From a virus (lineage: Duplodnaviria > Caudoviricetes), in the IMG/VR virus record IMGVR_UViG_3300020202_000013, positions 1-51,014 of that record: a stretch of 51,014 nt of DNA; one strand, written 5' to 3'. Position 1 is the first letter of the stretch; every line of letters starts with the position of its first letter. Shown piece by piece: positions 1-51,014 of this stretch. A program made the position numbers and the translations under genes. The notes beneath the pieces are model-generated. The model made no database searches and had not been told where the DNA came from. It saw nothing but the letters and a program-made list of their open reading frames with translations.

Positions 1-127
1 ACGCTCCCGCTGTCCACCGGCTCTACCCCTGCGCTTGCCGTCACCTCAGGGACCGGACCGGTCGACAATCCGGGCGCCGAGTTCGTCATTTTCGAAATCC
101 GCAAGCTGACGGCCGACGAGGAGGGGG
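1..127. repeat. 127-bp terminal direct repeat (copy 1); identical to 50888-51014
   Basis: acgctcccgctgtccaccgg...gccgacgaggagggg occurs at both ends; indicates a circular assembly. Confidence 0.97.
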
Positions 128-1296
128 AGGTCACGGCCGGCGAGTGGTCGAGCGCCCAGACCGTTCCTGCGGATTCGGATCTGACCAAGCGGATCGAATT
201 CACCAACGTCGCTCCGAGCAGCCAATACGAGGCAGCCGTCTCCTACCAGGTGCGCGGCGTGATCGGCGAGCGGCGGATCCTCGGCCCGGTCATCACCAAG
301 AAGCCGATCGCCGGCGGGGTGGTGCCCAAGGGTATCGACTGGTCCGCTCCGCCCGCAACGAACCCGATCGCGAACGTGCCGGATGCGCTGGCGGTGGATG
401 AGAACGGCCATCTGAATGCTGGCAAGGTTGCCTATTCCGGCGCCACTGTCGCCGCATGGCTGGCGCAGCATGCCGCCGCCATCGCGGCACTCCAAAGCGG
501 TCTAGGCGGCCTGGACAATGCGGTCGACGACCTGAAGGACATCATCGGCGAGCACGAAGGGGAAGGACTGCGCTCGCGGATCGTCAACATCGAGAACATC
601 ACCGACGGCCAGGCCACCAGCATCTACGTGCTGCAGACCAGCTTCACGGACCTCGAAACCGACCTCACCGCGATTGTCGGCGAGATGCAGCAGACGACGG
701 CGACGGAATTCTCCGCAATCGGAAGCCGGCTCACATTGGTGGAGAGCGAGATCACCACGGCCCGGGGCGGCTATGGCTCGCTGTCCGCCAAAATCGGCAA
801 CTTCAGCCAGACGATCGCCGATCTCATCGCCAGCAAGGCGGAAGCGACGGTCGTCACGAACATCTCCGCCGAGCTTTCGAATGCGCGGGGCGGTCAGCCC
901 AGCCTTTCGGCCAAGCTCCAGAGCATGGAACAGGCGACTGTCGACGGCCTCGCAGGCAAGGCAAGCGCGCTCAGCGTCACGAACCTCGAAGCTACTGTCG
1001 GCAACGTCACGGGCCGGGTCACCACGGTCGAGCAGGTCACCGCCGACATTTCGGGCAAGGTCAACTCGAGCATCTCACTGCTCGCAGACGCCGGCGGCAA
1101 GATCGCAGGCATGCGGATCAACGCCTCTAACGTGACGGTCAGCACCGTCGACGTGATCGCCGATGTCTTCCGGTTCGTGGCGCCCGGCTCCGCGCTCACG
1201 CCGTTTGCGGTCTCCGGCACCGAAATGCGGCTCCGCGTGCCGCTCGCGATGTATGACGCCAGCAACAACCTCCGCATCCTCATGAGCCCGGGCTGA
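1..1296 (+). CDS. C-terminal part of tail tip/central tail fibre (host specificity J-like) protein; continues from 49271 across the join
   Basis: Frame 1 is open from base 1 to TGA at 1296 and in frame with the ORF from 49271; coiled-coil region then 'GKIAGMRINAS...VIADVFRFVAPG..PFAV' (DUF1983-like J C-terminus). Confidence 0.85.
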   Translation, partial: TLPLSTGSTPALAVTSGTGPVDNPGAEFVIFEIRKLTADEEGEVTAGEWSSAQTVPADSDLTKRIEFTNVAPSSQYEAAVSYQVRGVIGERRILGPVITKKPIAGGVVPKGIDWSAPPATNPIANVPDALAVDENGHLNAGKVAYSGATVAAWLAQHAAAIAALQSGLGGLDNAVDDLKDIIGEHEGEGLRSRIVNIENITDGQATSIYVLQTSFTDLETDLTAIVGEMQQTTATEFSAIGSRLTLVESEITTARGGYGSLSAKIGNFSQTIADLIASKAEATVVTNISAELSNARGGQPSLSAKLQSMEQATVDGLAGKASALSVTNLEATVGNVTGRVTTVEQVTADISGKVNSSISLLADAGGKIAGMRINASNVTVSTVDVIADVFRFVAPGSALTPFAVSGTEMRLRVPLAMYDASNNLRILMSPG

Positions 1297-1302
1297 GGCG
1301 CT

Positions 1303-1584
1303 ATGGCAGGTTTAAAAGTCTGGGACGGCGCGGGAAACGTAGTCCTCGACATCAGCGACAGGCTTAGCCGGGCGCTTGGCAGCTTCTCGGTAGGTTCGAA
1401 CGCCGCGCCCTCTTCCGGATCGTTCAGCGTCCCAGGCCTGACCACCGGCACGTTCTGGTACATCGACGGGGCACAGACGGTCGTCCTTGGAGAGAGCGTC
1501 CGGTGCTCCGTTAGCGGCTCCACCCTGTCGTGGTCGGCAACAGTGCTCTCGGTCCCACACACCATCCATTATGGGGTCTATTGA
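1303..1584 (+). CDS. small tail-tip accessory protein
   Basis: MAGLKVWDGAGNVVLD N-terminus typical of genes following J in lambdoid/T1-like phages; GAGG RBS. Confidence 0.75.
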   Translation: MAGLKVWDGAGNVVLDISDRLSRALGSFSVGSNAAPSSGSFSVPGLTTGTFWYIDGAQTVVLGESVRCSVSGSTLSWSATVLSVPHTIHYGVY

Positions 1585-2288
1585 TGACGGCGGGCCTGCA
1601 GATCTTCGGCGCCCACGGCATCGTCCAGATCGACAGCGACTATTCCAGCCTGATGCTGCGGAACAAGCTGACGTTTGACTTCAACAACCCCAGCGCGATC
1701 ATCGGGGGCATCTACGTCTACGACATCGCCGTGGTCGCCACGATCCCGATTATCGCCCTCAGCCCTCGCATCCCAGGCCTTGGGGTGACCGTCAGGAGCT
1801 ACTCCACTTTCGGAGGAACCACGAATATCTCGATCTGGGCGTCGCCCACCCCTGGCATGATCTTCGACGCCTATGTCTTCGACATCAACGTGGACGCGCT
1901 CCCTCCGGGCTCATTCCAGGTGTACAGGGCTGACGGGACCGTCGCCTTCTCCTCCGCTGCCAAGTCCCTCAAGATTGTGCAGCAGGCCACGCTCGGCTCG
2001 GACGTTTTCAACGAACTCCACGAGAACGGATCGGTCAACTTTGGGACCTTTCCAGGGCGGCGGATGGCCTACATCAACACCAGGAGCTGGCTCTTCCAAG
2101 GCCAGGCCGTCGGACCAATTGGTCCAGGGGAGTCTGAGCCGATCAACGTCCAGCAGGACTTCTTCTTCAATGACAGCGATGGTTCGAAGGTCGTCCTGCT
2201 GACGTACCAGACCTCAGGCGCCACAAACCCCCAGGCCGGCCTAGAGCAGGAGGGGGCGGGCCTTCTAGTCGATGTCACGGATTACTGA
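1584..2288 (+). CDS. tail-tip accessory protein (possible receptor-binding)
   Basis: Starts MTAGLQIFGAHGIVQID at a TGATG overlap; internal repeat FQVYRADGTVAFSS. Confidence 0.75.
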   Translation: MTAGLQIFGAHGIVQIDSDYSSLMLRNKLTFDFNNPSAIIGGIYVYDIAVVATIPIIALSPRIPGLGVTVRSYSTFGGTTNISIWASPTPGMIFDAYVFDINVDALPPGSFQVYRADGTVAFSSAAKSLKIVQQATLGSDVFNELHENGSVNFGTFPGRRMAYINTRSWLFQGQAVGPIGPGESEPINVQQDFFFNDSDGSKVVLLTYQTSGATNPQAGLEQEGAGLLVDVTDY

Positions 2289-2292
2289 ACCC

Positions 2293-2325
2293 GCCGTAAA
2301 GCCTGCGAGATCAGATCAGTAGATT
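2293..2325 (+). promoter_or_regulatory. putative late promoter GCCGTAA-N20-TAGATT upstream of lysis module
   Basis: Member of a fixed-spacing motif family seen about 9 times in the genome. Confidence 0.65.
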
Positions 2326-2422
2326 GGCCGCTGCCAGCATTGATCGGAAGCGTGCCCCGGTGAGCAGAAGCACAAACGAGAGGTCCGCAGCTCCGGTCGC
2401 GTCCAGGGCCGAGTTATCGTGA

Positions 2423-2773
2423 ATGCTCATCCTCCGCCTCCTCCCATTGTTGCTCCTCTTCGGAGCGGCCCCAGCGAAGATGCAGGCCTCCGATCTGGCG
2501 CAGGTGGCTCCGGTCATCGCGTCCGCATCGGACTTCAAGGCTCTTCTGATCGCCATGTTGGCGCTCCAGGTCCTGCTCGTAGTCCCGCTGATCTCGCTGC
2601 TCGGCTATCTGACCGTCCGGTTCCTGAACGCCTCCACGACCACGGCGTCGGCCATGTCGGCGCAAGCGGCCACGCTGGCGCGGATGGAGAGCGTGCAGGC
2701 ATCGTCGCTCGCCCGGCTGGACGATACCTTGCGAGAAGGGCTCCTCGATCTCGAACGGAAGCTCGATCGATGA
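2423..2773 (+). CDS. membrane protein, lysis-module associated
   Basis: Hydrophobic segments plus C-terminal coiled coil; coupled to next gene by ATGA. Confidence 0.65.
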   Translation: MLILRLLPLLLLFGAAPAKMQASDLAQVAPVIASASDFKALLIAMLALQVLLVVPLISLLGYLTVRFLNASTTTASAMSAQAATLARMESVQASSLARLDDTLREGLLDLERKLDR

Positions 2774-2967
2774 AGGTTCGCGAAGAAGCGCGATCGTGGG
2801 GCGCGGCCCTGCGTCTTGGGTTCTCGACGATCGTGCACCTGCCCTCGACCTTCAAGAAGCTGCTGCGCCAGCTGGACAGGCAGGAAGCCACTGCCCGCAT
2901 CATCATTGAGCAGGAGCCGGCAAGATCTGTGGATGAGGCGCTGAAGCAGATGGTGGGGGTCGAGTGA
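2770..2967 (+). CDS. hypothetical protein (65 aa, MKVREEARSW...)
   Basis: ATGA overlap with upstream gene, GTGA overlap with downstream gene. Confidence 0.55.
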   Translation: MKVREEARSWGAALRLGFSTIVHLPSTFKKLLRQLDRQEATARIIIEQEPARSVDEALKQMVGVE

Positions 2968-3374
2968 TGCGTGAGTTCGTGTTTTTCTTTCTCTACGGAA
3001 TGCTGGCGCTCACAGGCATGTTCCTCCTTCCATTCTGGTCGAAGCTGATGCGCCGCAGAGTATCCTCGCTGCCGGCCAACGCTCTCAGAATGGATCGCTA
3101 TTTCTGGCTGACCGTCGCCTTCACCTTGGTGGCGATCGGCTCAATCGAAATGTTCGGCGCCCGCGCCATTGGGAACGCCACCAACGGGCTCTCGTCGCAC
3201 CTCTACGGCGTCGAAGGCTTCTTCATCGGCAAGGGCGCGGCAACCATCCTCCTGGGCATGGCCGTCATGGTCTGGCTCGCCGATCTGGAGCGCCGGAAAC
3301 CACGCTGGCTTTGGGGGATGGGGGCTGTTGCCCTGGCTTGGACTGCAGTCTGCCTCTGGCTTGTGAACCGGTGA
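2964..3374 (+). CDS. multi-TM membrane protein (holin/antiholin candidate)
   Basis: About 4 hydrophobic helices, immediately upstream of endolysin. Confidence 0.65.
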   Translation: MMREFVFFFLYGMLALTGMFLLPFWSKLMRRRVSSLPANALRMDRYFWLTVAFTLVAIGSIEMFGARAIGNATNGLSSHLYGVEGFFIGKGAATILLGMAVMVWLADLERRKPRWLWGMGAVALAWTAVCLWLVNR

Positions 3375-3384
3375 GGAGTCCCGA

Positions 3385-4122
3385 ATGAGCCTGCACCCTT
3401 GGGCCGAGATCCAAAGCATCCTGCGTCGCCGCGGCTACGGGCTGGGGAGCACGGGGCCCCTGAAGGACGGGGTGGATGGGAACCCCGGTGCGCTCACCGG
3501 CGCCGCGGTGCTGGCCGAGCTGCTCAAGATGGAGCGGCATCAGCCCGCGCCATGCGTGGCGGCGAACGAGATCACGCCCAGGGTCGCGCTCGAGCTGGTC
3601 AGCCACGAGGCGATCGTCCTGGAGGCCTATGTCGACAGCGTCGGCGTCTGGACCTGGGGGGTAGGGGTCACCGACGCCTCCGGGCACCTGGTCGAGCGGT
3701 ATAAGGATAATCCGCAGTCGATCGCCCGCTGCCTGGAGATTTACATCTGGCTCCTGCGGACCCGATACCTGCCCGACGTCTTGAAGGCCTTCAATGACGT
3801 GCTTCTGTCGGAGGCTCAGCTCGCGGGGGCCTTGTCATTCCATTACAACACGGGCGCGATCGGCCGCGCTAGCTGGGTGAAGCAGTGGAAGGCCGGGCGC
3901 ATAGACGAGGCCCGCGCCAGCTTGATGGAATGGCGGAAGCCTCCTGAGATCGTCGGACGCCGCACCAAGGAGCGGGACCTGTTCTTCGACGGGAGATGGT
4001 CGCAGGACGGCAAGGCGCTCGTCATCCCGGTCTCGAAGCCGTCATACCGGCCGAGCTTCAGAGGAGCCAAGCGGGTCGACATCAGCGCTGAGCTGATGAT
4101 CGCGCTGGCGGCCGCGGAATGA
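3385..4122 (+). CDS. endolysin, GH24 (T4-like) lysozyme with N-terminal peptidoglycan-binding-like segment
   Basis: SHEAIVLEAYVDSVGVWTWGVG gives E-x8-D-x5-T triad; SFHYNTG; RRTKERDLF; N-terminal GVDGNPGALT. Confidence 0.9.
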   Translation: MSLHPWAEIQSILRRRGYGLGSTGPLKDGVDGNPGALTGAAVLAELLKMERHQPAPCVAANEITPRVALELVSHEAIVLEAYVDSVGVWTWGVGVTDASGHLVERYKDNPQSIARCLEIYIWLLRTRYLPDVLKAFNDVLLSEAQLAGALSFHYNTGAIGRASWVKQWKAGRIDEARASLMEWRKPPEIVGRRTKERDLFFDGRWSQDGKALVIPVSKPSYRPSFRGAKRVDISAELMIALAAAE

Positions 4123-4502
4123 CCGTCCTCGAGTTCCTTGATCGCATGGGTGAGCGCCGCGCGCGTAGCCAGCGCCGGCCGCGCGATATCCGCCAATTCA
4201 TCGGCTTCGCGTTCCTGCTCGGCTATTATGTGATGGTCTGGCAGTTCGCGAGCCGCACGGTCCCGACCGAGAACCTCGATCTCATCCGCGACGCCATGCT
4301 TACCCTCGGGCCGCCTGTCGGGCTGATCGTCGGCGCCATGTTCCGTTCCGACCTGAGAGACGAACAGCAGGCCGCGAACACCGGGCAGGCATTCCGCGCG
4401 ATCGAGGCTGCGGCGCAGGCAGGGACCGGTGCGCCACCGCAACCGGACGTGACACTTCAGCCTGGGGAGACTGCAAAGGCTGCTGAGAGCCCGCGCGAGT
4501 GA
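4119..4502 (+). CDS. holin (2 TM)
   Basis: Two TM helices, charged N-terminus, directly after endolysin. Confidence 0.7.
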   Translation: MTVLEFLDRMGERRARSQRRPRDIRQFIGFAFLLGYYVMVWQFASRTVPTENLDLIRDAMLTLGPPVGLIVGAMFRSDLRDEQQAANTGQAFRAIEAAAQAGTGAPPQPDVTLQPGETAKAAESPRE

Positions 4503-4507
4503 AGCGC

Positions 4508-4597
4508 ATGGCCATCTTCGTCTGGTGCGCCACCCTGCTCCTGGCCGGCCTCCTCGTCGCTTTGGCTATCTACATCGACAGGAGAAGCGAATGCTGA
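4508..4597 (+). CDS. 29-aa single-TM peptide MAIFVWCATLLLAGLLVALAIYIDRRSEC
   Basis: Read manually; fills the gap between holin and i-spanin, stop overlaps spanin start. Confidence 0.5.
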   Translation: MAIFVWCATLLLAGLLVALAIYIDRRSEC

Positions 4598-5025
4598 CCG
4601 GCCTCATCGCAAGCCTGGCGCTTCGCACCGGACTCCCGCAGCGCGCCATTGTCGCAATCGGGATCCTGTTACTGGTCGGCGCTGCGATTCTCGCCTGGAA
4701 CCTGTGGCTGGCCGATCATGATGGGGAGGTGATCGCTGGCCACGAGCAGGCTGTGGAGGTCAAGGTCGAGCGCGAGGGCAGGGCTGCCGACCAGAAATTG
4801 GAGGAGCGCAAGGGCGCGGCGCTCGCCGAACAATCGAAGCAACGACAGGAGTTCGACAATGCGACTGCGCATCTCCCAAAGCGCCGCCTTACTGATCGCC
4901 AGCGCATCGATGCTTGCGACCAGCTGCGGCGACAAGGAACCGATCCGGCTATCCTCGCCCGCGCCAAGTGCGTTCAAACAGGAGGAGCGGCCGAAGCTGG
5001 ACCCCCACGTGGTGATCAACGATGA
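4591..5025 (+). CDS. i-spanin (Rz-like)
   Basis: AGGAG RBS, N-terminal TM, coiled coil, C-terminal Cys residues. Confidence 0.8.
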   Translation: MLTGLIASLALRTGLPQRAIVAIGILLLVGAAILAWNLWLADHDGEVIAGHEQAVEVKVEREGRAADQKLEERKGAALAEQSKQRQEFDNATAHLPKRRLTDRQRIDACDQLRRQGTDPAILARAKCVQTGGAAEAGPPRGDQR

Positions 5026-5170
5026 CGAAGAAGGCTATCGCCGGCACCAGCGTGACAAAGACGATTGGGGGCAGCGGGGCTGGGACGCGCTGAACCGCGT
5101 CTGCCTTTGGTTCGAAGATCAGGGGGTGAAGGAGCTGCCTTGCAGACCGCTACCCTTTCTCCGCAAGTGA
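4859..5170 (+). CDS. o-spanin lipoprotein (Rz1-like), overlapping Rz in +1 frame
   Basis: Signal peptide with lipobox LATSC; Pro-rich; overlapped with i-spanin. Confidence 0.8.
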   Translation: MRLRISQSAALLIASASMLATSCGDKEPIRLSSPAPSAFKQEERPKLDPHVVINDDEEGYRRHQRDKDDWGQRGWDALNRVCLWFEDQGVKELPCRPLPFLRK

Positions 5171-6075
5171 GCCCGCTGTTCGGGCGTAGCAATGGAATGG
5201 GAGAGATCGACCGCCTCGTCATCGTGGAGGGGCAAGAGTGTGACCGGCTCGAAGCTGGGCCAGAAATGCGCCATTTGGTGTTTCCGCGCTTTAGCCACTG
5301 CTCGATCAAAGGCGTCTTGCACGGTCGAAGCGTGTTCCGGATTACGAGATAGTCCCTCCGTTCGAATAACATGGAAGATCACTCTCCCGAAGGCGATCGT
5401 ATTGAATGCGATGCCGTGGGTTTGAGTATCGTCGAGGTTTAGCACTGCATTCGCCCTAAACGCGCGAGCGTTGAAGGCGATATGCTCCGCGGCAGCTTGA
5501 AAGGCGACTCCGTCATAGAAGCGGTAGAAAACGAGCATATTTTCCGGCATCACCCCGTGCTTTCGAAAAGCTCTCCGAGTTTGCTCTGACGCGGTCCGGC
5601 TGTTGTCATCTCGAAATTCAAAGGTCATCAGATGCAATGCAAGCCAGCGCGCGAATGCCTCTCTCTCCTCGCTCGTGGTGACGTCCAAGGCGCTACGAAC
5701 AATTTTATCGAAGGCCGGTCGCGCGGCTTCCTGAATGTTGTTGCTCCACACGTTATTGCAGGGTTCGCAGAGCACCTTCAGCGTTTCTCCCTGCTCCGGC
5801 CCTTTTCGCTTTTGAAGCTGCGCCGCGGGTATTTGGAGCTCTGGCATAGGGCCAGTCCGGATCGTGTGGAGCATTCCTGCCGTTGCCCCAAAGGTCCGGT
5901 GCAGCCATTCTCTCATGTATTTGGGTAACAGGTGTTCCCTGCTCGTCGGCCTGTCGCCACAGAAGACGCACGCCGGAAGGCCTTGGCGATAGTGGAGCCG
6001 ATACGGCGCGCCAGTCCCGCCCGGCTCGTATGGGGCTCCTTCAGCCGATCCAAAGTGGATGCGTTCTCCATTCAT
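5119..6075 (-). CDS. HNH-type nuclease domain protein with large C-terminal extension (moron)
   Basis: CVFCG...SREHLLP...VLCEPCNN motif; antisense to lysis genes; start uncertain. Confidence 0.75.
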   Translation of the reverse strand: MNGERIHFGSAEGAPYEPGGTGAPYRLHYRQGLPACVFCGDRPTSREHLLPKYMREWLHRTFGATAGMLHTIRTGPMPELQIPAAQLQKRKGPEQGETLKVLCEPCNNVWSNNIQEAARPAFDKIVRSALDVTTSEEREAFARWLALHLMTFEFRDDNSRTASEQTRRAFRKHGVMPENMLVFYRFYDGVAFQAAAEHIAFNARAFRANAVLNLDDTQTHGIAFNTIAFGRVIFHVIRTEGLSRNPEHASTVQDAFDRAVAKARKHQMAHFWPSFEPVTLLPLHDDEAVDLSHSIATPEQRAHLRRKGSGLQGSSFTP

Positions 6076-6131
6076 TTTCGTGTTCCGCTAAAATCGAAGT
6101 CGCCGATTGCTACAGGCGCGGCCCAGCCCCA

Positions 6132-6320
6132 CTACCGATCTATCACCGGCACCATGACCATCTCGCGAATGTCGACGAGCTGTACGTCCTGCAGGTCCTC
6201 TCGCATCTGGCAAAGCATGTCCTTCGCCTGCTCCGCATCGTCCGTCGAGAAGGTCCAGAAGTTCCCTTCATCATCGCGGCCGGTCACATGATACTTTCGC
6301 GCGGTGAAGCTTTGTTCCAT
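6132..6320 (-). CDS. small hypothetical protein (MEQSFTARKYHVTG...)
   Basis: Protein-like composition; start lies inside the LexA box. Confidence 0.55.
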   Translation of the reverse strand: MEQSFTARKYHVTGRDDEGNFWTFSTDDAEQAKDMLCQMREDLQDVQLVDIREMVMVPVIDR

Positions 6321-6328
6321 ATTCGTTC
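6314..6328. promoter_or_regulatory. alphaproteobacterial LexA (SOS) box GTTC-N7-GTTC
   Basis: tGTTCCATATTCGTTC between two divergent start codons (6320 minus, 6331 plus). Confidence 0.65.
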
Positions 6329-6330
6329 CC

Positions 6331-6570
6331 ATGACTCGCGTTCCTCCCGCCGACCTTGAAACCGCAATCCTCGTTTGGCTCCGCAGATGCCCGAAGTCGA
6401 TATGGAAGGGCTTCGAGGAGTATGAAACGCTCAAAGCCGAGAAGCGGCACGACCCGACCAGCGCGCCTGACCCGAAGAAGGCGCTGGCGGCTTACATGGT
6501 CGCCTGTTTCCTCCGGGCGGATTGGGCCGTCGAGATGCCGGAGCGCGGCAATATGTTCGGGGATCGCTGA
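6331..6570 (+). CDS. hypothetical protein (MTRVPPADLETAIL...), probably SOS-regulated
   Basis: ATG 2 nt after the SOS box; helical protein-like sequence. Confidence 0.65.
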   Translation: MTRVPPADLETAILVWLRRCPKSIWKGFEEYETLKAEKRHDPTSAPDPKKALAAYMVACFLRADWAVEMPERGNMFGDR

Positions 6571-6769
6571 TCTCCAGGATCCGCCGGCCTGAAAGTGCAC
6601 GAGCGCTTTTTCCGCTTTCCCCGGTTCTCCTGCGACCGGTGCTTGACCATATCCGCGTCGCCCGAACCACCCCCGGCAAGCGCCCATACGCTCACGGCCT
6701 TCTGCAGCTCTGCCGTCATCTCGCCCTACTCCGATGCACAAATTCATGAAGAATTCGTAACCGGGAAGA

Positions 6770-6785
6770 GTTAAAGCGGGTTTAA
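6770..6785 (-). promoter_or_regulatory. CtrA-binding consensus TTAA-N7-TTAAC
   Basis: Minus strand reads TTAA ACCCGCT TTAAC; full consensus in a GC-rich genome. Confidence 0.5.
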
Positions 6786-7055
6786 ATCCAACGACTGTCT
6801 GGCCGCAGGTTGAACAGGTCATAACCCATTGGTCTGGAGATGTTATCTACATTCTAGGGGCAGTTCTCAGCGGTCATTTATCACGTGCTTGCATAGCTGA
6901 TTATCGCGATCGTACCTGTCCCAACGAAGTGCGAATCCTCCTCGCACCATCACGCAACTCAGGTCGATGCCTGCGTGGGTCGAGCACTAAACAGTTATCC
7001 TCTCATCGCGGATTTGCGAGATTTGGAGCAGCTTGGAAGGCTAGTGAGTGCCTTC

Positions 7056-7076
7056 GGGAGGGGCTTTCCCCCTCCC
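7056..7076 (-). terminator. GC-rich hairpin downstream of 30-aa peptide gene
   Basis: GGGAGGGG-5 nt-CCCCTCCC perfect 8-bp stem; no clear U-tract. Confidence 0.45.
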
Positions 7077-7084
7077 TCCGGCTG

Positions 7085-7177
7085 TCATAGTAGGACGAGG
7101 ATGAGCAGCACGATCGCAGAAACGATCTTAGCTACATCGATCTTCACATCCACCTTCACAGCGGCACGGGTTCTCAT
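7085..7177 (-). CDS. 30-aa hydrophobic peptide MRTRAAVKVDVKIDVAKIVSAIVLLILVLL
   Basis: Read manually; purine-rich GGGGA before ATG, TM C-terminus, hairpin after stop. Confidence 0.55.
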   Translation of the reverse strand: MRTRAAVKVDVKIDVAKIVSAIVLLILVLL

Positions 7178-7227
7178 TGGATCCCCGGACCCCGAGGAAT
7201 CTCAGGTCTGAACTGAGAGTATTGTGC

Positions 7228-7668
7228 TCACTCCTCTGCTATTTGATAGTTCGGAGTGAACAGCTCATCATGGGCTGGAGCAGCCTCAGGAGGCAGTAAC
7301 TTCTGTTCTGCATCAAAGGCGCCGACTAGCCGGCCGATTTCGACCGTAATCTGGAAATCGGGCTTTCCATCGAGCCAACCATCATCACAGACAACCCTCC
7401 ACCTTGTACGAGTAACTTCTTCAAACGCGCGCCAAGTAGAAGGCCCAGCATAGCCTGGAGCGCCGGACCAATGTGGGAGGATCTGGAGCTCCCATGGTTT
7501 AGATCGCGGCATCATCGTGAACAGTGGATACTCGTTGATCAGTTCTCGAATCATTGCTCCGTCGGCATAGATGCTCGCATGCTGGTAGAATGCCGGGCGT
7601 CCAATCCGCGCGGTCTTTATGAAAACATGTCTCTTCGCTGGCACGTCGGTGATTATGAAGTTCTGCAT
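7228..7668 (-). CDS. hypothetical protein, lower-GC accessory gene
   Basis: GAGGGG RBS before MQNFIITD; AT-richer codons. Confidence 0.6.
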   Translation of the reverse strand: MQNFIITDVPAKRHVFIKTARIGRPAFYQHASIYADGAMIRELINEYPLFTMMPRSKPWELQILPHWSGAPGYAGPSTWRAFEEVTRTRWRVVCDDGWLDGKPDFQITVEIGRLVGAFDAEQKLLPPEAAPAHDELFTPNYQIAEE

Positions 7669-7885
7669 ATTGGCGTCCCCTCGTCCGGGCGCGACTCGCC
7701 CGATGATGATTATAATCCCGCACCGTGCCGCCATGCCGTTCGGCTCCGAAATGGACCATTTTGAATAAGAGTCGGCGAGTAGCGCCGCAGCAACATCGTT
7801 CCATGTCCCCCAATCGGTCTAATGCATGGCGCCTGGACCAGACCGTGACCGAGGTCGGCAATGCCCGATACCGAAGACAGGGGCT

Positions 7886-8124
7886 GAAGGTTCAAGATGA
7901 ACCTATACCCCCGAATCCATGCCATTGGATGGGATCAGGTGCGCCTCGAAACCCTTTGAAAACCAGCGAAAACCAGCGAATGCGGCGAGGTGCCTCGTCT
8001 TCGGGAGGCAGGGGCCGGAGGTTCGAATCCTCTCTCCCCGACCACATTTTCTGCCGTTTTCTGATTGAGCTGCACAGTGGTCGAAGGTTCGTTTGAACCT
8101 CGCCATCTCGCTCCGAGGTTCACC
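7886..8124. mobile_element. attP region with candidate integrase arm-type sites
   Basis: AGGTTC..TGAACCT motifs at about 7888-7904 and 8085-8100, GAGGTTCA near 8115, tandem GAAAACCAGC at 7958-7977, flanking a tRNA-derived core. Confidence 0.7.
7997..8044 (+). tRNA. 3' half of tRNA-Pro(CGG), the attP core (not a full tRNA)
   Basis: TTCGGGA anticodon loop, GGAGG-TTCGAAT-CCTCT T-arm, acceptor 3' strand ending CCGACCA; no 5' half; next to integrase. Confidence 0.88.
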
Positions 8125-9094
8125 ATGCTCCGGCATTGGCTGCCTTTCTGAGGTAAGTCGGGCTGTACCGGGCATAATGCTTCTGGGTCGTGCGATCGTC
8201 ATCATGGCCCATAAGCTGAGCGATTTCAGGCATCGGCACCCCATCTTCGGCGCGCCAGACGGCGCCGGTATGGCGGAGCGTGTAGGGTGTCGCGTGGACA
8301 CCGCTCCTTTTGCTCGCGGCTTGGAACGCTTTCTTGATGTTCGCGAGACCTTTCCCCCCACGCTCGATCACGTTTTCCGACTGCCGGTTCTCGTAAGCCT
8401 CCTTCAGCGGCTGCATGAGATAATCAGCGATGGGCACGACAGGCCGCCGCTTCGCCGTCTGCGCGCGATCCGGAGGGTTGAGGTTGATGAGGCCGCGATC
8501 AAAGTCCACGCGGGACCATGTGATTTCAAGGATCGCAGTTGGCCGGGCGCAGGTGGCGATCGCGATGATCATGTAGAGATGCGCATGTGGCGCCTTCACC
8601 TCAGCGAGGAAGCGCCGAAACTCGGCTCGGGATAGATGCCGCTCCTGGCGCTCGGGAGCAGCCGGCCTCCAGATTTCCGGCGCCTCAGCGATGAACTTCT
8701 TCTCCTTCGCCCACCGGAGAGCCACCGAAAGCATTCCCAGCTCATAGCGCACGGTCGCTGCCGCCTTCTTCCGCGTGGCCGCGTAGCCTTGCGCCATCTC
8801 CTCGTCGATGAGGCGCGGCGCTACGTCCGCCCAGAACGACTTCATCGCCTTCCAGGCGTCCCGCTGCCGGCTCGTCGTCGCAATGCCTGCCCGTTCGCGA
8901 TCGTCGAGATAGGCTTCCATCACGCGGCCCACGGTCCAGGGAGAACGGTCGCCGAGTCTCCACCGCTGCCTCGCCTCTGCCTCCGCCCCGATACGATCGG
9001 GCGCGGTAAGGATGTTGCGACGTCGCTTTCCTCCCTCGTCCTTCCAGACGATGGCAAATCCGTCGCGGAATCGTTGGACGCTATATTCGGGCAT
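8120..9094 (-). CDS. int: tyrosine recombinase, phage integrase
   Basis: TCARPTAI (R), PYTLRHT, MGH...TTQKHY catalytic motifs; points to attP. Confidence 0.95.
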   Translation of the reverse strand: MPEYSVQRFRDGFAIVWKDEGGKRRRNILTAPDRIGAEAEARQRWRLGDRSPWTVGRVMEAYLDDRERAGIATTSRQRDAWKAMKSFWADVAPRLIDEEMAQGYAATRKKAAATVRYELGMLSVALRWAKEKKFIAEAPEIWRPAAPERQERHLSRAEFRRFLAEVKAPHAHLYMIIAIATCARPTAILEITWSRVDFDRGLINLNPPDRAQTAKRRPVVPIADYLMQPLKEAYENRQSENVIERGGKGLANIKKAFQAASKRSGVHATPYTLRHTGAVWRAEDGVPMPEIAQLMGHDDDRTTQKHYARYSPTYLRKAANAGAW

Positions 9095-9249
9095 TCAATC
9101 CTCTCGACCTCTGAAGCTGGGATGCGGATGAGCGCGCCGAGTCGGACGTGCGCAAGCTCGCCGCGTCGGATCATGTTCCTGATCAGGCCTTCCGAGCAAC
9201 CCCAGCGATCCGCAAGAGACGTGACGGAATAGGGCCTTTCAGCCTTCAC
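8920..9249 (-). CDS. xis: excisionase (HTH_17-like), C-terminal tail overlapping int
   Basis: YSVTSLADRWGCSEGLIRNMIRRGELAHVRLGALIRIP. Confidence 0.85.
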   Translation of the reverse strand: MKAERPYSVTSLADRWGCSEGLIRNMIRRGELAHVRLGALIRIPASEVERIECPNIASNDSATDLPSSGRTREESDVATSLPRPIVSGRRQRRGSGGDSATVLPGPWAA

Positions 9250-9430
9250 AGCCTTCTCCTTTCATATACCGCCGCACCACATCACCCCCATCCCATTGCC
9301 CGCTCAGGATCCCGCGGCGTGGCGATGAGCCGCGCATGTATTCCCGAGCCGCCAGCAGGCGCGCGCGGCGGAGGGAGGGCTCCAGGTCCCGCAGATTGGG
9401 CCGGGGGGCTTCTTTGCTGTGGAAGCCCAT
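9239..9430 (-). CDS. hypothetical protein
   Basis: Coupled ORF in leftward early operon. Confidence 0.6.
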   Translation of the reverse strand: MGFHSKEAPRPNLRDLEPSLRRARLLAAREYMRGSSPRRGILSGQWDGGDVVRRYMKGEGCEG

Positions 9431-9966
9431 CAGGCGGCCTCCTCCCAGCCGAACAGGCGGTTGATGGCTTGCTCGTCGATGTATCCTCCCGTTGCCTTCG
9501 CGCGCGCATTGGCAACGAGCGTGTCCCAGAAGCGCCAGAACTGCCGGCGAAGCTCAGGCGTCCACCCGTGACGCTTCGCCTGCCGAAAGAACGCATGGTA
9601 GGCGCGCCGCCTCAGTGATCGGGGCGGGACGAAGCGCCTCCAGTGCTCGCCACATAGCCATTGGTCGGACGCAAGGTGCCCATCAGCCGAAGTCGTGCGA
9701 GCGCAACCCTCAATCGCGCAGGGGTTTCGATCGTGATGCTTTGCGCAACGCGTCTGCCCGTTCCCCCACGTCGTCAGGCTAGCCGCTTCGGAAGGGACGT
9801 GAGCCGCGCCGCAGCACTGACACGAATCCACCCGCTCAAGTTTGTGGCTCCCGGCCGGCCGCCACGTCTGCCGATCTCGCCAGTCTTCGCATCTCGCCTT
9901 CGTGCCGTAGCTCGCGGCGATAGGCGCGTCGGGATGTGATAGCTTCCACAGGTCGCGAGTAATCAC
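9430..9966 (-). CDS. Cys/His-rich hypothetical protein
   Basis: CQCC, CAKH, CAIEGC, LCGEHW motifs; coupled. Confidence 0.65.
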   Translation of the reverse strand: MITRDLWKLSHPDAPIAASYGTKARCEDWRDRQTWRPAGSHKLERVDSCQCCGAAHVPSEAASLTTWGNGQTRCAKHHDRNPCAIEGCARTTSADGHLASDQWLCGEHWRRFVPPRSLRRRAYHAFFRQAKRHGWTPELRRQFWRFWDTLVANARAKATGGYIDEQAINRLFGWEEAA

Positions 9967-10430
9967 CGACCACTCTCCGGCCCCGTCAGGAACAGCGTCG
10001 GCTGCTTCCCGCTCGTATAAGCGTCCGCGATCGCCGGCTGCGCCATCTCGCCGACCGTTCGACCATCAGGCATCACCACGTTCGCGAGGAACGCTTCCTC
10101 GAAACTTTCCACGCCGCTTTCGACGCTCTCCAGCTTGGCCTTGATCACGAGGAGGAGGGCTCGGGCGCGCTGGCGACATGCCTGGGCGGCTCTGTTGTTC
10201 CGCTGATCGCGGCTGAGCATAGCGCCTCGCCCATCCTTCGTCGGCATCTCCTCCAGGGATGGCATACCGACGGAGAACCGCAGCAAACGGTCGTGAAGGA
10301 AGAACTGGATCTGAAGGTACTCCGGCTCTTCGATCTGGGCGATCCGGTTGGCACCAGCCTTTTTGATCAGCGCTACGATCTCCCCAACCGACTTCTCGAC
10401 CGCGACTTCGGTGTTTTCGGCGTAGGCCAT
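9963..10430 (-). CDS. conserved phage hypothetical protein
   Basis: MAYAENTEV...RALLLVIKAKLESVESG..FEEAFLA, a familiar prophage family. Confidence 0.75.
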   Translation of the reverse strand: MAYAENTEVAVEKSVGEIVALIKKAGANRIAQIEEPEYLQIQFFLHDRLLRFSVGMPSLEEMPTKDGRGAMLSRDQRNNRAAQACRQRARALLLVIKAKLESVESGVESFEEAFLANVVMPDGRTVGEMAQPAIADAYTSGKQPTLFLTGPESGR

Positions 10431-10975
10431 CAGGCCGCCAGCCTATCGATATTCCCGCGCTCGACGCGGAAGGTGAGGACGAGGACGTCAGGGTTGGCGT
10501 CCCAGCTGTCGGCGCCATGCAAGCTGCTCCAGAGCGCCTGATAGGATGGCACCGCTTCGCTCCGGCTGTGGAAGCAGCCACATTCATTCTCGGAGGTTCC
10601 ATCGACCCGGCCGGTGCCGCAGATGTAGCACGCTGTGCCCTCTGCGATGGCATCGGCTTCGCTGATCTCCTGAAGCGGCTCGACCCGCACTGCCTCCACG
10701 ACCAGCGTCAGTCGGCTCGCCCAGCGCGGCATGTGGATTGAAGGTCTCCACCCGAGACCTCGCGGATCGCCTGGATGATCTGCCATATAGGCGGCACCAG
10801 TCGCAGTGCCGGAGGCGCACCAGCTTTCCCGCACGTACAGCCGATCACCCGGCTCACACCTCCGCAGCGGCGACGTGGCTAACCTCCGCGTCTGTGTCTT
10901 GTGACCGTCGAGCAGCGCCCGAACCATGGGCCCGGAGAAGATTATAGGCCGGTCAGCCACGAGCATCCCCCTCAA
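10430..10975 (-). CDS. ASCH/PUA-like phage protein
   Basis: PIIFSGPMVRALLDGHKTQTRR...WRPSIHMPRWASRLTL...WDANP; true start may be GTG at 10960. Confidence 0.8.
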   Translation of the reverse strand: MRGMLVADRPIIFSGPMVRALLDGHKTQTRRLATSPLRRCEPGDRLYVRESWCASGTATGAAYMADHPGDPRGLGWRPSIHMPRWASRLTLVVEAVRVEPLQEISEADAIAEGTACYICGTGRVDGTSENECGCFHSRSEAVPSYQALWSSLHGADSWDANPDVLVLTFRVERGNIDRLAA

Positions 10976-11144
10976 AAATCATCACCGCCGGCTGATGCTC
11001 GATCTCCTGGAGCGCCCACTCGACAGCCTCGCCGACTGACTGAGCCTGATTGCGGAGGCCGGAGACGCCGCGCGACCAGCTGCCGTCGGGCCAGAAGTGC
11101 AGGCGGGGGCGTGCGTCGCAGCGGCCGAGGAGAGGCTTAGTCAT
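10953..11144 (-). CDS. hypothetical protein
   Basis: Coupled ORF in operon. Confidence 0.55.
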   Translation of the reverse strand: MTKPLLGRCDARPRLHFWPDGSWSRGVSGLRNQAQSVGEAVEWALQEIEHQPAVMIFEGDARG

Positions 11145-11460
11145 GGCGCACCACGATCATGTTCTGCTGGAGATGCTTGGGCAGCTTGCCCAGGATTTCG
11201 TCCATCGTCGGCTTTTCGCGCAGACCTTGATACTCTTCCCAAAGCAGCTGCGGCTTGGCGAACTCGTGCGTGTAGACCGGTCGACCCAGAAGAGCAGTTA
11301 TCCCCTCGTGGAAAACCGAGAACTCCATGCACAGGCGATCTTGCCGAAGCTGGAAGAGGCCGCGCTCGGCTGGTGACAGGCTTTCCCAGCGCCCCTCCTT
11401 CGCGAACTGCACCGCCTCCTCCTGGGTGAGCTGATATTCAGCCAGATAATCTTTACCCAC
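11137..11460 (-). CDS. hypothetical protein
   Basis: GGAGG RBS; LLGRPVYTHEF motif seen in phage proteins. Confidence 0.65.
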   Translation of the reverse strand: MGKDYLAEYQLTQEEAVQFAKEGRWESLSPAERGLFQLRQDRLCMEFSVFHEGITALLGRPVYTHEFAKPQLLWEEYQGLREKPTMDEILGKLPKHLQQNMIVVRHD

Positions 11461-11596
11461 GCCGCACCTCCACCAACTTCCCGCCGACGAACTCGTATTC
11501 GCCGGGCTTCTTCTCGGTGCGCACCACTTTCTGGGGCGAAGTGACGTCGGGATTGCGGGTGCGGCGGACGAACGCCTCTGAGGGCTCCGGATGCAT
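11453..11596 (-). CDS. small hypothetical protein (47 aa, MHPEPSEAF...)
   Basis: Read manually; TGATG coupling fills the operon gap. Confidence 0.45.
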   Translation of the reverse strand: MHPEPSEAFVRRTRNPDVTSPQKVVRTEKKPGEYEFVGGKLVEVRRG

Positions 11597-12243
11597 CAGG
11601 CGTCTTCCGTCTGGCGAAGCTCGTCACCGAACGGATCATCGTCCGCAGGAGCCTGCGTGAATGGCCGGAGCGCCAGAGCGCGCTCGTGGAGGTCAGGGTG
11701 CTCCTTGGCGAGCTTGGCCACCGCGTTGTCGGCCCTGCGGTGGATCTCGGCCAGCTCGTCCGTGGTGGTCGCCGCCTTCAGTGCGGTTTCGTAATTGTTG
11801 AGCCATGCCTCCGCCTTAGCGCGGCCGTTCGATGCAGATGGCTGTTTCTGCTCAACCTGCAAAGGCTTCACCGTGTACGGCTTCCGGCTGCCCTTGGTGG
11901 CGGTGAGCGCGATCGTCATCGCATTATCGAGGTGGCTCATGTGGCTGATCCGGATACCGCCAACTTCGAGCCCGCCCCATTTGACGGTCGGGTCGCGATA
12001 GAGGGTCAGGGAACGGCCGATGTAGTTTCGCGCGTCCGGTCCCCAGGCCGCCACCAGCAGTCGCGACATCGACTTGCACGGCCGGAACGCCTTGTCGCTT
12101 TCCTCGAAGAATATCGAGACCGGCTGCTCTTGCCCGCCGCGAATTTGCACGTCGCGGATGGTGATCGTCATGTTGCGGCCGATCAGGTCGTCCGCGTTGA
12201 TCTGATCGGATTTCGGCACGATCACCGCGCTCATGTCGTTCAT
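11596..12243 (-). CDS. putative recombination partner of YqaJ (SSAP-position protein)
   Basis: KSDQINADDL...TLYRDPTVKWGG..VGGIRISHMS; ATGA-coupled to exonuclease. Confidence 0.7.
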   Translation of the reverse strand: MNDMSAVIVPKSDQINADDLIGRNMTITIRDVQIRGGQEQPVSIFFEESDKAFRPCKSMSRLLVAAWGPDARNYIGRSLTLYRDPTVKWGGLEVGGIRISHMSHLDNAMTIALTATKGSRKPYTVKPLQVEQKQPSASNGRAKAEAWLNNYETALKAATTTDELAEIHRRADNAVAKLAKEHPDLHERALALRPFTQAPADDDPFGDELRQTEDA

Positions 12244-13043
12244 ACAAACATCTCCTGCTCAATTTTGCGTTCGGTTGGGACGAGGCGCGCGCCCGAAGCG
12301 AGCAGCTCTCGATATTCGACAAGCTTCTGGGAAATCCGGGCCTCGAAGGATGCGGCGGCCTCTTCGATGGCTTCCTGAACTTCGGGAATCGGGTAGACCC
12401 GCACCGTCATCATCGGCAGGCCGCCGCTGTAGCTGATGAAGTCGGTCCACTGGCGATCGTCCGCCACCATCAGGCCGGTCTGAACCTGGATCATGAATTC
12501 GGCCGGGATGCTCTGCGCCTCGACGCAATCGAGGATCGTCTGCACCTGATACTTGGCCCGCCGGCTCTTGCACTCGATCAGCCCATCAGAGCCGACCAAC
12601 CCGTCCGGTGAATAGCCGAGCGTGAAGCCGAACTTGCTGTTGGTGATGAAGCCAACCTTCTCCACCGCTCCATAATTCTCGACGTAGATCCGCCGCGCCT
12701 CCCACTCATCATCGAGGCCGCGAAGCATGTCGTCGCTGATGAAGTGCGGCTCGACATACCCGGTGATCCGCTGAGCAAGCAGCTCGTAGAGGTGGGCGCG
12801 CTCCTTGTCGTTCGACGCCGCTTTGAGTGTCGTCGGCGTTATGATCAGCTTCATCTCGCTTGCGGTGAGGAGGCCCTGCCGAGCTGCCAGCCATTCGTCT
12901 GAGCCCTGGATCAGGTCCGGATAGATGCGCTTCGTGCCGTCGATGATGACCGCCTGGGGCTCGCCCGTTGCGGTCCCGCCGATAATTTCGCCGACCGTCT
13001 CCACCTCAAGGCCCTGCCGGCGAAGCTGTGCTGCCGTGGCCAT
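12240..13043 (-). CDS. YqaJ/lambda-exonuclease family protein
   Basis: QGSDEWLAARQGLLTASE, YSPDGLV, IECKS, QVQTGL motifs. Confidence 0.92.
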   Translation of the reverse strand: MATAAQLRRQGLEVETVGEIIGGTATGEPQAVIIDGTKRIYPDLIQGSDEWLAARQGLLTASEMKLIITPTTLKAASNDKERAHLYELLAQRITGYVEPHFISDDMLRGLDDEWEARRIYVENYGAVEKVGFITNSKFGFTLGYSPDGLVGSDGLIECKSRRAKYQVQTILDCVEAQSIPAEFMIQVQTGLMVADDRQWTDFISYSGGLPMMTVRVYPIPEVQEAIEEAAASFEARISQKLVEYRELLASGARLVPTERKIEQEMFV

Positions 13044-13294
13044 CAGAACGCCCCCCGCCGTGCCAAGTCGTGGGGCCTGCTCATCCAGCCGGAGATCACG
13101 GTGACGACATTGCCTTCGCAGCTGAGGACAGCCCGCGCCTTCTTCCCGAAGCGAACGGTCGTGCAGCCGAAATCCACCGCGGCCCTGAAAGCCTTCTCGT
13201 GGCTCCGCAGCTCGGCGAACGCCTCTTCCGTTGAGAGGCTGGGATCGATCCTCTGGCAGTAGCGCTCGGCGGCGTGCCTGGTGATGTGGATCAT
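13043..13294 (-). CDS. small hypothetical protein (HAxER motif, RelE/BECR-like fold possible)
   Basis: ITRHAAERYCQRI...VVTVI. Confidence 0.6.
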   Translation of the reverse strand: MIHITRHAAERYCQRIDPSLSTEEAFAELRSHEKAFRAAVDFGCTTVRFGKKARAVLSCEGNVVTVISGWMSRPHDLARRGAF

Positions 13295-13452
13295 CAGAGA
13301 ATTCCCACCAGCTGAAGCACGAAGACGATGACCACGAACCAGAGCCCGAGCGCGGCGCCGGCGACCAGGGCCAGGCGGTCCCGAGGGCTCGGCTTGTGGT
13401 CCTCAGGCTGAGCGGCGCGCTGCCGAGCGCGAAAGGGGACGATGACGCCCAT
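13294..13452 (-). CDS. small membrane protein (52 aa)
   Basis: Read manually: MGVIVPFRAR...LALVAGAALGLWFVVIVFVLQLVGIL; coupled on both sides. Confidence 0.55.
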   Translation of the reverse strand: MGVIVPFRARQRAAQPEDHKPSPRDRLALVAGAALGLWFVVIVFVLQLVGIL

Positions 13453-13610
13453 CACAGACTCTCCTCCGGCTTTTCGATTTTGAACCGCCTGAGCAGCGCG
13501 TCCGCGATCCGCTCGTCACAGTTCCGCAGGTCGCTCGGGTCAGCGATGCCGATACGGTTGACGTAGATGATGTTCACCAGCTGCTGGCGGACGGGGACGG
13601 GCTCTGCCAT
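13452..13610 (-). CDS. small hypothetical protein (52 aa, MAEPVPVRQQ...)
   Basis: Read manually; GGAGG RBS, TGATG coupling. Confidence 0.55.
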   Translation of the reverse strand: MAEPVPVRQQLVNIIYVNRIGIADPSDLRNCDERIADALLRRFKIEKPEESL

Positions 13611-13882
13611 CACAGCCTCCCGCAGATCTGGTGAATGTCGATGCCGCCCGTCGTTGCTTCGAGGCGGCTCTTGATCTCACCGAGCAGCCGTTCCTGCCGA
13701 GCCCGAGCCTCCTGAAGGTTCGCGAGAATCGTGCCGTAAGCAGCGGACGCGATGGGAGATGCGTCGAGCCGCGTCATCAGGTCCGCCGTGTCCCGGTCCG
13801 CCTGCTGGAGGGCTGCCCAGAGGTCGGGGAAGGAGGCGGTGAAGACGTTGACGAAGGGGCGGGTGAGGGTGATCGCGTTCAT
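13610..13882 (-). CDS. hypothetical coiled-coil protein (MNAITLTRPF...)
   Basis: Internal ATG of track ORF 13610..14107, ATGA-coupled. Confidence 0.6.
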   Translation of the reverse strand: MNAITLTRPFVNVFTASFPDLWAALQQADRDTADLMTRLDASPIASAAYGTILANLQEARARQERLLGEIKSRLEATTGGIDIHQICGRL

Positions 13883-14028
13883 GAGCGCCGATCCTTCCAC
13901 GCAACTTGGATTTCGAGGGTGAAGCCGAGCCAGGAAACAACAAGCGCCTTCCCGGTGAATCCTTCGTCGTCGGATGCTGTGGGATCGCAGGTGGAAACGT
14001 GCACGATGCAGAAGCGGGGCCTCATCAT
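13879..14028 (-). CDS. small hypothetical protein (49 aa)
   Basis: Read manually; ATGA overlaps at both ends. Confidence 0.45.
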   Translation of the reverse strand: MMRPRFCIVHVSTCDPTASDDEGFTGKALVVSWLGFTLEIQVAWKDRRS

Positions 14029-14459
14029 GCCGCCACCTGCTCGACCGCTTCCCGCTCCCGAGCCCGCCGAACCATCCGCTCCAACCGGGTCTCGTCCCCA
14101 GCCCCAAGCACCTCAGCCGAAAGCGGTCGCGCGTACCGGATCGGATGGCTGACGAAGCCCATCGAGGCCTGTGCGAACTCGGCGATGACGGGGAGGGCGC
14201 GAAGCTGGTCGATCGCCTCGGCGACGCTGACGCTGTTCGCCTCGAAGGAGGAGCCGTCGCCGGTTGCGTCCCGGACTGCGAGCGCCGCTTCCAGATGCTG
14301 CTTGCGGATCCGCTTCAGCCGCTGGACCCGCTTGCCGATGTAGCGGGTGTCGGTCTCTTCGAAGGCATAGCGGAAGGTCCGCTCAGCAGGCGGGTTCGAC
14401 GCGCAGTCCAGAAGGATGGCGGCATATTCGGGGTCTTGGGTCCAGAGGGTGGTTGGCAC
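14025..14459 (-). CDS. first gene of leftward early operon, hypothetical
   Basis: GGGAGAG RBS, downstream of the PL operators. Confidence 0.65.
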   Translation of the reverse strand: MPTTLWTQDPEYAAILLDCASNPPAERTFRYAFEETDTRYIGKRVQRLKRIRKQHLEAALAVRDATGDGSSFEANSVSVAEAIDQLRALPVIAEFAQASMGFVSHPIRYARPLSAEVLGAGDETRLERMVRRAREREAVEQVAA

Positions 14460-14492
14460 TTGGGCTCTCCCGTTTCGATGGGAGAGACATAG

Positions 14493-14529
14493 CGCTATGA
14501 AACGTAGCGCGTCAACACAAATTGTAGCG
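14493..14529. promoter_or_regulatory. left operators/PL: CGCTATGAAACGTAGCG and CAACACAAATTGTAGCG
   Basis: 17-bp CGCTA-N7-TAGCG dyads matching those between cI and cro; TTGACG -35 on minus strand at 14510-14515. Confidence 0.75.
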
Positions 14530-14540
14530 TCATGTTGAAA

Positions 14541-14930
14541 TCAATCATCCGGCGGGATGTAATCAGGCCAGAAGTCCGGCTCTTCCGTAGGTGGCTTCGG
14601 AGGTGAGGGCAGGGTCAGAACCTCGCCGTCGAAGGCAGCCCGAATGACCGCGCCATAGGCGGCCTTGTGTTGGAAGACGGCTTTGATTTCCCGGCCGTCC
14701 GCGATCATCCCGCCAATCCAGCCGCAGCGCTCCGCAGTCAGGTAGCCGATCTGCACGCCTCGCATGCTCAGCACGGCGACGGCTCTGGGGTCAGCGGGGT
14801 TCTTAGGCTCTGGAATAAGCTGCACCGGCTCACCCGGCTTGCAGATTTCGATCTCGAAGCGTCGGCCAGGTCCGCGCTTATTTTCATAATCTGCCCCGAC
14901 CACGGCGAGGCTTAACTGGCTCATGCCCAC
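14541..14930 (-). CDS. stand-alone HIRAN domain protein
   Basis: VVGADY...LIPEPKNPADPRAVAV...QIGYL. Confidence 0.85.
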   Translation of the reverse strand: MGMSQLSLAVVGADYENKRGPGRRFEIEICKPGEPVQLIPEPKNPADPRAVAVLSMRGVQIGYLTAERCGWIGGMIADGREIKAVFQHKAAYGAVIRAAFDGEVLTLPSPPKPPTEEPDFWPDYIPPDD

Positions 14931-14939
14931 CGCGGCACC

Positions 14940-15257
14940 TCAGCGGACCTCGCGCCCCCAGAAGTCCAGCTTTGGCGGCGGCGGCACGTCGGAGTGGCAG
15001 AAGCGGCATTTCAGCGCTTCCGATTGGATCACTTCAGCGCAAACCGGGCACTTGCGCATTGCCCCTGACTGGAGGCCGGCCCGCTTCGAGCGCGTGTCCT
15101 GCTTATCCTTGTCGGGTGAGGCCACCGCTGATCCCAGCAGGCCGAGCGGCCCCAGCAAGACGCCAATAATGAAGAACCCGGCACCGCTCCTGCCCTTGCT
15201 TCGCGCCACCATTGCCGACGCCAAGCCGCAGATCAGCCATATGATTACGAGGGTCAG
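14940..15257 (-). CDS. membrane protein with C-terminal double zinc ribbon; probable CTG start
   Basis: ARSKGRS..GFFIIGVLLGPLGL, CPVCAE...CRFC; GGAGG RBS then CTG overlapping the cI stop. Confidence 0.75.
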   Translation of the reverse strand: MTLVIIWLICGLASAMVARSKGRSGAGFFIIGVLLGPLGLLGSAVASPDKDKQDTRSKRAGLQSGAMRKCPVCAEVIQSEALKCRFCHSDVPPPPKLDFWGREVR

Positions 15258-15979
15258 ATGCGCCTCCCGATCCAGATGACGCGACCGATCACAGCCACTT
15301 CACCGTCGCCCACTTCGTCTGGCCGGACCAGCTGATTATCCGGCATGAGGAGCCACGAGCCTCGAGGCGTGACGCGGATTCGGCGGATCATCCCGAGGTC
15401 CCCGTAAGCGACTGCCCAGATGCGATCCTGGTCATCAATGCGCCGGTGGGCAGTGTCAACGAGGACGATGTCTCCGTCCATGATCGTCGGCTGCATCGAG
15501 TCTCCGCTGCCGCGCGTGACCTTCAGCCGCTCAATCGGGCCTTGGTGGAGGCCCCGGAGCCAGTCGGTCCGGAAGGGGACAATCCCCATCACCTCGGCAT
15601 GCCCTTGGAGGAACGAGGCACCCATTCCCAACGGGAGGTCGATCTCCTCGATAAGCGCGAGGCCGTGCTCGCTTGCGATGTCCGCCAAGGAGGTGGGTGG
15701 CGCCTTGTCGGTTGAGGGTTGCCTTACCGCGTCTCGCGGCAGCTCACCGTCAGGCAGGGCGCCACCCTTTAACAGCCAATCGGTCGGCACGCCCAGTATC
15801 CTCGCGAAGTCTGGAGCCCGCTTCGCGAAGCCGTTCTGATTGCCCTCATAGGCCCGGTATGTCGTGGGATGGATCTTGGCGGCTCGGGCGAAGCTCGCTG
15901 CATCATGGTAGCCCGCCCGCTCGCGCGCCCACTCCAGTCGGCCGCCCGGTGTGTCGAGATCCTGCTCACCTTCCATCAT
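15254..15979 (-). CDS. cI: CI-like repressor (HTH + S24 peptidase)
   Basis: RLEWARERAG..HTH; GSGDSMQPTIMDGDIVLVD; VIGRVIW. Confidence 0.92.
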   Translation of the reverse strand: MMEGEQDLDTPGGRLEWARERAGYHDAASFARAAKIHPTTYRAYEGNQNGFAKRAPDFARILGVPTDWLLKGGALPDGELPRDAVRQPSTDKAPPTSLADIASEHGLALIEEIDLPLGMGASFLQGHAEVMGIVPFRTDWLRGLHQGPIERLKVTRGSGDSMQPTIMDGDIVLVDTAHRRIDDQDRIWAVAYGDLGMIRRIRVTPRGSWLLMPDNQLVRPDEVGDGEVAVIGRVIWIGRRI

Positions 15980-15987
15980 GGCGAGCG

Positions 15988-16044
15988 TGTTGCACAACGT
16001 AGCGCTACAAATCATGTTGCGCTCTGGCGCTACGAATGATAGCG
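15988..16044. promoter_or_regulatory. right operators between cI and cro
   Basis: CGCTACGAATGATAGCG (16028-16044), CGCTACAAATCATGTTG (16003-16019), weaker TGTTGCACAACGTAGCG (15988-16004). Confidence 0.75.
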
Positions 16045-16051
16045 AGTGCTC

Positions 16052-16297
16052 ATGCACAGCTTCACGGATCACGCGTCGCTTCTCGCCGTCCTCGGTGGCG
16101 GGGCTGAAGTCGCCTCAGGGATCAATGCGCTTCCGGTCACGGTCCGCGCCTGGTCAGCGCGAAATCGGATACCGCCGGAGTATTGGCCTGACATCATCAG
16201 ACTGAGCGAAACCAAGGGGCATCCCGTCACGGCCGAATGGCTGATGCACTCGACGCCTGCCCGGAAGCGCGAAGAGCAGCAGGCGGAGGCAGCCTGA
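16052..16297 (+). CDS. cro: Cro-like repressor
   Basis: LGGGAEVASGI....TVRAWSARNRIPPEYW; divergent from cI. Confidence 0.85.
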   Translation: MHSFTDHASLLAVLGGGAEVASGINALPVTVRAWSARNRIPPEYWPDIIRLSETKGHPVTAEWLMHSTPARKREEQQAEAA

Positions 16298-16300
16298 TGT

Positions 16301-16561
16301 TCAGCGGTCGTCCTCGCGATCCGGCGGCGGAAATAGCGCAACCATCTGGTCGAACACCCGCAACGCCGAAAGCCGCTCCGGCACCCCAATCGCAGCCTCG
16401 GACATCGGGCGGAGCAGCTCATGGATAGCTTTGCGCGTGTGGCTCGGGATTTCCCCGTTCGTGACCTTGAGCAGCTCCACGATGATGCGCGACTGAGTTT
16501 CGAGCGCCGTCGTGAGGAACCGGTGCACCGCAAGGGCTTCGGCGGCGGTTGGGGTCTCCAT
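16301..16561 (-). CDS. hypothetical protein antisense to cro operon (METPTAAEAL...)
   Basis: GAAGGGA RBS, helical protein-like sequence; competing plus-strand ORFs look less protein-like. Confidence 0.5.
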   Translation of the reverse strand: METPTAAEALAVHRFLTTALETQSRIIVELLKVTNGEIPSHTRKAIHELLRPMSEAAIGVPERLSALRVFDQMVALFPPPDREDDR

Positions 16562-16865
16562 TGCGTTTCCCTTCGTGCTAATCTCGACAATCGCACGATA
16601 GCCGGATGGGGAGGGGTGTCCAACTCCTCCCCTGAAGGCGTCTGCGGCGACTGCCACCGCACAGCTGACGAAATCCCGTCATGCCCTGATCGTTACTGCC
16701 CATTCCGGCAGGCCGCCTGATGATCCCCGGCTTTCTCCTGCTGCTGTTCGTCAGCGGTGCCCTCTGCGCCTGCTCCCGCATCTCGCAGGCGAGCCAAAGC
16801 CGCGCGCGCAAGGGTGCCGATCGGAACGGGGCGTCTGATCCTCTTCATCGTTCGGAGAATGCACA

Positions 16866-17333
16866 GTGATCGTCAAACAGTCGGTACAAGATAGTCAAAT
16901 CGTCTCGCACGATAGTGTCACGGAAGTGGTCCGGCGGCAGCTGCACACGGCGATCGTGGTGCGGCGCAGGTTCACGGCCGAGCAGCTTGCCAATGATAGT
17001 GGCGTCAGTGTCTCCGCGATCCGCTCGTACATGCGGAACGATGGGCCGAAGGAGCCTTGCCTATCCACGGCACTCAGCCTCGCGGTGGTTCTGGGGCAGC
17101 CGGCGGTATCCGCTATCATGGCGCTCATCGGCTACACGGCCGCTCCCCAGGACGAGCCTGACCAGATCCAGCCGATGCAGATCGTGGCCGGCTGCCTTAC
17201 GCAATTGGGAGTGATCGGCCGGGCTGCGGCGGACAATCGCATCGACCATGTCGAGGAGCCGGATACGATGGCAGCGGCGGATCTCCTCATCGCGACGGTG
17301 CTGCCGCTGTCGAGCGCGGGGAAGGCCGCTTGA
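16866..17333 (+). CDS. CII-like HTH transcription regulator
   Basis: FTAEQLANDSGVSVSAIRSYM HTH; AAADNRIDHVE C-terminal motif; position after cro. Confidence 0.75.
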   Translation: MIVKQSVQDSQIVSHDSVTEVVRRQLHTAIVVRRRFTAEQLANDSGVSVSAIRSYMRNDGPKEPCLSTALSLAVVLGQPAVSAIMALIGYTAAPQDEPDQIQPMQIVAGCLTQLGVIGRAAADNRIDHVEEPDTMAAADLLIATVLPLSSAGKAA

Positions 17334-18478
17334 GCGTCGATATCATCGTCGGTGACGCATTGACCGAGCTGCGCAAGCTGCCGTCGGAGAGCGTCGACTG
17401 CTGCGTCACGAGCCCGCCTTATTGGGGACTGCGGGATTACGACGTCGACGGTCAGATGGGTCTGGAACCCACGCTCGGCGAGCACCTGGACGCGATGGTT
17501 GAGCTATTCCGCGAGGTTCGGCGCGTCCTGAAATCTCACGGCACGCTCTGGCTGAATTACGGCGACTGCTATGCGGCCCAGCCGAACGGCAAGGCAGCCG
17601 CAGCTTACAAGGCGGAGGGCAGCGACGATCGCACCTTCCGCGACAAGCCGTTTTCGACCGTCGGGCCGATCTACCAGCGCGACGATTCCGCTCGGCAGCA
17701 AAGCCGCCGCGGGCGGAGTGGCAATCTTGGTAATGGAGGGATCAACGGCGTCGCCATTCCCAGCGGGCGCATCGTCGCTGGCGGATTTCTGAAGCCCAAA
17801 GACCTCTGCATGGTCCCTAACCGCCTTGCGATCGCGCTTCAGGATGACGGCTGGTTCGTTAGGTCCGAGATCATTTGGCACAAGCCCAACCCGATGCCTG
17901 AGAGCGTCTACGACCGGCCCACCTCGGCGCACGAGAAGGTCTGGCTGCTCACCAAGAGCGAGGAATATTTCTACAATCACGCGGCGATCCGGGAGCCGTG
18001 CAGCTCCGGCCCAAGCGACGTCCGGAAAATGCGCGAGGGGCTACCCCGCCTCGGCGGCAAGCACAAAGGCGCCAACGACCCAAGACTGAAAGCGAGTTCC
18101 CTCAGCAACATTGGCCGTAAACGATCCGTGGGAGATGGCGAGACCCGCAACGCTCGAAACGTTTGGACGATCGCACCCAAGCCGTTCCGCGAGGCGCACT
18201 TCGCGACCTTCCCGCCCGAGCTCGCGGCCCGATGCATCAAAGCTGGCGTGCCGGAGACCGTCTGTGGTGCGTGCGGGGCCCCGAGCGGCTGCGGCGGCAT
18301 CTGCAGTTTGTTCCCGCGCGTCCCCGGCCGCATCTTGGACCCATTCGGCGGCGCCGGCACCGTCGGGCTCGTGGCGGAATCGCTCGGCCTCGACGCCACG
18401 CTGATCGAGTTGAACCCCGGCTACGCAGCAATGGCGCGTCGGCGGATCGGCCTCACGGAAGAGGCTGAAGCAGCATGA
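17330..18478 (+). CDS. DNA amino-methyltransferase (N4-C/N6-A, beta class)
   Basis: VTSPPYW motif IV, then HFATFP and ILDPFGGAGT motif I. Confidence 0.93.
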   Translation: MSVDIIVGDALTELRKLPSESVDCCVTSPPYWGLRDYDVDGQMGLEPTLGEHLDAMVELFREVRRVLKSHGTLWLNYGDCYAAQPNGKAAAAYKAEGSDDRTFRDKPFSTVGPIYQRDDSARQQSRRGRSGNLGNGGINGVAIPSGRIVAGGFLKPKDLCMVPNRLAIALQDDGWFVRSEIIWHKPNPMPESVYDRPTSAHEKVWLLTKSEEYFYNHAAIREPCSSGPSDVRKMREGLPRLGGKHKGANDPRLKASSLSNIGRKRSVGDGETRNARNVWTIAPKPFREAHFATFPPELAARCIKAGVPETVCGACGAPSGCGGICSLFPRVPGRILDPFGGAGTVGLVAESLGLDATLIELNPGYAAMARRRIGLTEEAEAA

Positions 18479-19035
18479 GCCGCCAACTCGCCCTCTACCT
18501 CCACGCCCGAGCCGCCGGCGCCACGATGATGACCGCAGCCGCTGAGGCCGGGATCGCTGTCGCTGAAGCGCGCCTTATCGAGAACGACATCGCCCGCGGG
18601 ATCATCACGCTTCCTGCGCCCAAACCAATCACCCCCGAAGGAGAAGCCCCTATGCCCCGTGGAAAGAAGGCCGAAGCGCCGCAGGTCGAGGAGATCAAAG
18701 CGCCCGATTTCGAGCGTGCCGTTCGGATCTTCCGGCAGGACATCAAACCCGCCGTCGAGAGCGCTGGTGAGGCCGCCCAGGAAGCGTCAACCGGCTACAA
18801 GGAAATCAAGAACGAGTGCCACGTCAACACGCGCGCGGCCAAGTTCGTCTTCAAGCTGGCGAGCGAGAGCGAGGAAAAGCGGAACGACATCCTCCGCTCA
18901 CTCCGCGGCCTCCTCGGGGCCATGCAGATCGGGATCACCGACGACCTCGTCTCACTTGCCGAGAGCGAGACGCCTGACGCGCCGATCGTTCCGACCGCGG
19001 CCGCAGAACCACTCGAACTTCACACCGTCCAGTAA
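18475..19035 (+). CDS. GapR/DUF2312-like DNA-binding protein with N-terminal extension
   Basis: EASTGYKEIKNECHVNTRAAKFVFKL...EKRNDIL...LGAMQI matches GapR helix spacing by eye; alternative start 18652. Confidence 0.55.
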   Translation: MSRQLALYLHARAAGATMMTAAAEAGIAVAEARLIENDIARGIITLPAPKPITPEGEAPMPRGKKAEAPQVEEIKAPDFERAVRIFRQDIKPAVESAGEAAQEASTGYKEIKNECHVNTRAAKFVFKLASESEEKRNDILRSLRGLLGAMQIGITDDLVSLAESETPDAPIVPTAAAEPLELHTVQ

Positions 19036-19586
19036 TGACGTTCGTGGCGCTGGATTTATCGAAGGTGTCGGCCGGGTGGGCCCTCTGGAACGAGGGCATG
19101 GATCTTCCGGCGTGCGGCACTTGGGAACTCGGCTCGTCGATTACATCGGCGGGTCGGGCCTTCCTGCGCCTCCACCAGCGCTTGAACGACATCCATATCG
19201 TCACGCCAATCTCGAACCTCACCTATGAGAAGCCACTGGATCCGGCGACGCTCGGACGACAGACCAGCTTCGATATTCCCTTCGTTCTGATGGGGCTTGC
19301 CGCCCACGTCGAAAGCTATTGCGAGGCCAAGGCAATCCGCAAGGTGGCGTCGGTTCACCAAGCGACGTGGCGACGACATTTCCTGGGTAGGCTGAAGCGC
19401 GGCACCCGAAGCACGACGCTGAAGGACTATGCGGTCACGGCCTGCAAGCAGCTGGGGATCAGCCCCGGCAAGCACGACGCGGCCGAAGCCTGCGGGATCC
19501 TCGATTACTCGCTGCACCTGGCCGGGATCACCCCGCCTTGGCGGATGCAGCATGTGCTTACCGGGCAACTGGGGAGGGCGGCGTGA
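19035..19586 (+). CDS. RuvC-like Holliday junction resolvase
   Basis: FVALDLS..SAGWA, YEKP, TWRRHF, HDAAEACGI. Confidence 0.8.
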   Translation: MTFVALDLSKVSAGWALWNEGMDLPACGTWELGSSITSAGRAFLRLHQRLNDIHIVTPISNLTYEKPLDPATLGRQTSFDIPFVLMGLAAHVESYCEAKAIRKVASVHQATWRRHFLGRLKRGTRSTTLKDYAVTACKQLGISPGKHDAAEACGILDYSLHLAGITPPWRMQHVLTGQLGRAA

Positions 19587-20224
19587 TTGCCTATGCGGCG
19601 CGTACCGGCACCCGGCGAAACCTGGATGCGCTTCGAGGTGCCGACTGGCGGCTTATGGTCTCGGCAAGGGGTGTGCTGCGGACGGAGGGATTTCCCTATG
19701 CACTCGACAATGGGGCCTGGACCGCGTTTCAGCGCGGCGAGCCCTTCGACGTGCCCGCGTTCGAACGAGCCGTGAAGATGCTCGGTTCGGGAGCTGACTG
19801 GATCGTCGTTCCCGATATCGTAATGGGCAGCCTTGCCTCGCTCGCTTTCTCCCGGCGCTGGCTGAAGAACCTGAGGCGGCGCGTCGCCCTTCGGGACCAA
19901 ACGTTTTTAATTGCCGTCCAGAACGGGATGGAGCCCAAGCACCTGAGACGGCTTCTCGGTCGCAAGGTCGGCATCTTCGTCGGCGGCGACACCGAATGGA
20001 AGCTCGCTACCATGAAGCAGTGGGCGGATCTGGCGCATAGCCGGGGTGCAATCTGCCATGTCGGGCGCGTGAACACGGCCGTTCGCATACATGCTTGCGA
20101 GGCGGCTGGCGTCGACAGTTTCGACGGGTCATCAGCCTCCCGCTTTTCGGTGACGCTTCGCCCGTTAGAGCTTGCCCGTCAGCAGACGGACCTTGAGGGC
20201 TATTTGGCGAGGCTGGCCGCATGA
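19583..20224 (+). CDS. TGT/DpdA-like (deazaguanine transglycosylase-fold) protein
   Basis: YALDNGAW, VVPDIV, AVQNG, IFVGG, CHVGRVN, GVDSFDGS motifs; GTGA-coupled start. Confidence 0.6.
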   Translation: MIAYAARTGTRRNLDALRGADWRLMVSARGVLRTEGFPYALDNGAWTAFQRGEPFDVPAFERAVKMLGSGADWIVVPDIVMGSLASLAFSRRWLKNLRRRVALRDQTFLIAVQNGMEPKHLRRLLGRKVGIFVGGDTEWKLATMKQWADLAHSRGAICHVGRVNTAVRIHACEAAGVDSFDGSSASRFSVTLRPLELARQQTDLEGYLARLAA

Positions 20225-21021
20225 CAGTCGCCATCGCCGCCACCCGCCACAGCTCGATCAATCGCGCGATCATGCTCGACTGGATCAAGGTCTGCATCGA
20301 CGAGGGCAAGCCGCTCCCGACCGACGAGGAAATCGCGGCCCGGTTCCAGTTCCTCGGGATCGAGCAGTCCCGCACGCTGCTGGCCGACCTCGCCGACCAG
20401 GGCTTGATCCGGATCCGGCATGGCAGCGACGGCCGCGAGATCAGCCTGGGCGAGGCGCCCGCTTCCAAGGCTTCTGCTGCGCGTCCGATCCCGAGCGTGG
20501 TCAAGCCGAGCCGCAGGCCGAAGACGGTCGACGAATGCGCGGCGAAGATCGTCAGCATCCTGCGGCCGAAGCGAGCTGGCCAGCCCAAGAACCCGGTGGC
20601 GCACGAAGCGAGGCCCGCGCAGCCGGAGATCGCGGGGGAGCTAGAGGCCCCAGTGTCGCTGACCGTCTCGCCCGTTCCGCTCGCTCAGCCAGGTCCGCAG
20701 CCGGCAAAGGCCAAGCGACAGACAAGAGACCAGCGCCGCAATTCAACGCGGATGCAGCTAAATATCCGCCCATCTGATCGAGCCATCGACCACCTGCGCG
20801 GGATGCAGCTGCCGGGCGAAGTACTTTCCGCCACCCTCGCTCGCCTCCTCGAGCAAGTTGCATCTGGTCAGCAGGTCGCGGACGCTCGCAAGCCTCTCGT
20901 TTCCGGCAAGGTCCTGAAGGCTGCCAATCAGGCACGGAAGGACCTTCATGTTTTCGCTGGTGAGCTGATCGAGCTTGGCTTCGAGCGCTGGATCAAGCGC
21001 CAGGGGAGGGCGTCCCGATGA
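20221..21021 (+). CDS. regulator with LexA-like winged-HTH N-terminus
   Basis: LDWIKVCIDEGKPLPTDEEIAARFQF...LADLADQGLIRI; Pro/Lys-rich linker; no S24 domain. Confidence 0.65.
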   Translation: MTVAIAATRHSSINRAIMLDWIKVCIDEGKPLPTDEEIAARFQFLGIEQSRTLLADLADQGLIRIRHGSDGREISLGEAPASKASAARPIPSVVKPSRRPKTVDECAAKIVSILRPKRAGQPKNPVAHEARPAQPEIAGELEAPVSLTVSPVPLAQPGPQPAKAKRQTRDQRRNSTRMQLNIRPSDRAIDHLRGMQLPGEVLSATLARLLEQVASGQQVADARKPLVSGKVLKAANQARKDLHVFAGELIELGFERWIKRQGRASR

Positions 21022-21224
21022 GCGCCGAGGTTATCTCCCTCCGGCCATCGCAAGCCGATCTGGAAGCGGCCTGGGCGGCCTATGACGCTGCGAGGATGCA
21101 GCTGGAGCGCCTGTACGCCTTCCCGGTCAGCAGCACCGACAATGAGCGCTTCAACGCTGCCATCCAGGCGGTGCGGGCCCACCAGGCCTTCTATCGGCTC
21201 GCGAAGCGCATGGAGGGCATGTGA
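21018..21224 (+). CDS. hypothetical protein
   Basis: Coupled ORF with RBS. Confidence 0.6.
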   Translation: MSAEVISLRPSQADLEAAWAAYDAARMQLERLYAFPVSSTDNERFNAAIQAVRAHQAFYRLAKRMEGM

Positions 21225-22663
21225 ACCAGTACGCCCACGTCCAGCGCGACCCGTACCCGCCATCGCTGATCAACATCGAAACTGAGGCCGCGCTCCTCGG
21301 TGCCCTGATGATCAATAACGGCTTTGTGGATCAGGTCGCGGAGCGCATCACCCCGGAGGACTTCGCATCCGGGCTGCATCAGCGCCTTTATGCGACCATC
21401 CTCAGCGAGGTGTCGGCCGGACGGGCGGCCACGCCCCCATTGCTGCGCAACCACTTCCTCTCGGATCCTGATCTGGAGGCATTCGGCGGGCCCGGGTACC
21501 TGTTCGAACTGACCGGCGAAAAGGCCGGCGTCATCGGCATCTGGGACTTCGCCAAGCAGGTGGTCGACCTGGCCAAGCGCCGGCGGCTGCTCGATGAAAT
21601 GACATCGCTCTCAGCCGACGTCGCGACGCTCACGGACAACCCCGTCGAGCAGCTCGTCGATCGGATCGATAATGCCCTGGCCGGCGCCCTGCAGCGCGAG
21701 CAGACGACCAAGAGCTACACCATCGCCCAGGCCTTCGACCGCACATGGGAGGCGATCGAGGCAGAAGCCGCAGGGGAGGGGCCTCAGGGCATCCGCATTG
21801 ATGGCCTGGACGACTTCAACCAGCTGACCGGAGACCTTCGCCGCGGAGAGCTGATGTATCTCGGCGGACGCCCCTCGATGGGGAAGACCGCACTGGCCGT
21901 TGATATCGCGCTAGGCGCCGCACGCGCCGGCAACGGCACCTTGTTCGTCAGCCTGGAGATGCGGACCGCTGAGGTCGTCACCCGGGCGATGAGCAGCCTG
22001 ATCTTCGAATATGGCAATTCGCCTAGCTATGAGAACGTCCGGCGGGGGAAGCTCAATGCCTTTGACCGGGAACGGCTGAAGTCGGCTCGCCAGGCGGTGG
22101 ACACCTGGCCTCTAATCGTCACGGATCCTGCGACGCTCAGCATAGGCCGCCTCGCCATGATGATCCGGCGATACCAGCGGCAAATGGTCGCGAAGGGGCA
22201 GACGCTCGACCTCGTCGTCATTGATTATCTCGGCCTCATTCGAGGCACCGACAAGCGCGCCAAGCGATACGAGGAGGTCGGGGAAATATCCCGGATCCTG
22301 AAGCAGGTCGCCAAGGAGTGCGACGTCGCCTTGATCGTCCTCGCCCAGCTCAATCGTGAATGCGAGAAGCGTGAGGATAAGCGGCCCCAGCTCAGCGACC
22401 TTCGGGATGCTGGTGACGTCGAGCAGGACGCGGACGTCGTGATGTTCGTCTTCCGCGAGGAATATTACCTTGAGCGCTCGGAGCCAGAGGTCGACGATAA
22501 GAAGCGGGCCGGCTGGGAAACATCAATGGCCGCCGCGCGCGACCGTGTTGAGCTGATCACCGCCAAGGTCCGAAACGGGCGAGTGGGCAAGCGCCTCTGC
22601 TACTTTTTCGGCAGCCATCAAGCCGTCCGCGGCTCGAATTACATGAGGGACCTGGGACGGTGA
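21221..22663 (+). CDS. dnaB: replicative DNA helicase
   Basis: EAALLGAL, GGRPSMGKT Walker A, VIDYLGL, LAQLNR, DLRDAGDVEQDAD. Confidence 0.96.
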   Translation: MNQYAHVQRDPYPPSLINIETEAALLGALMINNGFVDQVAERITPEDFASGLHQRLYATILSEVSAGRAATPPLLRNHFLSDPDLEAFGGPGYLFELTGEKAGVIGIWDFAKQVVDLAKRRRLLDEMTSLSADVATLTDNPVEQLVDRIDNALAGALQREQTTKSYTIAQAFDRTWEAIEAEAAGEGPQGIRIDGLDDFNQLTGDLRRGELMYLGGRPSMGKTALAVDIALGAARAGNGTLFVSLEMRTAEVVTRAMSSLIFEYGNSPSYENVRRGKLNAFDRERLKSARQAVDTWPLIVTDPATLSIGRLAMMIRRYQRQMVAKGQTLDLVVIDYLGLIRGTDKRAKRYEEVGEISRILKQVAKECDVALIVLAQLNRECEKREDKRPQLSDLRDAGDVEQDADVVMFVFREEYYLERSEPEVDDKKRAGWETSMAAARDRVELITAKVRNGRVGKRLCYFFGSHQAVRGSNYMRDLGR

Positions 22664-23496
22664 GTAAGCGCCCTGCTTTTCAATTTTACCCCTCCGACTG
22701 GAGGAATGACCCGGCCCTTCGGCTTTGCTCGGTTGGCGCCCGCGGACTGTGGATCGACATGCTCTGCCTGATGCACGAGGGGCAGCCCTACGGCCATCTG
22801 ACGGTCCAGGGGCGGCCGATCACTGCGGACTCGCTCGCCCGCCTCGTTGGCGAAAGCGCTGCAGCCGTAAAGCGGTGGATGAAGGAGCTTGCCGATAACG
22901 ACGTCTATTCGGTCAGCGATGACGGCCTGATCTTCAGCCGGCGGATGGTGCGCGATGAGGATCTTCGGGAACGACGTGCCGCCGGTGGTCAAGCTGGCGG
23001 CGAGCACGGCAAGAAGGGCGGTTCTCACGGTGCCAAAGGGGGTAGGCCGAAGAAGGAAAAAACCCCCGATGATGCAAGCGAAAGGGGCGTTGAAAAACCC
23101 CCCTTAAAACCCCCCCCTTCTTCTTCTACTTCTACTTCTTCTTCATCTTCAATACCCCCTAATCCCCCACAGCAATATCGATCGCCACCGCTGTCGCCGG
23201 AGGTCGAAAAGCTGATGGAAGCGGGCGGGTTCGTGTCACCGCCAAGCCTCGACCTGGTCGCCAAGTGGAAAGCTGCGGGAGCGGACTTCGAGAGGGATAT
23301 CCTACCCGTCATCCGGGCAGAAGCTCGCAACCTTCGAGAGCGAACCGGCCAAGCGCCAAGGACGCTGAGCGTATTCGACAAGGCGATGATGGGGAAGCTT
23401 GCCGAGGATGCCTCCGAGGTTCAGCGATTGGCGAAGATCGAGCGGCGCCTGCGTCGAATGGACGAGCAGCAGCTTAGCGAGGAGCGCCACCATTGA
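22660..23496 (+). CDS. phage replication initiator (YdaU/DUF1376-like N-terminus)
   Basis: PAFQFYPSDW...ARGLWIDMLCLMH...SRRMVRD; low-complexity linker. Confidence 0.8.
   Translation: MSKRPAFQFYPSDWRNDPALRLCSVGARGLWIDMLCLMHEGQPYGHLTVQGRPITADSLARLVGESAAAVKRWMKELADNDVYSVSDDGLIFSRRMVRDEDLRERRAAGGQAGGEHGKKGGSHGAKGGRPKKEKTPDDASERGVEKPPLKPPPSSSTSTSSSSSIPPNPPQQYRSPPLSPEVEKLMEAGGFVSPPSLDLVAKWKAAGADFERDILPVIRAEARNLRERTGQAPRTLSVFDKAMMGKLAEDASEVQRLAKIERRLRRMDEQQLSEERHH
23056..23170. other. candidate replication origin inside initiator gene
   Basis: Repeated AAAA(A)CCCCC blocks and a strand-skewed pyrimidine tract (CTT/CTA repeats). Confidence 0.45.
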
Positions 23497-23524
23497 GCCG
23501 GCGTCGTGATCTGGTCTCGGCGTC

Positions 23525-23962
23525 ATGGCCGTGAACCGGCCCTTCATCCGGCCCTGCCCCGACGACTTCGTGGAGATCTACCTCCAGATCGGATGGGACG
23601 GGATCGAGGACCATTACCGGGCCCACAAGCTGACGATCAAGCGATGGGTCCAGGAGAACGGGGGCGATGAACTGAAGGCCCGGCGCAAGGAGGCCGTGAA
23701 GGCTCTGAGGCTGGCCAGGAGCCACGTCCGAGGTCGGGCGCCCGCTCCGGTGACTGACGGGATCACTGTTGATGAAACGCTCGTCGCAGCCGCGGCGCAA
23801 CACCTGAGGCAGCCAAGCTCGGGAGGATGGACCGTATCACCGACCGGGCAAGGGGATTGGCGTGTCGGCACCATGCGGAAGACGCCGGCGGAGCTGGTCG
23901 AGATGGCTGAGCGGAAGGGGTTCAACCGCCTCGCCGTTACGGTCGGACTGTGTAGGGGGTAG
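23525..23962 (+). CDS. hypothetical protein, candidate late-gene activator
   Basis: Last gene before terminase; HTH-like N-terminus (TIKRW). Confidence 0.6.
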   Translation: MAVNRPFIRPCPDDFVEIYLQIGWDGIEDHYRAHKLTIKRWVQENGGDELKARRKEAVKALRLARSHVRGRAPAPVTDGITVDETLVAAAAQHLRQPSSGGWTVSPTGQGDWRVGTMRKTPAELVEMAERKGFNRLAVTVGLCRG

Positions 23963-23971
23963 GAGGATCGC

Positions 23972-24415
23972 ATGCCCGGACCTCTGAAAAACGCGCGCCA
24001 AGAGCGGTTTGCGCAGGAACTTGCGAAGGGCAGGTCGCAGGTCGATGCCTACCAGGCTGCCGGATACAAGCCGGATCGCGGGGCAGCGACGAGGCTGTCA
24101 GCAAATGTCAGCGTCGCGGCTCGGGTCGAAGAGTTGAAGGGGAGGGCCGCTGACAAGGCCGCCATCACCGTCGCCGACATCGCCCGCCAGCTCGACGACG
24201 ACCGGGCATTCGCCAAGGCGTGCAACTCTCCGGCTGCCATGGTCTCGGCCACGCTCGGCAAGGCGAAGGTCCTGGGCCTAATCAAGGAACGCCACGAGCA
24301 CACCGGCAAGGACGGGGCACCGATCGAGTATCGGAACCTGCCGGAGGAGGAGATCGACGCTCGTCTCGCAGCGTTGGCGGCGAAGAATGCTGAACCTCGC
24401 AAACTGGCCAATTGA
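23972..24415 (+). CDS. terS: terminase small subunit
   Basis: LKNARQERFAQELAKG..AYQAAGY; HEHTGKDGAPI. Confidence 0.88.
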   Translation: MPGPLKNARQERFAQELAKGRSQVDAYQAAGYKPDRGAATRLSANVSVAARVEELKGRAADKAAITVADIARQLDDDRAFAKACNSPAAMVSATLGKAKVLGLIKERHEHTGKDGAPIEYRNLPEEEIDARLAALAAKNAEPRKLAN

Positions 24416-25919
24416 GGACAAGCGAGAGGCGCTTGCACTCCTCGAAGCGAAGGCTGCCCATGAGGAGCGCCGTCGCAGGGAAGCGGAACAGCAGCGCCTC
24501 CGCGAGACTGAGGGGCAGATCCGCGAGCGATGCCGGACCCTCTCCGGCTTCATCCGCGAAGCTTGGCACGTCCTCGAACCTTCGAACCCGTACATCCATG
24601 GCTGGCACGTCGACGCGATCGCCGAGCACCTGGAGGCAATCACCCACGGGCAGATCAACCGGCTGCTGATCAACGTCCCGCCCGGCACCATGAAATCGCT
24701 GCTGACGGGCGTTCTCTGGCCGGCTTGGGAGTGGGGACCGATGGGGAGGCCTGCCACCCGCATCATCGGCTCGAGCTATTCCGAGGATTACGCCAAGCGC
24801 GACAATCGGCGGATGCGCGACCTGGTGACGTCGGACTGGTATCGGGCTCTGTGGGGCGACACGGTGCAGCTGGTCCGCGCTGGCGAGATGGCGTTCAGCA
24901 ATACCGCGACGGGCTTCAGGCAGGGCATCCCGTTCTCGCGCCTCACCGGCGGCCGTGGTGATCGGGTGATTATCGACGACCCACACAGCGTCGACGGCGC
25001 CGAGAGCGAGGCTGAGCGCGGCAGCACCATCCGGACCTTTCGCGAATCCGTGCCCACCCGCCTCAATAACCCGAGCAAATCGGCGATCGTCGTCATCATG
25101 CAGCGGCTGCACGAGCAGGACGTCTCCGGGACCATCCTCGCGCTGAACCTCGGCTATGAGCACCTGATGCTGCCGATGGAGTTCGAGCCGGAGCGGGCCT
25201 GCCACACCAGCATCGGGTTCACGGATCCGCGCACCTACGATGGCGAGCTGCTGTTCCCGGAGCGCTTTCCCCGTGAGGTGGTGGAGCGCGACAAGGTCCC
25301 GATGGGCTCCTATGCGGTGGCAGGGCAGTTCCAGCAGCGCCCAACCCCTCGATCAGGCGGCATGTTCCAGCGTGGTGACTTCCAGATCGTGGATGCGGTG
25401 CCGGCCAAGGTGCAGCGTCGGGTGCGAGCCTGGGACTTCGCAGCGTCGAAGCCGAAGCCGGGGAAGCAGCCGGACTGGACCGTGGGGCTGCGGATGAGCT
25501 GGGCCGATGGTGTTTTTTACGTGGAGAGCGTGACGCGGGGCAGATGGGGCCCGGCCGACGTCGAACGGACGCTGAAGAACGTCGCCTCGCAGGACGGGCC
25601 GAGCGTCACCATCCGCATGCCGCAGGATCCCGGCGCTGCGGGCAAGGCCGACGCCGAGACCAAGGTGAAGCTGCTGCAGGGCTATGGGACGGTCGTGAAG
25701 CCGATCAGCGGCGACAAGGCGACCCGGGCGCGGCCGGCATCAGCGCAGGCGGAGGCGGGGAACGTGAAGCTGGTGCGCGGGGAGTGGAACGAGGCCTTCC
25801 TGGATGAGGTCTGCTCGTTCCCGAACAGCATGTTCGATGACCAGGTGGATGCGTTTGCCGATGCGCTTAACGAGCTGGCGCTGGGGTCGAGCTATAATAT
25901 TTTGAACGCGCTGACGTGA
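24387..25919 (+). CDS. terL: terminase large subunit
   Basis: NVPPGTMKS, VIIDDP, MQRLHE, RAWDFA, DDQVDA. Confidence 0.95.
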   Translation: MLNLANWPIEDKREALALLEAKAAHEERRRREAEQQRLRETEGQIRERCRTLSGFIREAWHVLEPSNPYIHGWHVDAIAEHLEAITHGQINRLLINVPPGTMKSLLTGVLWPAWEWGPMGRPATRIIGSSYSEDYAKRDNRRMRDLVTSDWYRALWGDTVQLVRAGEMAFSNTATGFRQGIPFSRLTGGRGDRVIIDDPHSVDGAESEAERGSTIRTFRESVPTRLNNPSKSAIVVIMQRLHEQDVSGTILALNLGYEHLMLPMEFEPERACHTSIGFTDPRTYDGELLFPERFPREVVERDKVPMGSYAVAGQFQQRPTPRSGGMFQRGDFQIVDAVPAKVQRRVRAWDFAASKPKPGKQPDWTVGLRMSWADGVFYVESVTRGRWGPADVERTLKNVASQDGPSVTIRMPQDPGAAGKADAETKVKLLQGYGTVVKPISGDKATRARPASAQAEAGNVKLVRGEWNEAFLDEVCSFPNSMFDDQVDAFADALNELALGSSYNILNALT

Positions 25920-26152
25920 GGTGGAGCATGCAAAGTTGGACCGCAGAACAGGTGGATCGCGCCCGAGCAAGGCTCCTCCACGACATCTCTAATGAGGCCC
26001 TTGAAAGAGGCAGGCGGGAAAGCGCGCACATGGCGGCGTGGGGCAATCCAAAGCGGTGTCAGACCCGCCCGAGCCAAGTCGGCTTAATGGGCGAGTGCCT
26101 GTTCTGTGGTGCCATCAATGGTGAAGCTTGTCGGGCAGGAGCTGACGCATGA
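25916..26152 (+). CDS. hypothetical protein with C-terminal Cys cluster
   Basis: ECLFCGA...EAC; coupled to terL. Confidence 0.55.
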   Translation: MRWSMQSWTAEQVDRARARLLHDISNEALERGRRESAHMAAWGNPKRCQTRPSQVGLMGECLFCGAINGEACRAGADA

Positions 26153-26313
26153 GTCAGAGGGTGACGCCTATCCCGGCGATCTATGCCGATGATCCGGACG
26201 AGACTGCAGGCCGAGCGCTTTACCGGGCGCAAGCCGACAGACTGGCTCGGGAGCAACTCGCTTACGAACGACGGACGGTCTCGCTGAAGAAGAGGGGCCA
26301 GACCGCGCCGTAA
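26149..26313 (+). CDS. small hypothetical protein (54 aa, MSQRVTPIPA...)
   Basis: Read manually; AGGAG RBS, ATGA overlap. Confidence 0.45.
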   Translation: MSQRVTPIPAIYADDPDETAGRALYRAQADRLAREQLAYERRTVSLKKRGQTAP

Positions 26314-26339
26314 CCGCTGACCGCCGCTCCCGGTAATTT
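26307..26339 (+). promoter_or_regulatory. late promoter GCCGTAA-N20-TAATTT; probably leaderless portal mRNA
   Basis: ATG 8 nt after the -10 box, no SD sequence. Confidence 0.65.
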
Positions 26340-26347
26340 CCGGCCCC

Positions 26348-28756
26348 ATGGGCCTGATCACCACCCTCCGCGACGGCTTCGCCAACATCATGACCGGCAC
26401 CGGAACGTCTGTCGATAAGCGCGCATATGGCGGGTTTGTCCACGCCCCGATGTCGCCGCAGCAGATCGAGGCGGCCTACCGCGGTTCATGGCTGATGCGG
26501 AAAGCCATCAAGCGCCCAGCAAAGGACATGACCCGCGAGTGGCGCGATTGGCAGGCCGAAAAGCGCGAAATCACGTTCCTTGAAGCGGCGGAGCGGAAGC
26601 TCGGCCTGAGGGACAAGATCAGGCGGGCGCTCATCCTAGGGCGGCTTGGAGGCGGCGCGATCATCATCGGAGCCCCTCAGGGCAACCCGCTCCTCCCGCT
26701 CAACCTGAAGGCGATTGGCGAAGGTGGCCTGCGCTACCTTCACGTCGTCTCCCGCTGGCAGCTGACTCTTGGGCCAATGATCACCGACCCGGAGAACGAT
26801 CTGTGCGGACAACCGGAATACTTCGAATTGCACGGCTCTGGCGCCAGGGAGAAAATTCACCCCTCACGCGTGTTGGCATTTCGCGGCGAGCAAGTTCCAG
26901 AGATGGGCGTCGGCCGCTTCGATGACACGTTCTGGGGCGATAGTCTCGTGCAGGTCATTCACAGCGCCGTGCTGAACGCTGAGGCTGCCCAGAGCAATAT
27001 CTCAAGCCTGATCGACGAAGCGAAGATCGACGTCGTGAAGGTCAAAGACCTGATGGCGAACGCGGGCAGCAAAGAATACGAAACGGCTTTCATGCGTCGG
27101 ATCGAGCTCGCCCAGGCCGGGAAGAGCGTGCACCGCGCCCTGATCCTCGATTCCGAGGAGGATTGGCAGCAGAAGCAAATCACCTGGAATGGCATTCCGG
27201 ACGTGCTTCGGACCTACCTCGCGATCGTCGCGGGTGCTGCAGATATCCCGGCCACGATTCTGCTCGGCAAATCGCCGGACGGCATGAACGCCACGGGAGA
27301 TGCCGACTTCCGCGCCTACTACGATCAGATTCGATCGGACCAGGATAATGACCTGCGTCCCCTGATCGAGCGGCTAGACGAAGTCCTCATCAGATCGACA
27401 TTCGGCAGACCTCTCGCGGATGTGGGCTTCACCTTCGCGCCCCTGTGGCAGCTGGACGAGAAGGAGGCCGGGGAGGTTGAGAACAAGTTCGCGGACACGG
27501 TCACCAAGCTCGTCAACAGCGGCACCGTGCCCGTGGATGCGCTCTCAAAGGCCGTCCAGAACCGCATGGTCGAAAGTGGGCAGTGGCCAGGCCTGGATGG
27601 GGCGCTCGATGAGTCTGACGGCGAGCTGCCGGGCCAAGAGGAAGACGAGGCCGATCCCTCCGATCTTCAGGCTGCGAACGAGAACAACGTGGTCCAGCTG
27701 CGCCGCCGTGGGTCAATCACTGCCGACCAGGCAACCGCGCTCCTCACGGACGCCAAGCCACGCACCCTCTACGTCCAGCGCAAGCTCCTGAACGGGGCCG
27801 AATTCATCCGCTGGGCGAAGGGGGAGGGGTTCGAGACCACCACGCCCGCCGACGAGTTGCACGTCACCATCTGCTTCAGCCGCACGCCGGTCGATTGGAT
27901 GAAGATGGGCAGCGAGTGGAGCAGCAGCGAGGATGGCAAGCTGACCGTCCCTGCTGGCGGTGCGCGCCTGGTAGAGAAGCTGGGCGACAAGGGCGCGGTC
28001 GTGCTGCTGTTCGCCTCCTCCTCGCTCGCCTGGCGGCACGAGGACATGAAACGGAACGGGGCAAGCTTCGACTTTGACGAATATCAGCCGCACGTCACGA
28101 TTACCTATCAGGCACCGGCAGACCTCGATCTCTCCAAGGTCGAGCCCTTCCGCGGCAAGCTCGTGTTCGGGCCGGAGATCTTCTCCGAGGTGGAAGAGGA
28201 TTGGGAAAAGAGCCTCGTCGAAGACGGAGGTGGGCCGAACGCCGATCTCCCTTTCGCTGATGCGAAGCGGCGCCGTGGTGGGGGCGCAGGAAGCCGGCCT
28301 GGCTTCAACCAAGCGCAGCCTCGCGGTCGGGACGGGCGATGGGTCGAGACCGGCGCTGGTAAGACGAACATCCGAAGCCACGTTGCCAAGGCGCTGAAGG
28401 ACAAGACGTTCAAGCAGGACCATGAGTTCGGCCGCGTGACCGGCAACGCACCCCCGCACGTCATCGGCAGCCGGAGGGTGGCGAATGCTCAAGAGATCAG
28501 GAAGAACCACGGGCGGCATGGCGATCCGGTAACGGAGGCTGCTCGCGGACAGGCCCCGGTCACTGCTCGCGACTATGGCAGGATCCCGGAGATCACCGCG
28601 AAAGGCACCTATCGGGAGATCGGAACCAAGGGTGCCCGAAAGCCGGTTCGTGTCGAGTACCGGGTCCGCATCGGCAAGCACGAGTATGTCTACACGGAGA
28701 CGGTCGGGGCAGCGCGGCAAAGGGTCGCGCTCATCTCGCTGTACAAGAAGCTGTGA
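26348..28756 (+). CDS. portal protein (DUF1073-type) fused to Acb1-like 2H-phosphoesterase and C-terminal PBECR3-like nuclease
   Basis: Portal motifs (IHPSRVL, WGDS, GAADIPATILLGKSPDGMNATG..D); two HVT motifs; FNQAQPRGRDGRW; RHG..EAARGQAPVT..D...IPEI...YTETV...LYKK. Confidence 0.88.
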   Translation: MGLITTLRDGFANIMTGTGTSVDKRAYGGFVHAPMSPQQIEAAYRGSWLMRKAIKRPAKDMTREWRDWQAEKREITFLEAAERKLGLRDKIRRALILGRLGGGAIIIGAPQGNPLLPLNLKAIGEGGLRYLHVVSRWQLTLGPMITDPENDLCGQPEYFELHGSGAREKIHPSRVLAFRGEQVPEMGVGRFDDTFWGDSLVQVIHSAVLNAEAAQSNISSLIDEAKIDVVKVKDLMANAGSKEYETAFMRRIELAQAGKSVHRALILDSEEDWQQKQITWNGIPDVLRTYLAIVAGAADIPATILLGKSPDGMNATGDADFRAYYDQIRSDQDNDLRPLIERLDEVLIRSTFGRPLADVGFTFAPLWQLDEKEAGEVENKFADTVTKLVNSGTVPVDALSKAVQNRMVESGQWPGLDGALDESDGELPGQEEDEADPSDLQAANENNVVQLRRRGSITADQATALLTDAKPRTLYVQRKLLNGAEFIRWAKGEGFETTTPADELHVTICFSRTPVDWMKMGSEWSSSEDGKLTVPAGGARLVEKLGDKGAVVLLFASSSLAWRHEDMKRNGASFDFDEYQPHVTITYQAPADLDLSKVEPFRGKLVFGPEIFSEVEEDWEKSLVEDGGGPNADLPFADAKRRRGGGAGSRPGFNQAQPRGRDGRWVETGAGKTNIRSHVAKALKDKTFKQDHEFGRVTGNAPPHVIGSRRVANAQEIRKNHGRHGDPVTEAARGQAPVTARDYGRIPEITAKGTYREIGTKGARKPVRVEYRVRIGKHEYVYTETVGAARQRVALISLYKKL
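27755..28220 (+). other. Acb1-like (anti-CBASS) 2H-phosphoesterase domain within portal ORF
   Basis: RTLYVQRKLLN...ELHVTICFS (27860)...YQPHVTITY (28091)...FGPEIF. Confidence 0.8.
28300..28756 (+). other. PBECR3-like RNase domain within portal ORF
   Basis: HG-x-E..RGQ..T..D...IP motif and terminal beta strands ending SLYKKL. Confidence 0.65.
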
Positions 28757-28830
28757 AGGTGGGCCCGCGGGGTCAGATGCCGAAGCCCCTGACCGGTGAC
28801 ACGTCCGAAACACGGCGGGCCCAGGACCTT
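28756..28830 (+). ncRNA. candidate structured RNA immediately 3' of the nuclease domain
   Basis: AAGGT/ACCTT and TGGGCCCGC/GCGGGCCCA outer stems, GGTCAG/CTGACC inner stem, unpaired ACGTCCGAAAC. Confidence 0.6.
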
Positions 28831-28856
28831 GATAGTCGCAAGCAGCTGAATTTTCA

Positions 28857-29654
28857 ATGACCGAGATTGACCTTCCGAAGCTGGTCCGGGCACGCGGCAT
28901 CCGGCGCACCATCACAATCCGCCCGATCATGCCGCCGCGCACGCTCGCCAAGGAGCTGCTGAACGCGCTCTACGCCCCGAGCATCAGAATGTGGGCAGCC
29001 GGGCTTGACCGGATCCTCGCCGCATACGAGCAGACGCTTTCGCAGCTGACCACGGACTCGCCGGCCGACATCGATCGGGAGATTGGCGCGTCGGCATCCG
29101 CCTTTGATCGCCTGCTCCTCGTTCTGACGCCGGCGCTGCGGAATTGGGGCGTGCGGGTCGAGCGCTGGCATCGCGGCCGATGGATTGCGAACGTGCTCTC
29201 GGCAACCTCGATCGACCTCGGCACCATGCTGACGATCGGGGACGTCGAGGAGACCGTGGACGTGGTGATCCGCCGCAACGTGTCGCTGGTCAGGGACGTG
29301 TCGGAGCAGGCAAGGGGCCGCATTGCCGATGCCGTGTTCCGAGGCGTGCAGCAGCGTACGCCAGTACGGGAGGTGGCGAAGGAGCTGCGCGAGGCGGTCG
29401 AGATGGGGCGCCAGCGGTCAATCCGCATCGCGGCGGATCAGGCGACGAAGCTCACCACCGCCCTCGACACCGAGCGCATGAAGCAGGCGGGCATCGAGAA
29501 GTGGGAATGGAAGCATTCGGGGAAGCTCCATCCCAGGCAGCAGCATCTGGCGCGGGATGGGAAGGTCTACACCTTCGACGATCCGCCCGCTGATATGCCT
29601 GGGGATCTGCCGTTCTGTGGGTGCCGGAAGCTCGCGGTGATCGAGTTGGATTAG
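28857..29654 (+). CDS. minor head protein, MuF/SPP1 gp7 family
   Basis: RIAADQATKL...WEWKHSG...RQQHLARDGKVY...PGDLPFCGC. Confidence 0.9.
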   Translation: MTEIDLPKLVRARGIRRTITIRPIMPPRTLAKELLNALYAPSIRMWAAGLDRILAAYEQTLSQLTTDSPADIDREIGASASAFDRLLLVLTPALRNWGVRVERWHRGRWIANVLSATSIDLGTMLTIGDVEETVDVVIRRNVSLVRDVSEQARGRIADAVFRGVQQRTPVREVAKELREAVEMGRQRSIRIAADQATKLTTALDTERMKQAGIEKWEWKHSGKLHPRQQHLARDGKVYTFDDPPADMPGDLPFCGCRKLAVIELD

Positions 29655-30133
29655 CGGCGCCGAGGCTGAGGAAGCGAATCCAGCCTGGGTCGATGCCCAT
29701 CGGTGACGATTTCAAAATCACAGCGTTTGCATTGCAGCATTGTCATCCGCCCAGCGGAAATAAGTTCGGTCTGTAGAACCGACTTCCTTCGGTCATCAAA
29801 GCAGTTTGGGCAGAGCCACACCCTCGGATCTTCGAACTCGGTCCGCTGAAACGCGTACGTGCCTTGAGCCACCTCCTTGAGCGCGTACTTGGCGGCCTCC
29901 TCCTCCCACGCTTTCATTGTCGCCAGTGTGTTTCGCAGGCTCTCAATCTCGGCCTGGAGCTTCGCCTCGGATTCCGCTGCTTCGACGGCTTGGAGGCGGG
30001 CACTCAACAACTGGTCCAGCATGTCGCTGATCGCCTGCTTCACATCGGTCGTGGTCTGAAGCGCCTGGACGCCTTTGGCGATATCGAAGGCGGCTTTGAT
30101 GCTGCCGATCGCAGCTGCAGTTTCTGTGAGCAT
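29651..30133 (-). CDS. coiled-coil plus zinc-ribbon moron protein
   Basis: AIGSIKAAFDIAKG...WLCPNCFDD.RKSVLQ...CKRC; GAGG RBS; antisense within head module. Confidence 0.75.
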   Translation of the reverse strand: MLTETAAAIGSIKAAFDIAKGVQALQTTTDVKQAISDMLDQLLSARLQAVEAAESEAKLQAEIESLRNTLATMKAWEEEAAKYALKEVAQGTYAFQRTEFEDPRVWLCPNCFDDRRKSVLQTELISAGRMTMLQCKRCDFEIVTDGHRPRLDSLPQPRRR

Positions 30134-30186
30134 TCTGCCGTCTACCTCAGTGCGAGCGCCGCCGCCACCTAGTAGCGCCAGCAGCC

Positions 30187-30219
30187 GCCGTAACGTCGAC
30201 CCGCCGCAATCGCCAAATT
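30187..30219 (+). promoter_or_regulatory. late promoter variant GCCGTAA-N20-CAAATT
   Basis: Same spacing; ATG 8 nt downstream, same cggccccATG context as the portal. Confidence 0.55.
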
Positions 30220-30227
30220 GCGGCCCC

Positions 30228-30350
30228 ATGGCGTCGGCGATCTACAATTCGACAATCGCAGAAGAGGCGCGGGCCTATTCTGGGAACCTCGGCTTCGCGA
30301 ATGGCGTGCTCCGGCCGGCGGTCACCCAGCACACCGGAGCTTATGCATGA
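30228..30350 (+). CDS. 40-aa ORF MASAIYNSTIAEE..., possible gene remnant
   Basis: Leaderless start after promoter motif, ATGA-coupled to next gene. Confidence 0.45.
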   Translation: MASAIYNSTIAEEARAYSGNLGFANGVLRPAVTQHTGAYA

Positions 30351-31147
30351 TCCTCACAGCGCTCGCCATTGTCGCGGCCACACCATCGACGATCCATTCC
30401 GCTCTGTGGGAAGCCAAGCCTGGCGACACCATCAAGCTCACTGCGGGCGATTATGGTACGGTGACGATCAAGGACCGGAACTGGCCCAAGCGGATCACGC
30501 TCAACGCTTCCGGTGCCAAGCTAAGGCTGGTCATCCAGAACTCCAGCGGAATCTACGTCAATGGAGGCACTTTCGGGCCCAACATGGACGGCGCGGGTTA
30601 TGCGGCCCAGGTGCAACTCTCGAAGGATGTAACCTTCTACAAGTCGGCGTTTGTGAATAGCAAACGCGGGCTGGTGATCGATCGCTCGCAACGCGTGAAG
30701 GTCAGCTATGCCCGTTTCTCGGAGATGACGATCGATGGCGTCAACATCGCTCTCTCCCAGCAGGTGACCGTTTTGAACATCGTCTGCGAGAAGTTCGACA
30801 CTGGCGAGGCACACCCGGACTGCGTCCAGGGCTGGTCCAGGCCCGGCGGCATCACGTCCGATGTGCTGGTGGAAAAGGTGACTTTGAACGGGCCGAAGGT
30901 GCAGGGGATTTTCTTCGGCAATCATGTCCGCAACGGCGTCAATGACGGCGGCTACGACCGCATCGTCATCCGGAACAACTCAATCACCGGGTCCTATCCG
31001 CAGGGCATCGGCCTCTACGAGTGCCGCAACTGCGAGGTGACGGGAAATCGAGTGTCGACGCTACCCGGATCCAAGCATCGGGTGAGCATCAACATCGTTG
31101 GCGGGTCGGTGAAGGCCGAGAACAACAGCGTGGGGCCGAAGCCGTAG
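30347..31147 (+). CDS. right-handed parallel beta-helix protein (pectin-lyase-like)
   Basis: AKPGDTIKLTAGDYG, HPDCVQ, repeated beta-coil strands; short hydrophobic N-terminus. Confidence 0.8.
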   Translation: MILTALAIVAATPSTIHSALWEAKPGDTIKLTAGDYGTVTIKDRNWPKRITLNASGAKLRLVIQNSSGIYVNGGTFGPNMDGAGYAAQVQLSKDVTFYKSAFVNSKRGLVIDRSQRVKVSYARFSEMTIDGVNIALSQQVTVLNIVCEKFDTGEAHPDCVQGWSRPGGITSDVLVEKVTLNGPKVQGIFFGNHVRNGVNDGGYDRIVIRNNSITGSYPQGIGLYECRNCEVTGNRVSTLPGSKHRVSINIVGGSVKAENNSVGPKP

Positions 31148-31160
31148 CGCGATTCGTGCC

Positions 31161-31193
31161 GCCGTAAATCGCACGTGGGGCCGCCGCTACATT
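31161..31193 (+). promoter_or_regulatory. late promoter GCCGTAA-N20-TACATT; leaderless start at 31201
   Basis: Motif family; ATG 7 nt after the -10 box. Confidence 0.7.
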
Positions 31194-31200
31194 GCCGGCC

Positions 31201-32391
31201 ATGTTCATGGCAGATCAGCTCACGCTCGACACTCCGCGCCGCACCAAGGAAGGTTACGTCGCGGTCCGGGCCAAAGCAGCTCGAGCAGGCGTGTACGACT
31301 ATCTTGGCGCCGAGGTCGATCCGGAGGGCAAGCGCTTCCGGGCCACCGACACCGTCAAGGTCTACCGCTCGGAAGACGAGGTATTCGATCCGGCCTCTCT
31401 CCACAGCTTCCTGATGAAGCCGATCACGGACAATCATCCCAGCCAATCGGTCACGGCCTCCAATTGGAAGGATCTGGCCGGCGGCGTCATCGCCAAGGCC
31501 ATCCGAGACGGGGATCACGTCGCGTTCGATCTCGTGCTCATGGACGAGAAGACGATCGCCGCGGTTGATTCCGGCAAGCGCGAGCTTTCGAACGGATATG
31601 CCTGCGAGCTTGAGTTCGGCGATGGCGTGGCTCCTGACGGCACCCCCTACCAGGCTGAGCAGCGCAACATCCGCGGCAATCACGTCGCGATCGTGGACCG
31701 GGCCCGCGGCGGCTCCAAATGCCGGATCGGGGACCAGATCGCTGTCTGCGACGCGATCTCAGTCGAGGACTTCCTCGACCGCCGTAAACCGAACGAGAAC
31801 CCACACCTATTTTCGCCCCAAGTTCAATCGAGGGACTCCAAGATGCCTCACGTGCTCATCATCGACGGCCTGCAGGTGCCGAATGTCTCTGACGAGGCCA
31901 AGGCCGCGATCGAGAAGCTGCAGGGGCAGCTGAAGGACAGCACCGGTACCGCCGAGCGTCTTCAGGGTGATTTGCAGACCGCTACCGGCTCAATTGCCGC
32001 CAAGGACGGTGAGATTGCGGTCCTCAAGCAGCAGCTCGCGGACGCAACGGACCCGGTGAAGCGGCAGCAGGAAGCCGCCGCCCGCGCCTCTCTCATCGGG
32101 GACGCCAAGCGCATCCATCCCACCGTGCAGATCGGTGACGCGATGACCGACGCCCAAATCCGCAAGGCCGTTGTCGACGCCAAGGTGCCGAACCACACGC
32201 TCGGCGACGACGAAAAGGCCATTGGCGGCGCATTCAGCATGTTGGTCGCCACGACGCCAACCCAAACGAACGACAGCCTCCGCACGGTCATCGCATCCGG
32301 CGTGACGAACGTCGCTGACGCAGCTGCGGTCGAATCCGCCGCGCTCAACAAGGCGAACGACTTCAACTCCTGGCGGAACCAGGCCGCTTAA
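31201..32391 (+). CDS. DUF2213 prohead protease/scaffold protein
   Basis: ARAGVYDYLG, KPITDNHP, RELSNGY, NHVAIVDRARGG; coiled-coil C-terminal half. Confidence 0.9.
   Translation: MFMADQLTLDTPRRTKEGYVAVRAKAARAGVYDYLGAEVDPEGKRFRATDTVKVYRSEDEVFDPASLHSFLMKPITDNHPSQSVTASNWKDLAGGVIAKAIRDGDHVAFDLVLMDEKTIAAVDSGKRELSNGYACELEFGDGVAPDGTPYQAEQRNIRGNHVAIVDRARGGSKCRIGDQIAVCDAISVEDFLDRRKPNENPHLFSPQVQSRDSKMPHVLIIDGLQVPNVSDEAKAAIEKLQGQLKDSTGTAERLQGDLQTATGSIAAKDGEIAVLKQQLADATDPVKRQQEAAARASLIGDAKRIHPTVQIGDAMTDAQIRKAVVDAKVPNHTLGDDEKAIGGAFSMLVATTPTQTNDSLRTVIASGVTNVADAAAVESAALNKANDFNSWRNQAA
31781..31813 (+). promoter_or_regulatory. internal late promoter GCCGTAA-N20-TATTTT for nested scaffold gene
   Basis: Followed by GAGGGA RBS and in-frame ATG at 31843. 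Confidence 0.65.
31843..32391 (+). CDS. nested in-frame scaffolding protein (MPHVLIIDGL...)
   Basis: Own promoter motif and RBS; coiled coil. Confidence 0.6.
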   Translation: MPHVLIIDGLQVPNVSDEAKAAIEKLQGQLKDSTGTAERLQGDLQTATGSIAAKDGEIAVLKQQLADATDPVKRQQEAAARASLIGDAKRIHPTVQIGDAMTDAQIRKAVVDAKVPNHTLGDDEKAIGGAFSMLVATTPTQTNDSLRTVIASGVTNVADAAAVESAALNKANDFNSWRNQAA

Positions 32392-32411
32392 GCGCCGAAG
32401 GGGAACCTCAA

Positions 32412-32861
32412 ATGCCTGTGCAGACCAGCTACACCCAGTTCCAGCCCGCCGGTTATCCCGGAATGCACGCCGACATGCGTGAGTGGGACGGCCAGACCAA
32501 GACGGCCACGGCCGCCATTGCCTTTGGCGCTCCCGTTCAGCGGGTAGGCGACGACGGCTGCGCCCCGCTCACCAACGGCGAGTATATTGGCATCGCCAAG
32601 GCCATGCACCTCGTGTCCGGCAACGGTGACAGCTATGTCGCTGGCGATAACGTACCCGTGGTGGATGAAGGCGCTTGGTACGGCCTCTCTGACGGGGCGA
32701 TTGCTTCCGGTGCCGCCCTCAACTGGAACAGCACCTCCGGGCGCTGGACGACCGCTGCAGTCGCTGGAGCGATCTACGCGGTGCCGCAGGCTGAGGCCGA
32801 GACCGGCGCTTCCGGCGCTGGCGTCATCTTCAAGGTGCGGCTCCGCCGCATCCCGTCCTAA
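32412..32861 (+). CDS. capsid decoration/cement protein
   Basis: GYPGMHAD, AIAFGAPV; position between scaffold and capsid genes. Confidence 0.8.
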   Translation: MPVQTSYTQFQPAGYPGMHADMREWDGQTKTATAAIAFGAPVQRVGDDGCAPLTNGEYIGIAKAMHLVSGNGDSYVAGDNVPVVDEGAWYGLSDGAIASGAALNWNSTSGRWTTAAVAGAIYAVPQAEAETGASGAGVIFKVRLRRIPS

Positions 32862-32875
32862 AGGGGGCCTGACCC

Positions 32876-33841
32876 ATGTATCTGCAGATGAATGACGCTC
32901 AGCAGGCCGCTTTCGGCTTCGTCGTCAACCAGGCCTTCACGATCAACACCCGGATCTACGAGACCGCGTTCCCCGATCTCGACTTCGGACGCCTCGTCTT
33001 CGTCGACACCTCGGCGCCCGAGTATACTCCCGGCATCATCACGTTCATCTCCAGCACCGTCGGCAAGGCGGCCTGGTTCACGACCGGGGCAAAGGACGTC
33101 GCGAAGGCAGATGTCACGCGGGACCGGTCCGACGTTCGCGTCCACATGGCCGCCGTCGGCTATGGCTACGACACCGAGGAGATCGGCCAAGCGCAGCTCA
33201 TGGGCATGAACCTCGACGCAGGCAAGGCGCTCGCCGCTCGCCGCGCCTACACCGAGTTCATGTGGAACATCACCCTCACCGGTGACACCACCAAGGGTCT
33301 GAAGGGGCTCGCCAATCAGACGGGTGTCACCGCCGGACTCGCCCCCGCAGACGGGACGGGAAGCGTTACCACCTGGTTCAACGGCAGCGGTGTGCTGACC
33401 AAGACCCCGGCGCAAATTGTGCGGGACGTAAACTCGGTTCTGACCGGGATCTTCACCGGTTCGCTCACCGTCGAGATGGCGGACACGCTGCTGCTGCCGT
33501 ACGCCACGGTCTCGTACCTCGGCTCGACCCCGATGAGTGACACGAACCAGGAGACGGTTCTGGCGTTCATTCTTCGGACCAACATCTACACCCAGATGAC
33601 CGGTCGGCCGCTCACAATCCGCGGCGTGCTCGGCCTCGATACGCAAGGTGCCGGCGGAACCCGTCGCATGGTCGCTTATGCCAACCGCGAGGACGTCGTG
33701 AAGCTGCATCTCCCGATGCCGCACCGCTTCTTCCCGGTCTATCAGGACGGCCCGTTCAACTTCGAGGTTCCCGGCGCTTTCCGCACCGGCGGCGTCGAAG
33801 CTCTCCGACCTGGTGCCTTCCGCTACCTGGATGGGATCTGA
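32876..33841 (+). CDS. major capsid protein (DUF2184 family)
   Basis: GYGYDTEEI, GLKGLAN, DTLLLP, RRMVAY, RTGGVE..RPGAFRYLDGI. Confidence 0.92.
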   Translation: MYLQMNDAQQAAFGFVVNQAFTINTRIYETAFPDLDFGRLVFVDTSAPEYTPGIITFISSTVGKAAWFTTGAKDVAKADVTRDRSDVRVHMAAVGYGYDTEEIGQAQLMGMNLDAGKALAARRAYTEFMWNITLTGDTTKGLKGLANQTGVTAGLAPADGTGSVTTWFNGSGVLTKTPAQIVRDVNSVLTGIFTGSLTVEMADTLLLPYATVSYLGSTPMSDTNQETVLAFILRTNIYTQMTGRPLTIRGVLGLDTQGAGGTRRMVAYANREDVVKLHLPMPHRFFPVYQDGPFNFEVPGAFRTGGVEALRPGAFRYLDGI

Positions 33842-33844
33842 TCC

Positions 33845-34153
33845 ATGCCCAAGCACAGCTTCAAGAACATGAGCGACGGTCCCCGGGTGCTCAACTCGAA
33901 CCCACCTCAGATCCTTCAGCCCGGCGGCGAGACGGACGGCCCGGTTGACATCAGCGATGCCGAGCTGAAGTCGATGCGGTCTGCCGGCTATTTCGAGATC
34001 GACGGAAGCTCGGACAGTGACGAGCTCGTCTCGCTCTCCGGGAAGAACAAGGATCAGCTGCTTCAGATCGCCAAGGACGAGGGCGCCGACGTCCCCGAGG
34101 GCGCTACCAACGCCCAGATCGTCGAGGCGATCGAAAAGAAGCGGGCCAGCTAG
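33845..34153 (+). CDS. capsid-associated protein with C-terminal HeH/LEM-like motif
   Basis: KDQLLQIAKDEGADVPEGATNAQIVEAI. Confidence 0.7.
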   Translation: MPKHSFKNMSDGPRVLNSNPPQILQPGGETDGPVDISDAELKSMRSAGYFEIDGSSDSDELVSLSGKNKDQLLQIAKDEGADVPEGATNAQIVEAIEKKRAS

Positions 34154-34159
34154 GATTGT

Positions 34160-34183
34160 GAGGCCCCGGCGGGTCTCGTTTCC
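34160..34183 (+). terminator. possible intrinsic terminator after capsid genes
   Basis: GAGGCCC-cggc-GGGTCTC stem followed by gtttc (short U-tract). Confidence 0.45.
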
Positions 34184-34273
34184 CACTACGGCCGCTGAGT
34201 TCCGAGCGAGTTCTGCGACCCTACGCCGCTCGTGCTTGGCCGGGCGGCGATTTTCTATGGAAAGGATAAACTG

Positions 34274-34681
34274 ATGGCTCTGCAGTATTCTGTGGCAATC
34301 AGGAACGCCCGCTTGGATGTCGTCGAGACGACGGTGGGTACCAGCCCGATTCTGAGGATCCGCAGCGGCGCTCCTCCCGCGAGCACGGCTGCCGCTGACA
34401 CTGGCACCGTCTTGGCGACCATCAACCTACCAGCCGACTGGATGTTGGCGGCAGCGAACGGCACCAAGGACAAGTCCGGCACCTGGTCCGATACTTCTGC
34501 GGACGCCGCGGGGACCGCCGGTCACTTCCGCATCTATCGTTCCGACGGCACGACCTGCGACATCCAGGGGACCATTACGGCGACCGGCGGCGGCGGCGAC
34601 ATGACGGTGGACAATACCGTCCTCGCAGCAGGGCAGGAGTTCACCGTCACGGCCTTCGGCCTTACTGCCGGGAACGCTTAG
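34274..34681 (+). CDS. virion structural protein (fibre-cluster base)
   Basis: AAGGA RBS; RNARLD...LRIRSGAPPA...GTAGHFRI family. Confidence 0.75.
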   Translation: MALQYSVAIRNARLDVVETTVGTSPILRIRSGAPPASTAAADTGTVLATINLPADWMLAAANGTKDKSGTWSDTSADAAGTAGHFRIYRSDGTTCDIQGTITATGGGGDMTVDNTVLAAGQEFTVTAFGLTAGNA

Positions 34682-34686
34682 TCCCC

Positions 34687-36117
34687 GTGCCGCTCGACTT
34701 CCGTCACGCAAAGGTTGCGACCACTCCGGACAACCCCGCGGCCGAGATCGGCTCGGGGGAGTGGAATGCGCAACATGTGCTGACTGGCACCGCAAACCGA
34801 CTGCTCGGCTTCGACGGCGGCGGCGCGCTGGCGGAGGTTGATCCAGCAACAGTCGGCGGTGGTGGCGAAGGCTACGTTCCCTCCGGCCTTAACCCGAACG
34901 ATGCTGCTGACAACACGGCGGCTGTCATGGCCGCGGCGGCGCCTGGCCGCAGGCTCTACCTTCCACCCGCAGCCGCCGCCTACCGCTTCACCGATCCGGC
35001 AGGGTTGTCCCTCCCGGCCCTTTGCACCCTGAGCGGCAGTCGCCGGGCGCCGACGATCAACACTCCTGCGGGCGACGCAGGCACCACCATGCTGAACTTC
35101 GTGCCCTCCTCAGGAACTGCCGCAACCTTCATCAAGAACGCTGCCAGCGCGAATGGCTGCGGAGTCGAGGACATAGGGGTCAAGACCAACCGCGCTACTG
35201 ATGTCGCGATCGGCATTAACGGCAGCTACGGCAACTTCGTGCGCCGCGTCAGCTTCTACGGCACGATGCTGATGCCGGTGTTTATGGACAACACCTACGT
35301 CTGCTACATTGATGACATCGTTACTGTCGGCGCAGCCGTGCACAGATATTGCACCTTCATCGGCCCCAACACCAATCAAATGGTTATAAGCCGGCCGCAC
35401 TTCTCCAACCTGCCGCCGAATGCCGCGATCGCGCAGGCTGGAATCGGCATTGCGGGTGGCAGCGGCCATACCATCCTCGCACCCTGTTTGCAGGGACACA
35501 CCTTCGGCATTATTCTCAAGACACCTCAGGGCGTTGATGTCATCAACCCGCGTTCTGAGAACGTGCTCTGCAACATCCGCACTGGGAGCGCAGGCTTCGT
35601 CTCGAACGGAATAAGCCTGCGGCGCGGCACCTACAGCAGGGCTTACACCGACCATCCTCAGTACAGCTCGCGCGGCCCGCTGATCTATGCCGAGGGAGCC
35701 AAAGACCTCGACATCGATCACCCCACATTCCTGAACGTGCGCAGGAATGCGAACGGGACGATTGCGGACGCAGACTGTTTTCCCATCGTGGTCGGCAACA
35801 ACATGCACACCTTCATGCTGCGCGGCGGTTCCTGGGTCGGCTCGCGGGCGCGCGACGAGATTTTCCGTGGCGTTGCAGCGGCTAGCCCTGGCTATCAGAT
35901 CGATGCCTTCTGGGATCACAACGACACCCGCTCTTTTGAGACGATCCGGAAGACACCCGGCAACTACGGCATGATCGGGTACGGCACACAGTTGACCGCC
36001 GCTGGCGCGATCAATCAGGTTTTTTGGCAGCCGGATCACCTTGAAGCTTCGGGCCTCAACAAACCTGTCAGCTCGCTCCTGAACAGCGCCTTTTTCGATC
36101 CCGTCCTGCCCGCCTAA
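34687..36117 (+). CDS. spike/fibre protein with beta-helix (depolymerase-like) domain
   Basis: N-terminal HAKV...EWNAQH anchor motif, DNTAAVMAA..RLYLPP pectate-lyase-like start. Confidence 0.7.
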   Translation: MPLDFRHAKVATTPDNPAAEIGSGEWNAQHVLTGTANRLLGFDGGGALAEVDPATVGGGGEGYVPSGLNPNDAADNTAAVMAAAAPGRRLYLPPAAAAYRFTDPAGLSLPALCTLSGSRRAPTINTPAGDAGTTMLNFVPSSGTAATFIKNAASANGCGVEDIGVKTNRATDVAIGINGSYGNFVRRVSFYGTMLMPVFMDNTYVCYIDDIVTVGAAVHRYCTFIGPNTNQMVISRPHFSNLPPNAAIAQAGIGIAGGSGHTILAPCLQGHTFGIILKTPQGVDVINPRSENVLCNIRTGSAGFVSNGISLRRGTYSRAYTDHPQYSSRGPLIYAEGAKDLDIDHPTFLNVRRNANGTIADADCFPIVVGNNMHTFMLRGGSWVGSRARDEIFRGVAAASPGYQIDAFWDHNDTRSFETIRKTPGNYGMIGYGTQLTAAGAINQVFWQPDHLEASGLNKPVSSLLNSAFFDPVLPA

Positions 36118-36126
36118 GGAAGCACT

Positions 36127-37428
36127 ATGGCTGATCGGTATGTCTGGCACGGCGGTACCGTTGGGGGCTCTGGTGTAGACTGGGCCAATGCACATACGAG
36201 CTTTAGTGACGCCACCGTGGCGGGCGCCGCGGGGGATACCTACTTCGTAGCTCACGACCATTCGGAAACGACGGCCGGCGCTATAGTCCTAACGTTTAAA
36301 GGTAGCGCGGCACTTCCGGATAGGGTGGTATGTGTCAATCGACTAGGTTCGGTGCCCCCCGTGGCTGCGGACGTTACGACCGGCGCGGTGGTCGCAACTA
36401 GCGGGACGTCGAACCTAAATATTGCCGGCAACGTCAGCATCACGGGCGTAACCTTTAACGCGGGCACGGGTACGGGTGCCGTAGTCGTCACGATTGCAGG
36501 CACCGGCTCCAACGTTCTCGCCTTTGAAAATTGTACGTTGCAGATGGTCGCAACCGGCGCCGGCCGTATGAGCTTTGGCACCGGCTCCACGACCTTAGTT
36601 CGCCTCAAAGGCTGTTCGGTGACATTTTCGGCAACTGGTCAGACGCTTCGAGTAGGCGGCGGTGACGTCATCATGGAGGGTGGGAGCATAGCGCCAACGG
36701 GAGCCGTTCCGGCAATTCTATTTGATGCGAATAGCGGCGGCTCCGCGCGGCTAATGGGCGTCGATCTTAGCACTCTTGGTTCGGGTAAAACTTTAAGTGC
36801 GGCAAACACTTCTAAAATTAGCTTTGAGGGATGCCGACTCGGTGCGGGTGTTACGGTAGCGGCGGCGCCTACCAATTCTCGCGGCGGGCATATGGTGCAG
36901 GGGAGCGATTCCGGCGCAGCGCAGCACCGCAACGAAAAGTATCTCTACCAAGGGACCCTGACCACAGAAACGGTTATCTTCCGGACCGGTGGGGCCTCCG
37001 ACGGCACAACGCCGTTTTCTTGGCGTATCGCGCCAACGGCAAATAACGAGGTCGACTATCCGTTCGAGACTTTCGAGGGCGCGATCTGGAATGAGCAGAT
37101 CGGCTCCGCTCGCACTCTTACGGTGCACACCGTTACTGACAATATCACGCTTACGAACGCAGAGTGCTGGCTTGAGGCTGATTTTCTAGGCACCGCTGGA
37201 TCTACCCGTACGACCCATGTTTCCGATGGACTTGCCACTCCGCGGAGCGCAGCGGCGAACCAACCGGCTAGCGCGGAAGTGTGGACGACGACCGGTCTTG
37301 CGGCGCCCGTGCGGCAGCGGCTCGACGTGACATTCACCCCGCAAGTGAAGGGACTGGTTCGGTGGCGGGTTTGCTATGCTCGCACCGCAGGCATCGTTTA
37401 TGTCGATCCGCAAGCTGATCTAACCTAA
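36127..37428 (+). CDS. Gly/Thr-rich virion structural protein
   Basis: RYVWHGGTVGGSGVDWANA...VYVDP; atypical A/T-ending codons. Confidence 0.7.
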   Translation: MADRYVWHGGTVGGSGVDWANAHTSFSDATVAGAAGDTYFVAHDHSETTAGAIVLTFKGSAALPDRVVCVNRLGSVPPVAADVTTGAVVATSGTSNLNIAGNVSITGVTFNAGTGTGAVVVTIAGTGSNVLAFENCTLQMVATGAGRMSFGTGSTTLVRLKGCSVTFSATGQTLRVGGGDVIMEGGSIAPTGAVPAILFDANSGGSARLMGVDLSTLGSGKTLSAANTSKISFEGCRLGAGVTVAAAPTNSRGGHMVQGSDSGAAQHRNEKYLYQGTLTTETVIFRTGGASDGTTPFSWRIAPTANNEVDYPFETFEGAIWNEQIGSARTLTVHTVTDNITLTNAECWLEADFLGTAGSTRTTHVSDGLATPRSAAANQPASAEVWTTTGLAAPVRQRLDVTFTPQVKGLVRWRVCYARTAGIVYVDPQADLT

Positions 37429-37429
37429 C

Positions 37430-38539
37430 ATGAGCCGGCAATTCCTTACTGCCGGCGGCCTAGTCAGCGCGTCGGCTGATAGGGAATATGTTTTCGGCGG
37501 CGTCCTGGTCGACGAAACCGAAACCGGCTCGGCGCCTGCGGTCGTTAGCGGTGCGGTATCCGCTATCGAGGCGGCCGATACCTCCACAGCGTCGGCGCGC
37601 GTTCGTGCACGGGGCGCGACGTCGACAGTCGAGGCCGCGGACGTTTCGACTGCAACGGCGAGGGCGAGAGCGCGAAGCTCGGCCGGCATCCTGGAGGCCG
37701 CCGACACCTCAACGGCGACGGCGAGGGCTCGGGCTCAAGCCATCTCGGCAGCGATCGAGCAGCCTGACGTTTCCATCGCGACGGCGACAGGCGCGCCGGG
37801 GGTAACGCGGGTCTTCGATCCGACGGCCTTCGACCCAGCGGTCTTCGACACTGGTCCACCCCCCGCAGTAACCGCGAATTTCTCGCTGTCGGAGGCGCCG
37901 GACCTCTCGATCGCAGCCGCACGCGCTCTAGCACGGGCCGCCTTCGCCGTCGTCGAGCAGGGCGACGTCTCGATCTCGACGGCACGTGCTCTGGCAAGGG
38001 CGACCTCGAGCGCGAGCGAGCAGGGTGATGTCTCCTTGGGCACGGGCCGGGTTCGCGTACGCGCGACGACCTCGATCCTTGAGCAGGGCGACATTTCAGT
38101 CGCAACCGGCAGGACTGTTTTCGGCACGGTCGCGCTCATAATCGAGCAGCCGGACACAGCAACGGCGACGGCCCGCGCTCGTGCTCGCGCGGCGACAAGC
38201 GTTGCTGAGGCCGGGGACACGGCGGCGGCTATCGGCCGGCTTCGCGTTCGGGCGACGACGACGATCGCCGAGCAGGGGGATACGGCGACAGCTCGGGCTG
38301 CATCGGGAAACGAGGGTCGCGCGCTCATTCTAGAGCAGGACGACACCTCAACTTCAGCGGGGCGAGCACGCATCCGAGCGTTGTTTTCGCGCAGCGACGG
38401 GGACGACATTCTCATAGCAACGGCACGGATCTGGCTTCCCGCCGTAACCCGGCCCGACGAGGAGGTGATAATCAGCCTCACTGGTTCGAACGAGGTCATT
38501 CTGGTGCTGAGCGGCTCCGACACTGTCGTGATATTCTGA
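37430..38539 (+). CDS. repeat-rich fibre-like protein (about 13 x 21-aa E-x-x-D repeats)
   Basis: EAADTSTA.ARARA and EQGD repeats at 21-aa period. Confidence 0.75.
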   Translation: MSRQFLTAGGLVSASADREYVFGGVLVDETETGSAPAVVSGAVSAIEAADTSTASARVRARGATSTVEAADVSTATARARARSSAGILEAADTSTATARARAQAISAAIEQPDVSIATATGAPGVTRVFDPTAFDPAVFDTGPPPAVTANFSLSEAPDLSIAAARALARAAFAVVEQGDVSISTARALARATSSASEQGDVSLGTGRVRVRATTSILEQGDISVATGRTVFGTVALIIEQPDTATATARARARAATSVAEAGDTAAAIGRLRVRATTTIAEQGDTATARAASGNEGRALILEQDDTSTSAGRARIRALFSRSDGDDILIATARIWLPAVTRPDEEVIISLTGSNEVILVLSGSDTVVIF

Positions 38540-38548
38540 GGCACCCCC

Positions 38549-38941
38549 GTGGCGATCCCCCCGGCAGCCCATCGTATCACCCGCGTGATGGATCCGACAG
38601 ATCGGCAGCTGCGTCGTATCACGATCAGCGGACCCGGAACGAGGCTTCCCAGCGGCGCGACTGCCATCCTCAAGAACAACGAAGAGATGGTCGACCCGGA
38701 GTTGGTTGTGCTCGCCGAAGCGGCCGCTTACGGCCTTAGGATCGTCGTGGATCCGGAATACGCCCCAGAATTCGGCGAGGATTTTGTTGAGTTTTGGCTT
38801 GAGATCGCCCCGGAACGCCGCGCCGACTCAGCGTTTCAAGGCGCGGGCGTCGAGCTGCCAATGGAGCTTACGTTCACGACGAACGCCGTTCCGCCACCCC
38901 GCTACCAGCAGACGATCACCCAGAGGGTCGCGCACCAATGA
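38549..38941 (+). CDS. virion structural/fibre adaptor protein
   Basis: GAGG RBS; MDPTD motif; in structural operon. Confidence 0.65.
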   Translation: MAIPPAAHRITRVMDPTDRQLRRITISGPGTRLPSGATAILKNNEEMVDPELVVLAEAAAYGLRIVVDPEYAPEFGEDFVEFWLEIAPERRADSAFQGAGVELPMELTFTTNAVPPPRYQQTITQRVAHQ

Positions 38942-39192
38942 AGCTGACCATCAACAACGGCAAAAGCGTGGATGTTCGGCTCTCCGACTTCTCCGGACGA
39001 GCAGGGTTCGTCGACAAAGGCGAGACCGCCGAGCTTGCGTACAAGCCGGTCAAGCCGATCGGCGGCCCCGGGGTTGGCGCTACCATCGAGGTGGACGGCC
39101 GGAAGTGGACCGTCACCGCTGTCGCGACCAGCGTCCATGCGGCCGGCCTTCGGGTGCTGACGCTGAAGTCTATCCAGGAGAGCCAATCATGA
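38938..39192 (+). CDS. hypothetical protein
   Basis: ATGA-coupled. Confidence 0.6.
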   Translation: MKLTINNGKSVDVRLSDFSGRAGFVDKGETAELAYKPVKPIGGPGVGATIEVDGRKWTVTAVATSVHAAGLRVLTLKSIQESQS

Positions 39193-39401
39193 AGAGCAGG
39201 GTCGCAAAGGTTTTCGTCCAGCAGAAGCACGTCCTGACGCGGGACGAGAGGGGCGCGCCTACGGCTTACAACGTTGGCCTGCAGGCCGCCGAGGATGGCG
39301 ACTTATTGAAAAAGGGGGCCATGTTCATGCTCCCCCTGTCCGACATCACCGGACTCGACGACAGCAAGGTCTACGAGATCGAGATTAGGCTGGCGAAATA
39401 G
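39189..39401 (+). CDS. hypothetical protein (70 aa, MKSRVAKVFV...)
   Basis: AGGAG RBS, ATGA-coupled. Confidence 0.6.
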   Translation: MKSRVAKVFVQQKHVLTRDERGAPTAYNVGLQAAEDGDLLKKGAMFMLPLSDITGLDDSKVYEIEIRLAK

Positions 39402-39403
39402 TC

Positions 39404-39823
39404 ATGGCCACCGCGACTGAGCTTAAGACGATCTTCCCGGTGTTTGCAGCAGTGGAGGACGCCACGGCCGAATACTGGCTGACCCGGGCCGCGCGCGTGG
39501 TCGATGCTGAGTGGCCCGAGGATGATCGCGATCACGCCCAGATGATCCTCACGGCGCACCTCCTGACGCTGCAGGGCCTCGGGACGGGCGCGGAGGCCCA
39601 AGCAGCGGCTGCGGGCGCGTCGGGCTTCAAGACCATGCGCTCAGGCGCGCTGACGCTGGAGCGGTTCGGGGAGAGCGGGGAGGGCGGCTATGACGCCACC
39701 AGCTACGGGAAGCAGTTCAAGGCCCTGCTGAGGCTGATCAAGGGCGGGCCGCGGGTCACCGGCACCGGCTATGTTGACGGGCTCTCCGGCGGCTATCGCG
39801 ACCGGCCAATTCCCGGATGGTAG
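39404..39823 (+). CDS. head-tail adaptor (DUF4054)
   Basis: FPVFAAV.D, LTAHLL, TSYGKQF. Confidence 0.85.
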   Translation: MATATELKTIFPVFAAVEDATAEYWLTRAARVVDAEWPEDDRDHAQMILTAHLLTLQGLGTGAEAQAAAAGASGFKTMRSGALTLERFGESGEGGYDATSYGKQFKALLRLIKGGPRVTGTGYVDGLSGGYRDRPIPGW

Positions 39824-40164
39824 ACCTCTCTGGCGTCTTCGGCGCTGCCTTTGCCGGCGTTTATGACGATGCGGTGTTGCATCGGCCTGGGAAGATCCAG
39901 GATACCGCCGGCACCATCACACGAGGCCAGCCTTCGGAACATCCCTGCAAGGCGCAGGTCGATGCCGCGACCCAGGCGATGCGCGGCGCGGATGGGTTCG
40001 TGGAGACCGATGTCCGGATCCTGGTGCTGGCTTCCACGGTGGGGGTCGCGCCCAGCACGGACGACGAGATCGTAACCGGCGGGAGGCGCTGGAAGATCGC
40101 CAGCGTCTCGCAGGATCCGGCGCGCACCCATTGGGAGATGCGCGGGCGGCGGACGAATGGCTAA
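39817..40164 (+). CDS. head closure/head-tail joining protein
   Basis: DEIVTGGRRWKI..V.QDPA..HWEMRGR. Confidence 0.75.
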   Translation: MVDLSGVFGAAFAGVYDDAVLHRPGKIQDTAGTITRGQPSEHPCKAQVDAATQAMRGADGFVETDVRILVLASTVGVAPSTDDEIVTGGRRWKIASVSQDPARTHWEMRGRRTNG

Positions 40165-40579
40165 GATCACGGGCGCCAAAGAGCATGCGGCTCGGCTGCG
40201 TAGAATGGGCGGCCCGGAGATGGTGCGCCAGGTGGGATCGGCGCTCTTTGCCGGCGGCCAATCCATTCAGGTCGAGGCTCAGCTCAGCATCACCCGTGGG
40301 GCAGTTTCCGGAAAGAACCATGTCCCTTCCGCGCCCGGCGAGCCTCCTAACGCCGACACGCACTTCCTCGCGAACAATATCGAGACCACGCTGACGGGCC
40401 CGCTGACGGTAGAGGTGAGCAGCAACGCCCCTTACTCGGCGGACCTCGAGCTTGGCACGTCCAAGATGATCGAGCGCCCCTTCATGCGCCCCGCCACCCA
40501 GAAGAAGCGGCCTGGGGTCGTTCAAGGGGTCCGCGCCGCGGTGAAGAAGGTGGCCGGGGGCGGCAACGTCGTGCCGTAA
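40157..40579 (+). CDS. HK97 gp10-like tail completion protein
   Basis: SAPGEPPN.DT, APYS..LELGTSKM.ERPFMRPA. Confidence 0.88.
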   Translation: MAKITGAKEHAARLRRMGGPEMVRQVGSALFAGGQSIQVEAQLSITRGAVSGKNHVPSAPGEPPNADTHFLANNIETTLTGPLTVEVSSNAPYSADLELGTSKMIERPFMRPATQKKRPGVVQGVRAAVKKVAGGGNVVP

Positions 40580-40631
40580 AGGCGCCGCTGCTGATGCGGT
40601 AGAACGGCGCTGAGAAGCAAGGAGCGCCGCA

Positions 40632-41003
40632 ATGGCTCAATGGGTTCAGTTCACCCGCGACTATGATCACCGCTGGCCCTCGCGCGCCGTGACCGCCTTC
40701 AAGAAGGACCAGAAGGTATATGTGAAGGACGAAGTCGCGGACCGCGCATTCTCCCGAGGAGCGGCCAAGGCGACCGACAAGCCCGCCGATAGCGATCCGG
40801 ATCACGTCACCACGCGCGACCCGATGGAAAGCGAAGGCAGAACCGCGTATGCTCGCGCCGATGAGCCGCCGGCCACGCCTTCCGACACCGGACCAGCTGA
40901 CAGCGTGGCTCAACGAGACGATGCTGACGATGTGGGGGCCATCGTTCGAGTTTCGGGGGATGATGCCGCCGGCAAATCAAAACGAGCCCGGGATCGTAGC
41001 TAG
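40632..41003 (+). CDS. hypothetical structural-module protein
   Basis: AAGGAG RBS; preceded by GCCGTAA-N20-TAGAAC at 40573-40605. Confidence 0.65.
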   Translation: MAQWVQFTRDYDHRWPSRAVTAFKKDQKVYVKDEVADRAFSRGAAKATDKPADSDPDHVTTRDPMESEGRTAYARADEPPATPSDTGPADSVAQRDDADDVGAIVRVSGDDAAGKSKRARDRS

Positions 41004-41422
41004 TGGCGAGGGACAGCTCGCTGCCGCTCCGGGTGGCGATACTGACTTACCTGAGGGCTGACGGGGCGCGGACTGGTCCTGCTCCCTCTGAGCGGGTGTA
41101 CGGCCTGGCTACGCCTCCGGACCCCATCAAGCCCTTCACCCGCTACGGCACTCCCACCGTGCTTCCCGACCGCGCCTCCTGCGTCGATGGCAGCCGGATC
41201 TTGGTGACGCTCCACGCCTTCTCCGACGCCGACAGCGAGGACGAAGCTTCCGAGATCGCAGCAGCTATGGCGAGCGCGCTGGACGGTGCCACGCTGACCC
41301 TCGCAGCGGATTACGAAGCCAAGGCGCGGATTGCCTGGACTGGCGGCCAGATCCTGCCCGATCCGGAGGAAGCAAGCTCCTGGCATGCTGTCGTGAACTT
41401 CGAGGCGACGGTCACGAGCTAG
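41003..41422 (+). CDS. tail terminator (DUF3168)
   Basis: RVYG...PFTRYG...LHAFS...WHAVVNF. Confidence 0.82.
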   Translation: MARDSSLPLRVAILTYLRADGARTGPAPSERVYGLATPPDPIKPFTRYGTPTVLPDRASCVDGSRILVTLHAFSDADSEDEASEIAAAMASALDGATLTLAADYEAKARIAWTGGQILPDPEEASSWHAVVNFEATVTS

Positions 41423-42344
41423 GTGGCGCGACGGCCTGCCCTATGGTTGCGCCGATCCGGTGCCTCAACTTGTTCCTCAGATCCTCCGGGTCGTCCCATA
41501 CGATATGATTGAACTGCCGCGTATCAAAATGCACGCGCTCGAGGTCTGACGACCTGACACACCAAATCACGGGTATGCCCAGTCCCAAGGCGAAACCGGC
41601 TTCGAAGTAGACGCCTCCACGAGCGCCGGTATCGCCGCAGCTGAAGTCGGCAACGACGAACCTAGCGCGTCGTATCTCGCTGATGATCTCATCATCGATC
41701 TTGTTGTTGTGTTCTCGATCATCGATGCGAACAGCCGTATATCCGTTTTCTTCGATCGCCGGACGGATACCGTCGGTGTACGCTGGCGACATCTCGCTCG
41801 AAAACCACATCGCGACAAAGCCGCTGGTGGACTCTGCATTCGGACGTTCCAGGTCTTCCACGTAGAAGAAAGCACGAAGGTTGACGGAAACTCGAGTGCC
41901 ACTCGTACTGAATTCCAGGTCCAGAAGCTTCTCCTGGGCGGCGTGATGAAGCAGTGTTCGCAGCTCCGCGACGCTTGAGACACCGGTTAATCGCATGAGC
42001 CCGTGTGGCTCTTCGGCTTCGGATATGAACAAGCGCGAATGGTGAGAGGAGGCAGACCGTACGAGAGTGCGAAGCAGCCGATCGAATTTCTGCTTCATCG
42101 GGACTGGTGGCTGCCGCAATATCTGTTTGATATTCCACGTCATCAACTCGACAGGATCTTCCCCAGCGTTGTCGAGGATATAGCGAGTGAGCGCGGTCCG
42201 GTGTTTGGTGAGTAGATCGGGCATGGCCGACAGCAAGCTTCCGCTTACAAAATAGCGCTCATTGCCTCCGAGCCGGGCCTCGAGACCGTCCCGGCTTGAG
42301 GGCACAATGACGTCATCGGGCCAAAGTAGCTTCTTTGCTGGCAT
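41412..42344 (-). CDS. nucleoside 2-deoxyribosyltransferase/TIR-like domain protein (moron, candidate defence effector)
   Basis: GFVAMWF...IRPAIE..GY.AVRID...IDDEIISEIRRARFVVADF...RGGVYFEAGFALGLGIPVI...HFDTRQFNHI. Confidence 0.8.
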   Translation of the reverse strand: MPAKKLLWPDDVIVPSSRDGLEARLGGNERYFVSGSLLSAMPDLLTKHRTALTRYILDNAGEDPVELMTWNIKQILRQPPVPMKQKFDRLLRTLVRSASSHHSRLFISEAEEPHGLMRLTGVSSVAELRTLLHHAAQEKLLDLEFSTSGTRVSVNLRAFFYVEDLERPNAESTSGFVAMWFSSEMSPAYTDGIRPAIEENGYTAVRIDDREHNNKIDDEIISEIRRARFVVADFSCGDTGARGGVYFEAGFALGLGIPVIWCVRSSDLERVHFDTRQFNHIVWDDPEDLRNKLRHRIGATIGQAVAPPSS

Positions 42345-42428
42345 TTTCCCTCACTTAGTCCTGAAAGAGATGATCGCCCAAGCTGCGAGGCGAGGCACCT
42401 TGCCTGCGCCCGTATCAAGGTCTCAGCC

Positions 42429-42461
42429 GCCGTAAACCCGTCTGCACCACTTCCATATGCT
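42429..42461 (+). promoter_or_regulatory. late promoter GCCGTAA-N20-TATGCT upstream of tail tube gene
   Basis: Motif family, directly after an antisense moron. Confidence 0.7.
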
Positions 42462-42490
42462 CCGACCGAACCAATCTGGAGCGAAGTTCG

Positions 42491-42946
42491 ATGGCTCTTC
42501 CTGCGATCATGCGCGGCTCGTACATCAACATCATGATCGGCGATGGCGCGTCGACGGAGGTGTTCTCCATCGTCTGCGGCCTGACCACCCGGACCTTCAC
42601 CGAGCAGATCAACACCTCCGACAGCTTTATTGCCGACTGCGCCGATCCCGAGGACGTGCCGATCCGTCGCCTGATCCCGACGGGGCGCCAGTGGAGCCTT
42701 TCCGGAGAGGGAAGGTATAACCGCGCTCAGGCTGCGCTTCTTCGGGGCGCCATGGGCGTGACCAGAAACTACCGGTTCGATGTCGCTGAGCCTGCGGACG
42801 ATGAGGTCGACGCCGGCTACTATGCCGGCCCGTTCATCCTGGTGAACCGACAGATCGGCGGCACAGCTGGCGAAAGCGGCGAGTTCTCTTCCTCATCGCT
42901 GCAATTTGAGAGCGACGGCGAAGTTGTCTGGGTGCCTGCGGCCTGA
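42491..42946 (+). CDS. major tail tube protein (GTA gp9-like)
   Basis: IGDGASTEVF..VCGLTTR, DCADP, FESDGEV. Confidence 0.88.
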   Translation: MALPAIMRGSYINIMIGDGASTEVFSIVCGLTTRTFTEQINTSDSFIADCADPEDVPIRRLIPTGRQWSLSGEGRYNRAQAALLRGAMGVTRNYRFDVAEPADDEVDAGYYAGPFILVNRQIGGTAGESGEFSSSSLQFESDGEVVWVPAA

Positions 42947-42959
42947 TCGGAGGTGACGG

Positions 42960-43439
42960 GTGCAGACGTGGGTAGCGCTTCCCTTCGCTGACGGTGTCTA
43001 CGAGTTTCGCCTTGGCCTAGCTCAGATCGACGAGCTTCAGAATAAGACCGGCATCGGGATCGGCGGGCTCTACGCCCGCGTGATTAAGGGCCGATATCTC
43101 CTCGACGGGGCCAGTTTCGGACATCCCGAGCAGGGCGACTATCGCCGGACCGACATCATGGAGCCCATCCGGCAGGCACTGATTGGCGGTGGCAAGGGTG
43201 TCGTTGACGGTGAAGAGGTCAAAGTTTCAGCCCATCGCGTCAATCAACTCCTGGAGGCGTATTGCTTCCCGAACCGTCCCTTGAAGGACGATTGGGCGCT
43301 GACAACCGAGATCCTAATGGCCACGATCGAGGGCTATGATCCGCCGAAGCCGGACCCCGTTCAGGTTAAAAAAAAAGAGCCGGTGAAAAGGCGGAAGGCT
43401 GGCTCGACTACGCCGGAGCCCTCACCGACCTCGCCATGA
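42960..43439 (+). CDS. tail assembly chaperone G (GTA gp10-like)
   Basis: FADGVYEFRLGL.QI.ELQ, IRQALIGGG; between tube and tape measure genes. Confidence 0.85.
   Translation: MQTWVALPFADGVYEFRLGLAQIDELQNKTGIGIGGLYARVIKGRYLLDGASFGHPEQGDYRRTDIMEPIRQALIGGGKGVVDGEEVKVSAHRVNQLLEAYCFPNRPLKDDWALTTEILMATIEGYDPPKPDPVQVKKKEPVKRRKAGSTTPEPSPTSP
43366..43377 (+). other. programmed -1 frameshift slippery site (A9-G run)
   Basis: GTT AAA AAA AAA GAG; -1 frame open to TGA at 43627. Confidence 0.8.
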
Positions 43440-43627
43440 TGGGTGTCGGCGCCGACGAGGCGCGGCGGATGTCCTATTGGGAATATCAGGCCCGGCTTTG
43501 GAACTGGAACGAGCGCCACAAGAGCGATGATGGCGAGGGCGATCCCGTCGAGGCGCCGGACATCGATTACATGCTCCACCGCCAGCAGATGCTCGAAGCG
43601 CGCGGCATCGCGAAAATGGTGCACTGA
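43370..43627 (+). CDS. tail chaperone T segment of the G-T frameshift product
   Basis: -1 frame: RAGEKAEGWLDYAGALTDLAMMGVGADEARRMSYWEYQA... Confidence 0.75.
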   Translation, partial: KKRAGEKAEGWLDYAGALTDLAMMGVGADEARRMSYWEYQARLWNWNERHKSDDGEGDPVEAPDIDYMLHRQQMLEARGIAKMVH

Positions 43628-46251
43628 TGGCCACCGAAGTCGATCGCATTGTCACCGTGCTCGAAGCTCAGGTCGCCGACCACGACCGGAAGATGCAGAA
43701 CTCGGCGCGGGTCGTCGACGTCAGCATGGGGCAGATTGCCACCTCGACGGGGCGGGCCGAGCAAGCTGTAAGCGCGGCATCGGGTACCATTGCTCGAGAT
43801 ATGGCGCGAGCCGGCAACGCAAGCCGGAACGTTGGCCGCCAAATCGCCGACGTTGGTGCGCAGCTCGCTGGCGGCCAGAGCTTCTTCATGATCCTGGCGC
43901 AGCAAGCGCCGCAGTTCGCCGACGCTATGGCCGACAGCCAAGGCAGGGTTGCCGCCTTTGCGCGCTTCCTGTCCGGGCCGTGGGGTGCCGCCATTCTCGC
44001 CGGTGCCTCGGTTCTAGGCGTCCTGATCAGCAAGCAGATGGAGGCCAGCGAAAGCGCCGAGGACCTCTCCGACAAGATGCGGAAGAAGGCACGCGAGAGC
44101 GAGCGAACCCGCCAGGCCGAGGTTCTCTTTGCCAAGACGATCGAGGGCGTCACCGAGGCACTGCATAAGAATCGGGAAGCGCTCGACCAGCTCTCGGACG
44201 CGGACAAAACGGCCGCACGTCGGGCGCTGGAGTCTGCTCTCGGCCAAGTGGCGCGCCTCGCGGGGATCCGGGCCGAGACCGAAGAGCTGATTAAGAATGC
44301 GCGGGCACGTGTCGAGCGTAACCGAACCATGCTCAGCAGTTTGGCTTCCCCTCAAGCACGCGACTTCGCCGCCCAGGACATTGCGGCCGCGCAGTCCCGC
44401 CTCGACGACCTTCAGGGCAGCCTCGCGAAAACCGACAAGCAGATCGCTGAGGCCAGACGTCAGATTGCCGAGGCTTTGTCGCAGCGCGTCGTCGAGCGCA
44501 CGGACATGAACCAGGTCGAGCGGATCCGCACGCGATACGAAGGTCTGATCAACTCCGCCCGGCAGCGTGCCGTTGCGGAGGGCACCGTTTCGACGGAGCT
44601 GGCGAAGCAGGTGAGGCTCCTGAGCACCCGCCGTGACGCTGAAATCAAGCGTGCCCAAGAGGCCGCACGCCCGCCTCGCACATCAGATCGCCGTACCAAG
44701 CAGCAGGCGTACCAGGACTTCACCGGGGCTCTGCGGGAACGGGGCGTCGCCATCACCTCGGGTTACCGGACCCAAAGCCAGCAGGACGCCCTACGGCGGC
44801 GTCTGGGCAGCGATGCGGCACGCTTCAGCCTGCACACCAGCCATAGGGCCGTGGACGTCCCGCTAAGCGTGAGTGACGAGGCTATTCGCGCCGCTGCCGC
44901 CGAAGCGGGCCTCAAAGGGCTGACGATCAAGCGCAAGCCGAACGCCAAAGGCGGCCCGCACGCTCATGTCTCCTGGAGCGGGTACGGCGATCGCGGCGAC
45001 GATGCCGCCGTGATGGCCGGTGCCCAGCGTGATGCTCGCGAGGAGGAGCAGGAGCGCCAGCGCCGCCTTCGCGACGAAGCGGCCTTTCAAGACGAGCTTG
45101 CGCAGCTGAATGGGGAGCTTCTCCAGTCCCGCCGCGCAACGCTCACTGCCGCCGACGAGCAGGTCACCTATGAGATCCAGGGTATCAATGCAGCGCGCGA
45201 CCGGCAGAACGCCTCCTATGCGGCAGCTGTAGCGCAGGATCGTCTCACGGCAGCCCAGGCCGAGCAGCTGACGGCCGCCAACGACCAAGTGGCGCGCGAG
45301 AAGGTGCGGGCGGTCCTCCTGCGAAGCTGGCAGCGCCTCGACGAGGAACGCTATCGAATCGCCATGGCTGATCTCAATGATCAGCAGGCAATGGAGCAGG
45401 CGCGAGGTCGGCTCGCCCGTACAGTCGAGGAGCGGCGCGAGTCAGAGCTTCGACTGCTAGACCTCCAGCAGCAGGAGGAGCGGCTTGCGATGCGCCGGCT
45501 TCAGGCTGCGGAGGGGCTCACCAACGCGGAGCGAGTGCGGCTTCAGCGATCAGAAGCGGCGATGACCGAGCGCCATGGGCTCGAACGCCAATCCGTTGTC
45601 CAGCAGAACCTGAGCCCGTTGGAGAACTTCCTCGACGACATTCCGCGGACGGCTGCCGAAATCAATGAGGCCCTGGAAAGCATTGCCGTCGACGGGCTGC
45701 GGTCGCTGACAGACGGCCTCACCGATGCCGCCACCAAGTTCCTGAAGCTCGGTGGGATCGCTGGCAACGTCGTGAACCAGATTATCGCGGATCTCATGCG
45801 CCTCGCGATCTCCCAGAACATCACCAAGCCCCTGATCGACCTGCTGGGAGGACTATTCAGCGGCGCCAAGTTCGACGCGGCAGGCTTCAGCGCAATCGAG
45901 GGCGCAAACAAGTCGTTCCTCTCCGGCCTCGGCGGCCGGGCATCGGGTGGCCACGTCTCCCCTGGCCAAATGTACCGCGTCAACGAAGGGGCCGGTCGCG
46001 GCCGCGTCGAGGGCTTCATTCCCGCCGGGGCAGGCAAGATCGTTCCCTTGGGCCAAATGGAGCGCGCCCTCGGCGGCGGGACTACAGTCGTTCAGCCGGT
46101 GCACTTCGATCTCCGCGGCGCGCTGATGACAGAGGACATCCTGGCTCAAATGAACGCGCTGGCTGACCAGGCGGCGCAACGGGGAGCCGTCGGCGGCCTC
46201 GCACTGAGCGCCCGCCAGAGCCGCCGGTCCGCCTCGAGAAGGCTCCGCTAA
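43627..46251 (+). CDS. tape measure protein with embedded M15-type peptidase domain
   Basis: QIADVGAQLAGGQS...QQAPQ lambda-like TMP N-terminus; ITSGYRT...SLHTSHRAVD...HAHVSW; GRASGG.V..G..YRVNE. Confidence 0.92.
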   Translation: MATEVDRIVTVLEAQVADHDRKMQNSARVVDVSMGQIATSTGRAEQAVSAASGTIARDMARAGNASRNVGRQIADVGAQLAGGQSFFMILAQQAPQFADAMADSQGRVAAFARFLSGPWGAAILAGASVLGVLISKQMEASESAEDLSDKMRKKARESERTRQAEVLFAKTIEGVTEALHKNREALDQLSDADKTAARRALESALGQVARLAGIRAETEELIKNARARVERNRTMLSSLASPQARDFAAQDIAAAQSRLDDLQGSLAKTDKQIAEARRQIAEALSQRVVERTDMNQVERIRTRYEGLINSARQRAVAEGTVSTELAKQVRLLSTRRDAEIKRAQEAARPPRTSDRRTKQQAYQDFTGALRERGVAITSGYRTQSQQDALRRRLGSDAARFSLHTSHRAVDVPLSVSDEAIRAAAAEAGLKGLTIKRKPNAKGGPHAHVSWSGYGDRGDDAAVMAGAQRDAREEEQERQRRLRDEAAFQDELAQLNGELLQSRRATLTAADEQVTYEIQGINAARDRQNASYAAAVAQDRLTAAQAEQLTAANDQVAREKVRAVLLRSWQRLDEERYRIAMADLNDQQAMEQARGRLARTVEERRESELRLLDLQQQEERLAMRRLQAAEGLTNAERVRLQRSEAAMTERHGLERQSVVQQNLSPLENFLDDIPRTAAEINEALESIAVDGLRSLTDGLTDAATKFLKLGGIAGNVVNQIIADLMRLAISQNITKPLIDLLGGLFSGAKFDAAGFSAIEGANKSFLSGLGGRASGGHVSPGQMYRVNEGAGRGRVEGFIPAGAGKIVPLGQMERALGGGTTVVQPVHFDLRGALMTEDILAQMNALADQAAQRGAVGGLALSARQSRRSASRRLR

Positions 46252-46838
46252 TGGCCGTAAACCTCCCCGACCACGGATACCTGTCCGTATCCCCTGCGCT
46301 GCTCGACTTCGGCGGCACCCTGTCGCCCATCCTGGGCGGGCCCGATCAGCGCATCGTTCGCCTCGGCAGCCGATTCCAGATCACAATCACCACCGAGCCG
46401 ATGCTGAGCCGGGAGGAGGGTCGCGTCTTCCGGCAGCGCCTGATGCGGGCCAAGAGCGAAGGCGCGATCACTAGGTGGCCGCTCGACTTTGCGCCGGGCG
46501 ATCCCGGCAGCCCTGTCATCAATGGCTCCGTCACCGGCGGCTCGACGATCTCCATCAGAGGCCTGACCCCCGGCTACACGATCCGTGAGGGACAGTTCTT
46601 CTCGATCATCCGGGGCGCGCGCCGGTACATGCATTCGTCTAACTCAGGCGTCACCGCAGGCGGGGCCACGGCAACGCTCACCATTACCCCCATGCTCCGG
46701 GTGCCGCTCCTCGATGGCGACACGGTCGAACTTGCCGAGCCTATGATCCAGGGCCTGATCGACGGTGACGCTCTCGGCTGGGAGCGGGCAGCGCATGGCA
46801 AGTTCCCCTTCACCTATACGATCCGAGAAATGGAATGA
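46251..46838 (+). CDS. distal tail protein
   Basis: Position after TMP; PILGG.DQRI.RLGSRF, GQFFSI, PMLR. Confidence 0.75.
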   Translation: MAVNLPDHGYLSVSPALLDFGGTLSPILGGPDQRIVRLGSRFQITITTEPMLSREEGRVFRQRLMRAKSEGAITRWPLDFAPGDPGSPVINGSVTGGSTISIRGLTPGYTIREGQFFSIIRGARRYMHSSNSGVTAGGATATLTITPMLRVPLLDGDTVELAEPMIQGLIDGDALGWERAAHGKFPFTYTIREME

Positions 46839-47491
46839 GCGCATTCACCCCAGCGATGGAGACGGCCCTCAGCGCCGACTTCCCCCTTGTCTGCGGCCTC
46901 CTCAAGATCGAGCTGCCCGAACACACGATCAGGCTTTGCGATGGCGCCGGCGTGGTGACCTTCGGCGGCGACACCTATGTCGGGCGGGATCCGGTGTTCG
47001 GAACGCTTGCCGAGGTGGAGCCAATTGGCGACGGTGTGGGCGACGAGGCGCCGGGCCTGAGCTTTACGCTGCACCCCCCGCGCGACACGGCCGCTGCGAC
47101 CCTGGCTGGCGCGGCAATGCAGGGCTCTCCGGTCAACCTCTGGCTGGCTGCCGTCAATCGAGCGACCGGTGCCGTCATCCCCGACCCGCTTCCGATCTTC
47201 TCCGGTGAGCTGGATCAGCCCGTCATTACCGTCGACAAGGGCAGCCGCGAACTCGAATACGAGTGCGTCTCCGGCTTCGAGCGGCTGTTCGACAATGACG
47301 AAGGCATCAGGCTCTCCGACAGCTGGCACCGCTCGATCTGGCCTGGGGAGCAGGGGCTGGCGAACGTCTCCGGCATTATCAAAAAGGTTTACTGGGGCGT
47401 TTCCTCACCGCCCGCATCCGTGACCTACCCGTTCAACGGCTTTTTCGGGAACGTCTTCGGCGACTTCGTCAATGGGCTGGCCGACCGATGA
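46835..47491 (+). CDS. tail hub/minor tail protein
   Basis: RLCDG.G.V.FGG.TYVG.D..FG, WPGE.G, YWG. Confidence 0.75.
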   Translation: MSAFTPAMETALSADFPLVCGLLKIELPEHTIRLCDGAGVVTFGGDTYVGRDPVFGTLAEVEPIGDGVGDEAPGLSFTLHPPRDTAAATLAGAAMQGSPVNLWLAAVNRATGAVIPDPLPIFSGELDQPVITVDKGSRELEYECVSGFERLFDNDEGIRLSDSWHRSIWPGEQGLANVSGIIKKVYWGVSSPPASVTYPFNGFFGNVFGDFVNGLADR

Positions 47492-47910
47492 ACCCGATCG
47501 ATAAGCGGGTGAAAGCGGCGCAGACCACCCTCGACAGGTTCAAGGATCAGCCGTTCAAATTCGGCAAGAACGACTGCGGCCGGATGGTCGCGTTTCATCT
47601 CCGGGCCATCGGAAAGCCGATCAAGACTGCGAAGGCGGGCACCTATCACAGCCTCTTGGGAGCAACGAAGGCGCTGAAGCGGCTTGGGTTCGATAACCTC
47701 GTCGACCTCATGGACGCCCACTTCGAGCGGATACCGCCGGCTGCATCTCTGCCCGGTGATATCATCGCCATGCCGGGTCTGGAGGGGCCTGGGGCACTTA
47801 CCGTTGTGCTCGGGGAAGGGCGGGTGGTTGGATATCACGAGGAGATGCCGGGCGCCGTGGTGATGCAGCCAGTGGAGATGATGGCGGCTTGGCGGGTGCC
47901 GGTGGCGTGA
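47488..47910 (+). CDS. NlpC/P60-like tail-tip protein (DUF6950-like)
   Basis: PFKFGKNDC, LPGDII. Confidence 0.78.
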   Translation: MNPIDKRVKAAQTTLDRFKDQPFKFGKNDCGRMVAFHLRAIGKPIKTAKAGTYHSLLGATKALKRLGFDNLVDLMDAHFERIPPAASLPGDIIAMPGLEGPGALTVVLGEGRVVGYHEEMPGAVVMQPVEMMAAWRVPVA

Positions 47911-47916
47911 CGATCG

Positions 47917-48477
47917 TCAGCGCCCGGTGCGATCCCGGGCGCGTCGCTGCTGGCGCGTGAGGTTCCGGTCACTCGCCGGTGGCTCGGGCGGCTTCTCCTC
48001 CGCCTCCGCTGATGAGTCGGTTTTCTCAATGATCTTGCCGGTGACGAACACCGACACAACGCCCACGATGGTGGCGGCGCCGAGCCACGCAGCGGCTTCC
48101 GTGTCCTTCTGATAGGCTAGGTAAGCCACCACGATCAGGAGCAAAACGAGCGCTGCAATTGCCAGCCACTGCCCACGCCCACGAAGGGAGAATTCCTTCG
48201 TCACGATGTCTTCGCTCACGCGATGACGGTGGGCTTGCTCTCGCTCCGCCATCTCGAAGCATCGATTAGCGGCCCCGGGCAGTATCCGCTCCAGATACTC
48301 GAGCTCCTCCGCCGACGGGATTGGGCCTGAGTGGTACTTGCTGACGATCCTCGTCAGCACCAACTTTGCTTCTTCTGTGGTGTTCGGACGGAGGAAGGGC
48401 CTCAGTTCCTGAAGCGCCTCTTCCGCCTCGGGAACCTGAATTTCGCGCCTACCGCCAGTGTCGTCAGGCTGATTCAA
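47917..48477 (-). CDS. DUF2335 membrane protein (moron)
   Basis: SGPIPSAEEL..LERILPGAANR.FEMAEREQAHRH plus two TM helices. Confidence 0.88.
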   Translation of the reverse strand: MNQPDDTGGRREIQVPEAEEALQELRPFLRPNTTEEAKLVLTRIVSKYHSGPIPSAEELEYLERILPGAANRCFEMAEREQAHRHRVSEDIVTKEFSLRGRGQWLAIAALVLLLIVVAYLAYQKDTEAAAWLGAATIVGVVSVFVTGKIIEKTDSSAEAEEKPPEPPASDRNLTRQQRRARDRTGR

Positions 48478-48667
48478 GTTCCCGCTTCACACGCTCCACG
48501 GCGTTCGACAGATCGAGGCGAACGGCCCGCCAATCATCAGCAAGGGAGCCTTGAGCGGCCTTGCGGGCCAAGATCAGGCGCTGGTCGATGTTAATTGTCG
48601 CAACGCCCGACATCGTCGACCTCATAGATTTTCGCCGGCCCGTGGCGATCCGTGAGTGAAATGTCAT
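48464..48667 (-). CDS. small partner of DUF2335 gene
   Basis: LADDWRAVRLDLSNAV motif; overlaps DUF2335 start; GAGGG RBS. Confidence 0.65.
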   Translation of the reverse strand: MTFHSRIATGRRKSMRSTMSGVATINIDQRLILARKAAQGSLADDWRAVRLDLSNAVERVKRELESA

Positions 48668-48870
48668 GTTGTGCCTGTCGCCCTCAGTCGTTGGATATCT
48701 GCCTGTCAGGATCGCCGGTGTCAACGCGGCACCGCGCTCCTCGTTGCAGCAGTGTCGCGCCGATATAAGACATTAAAAGGTTAACGGAAGGTGGCCGAAA
48801 GATTAACGCGGGTCGGGCCTCGCGGCCTTCGCGCTTCTCCTCGACAGTCGGGTAGCGCTTCGGAGCCACG

Positions 48871-49224
48871 CTAGAGGCAATTCCTTAATTCGCTTCCGGT
48901 CGGCCCCCTCGCCTCAGGTTCGCGCACGTGGGCCACGACTCTCCGCTGGTTCCCCTGGTCGCTGATGTCGATAACTGCGACGACCCATTCCATACTGTTG
49001 AAGTTGAAGATCAGCGTGAGGGTGTACCCGCCTGGCCGCGGGGCGGAGCGCACCCGGGCCGTGCCGCTTTGCCAATGCTCATTGAAGCACTGGGTGAGTT
49101 CGGCGACTGATTTGCTCGACATTTGATCGAACAGGGGCGGCCCCGCAGTCACGCTCTTCGTGGTGGTGCAGCTGGCCAATAACGCTGCCGCCGTAATCGC
49201 CAGAAACCGAGTTGCGTATCCCAT
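48871..49224 (-). CDS. lipoprotein (Cor-like superinfection exclusion candidate)
   Basis: MGYATRFLAITAAALLASC lipobox; C-terminal RNCL; adjacent to tail tip gene. Confidence 0.72.
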   Translation of the reverse strand: MGYATRFLAITAAALLASCTTTKSVTAGPPLFDQMSSKSVAELTQCFNEHWQSGTARVRSAPRPGGYTLTLIFNFNSMEWVVAVIDISDQGNQRRVVAHVREPEARGPTGSELRNCL

Positions 49225-49270
49225 GAGCTGCTTCTGCCGCTGCCTGACGGTGCATGTCAAAGGTCCGCCG

Positions 49271-51014
49271 ATGAAAGTCCTGAAGGTTGCCGCGATCGTC
49301 GTTGGAGCGGTGGCCCTTATTGCGACTGGAGTCGGCGCGCTTGCGGGTGCTGGCCTCATCGGAACAACTGTAGCTGGCGTCACCACCGTTGCCGGAATTG
49401 CAGCCGGGACCTGGGCTACCATCGGAACGATCGCCACGCTTGCTTCGACCGCATTATCCTTAGGCGCGGCTCTCACAGCCAAGAAGCCAGACGGTCCCGC
49501 ATACGGCGGCCAGCCCCAGAACTTCAAACTTGATCCGCAAGCGCCAGTCCCTTGCATTCTCGGGCGTGGCCCGGCTGGCGGCTTTATCGTTCACCGCACC
49601 GAGCACGGCGCCACGAAGGACAAGGTCTCGAACCCGTTCCAGACCTTCGCCATCGTCTGGTCGCTGGGAATGGTCGACGGGATCGAGTCCATTCAAGTCG
49701 ATCGCACTCCCGTCGCATTCGTTAACGGCGCGGCGCAGGGCAATTATGCCGGCTATATGTGGCTGGACACGCAGCTTGGCGCTTCTCCCGAAGCTGATGC
49801 ACTGTCTACAGGCGAGGCGGTACCGGGCTGGGGAGCCTCTCACAAGCTTTCGGGGCTTTGCGCTGGCCTCTGGCGTCTCCGGTTCGACAAGGAAGGGAAG
49901 AAATATCCGGCCGGCGAGCCCCTGCTTCAGGCGATAATTCGGGGCGTAAAGGTCTACGATCCGCGGCTCGACAGCACCTATCCTGGCGGGTCGGGGCCGT
50001 GCCGAGCGCTTCAGGAAGAGACCTACGTTTATTCCGAGAACCCCTGGCTCCACGCCCTGACCTACGCCCTCGGCCGCTGGCAGAACGGCAAGCGGGTGTT
50101 CGGCGTCGGCATGCCGATTAATGCCATCGACGTGGCAGCCTTCGTCGAAGCGGCGAACATCGCAGACGTGAACCAATGGAAGATCGGCGGCACCATCACG
50201 TCGGCTGATCAAAAGTGGAACGCGCTGAAACTCATCGCCCAGGCCGGGGGCGGCGAGCCAATCCGGCAGCGGTCCAAGCTCTCGTGCATGATCTCCACCC
50301 CGCGCGTGTCGCTTGCGACGATCACCGAGAAGGACCTGGTCGGACGGGGCAGCGTCACCGGGACCCAGCGCCGCCGGGACAGGATCAACGGCATCGTCCC
50401 GCGCATTCCTTCGGAGGCGCATGGCTGGGAAGTGACCCCGCTCGATGTGGTCCGCGTCGCTGACTATGTGACCGTCGACGGCGGCGAGCGCACCCGCGAA
50501 ATGGATTTCCCCCTGGTCCCCTATAAGGATCAGGCGGCCGAGCTGGCGATGTACGACATCGTCAACGCCCGCGAGTTTGGGCCCATCACTCTGCCGCTGA
50601 AGCCGAAGTTCATGGGGTATCGACCGGGCGACTGCCTCACGCTCAACATCCCGGAAATGGGGCTCGACAATCAGCCGGCCATCATCGTTGGCCGCAGTCT
50701 TGATCCTTCCACCGGCATGGTGACGCTCGAATTCAAATCCGAGACCCCTGGCAAGCACGCCTTCGCGCTTGGCAAGACCGGCGTTGCCCCTCCGACGCCC
50801 TCGCTGAAGCCCGCAGACCTTTCGCAGGTTGCCCCACCGGACCCGAATATCTGGGCGCTCGAAAGCATCTACCTGACGTCGCCGAGCACGCTCCCGCTGT
50901 CCACCGGCTCTACCCCTGCGCTTGCCGTCACCTCAGGGACCGGACCGGTCGACAATCCGGGCGCCGAGTTCGTCATTTTCGAAATCCGCAAGCTGACGGC
51001 CGACGAGGAGGGGG
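49271..51014 (+). CDS. tail tip/central fibre protein, N-terminal part (about 970 aa with 1-1296)
   Basis: MKVLKVAAIVVG..., GVKVYDPRLDSTYPGGSG, YSENP; no stop before window end, in frame with base 1 via the terminal repeat. Confidence 0.88.
   Translation, partial: MKVLKVAAIVVGAVALIATGVGALAGAGLIGTTVAGVTTVAGIAAGTWATIGTIATLASTALSLGAALTAKKPDGPAYGGQPQNFKLDPQAPVPCILGRGPAGGFIVHRTEHGATKDKVSNPFQTFAIVWSLGMVDGIESIQVDRTPVAFVNGAAQGNYAGYMWLDTQLGASPEADALSTGEAVPGWGASHKLSGLCAGLWRLRFDKEGKKYPAGEPLLQAIIRGVKVYDPRLDSTYPGGSGPCRALQEETYVYSENPWLHALTYALGRWQNGKRVFGVGMPINAIDVAAFVEAANIADVNQWKIGGTITSADQKWNALKLIAQAGGGEPIRQRSKLSCMISTPRVSLATITEKDLVGRGSVTGTQRRRDRINGIVPRIPSEAHGWEVTPLDVVRVADYVTVDGGERTREMDFPLVPYKDQAAELAMYDIVNAREFGPITLPLKPKFMGYRPGDCLTLNIPEMGLDNQPAIIVGRSLDPSTGMVTLEFKSETPGKHAFALGKTGVAPPTPSLKPADLSQVAPPDPNIWALESIYLTSPSTLPLSTGSTPALAVTSGTGPVDNPGAEFVIFEIRKLTADEEG
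50888..51014. repeat. 127-bp terminal direct repeat (copy 2)
   Basis: Identical to 1-127. Confidence 0.97.

Follow-up and report, generated by a model that had tools for sequence, protein, structure and literature searches.

A phage gene for a structural head protein that seems to carry two enzymes on one chain raises the question of whether such a protein is real and what the enzymes would do there. The whole stretch of DNA analysed here (the window, 51,014 nucleotides) is a complete 51-kb genome of a temperate siphophage from soil. In an original prediction, its portal gene was read as encoding a portal joined to an Acb1-type domain and a nuclease-like domain. As described below, the three-domain fusion is genuine; it adds one more case to a design known since 2017 and is not a new type of system.

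Overall architecture and continuity of the gene

The ORF at 26348-28756 (plus strand) is one uninterrupted frame of 802 aa, which comprises three domains and two disordered linkers (Table 1). Structure prediction for each domain had been proposed as a check, and the full-length AlphaFold2 model (mean pLDDT 86.3) contains three folded domains. The pLDDT falls below 50 at aa 429-440, 633-658, and 665-672, namely in the joining segments. The three domain assignments of the original prediction turned out to be right, as judged by Pfam, PDB sequence matches, a family profile, and structural matches.

The window derives from a metagenome assembly, and the long ORF might thus be a chimera or hide a frameshift, with the real phage making separate proteins. 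The absence of a stop or frameshift between the domains, on which the original prediction depended, is borne out by contigs from two sequencing runs. Over 26300-28900, the window shows 0 differences from a contig of run X1, which may be the source sample. The other contig, 2134 nt long and from run X2 of a second soil-metagenome study, matches 26670-28803 with neither differences nor gaps; its span takes in both inter-domain linkers and the stop codon, and an assembly artefact is therefore extremely unlikely. The public runs listed for this sequence included no RNA data set. In addition, eight other database proteins (781-807 aa) align over 99-100% of the 802-aa query, and the same three-part layout is found in the locus L012 (810 aa).

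Table 1. Features of the portal-Acb1-PBECR3 gene and of its neighbours in the window
Feature	Position (nt)	Strand	Basis or remark
Small and large terminase genes	23972..25919	+	Pfam Terminase_2, Terminase_6C; directly upstream of portal gene
Portal-Acb1-PBECR3 gene, 802 aa	26348..28756	+	Single ORF; stop codon 28754-28756
Portal domain, Phage_portal_3 (aa 38-387)	26459..27508	+	Pfam E 1.1e-96
Linker 1 (aa 426-471): acidic disordered stretch, then two helices of middling confidence	27623..27760	+	AlphaFold2, sequence
Acb1-family 2H phosphodiesterase domain (aa 472-621)	27761..28210	+	Pfam Acb1 PF23474
First HxT motif, H505-V-T507	27860..27868	+	Aligns with LHTT of Acb1 7t26
Second HxT motif, H582-V-T584	28091..28099	+	Aligns with PHIT of Acb1 7t26
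Linker 2 (aa 622-674), Gly/basic, disordered	28211..28369	+	pLDDT <50 at aa 633-658, 665-672
Junction motif FNQAQPRGRDGRW (aa 653-665), before cargo domain	28304..28342	+	Conserved in long forms
PBECR3 (BECR/RelE-fold) predicted RNase domain (aa 675-802)	28370..28753	+	Pfam, own profile, model
Lys719, where most members have His ("iRH")	28502..28504	+	Column: His 35, Lys 13 (48 sequences)
His724, "HG" motif, end of core helix	28517..28519	+	His in 47/48 aligned domains; helix 714-724
Ser797, conserved Ser/Thr of last strand	28736..28738	+	Thr 26 + Ser 21 of 48; strand 792-801
MuF-type minor head protein, next gene	28857..29654	+	Phage_Mu_F E 1e-14; phrog_324 "head morphogenesis"
DUF2213/head maturation protease	31192..32391	+	DUF2213 E 2.6e-55; phrog_530 "head maturation protease" E 1.1e-82

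Portal domain and gene neighbourhood

The match to Phage_portal_3 (PF06381), which we take to be the family named DUF1073 in the original prediction, reached 324.1 bits against a cutoff of 33.8 and covered the whole profile (positions 1-357 of 357). In the model, the folded body of the portal reaches about aa 425 with pLDDT mostly above 90, and phrog_146 ("portal protein") matched over aa 7-620 with an E value of 1.5e-134. A sequence search of the whole 51-kb record gave one match, namely a single portal gene. This gene lies where a portal is expected in a packaging module: TerS and TerL are upstream, the portal gene starts at 26348, and MuF follows at 28857. It is flanked by the terminase genes on one side and by the MuF, protease, cement, and capsid genes on the other. 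The MuF-type protein carries no effector or toxin domain in Pfam. The portal gene is followed by a gap of 100 bp and then by MuF, with no plus-strand ORF of at least 50 aa between them that could encode an immunity protein.

Acb1 domain

The middle domain matched the Acb1 family with an E value of 1.6e-40 and 138.6 bits (cutoff 27) over profile positions 1-143 of 144, whereas the general 2'-5' RNA ligase family of Pfam scored 12 bits. Acb1 of known structure (7t26) was matched with an E value of 7.2e-10, and residues 457-618 of the Pam3 portal (8hds) with 1.3e-35. The catalytic HxT/HxT tetrad (H44, T46, H113, and T115 in the solved enzyme) is defined in the main text of Hobbs 2022 (PMC9117128). 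The paired HxT motifs had been placed at nt 27860 and 28091, and HVT is found exactly there, at aa 505 and aa 582; both motifs align to 7t26, and the tetrad is intact. The reasoning from these motifs to a 2H phosphoesterase of the Acb1 type was thus sound, in view of PF23474 and this alignment. It should be mentioned that PHROGs labels the 2H part as "RNA ligase" (phrog_755).

The domain shares the 2H fold family and the tetrad with Acb1 of T4 (gp57B) and of Erwinia phage FBB1 (7t26/7t27). However, Acb1 proper stands alone as a protein (the 7t26 chain has 144 aa), whereas here the predicted enzyme is a domain inside an 802-aa structural protein. The activity characteristic of Acb1, hydrolysis of cyclic di- and trinucleotides of CBASS without a metal, is a prediction for this domain. 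Neither "portal" nor "fused" occurs in the main text of Hobbs 2022 (PMC9117128).

PBECR3 domain

Pfam placed PBECR3 (PF18812) at aa 708-800 with an E value of 7.4e-5; the whole protein scored 23.1 bits and the C-terminal piece alone 27.3 bits, in both cases less than the curated cutoff of 30 bits. A profile of members that pass this cutoff gave the third domain 104.3 bits (34 domains with the window left out, in a training alignment that had been made with the window present), whereas the best of the shuffled sequences (2000 shuffles, 1950 scored) reached 12.4 bits. A phmmer search returned 89 matches (E<=1e-3); of the 44 that were scanned, most pass the PBECR3 cutoff.

The model of this domain (pLDDT >90) consists of a helix (714-724) and four strands (754-758, 768-775, 778-787, and 792-801). 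The top 18 structural matches in VIA-align are all toxins of the RelE/ParE/BECR type, with Z values from 7.2 down to 4.0; Z values below 8 can reflect a common arrangement, according to the warning of the tool, and these matches are supportive but not decisive alone. The best match is BrnT (Z 7.2, rmsd 2.7, 75 residues). Foldseek against the PDB with the C-terminal model gave no match at E<=0.001. BrnT (3u97), CdiA-CT (5i4q/6cp9), RelE, and colicin D (5znm) share with the domain a core helix followed by a four-stranded sheet (Z 7.2-4.4, 70-89 aligned residues), but the sequence identity to them is only 6-15%, and active-site residues were compared within PBECR3 only. In a further difference from the BECR/RelE-fold toxins, no antitoxin or immunity partner was identified for the third domain.

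The active-site configuration of PBECR3, a His and a Ser/Thr, is defined in the text of Iyer 2017 (PMC5512222), where the RNase activity of the family is itself a prediction. In our alignment of 48 sequences, the His724 column and the Ser/Thr797 column are each conserved in 47/48; the His724 column is invariant in alignment A1. Arg718, Glu730, Arg733, Gln735, Asp742, and Glu784 are the majority residues in their columns, and Gly787 takes the place of an Arg found in 28/48 relatives.

The last substitution, together with Lys719 in place of the His of 35/48 relatives, might mean that the third domain is a non-enzymatic module that binds nucleic acid and organises the packaged genome end at the portal. 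A comparable case is described in the text of Iyer 2017 (PMC5512222): MuF of phage Mu has an inactive PBECR domain, for which an RNA-binding role is predicted. The third domain is basic and would adjoin the DNA inside the head, as this alternative requires. However, the family-defining His724 and Ser/Thr797 are both kept, and position 719 is occupied only by His or Lys in the 48 sequences, a pattern that suggests an alternative compatible with function, not decay. A purely binding role is improbable on these grounds, and the comparison of relatives given below bears on it as well.

Linkers and junction motif

An acidic linker and a basic/Gly linker with FNQAQPRGRDGRW at nt 28304-28342 had been noted, and both were found. 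In the AlphaFold2 model, linker 1 is disordered at aa 429-440 (pLDDT <50) and then forms helices at 438-454 and 459-468. The bipartite, short relatives end where linker 2 starts, directly after the Acb1 domain.

The junction motif sits only ahead of the third domain; none is present between the portal and Acb1. In its strict form, (F/Y)NPxQPR(D/G)xxGRW, it is found in 19/20 long forms and 0/99 short forms among the 119 listed homologues. In 22/41 proteins, on portal as well as MuF anchors, it also precedes the PBECR3 core by about 50 aa. A further protein (P0136) with 19 matches to the linker was discarded as a low-complexity translation of tandem repeats.

This distribution raises the possibility that (F/Y)NPxQPR(D/G)xxG(R/K)W, with the variant xxHPR(D/G)xxGKF, is a dedicated cargo-junction signal of phage head proteins, which marks where effector cassettes are swapped, by recombination, among portals and MuF proteins that belong to unrelated families. 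A further possibility is that it is cut, either by the head protease or by the cargo itself, so that the effector is released for ejection. We put this proposal forward tentatively, as a possibility that falls short of an expectation. By analogy, such a signal may be the counterpart of the demarcation motifs in secreted polymorphic toxins. If the motif is indeed a processing or recombination signal, it would permit a systematic listing of injected phage effectors of any fold.

As for earlier descriptions, the junction motif does not appear in the matching passages of Iyer 2017 (PMC5512222), and the word "linker" is absent from its main text. "Motif", "linker", and "cleav" have 0 occurrences in the main text of Jamet 2017 (PMC5576092). 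A literature search for "QPRD" with "MuF" gave 0 papers. These absences do not prove the motif to be unpublished.

Exchange of the third domain among relatives

The third domain had been regarded as less usual than the portal-Acb1 fusion, and it is: 20 of the 119 listed homologues have one, 8 of these 20 being of the PBECR3 type, whereas 99 are portal-Acb1 proteins without it. Across about 650 aa ahead of the junction, the long forms P0004, P0016, and P0029 share 94-96% identity; downstream of it, identity is only 24-29%. Their third domains are PBECR3-like in P0004, without an assigned family in P0016, and an ADP-ribosyltransferase in P0029. Conversely, the PBECR3 cassette with its junction motif is found on three portal families and on MuF, and three portal-PBECR3 proteins (P0123, P0124, and P0137) have no Acb1 domain. 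The third position is thus a slot for exchangeable cargo, preceded by a conserved junction motif, a conclusion that is new in the present analysis.

The unassigned type of third domain, of about 230 aa, is that of the relatives of 855-888 aa. It gave no Pfam match at E<=10 (4 of 10 scanned) and no PDB sequence match (1 of 10 searched); a protein-atlas match to RelA/SpoT (score 0.93) serves as a lead only. The contigs that encode P0004, P0016, and P0029 were not among the results of a single metagenome scan with P0004. A scan of viral contigs gave mostly bipartite relatives, L012 being the only tripartite one.

The swap with an ADP-ribosyltransferase in near-identical portals suggests that the slot serves effectors rather than structure, and hence speaks against the DNA-organising role considered above. 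The same comparison bears on a second alternative, in which the two enzymes are a coupled pair: the metal-independent PBECR3 RNase would leave 2',3'-cyclic phosphate ends and the 2H domain would process them, so that the target is RNA and not the CBASS nucleotides. 2H enzymes do process 2',3'-cyclic phosphates from metal-independent RNases, an RNase-like role for 2H domains fused to portal or MuF is considered in the text of Iyer 2017 (PMC5512222), and the label of phrog_755 is in line with it. On the other hand, the 2H domain is specifically of the Acb1 family by its Pfam scores, it stands without a third domain in most of the listed relatives, PBECR3 is also present on portals without a 2H domain, and the slot behind 2H also accepts unrelated domains, among them an ADP-ribosyltransferase. 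Since each partner also occurs without the other, the coupled mechanism ranks low and seems very unlikely.

Proposed role as packaged and injected cargo

Taken as independent modules, the two enzymes would fit the following model, which we favour with some caution as the probable one: the protein is a polyvalent head protein, in which a portal body bears two enzymatic cargo modules on flexible linkers, and these are packaged, freed, and injected. Portals are dodecamers, and their C-termini point to the capsid interior. Because of this topology, about 12 tethered copies of each enzyme would be enclosed per virion. From the homologous Pam3 portal, whose entry 8hds has 12 chains of the 621-aa portal-Acb1 protein, and from the Pam3 paper (PMC9942802), we infer a dodecameric portal ring at one capsid vertex by analogy. 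The original prediction of a head loaded with about 12 copies of each enzyme, for action in late infection or following ejection, is a reasonable inference, and such an idea is already printed in the texts of 2017 (PMC5512222) and 2022 (PMC9503650).

The portal stays in the particle, and the cargo could therefore not leave it without cleavage. The cargo might be freed by cuts in the linkers; the obvious enzyme to propose is the head maturation protease, whose gene lies three genes downstream. The indications for such processing as a "polyprotein", the term used in the original prediction, are circumstantial: the disordered linkers, the conserved junction motif, and the nearby protease gene. 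Points against release of the cargo are that the motif is confined to the boundary before the third domain, and that the protein has no metallopeptidase domain of the kind invoked for polyvalent proteins. Once freed, the enzymes would leave the particle together with the genome. On entry into the next cell, the Acb1 module would begin at once to hydrolyse cyclic oligonucleotides of the CBASS type, and RNA of the host or of a defence system would be cut by the PBECR3 module. Each module would act on its own and not as half of a coupled pair.

Alternatively, the enzymes might act in the producing cell, where an excess of late portal-Acb1-PBECR3 protein would degrade CBASS signals and cut RNA, the copies in the capsid being a by-product. 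The gene is in the late head module and would be co-expressed with the structural proteins, and no cleavage is necessary. Acb1 of T4 is a soluble, cytoplasmic enzyme according to the main text of Hobbs 2022 (PMC9117128), and the text of Iyer 2022 (PMC9503650) also raises another purpose for effectors linked to the head, namely to counter immune systems that target the packaging apparatus. However, this leaves unexplained the covalent tie to a structural protein of 12 copies, where a free gene would suffice, and the recurrence of the same cassettes on MuF, another head-internal protein. The ADP-ribosyltransferase cargo resembles the injected Alt of T4 (text of Iyer 2017, PMC5512222). Furthermore, portal C-termini would be sequestered once the procapsid closes. 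Action in the producing cell is, for these reasons, a serious but rather unlikely alternative.

If the enzymes are indeed packaged and injected, the phage would possess an anti-CBASS enzyme and an RNase on arrival, ahead of the expression of its own genes. The timing would then differ from that of free Acb1; T4 Acb1 is an early-acting enzyme. To our knowledge, no portal fusion has so far been demonstrated to deliver its enzymes in this way. The present phage seems to be a suitable test case, as it offers a complete genome, two small well-folded cargo domains, clear putative catalytic residues, and relatives that differ only in the third domain.

Comparison with known fusion proteins

Portal-2H and portal-PBECR fusions, together with the idea of packaging and injection, are described in the texts of Iyer 2017 (PMC5512222) and Iyer 2022 (PMC9503650), in which these head fusions are proposed to be injected and to counter nucleotide-signalling immunity. 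The 802-aa protein has in common with these polyvalent proteins a portal anchor in the terminase-portal module and C-terminal 2H and PBECR effectors; two distinct effector domains, Acb1 and PBECR3, are present on one chain from the head module. In the Iyer text, 2H-portal and PBECR-portal appear as separate simple architectures, and the presence of both on one portal is not stated there, while Fig. 5 may show the combination. A metallopeptidase domain, which the text of Iyer 2017 (PMC5512222) invokes for the processing of polyvalent proteins, is missing from the 802-aa protein. The architecture is one to be expected from the 2017 and 2022 surveys, as far as their texts go, and the advance is a modest one.

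In the MuF polymorphic toxins described in the text of Jamet et al. 2017 (PMC5576092), a head-protein anchor likewise bears a variable C-terminal domain of toxin type in temperate phages; the types listed are RNase, ADP-ribosyltransferase, and RelA/SpoT-type. The present protein differs from them in that the anchor is a portal and not MuF, and in that no immunity gene lies directly downstream. It should be mentioned that the PBECR3 cassette with its motif bridges both kinds of anchor.

That portal-Acb1 fusions are known, as had been stated, is confirmed by NCBI names, by the Pam3 portal structure 8hds, and by the text of Iyer 2017. Such fusions are abundant and present in cultured phages, and one structure, the Pam3 portal, has been solved. 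Among 50,697 deposited phage genomes, 995 records matched a query made of Acb1 plus PBECR3; none of them covered 80% or more of it. A relative of known structure is Pam3 gp3 (8hds, 621 aa; Yang et al. 2023, PMC9942802), which has the same portal family and the same C-terminal Acb1-type domain, as have the portals of the cultured phages phiPSA1, MR15, RHEph04-06, and Synechococcus Ssp-JY39. These portals, however, are bipartite and stop directly after the Acb1 domain. The C-terminal enzyme domain is not discussed in the passages of the Pam3 paper considered here (PMC9942802). In addition to the portal, a cement protein family (E217 gp24/Pam3 gp6) is common to Pam3 and the window phage.

Domain organization and integrity of the portal fusion

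The Pfam matches, the motif positions, and the AlphaFold2 model all support the original prediction that the 802-aa protein is tripartite (see the table). In the AlphaFold2 model of the full chain (93-sequence alignment; mean pLDDT 86.3), three well-folded bodies are seen, and confidence is low only at residues 1-10, 429-440, 633-658, and 665-672. The acidic linker and the basic/Gly linker read from the sequence agree with the low-confidence segments between these bodies, and the two HxT motifs lie exactly where they had been placed.

A contig from a public metagenome run that may be the source sample covers positions 26300-28900 with no difference from the window. A second contig of 2134 nt, from another study, matches positions 26670-28803 with zero differences and zero gaps; its span takes in both linkers and the stop codon. 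Neither contig has a stop or frameshift between the domains. As the contig from another study is identical across the linkers, an assembly artefact as the origin of the long ORF is effectively excluded.

Features of the portal fusion protein and of genes discussed in the text (nucleotide positions unless marked aa)
Feature	Position	Strand	Match or remark
Portal-Acb1-PBECR3 gene	26348-28756	+	single frame, 802 codons
Phage_portal_3 domain	aa 38-387		Pfam E 1.1e-96
Acb1 domain	aa 472-621		Pfam E 1.6e-40; 138.6 bits (cutoff 27)
HxT motifs	27860 and 28091		aa 505 and 582
Junction motif	aa 653-665		FNQAQPRGRDGRW
PBECR3 domain	aa 708-800		Pfam 23.1 bits (whole protein), 27.3 bits (C-terminal piece alone); both below cutoff 30
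Tyrosine integrase	8120-9094	-	
HIRAN-domain protein, 129 aa	14541-14930	-	E 2.5e-10
CI-like repressor with S24 peptidase domain	15254-16072	-	
192-aa gene	29651-30229	-	phrog_1244 (unknown function), E 1e-29
Right-handed beta-helix protein, 309 aa	30218-31147	+	Pfam Beta_helix E 3.9e-7
DUF2213 protein	31192-32391		phrog_530; PHROGs label, head maturation protease
102-aa gene	33845-34150	+	endonuclease VII PHROG (phrog_3281), E 1.4e-7
310-aa gene	41412-42344	-	phrog_16139, E 1.6e-49; PF05014, 24.3 bits (below cutoff 28.8)
132-aa ORF of L012, locus of another tripartite-portal phage	6492-6890 (of L012)	+	no PHROG match

The Acb1 domain

The middle domain matched the solved Acb1 structure (PDB 7t26; E 7.2e-10) and, with a stronger score, the stretch 457-618 of the Pam3 portal protein (PDB 8hds; E 1.3e-35), a 621-aa chain present in 12 copies in the entry. 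The alignment with 7t26 pairs its two HxT motifs with those found here. In the available text of Hobbs 2022 (PMC9117128), the active site of Acb1 is an HxT/HxT tetrad with metal-independent acid-base catalysis, and the H44A/H113A mutant is dead. Because the profile match is accompanied by alignment of the motifs with this defined tetrad, the domain can be assigned to Acb1 at the level of sequence.

The PBECR3 domain

A phmmer search with residues 622-802 against 1.84 billion representatives gave 89 proteins at E<=1e-3, of which 14 reach E<=1e-10; most of the 44 that were scanned with Pfam lie above the curated PBECR3 cutoff. A profile of 34 domains that pass this cutoff, with neither the window nor its nearest subclade among them, gave the window domain 104.3 bits; the window had, however, been part of the alignment from which the profile was taken. 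Of 2000 shuffled versions of the domain sequence, 1950 were scored, and the highest score was 12.4 bits.

Modelled alone, the domain has a pLDDT above 90. A Foldseek search with this model gave no match at E<=0.001. A structure search over some 48,000 PDB representatives gave RNase toxins of the RelE/ParE/BECR kind in every one of its 18 top rows. Among them are BrnT (Z 7.2; 75 residues at rmsd 2.7), a TA toxin from Salmonella (Z 6.6), the CdiA-CT toxins of E. coli NC101 (Z 6.1) and Klebsiella (Z 5.2), RelE (Z 5.0), and Colicin D (Z 4.4). These Z values are modest, and what points to a BECR-type fold is how uniform the list is.

His724, which closes the helix 714-724, and the Ser/Thr of the last strand (position 797) are each kept in 47 of 48 aligned domains. 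Arg718, Glu730, Arg733, Gln735, Asp742, and Glu784 are the majority residues of this alignment. Position 719 is His in 35 of the 48 domains and Lys in the window and 12 others. Since no third residue is found in this column, Lys719 looks like an accepted alternative to His rather than decay. The conservation of the catalytic-type columns, together with the apparent tolerance of Lys719, leads us to expect an active enzyme, a predicted RNase; a non-catalytic, nucleic-acid-binding role for the domain seems unlikely. RNase activity of PBECR3 is itself a prediction in the naming paper, as far as its available passages go (Iyer 2017, PMC5512222).

Relatives and their cargo domains

A word-indexed search of 5.8 billion clusters gave 1773 proteins at E<=0.001. 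The following counts refer to the best 120 of these matches, the query excluded, and the ranking by full-length score over-represents long forms like the query. Ninety-nine relatives (604-678 aa) end just past the Acb1 domain. Eight (781-807 aa) are aligned over 99-100% of the query and are of the PBECR3 type: Pfam detects PBECR3 at E<0.01 in six, and the other two, P0004 and P0021, score 84.6 and 45.8 bits against our profile. Two carry an ADP-ribosyltransferase domain (PF03496). Ten (P0016, P0017, P0028, P0030, P0037, P0044, P0057, P0068, P0071, and P0072) have a C-terminal third domain of about 230 aa, for which no match was obtained in Pfam (four of the ten scanned, even at E<=10) or in PDB sequences (one of the ten). 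A language-model search (score 0.93) gives, as a lead only, a RelA/SpoT-type nucleotidyltransferase; if this is true, these ten proteins would be portal-borne alarmone-synthetase-like effectors.

Members of 619-625 aa are named "anti-CBASS protein Acb1 family protein" at NCBI, and portal-Acb1 proteins occur in the cultured phages Pseudomonas phiPSA1 and MR15, Rhizobium RHEph04-06, Synechococcus Ssp-JY39, and Pam3. A search of 50,697 deposited phage genomes gave 995 matching records, and in no case was 80% or more of the Acb1-plus-PBECR3 query covered.

PBECR3 is found on portals that lack Acb1, and Acb1 is found without a third domain; the two cargoes are thus independent of each other. Coupled chemistry, in which the two enzymes would combine RNase action and end processing, is judged very improbable.

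A swappable slot marked by a junction motif

The short forms terminate in "...DDWEQSLTEE", whereas the long forms run on through a Gly/Pro-rich stretch and the junction motif to the cargo domain. Nineteen of the 20 long forms have the strict motif pattern in the last 40% of the protein, and the 99 short forms all lack it (among the best 120 of 1773 matches). In the window, no annotated gene matches it except at the portal junction; five looser matches lie elsewhere.

Three relatives with different cargoes, P0004 (PBECR3-like), P0016 (the 230-aa domain), and P0029 (ADP-ribosyltransferase), share 94-96% identity over about 650 residues ahead of the motif and 24-29%, the noise level, past it. Being near-identical before the motif and different after it, they show a recent exchange of cassettes at the motif or shortly past it.

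The motif takes the form (F/Y)NPxQPR(D/G)xxG(R/K)W or xxHPR(D/G)xxGKF. Of 41 proteins examined, 22 have it some 50 residues ahead of the PBECR3 core, and these carriers include three portal families (PF06381, PF04860, and Portal_Mu) as well as MuF proteins. In P0191, a 387-aa portal fragment, the motif reads GFNPAQPRDPDGRW; past it come a long stretch rich in Pro and a C-terminal domain that is rich in Cys and bears no relation to PBECR3, a further kind of cargo in this slot. The literature passages searched gave no description of the motif, which may nonetheless already be published.

Proposed packaging and delivery

Portals are dodecamers whose C-termini face the capsid interior, in agreement with the 12 chains of 8hds. 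Because of this geometry, about 12 copies of each enzyme would be enclosed in the head. The cargo might then be released by proteolysis in the linkers, for which the DUF2213 protein would be the natural candidate, and the enzymes would be delivered with the DNA. This sequence of packaging, linker cleavage, and delivery of both enzymes is, on our analysis, somewhat favored. The main rival, action of the unassembled fusion protein in the producing cell during late infection, could proceed without cleavage. It does not account for why the cargo is repeatedly joined covalently to anchors inside the head, and is considered rather less probable.

Delivery with the DNA has precedents in T4 Alt and other head-packaged effectors, cited in the available passages of Iyer 2017 (PMC5512222). 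The same passages describe fusions to MuF and portal domains as the simplest PBECR architectures, report that 2H domains are joined to MuF or portal in a comparable way, and propose that these 2H domains could break down the nucleotides on which nucleotide-activated defence systems depend. Such 2H fusions are taken, in the accessible part of Iyer 2022 (PMC9503650), to suggest head packaging and injection against SMODS, cyclic-mononucleotide, and CRISPR signalling. Neither "portal" nor "fused" occurs in the main text of Hobbs 2022 (PMC9117128), as available. The architecture and its proposed meaning are already known, and the window is a clean, intact example in a complete genome; the part most worth following up is the junction motif with its near-isogenic cargo swaps.

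Genome and gene neighborhood

The window is the entire IMG/VR record (51,014 bp), with direct terminal repeats and a completeness rating of 100%. The integrase and the CI-like repressor with its S24 peptidase domain indicate a temperate phage, in keeping with the report that polymorphic effectors anchored to head proteins are associated with temperate phages (Jamet 2017, PMC5576092). YqaJ recombinase, lysozyme, DNA methylase, and DnaB helicase are also encoded.

A standard siphovirus late module starts at about 23.9 kb, in the order small and large terminase, two small ORFs, portal fusion, MuF, a minus-strand gene, beta-helix protein, DUF2213 protein, cement protein (of the E217 gp24/Pam3 gp6 family), major capsid protein, and tail genes, which run to the window end.

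The 192-aa gene lies inside the head module, opposite in strand, between MuF and the next plus-strand gene. Its product has two CxxC pairs near the C-terminus, and it resembles a moron-type insertion. Weighed as an immunity or regulator gene for the cargo, it gave evidence neither for nor against. A candidate immunity or accessory gene is the 132-aa ORF that separates the portal gene from MuF in L012; the corresponding site in the window is only a 100-bp gap.

The beta-helix protein, between MuF and the head maturation protease, occupies an unusual site for a fold normally of the tail-spike/depolymerase type. The 310-aa gene breaks up the tail module and, with its weak nucleoside 2-deoxyribosyltransferase match, may be another moron, possibly nucleotide-related. 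The 102-aa gene directly follows the major capsid gene, and the HIRAN-domain protein of the early region adjoins the CI-like repressor.
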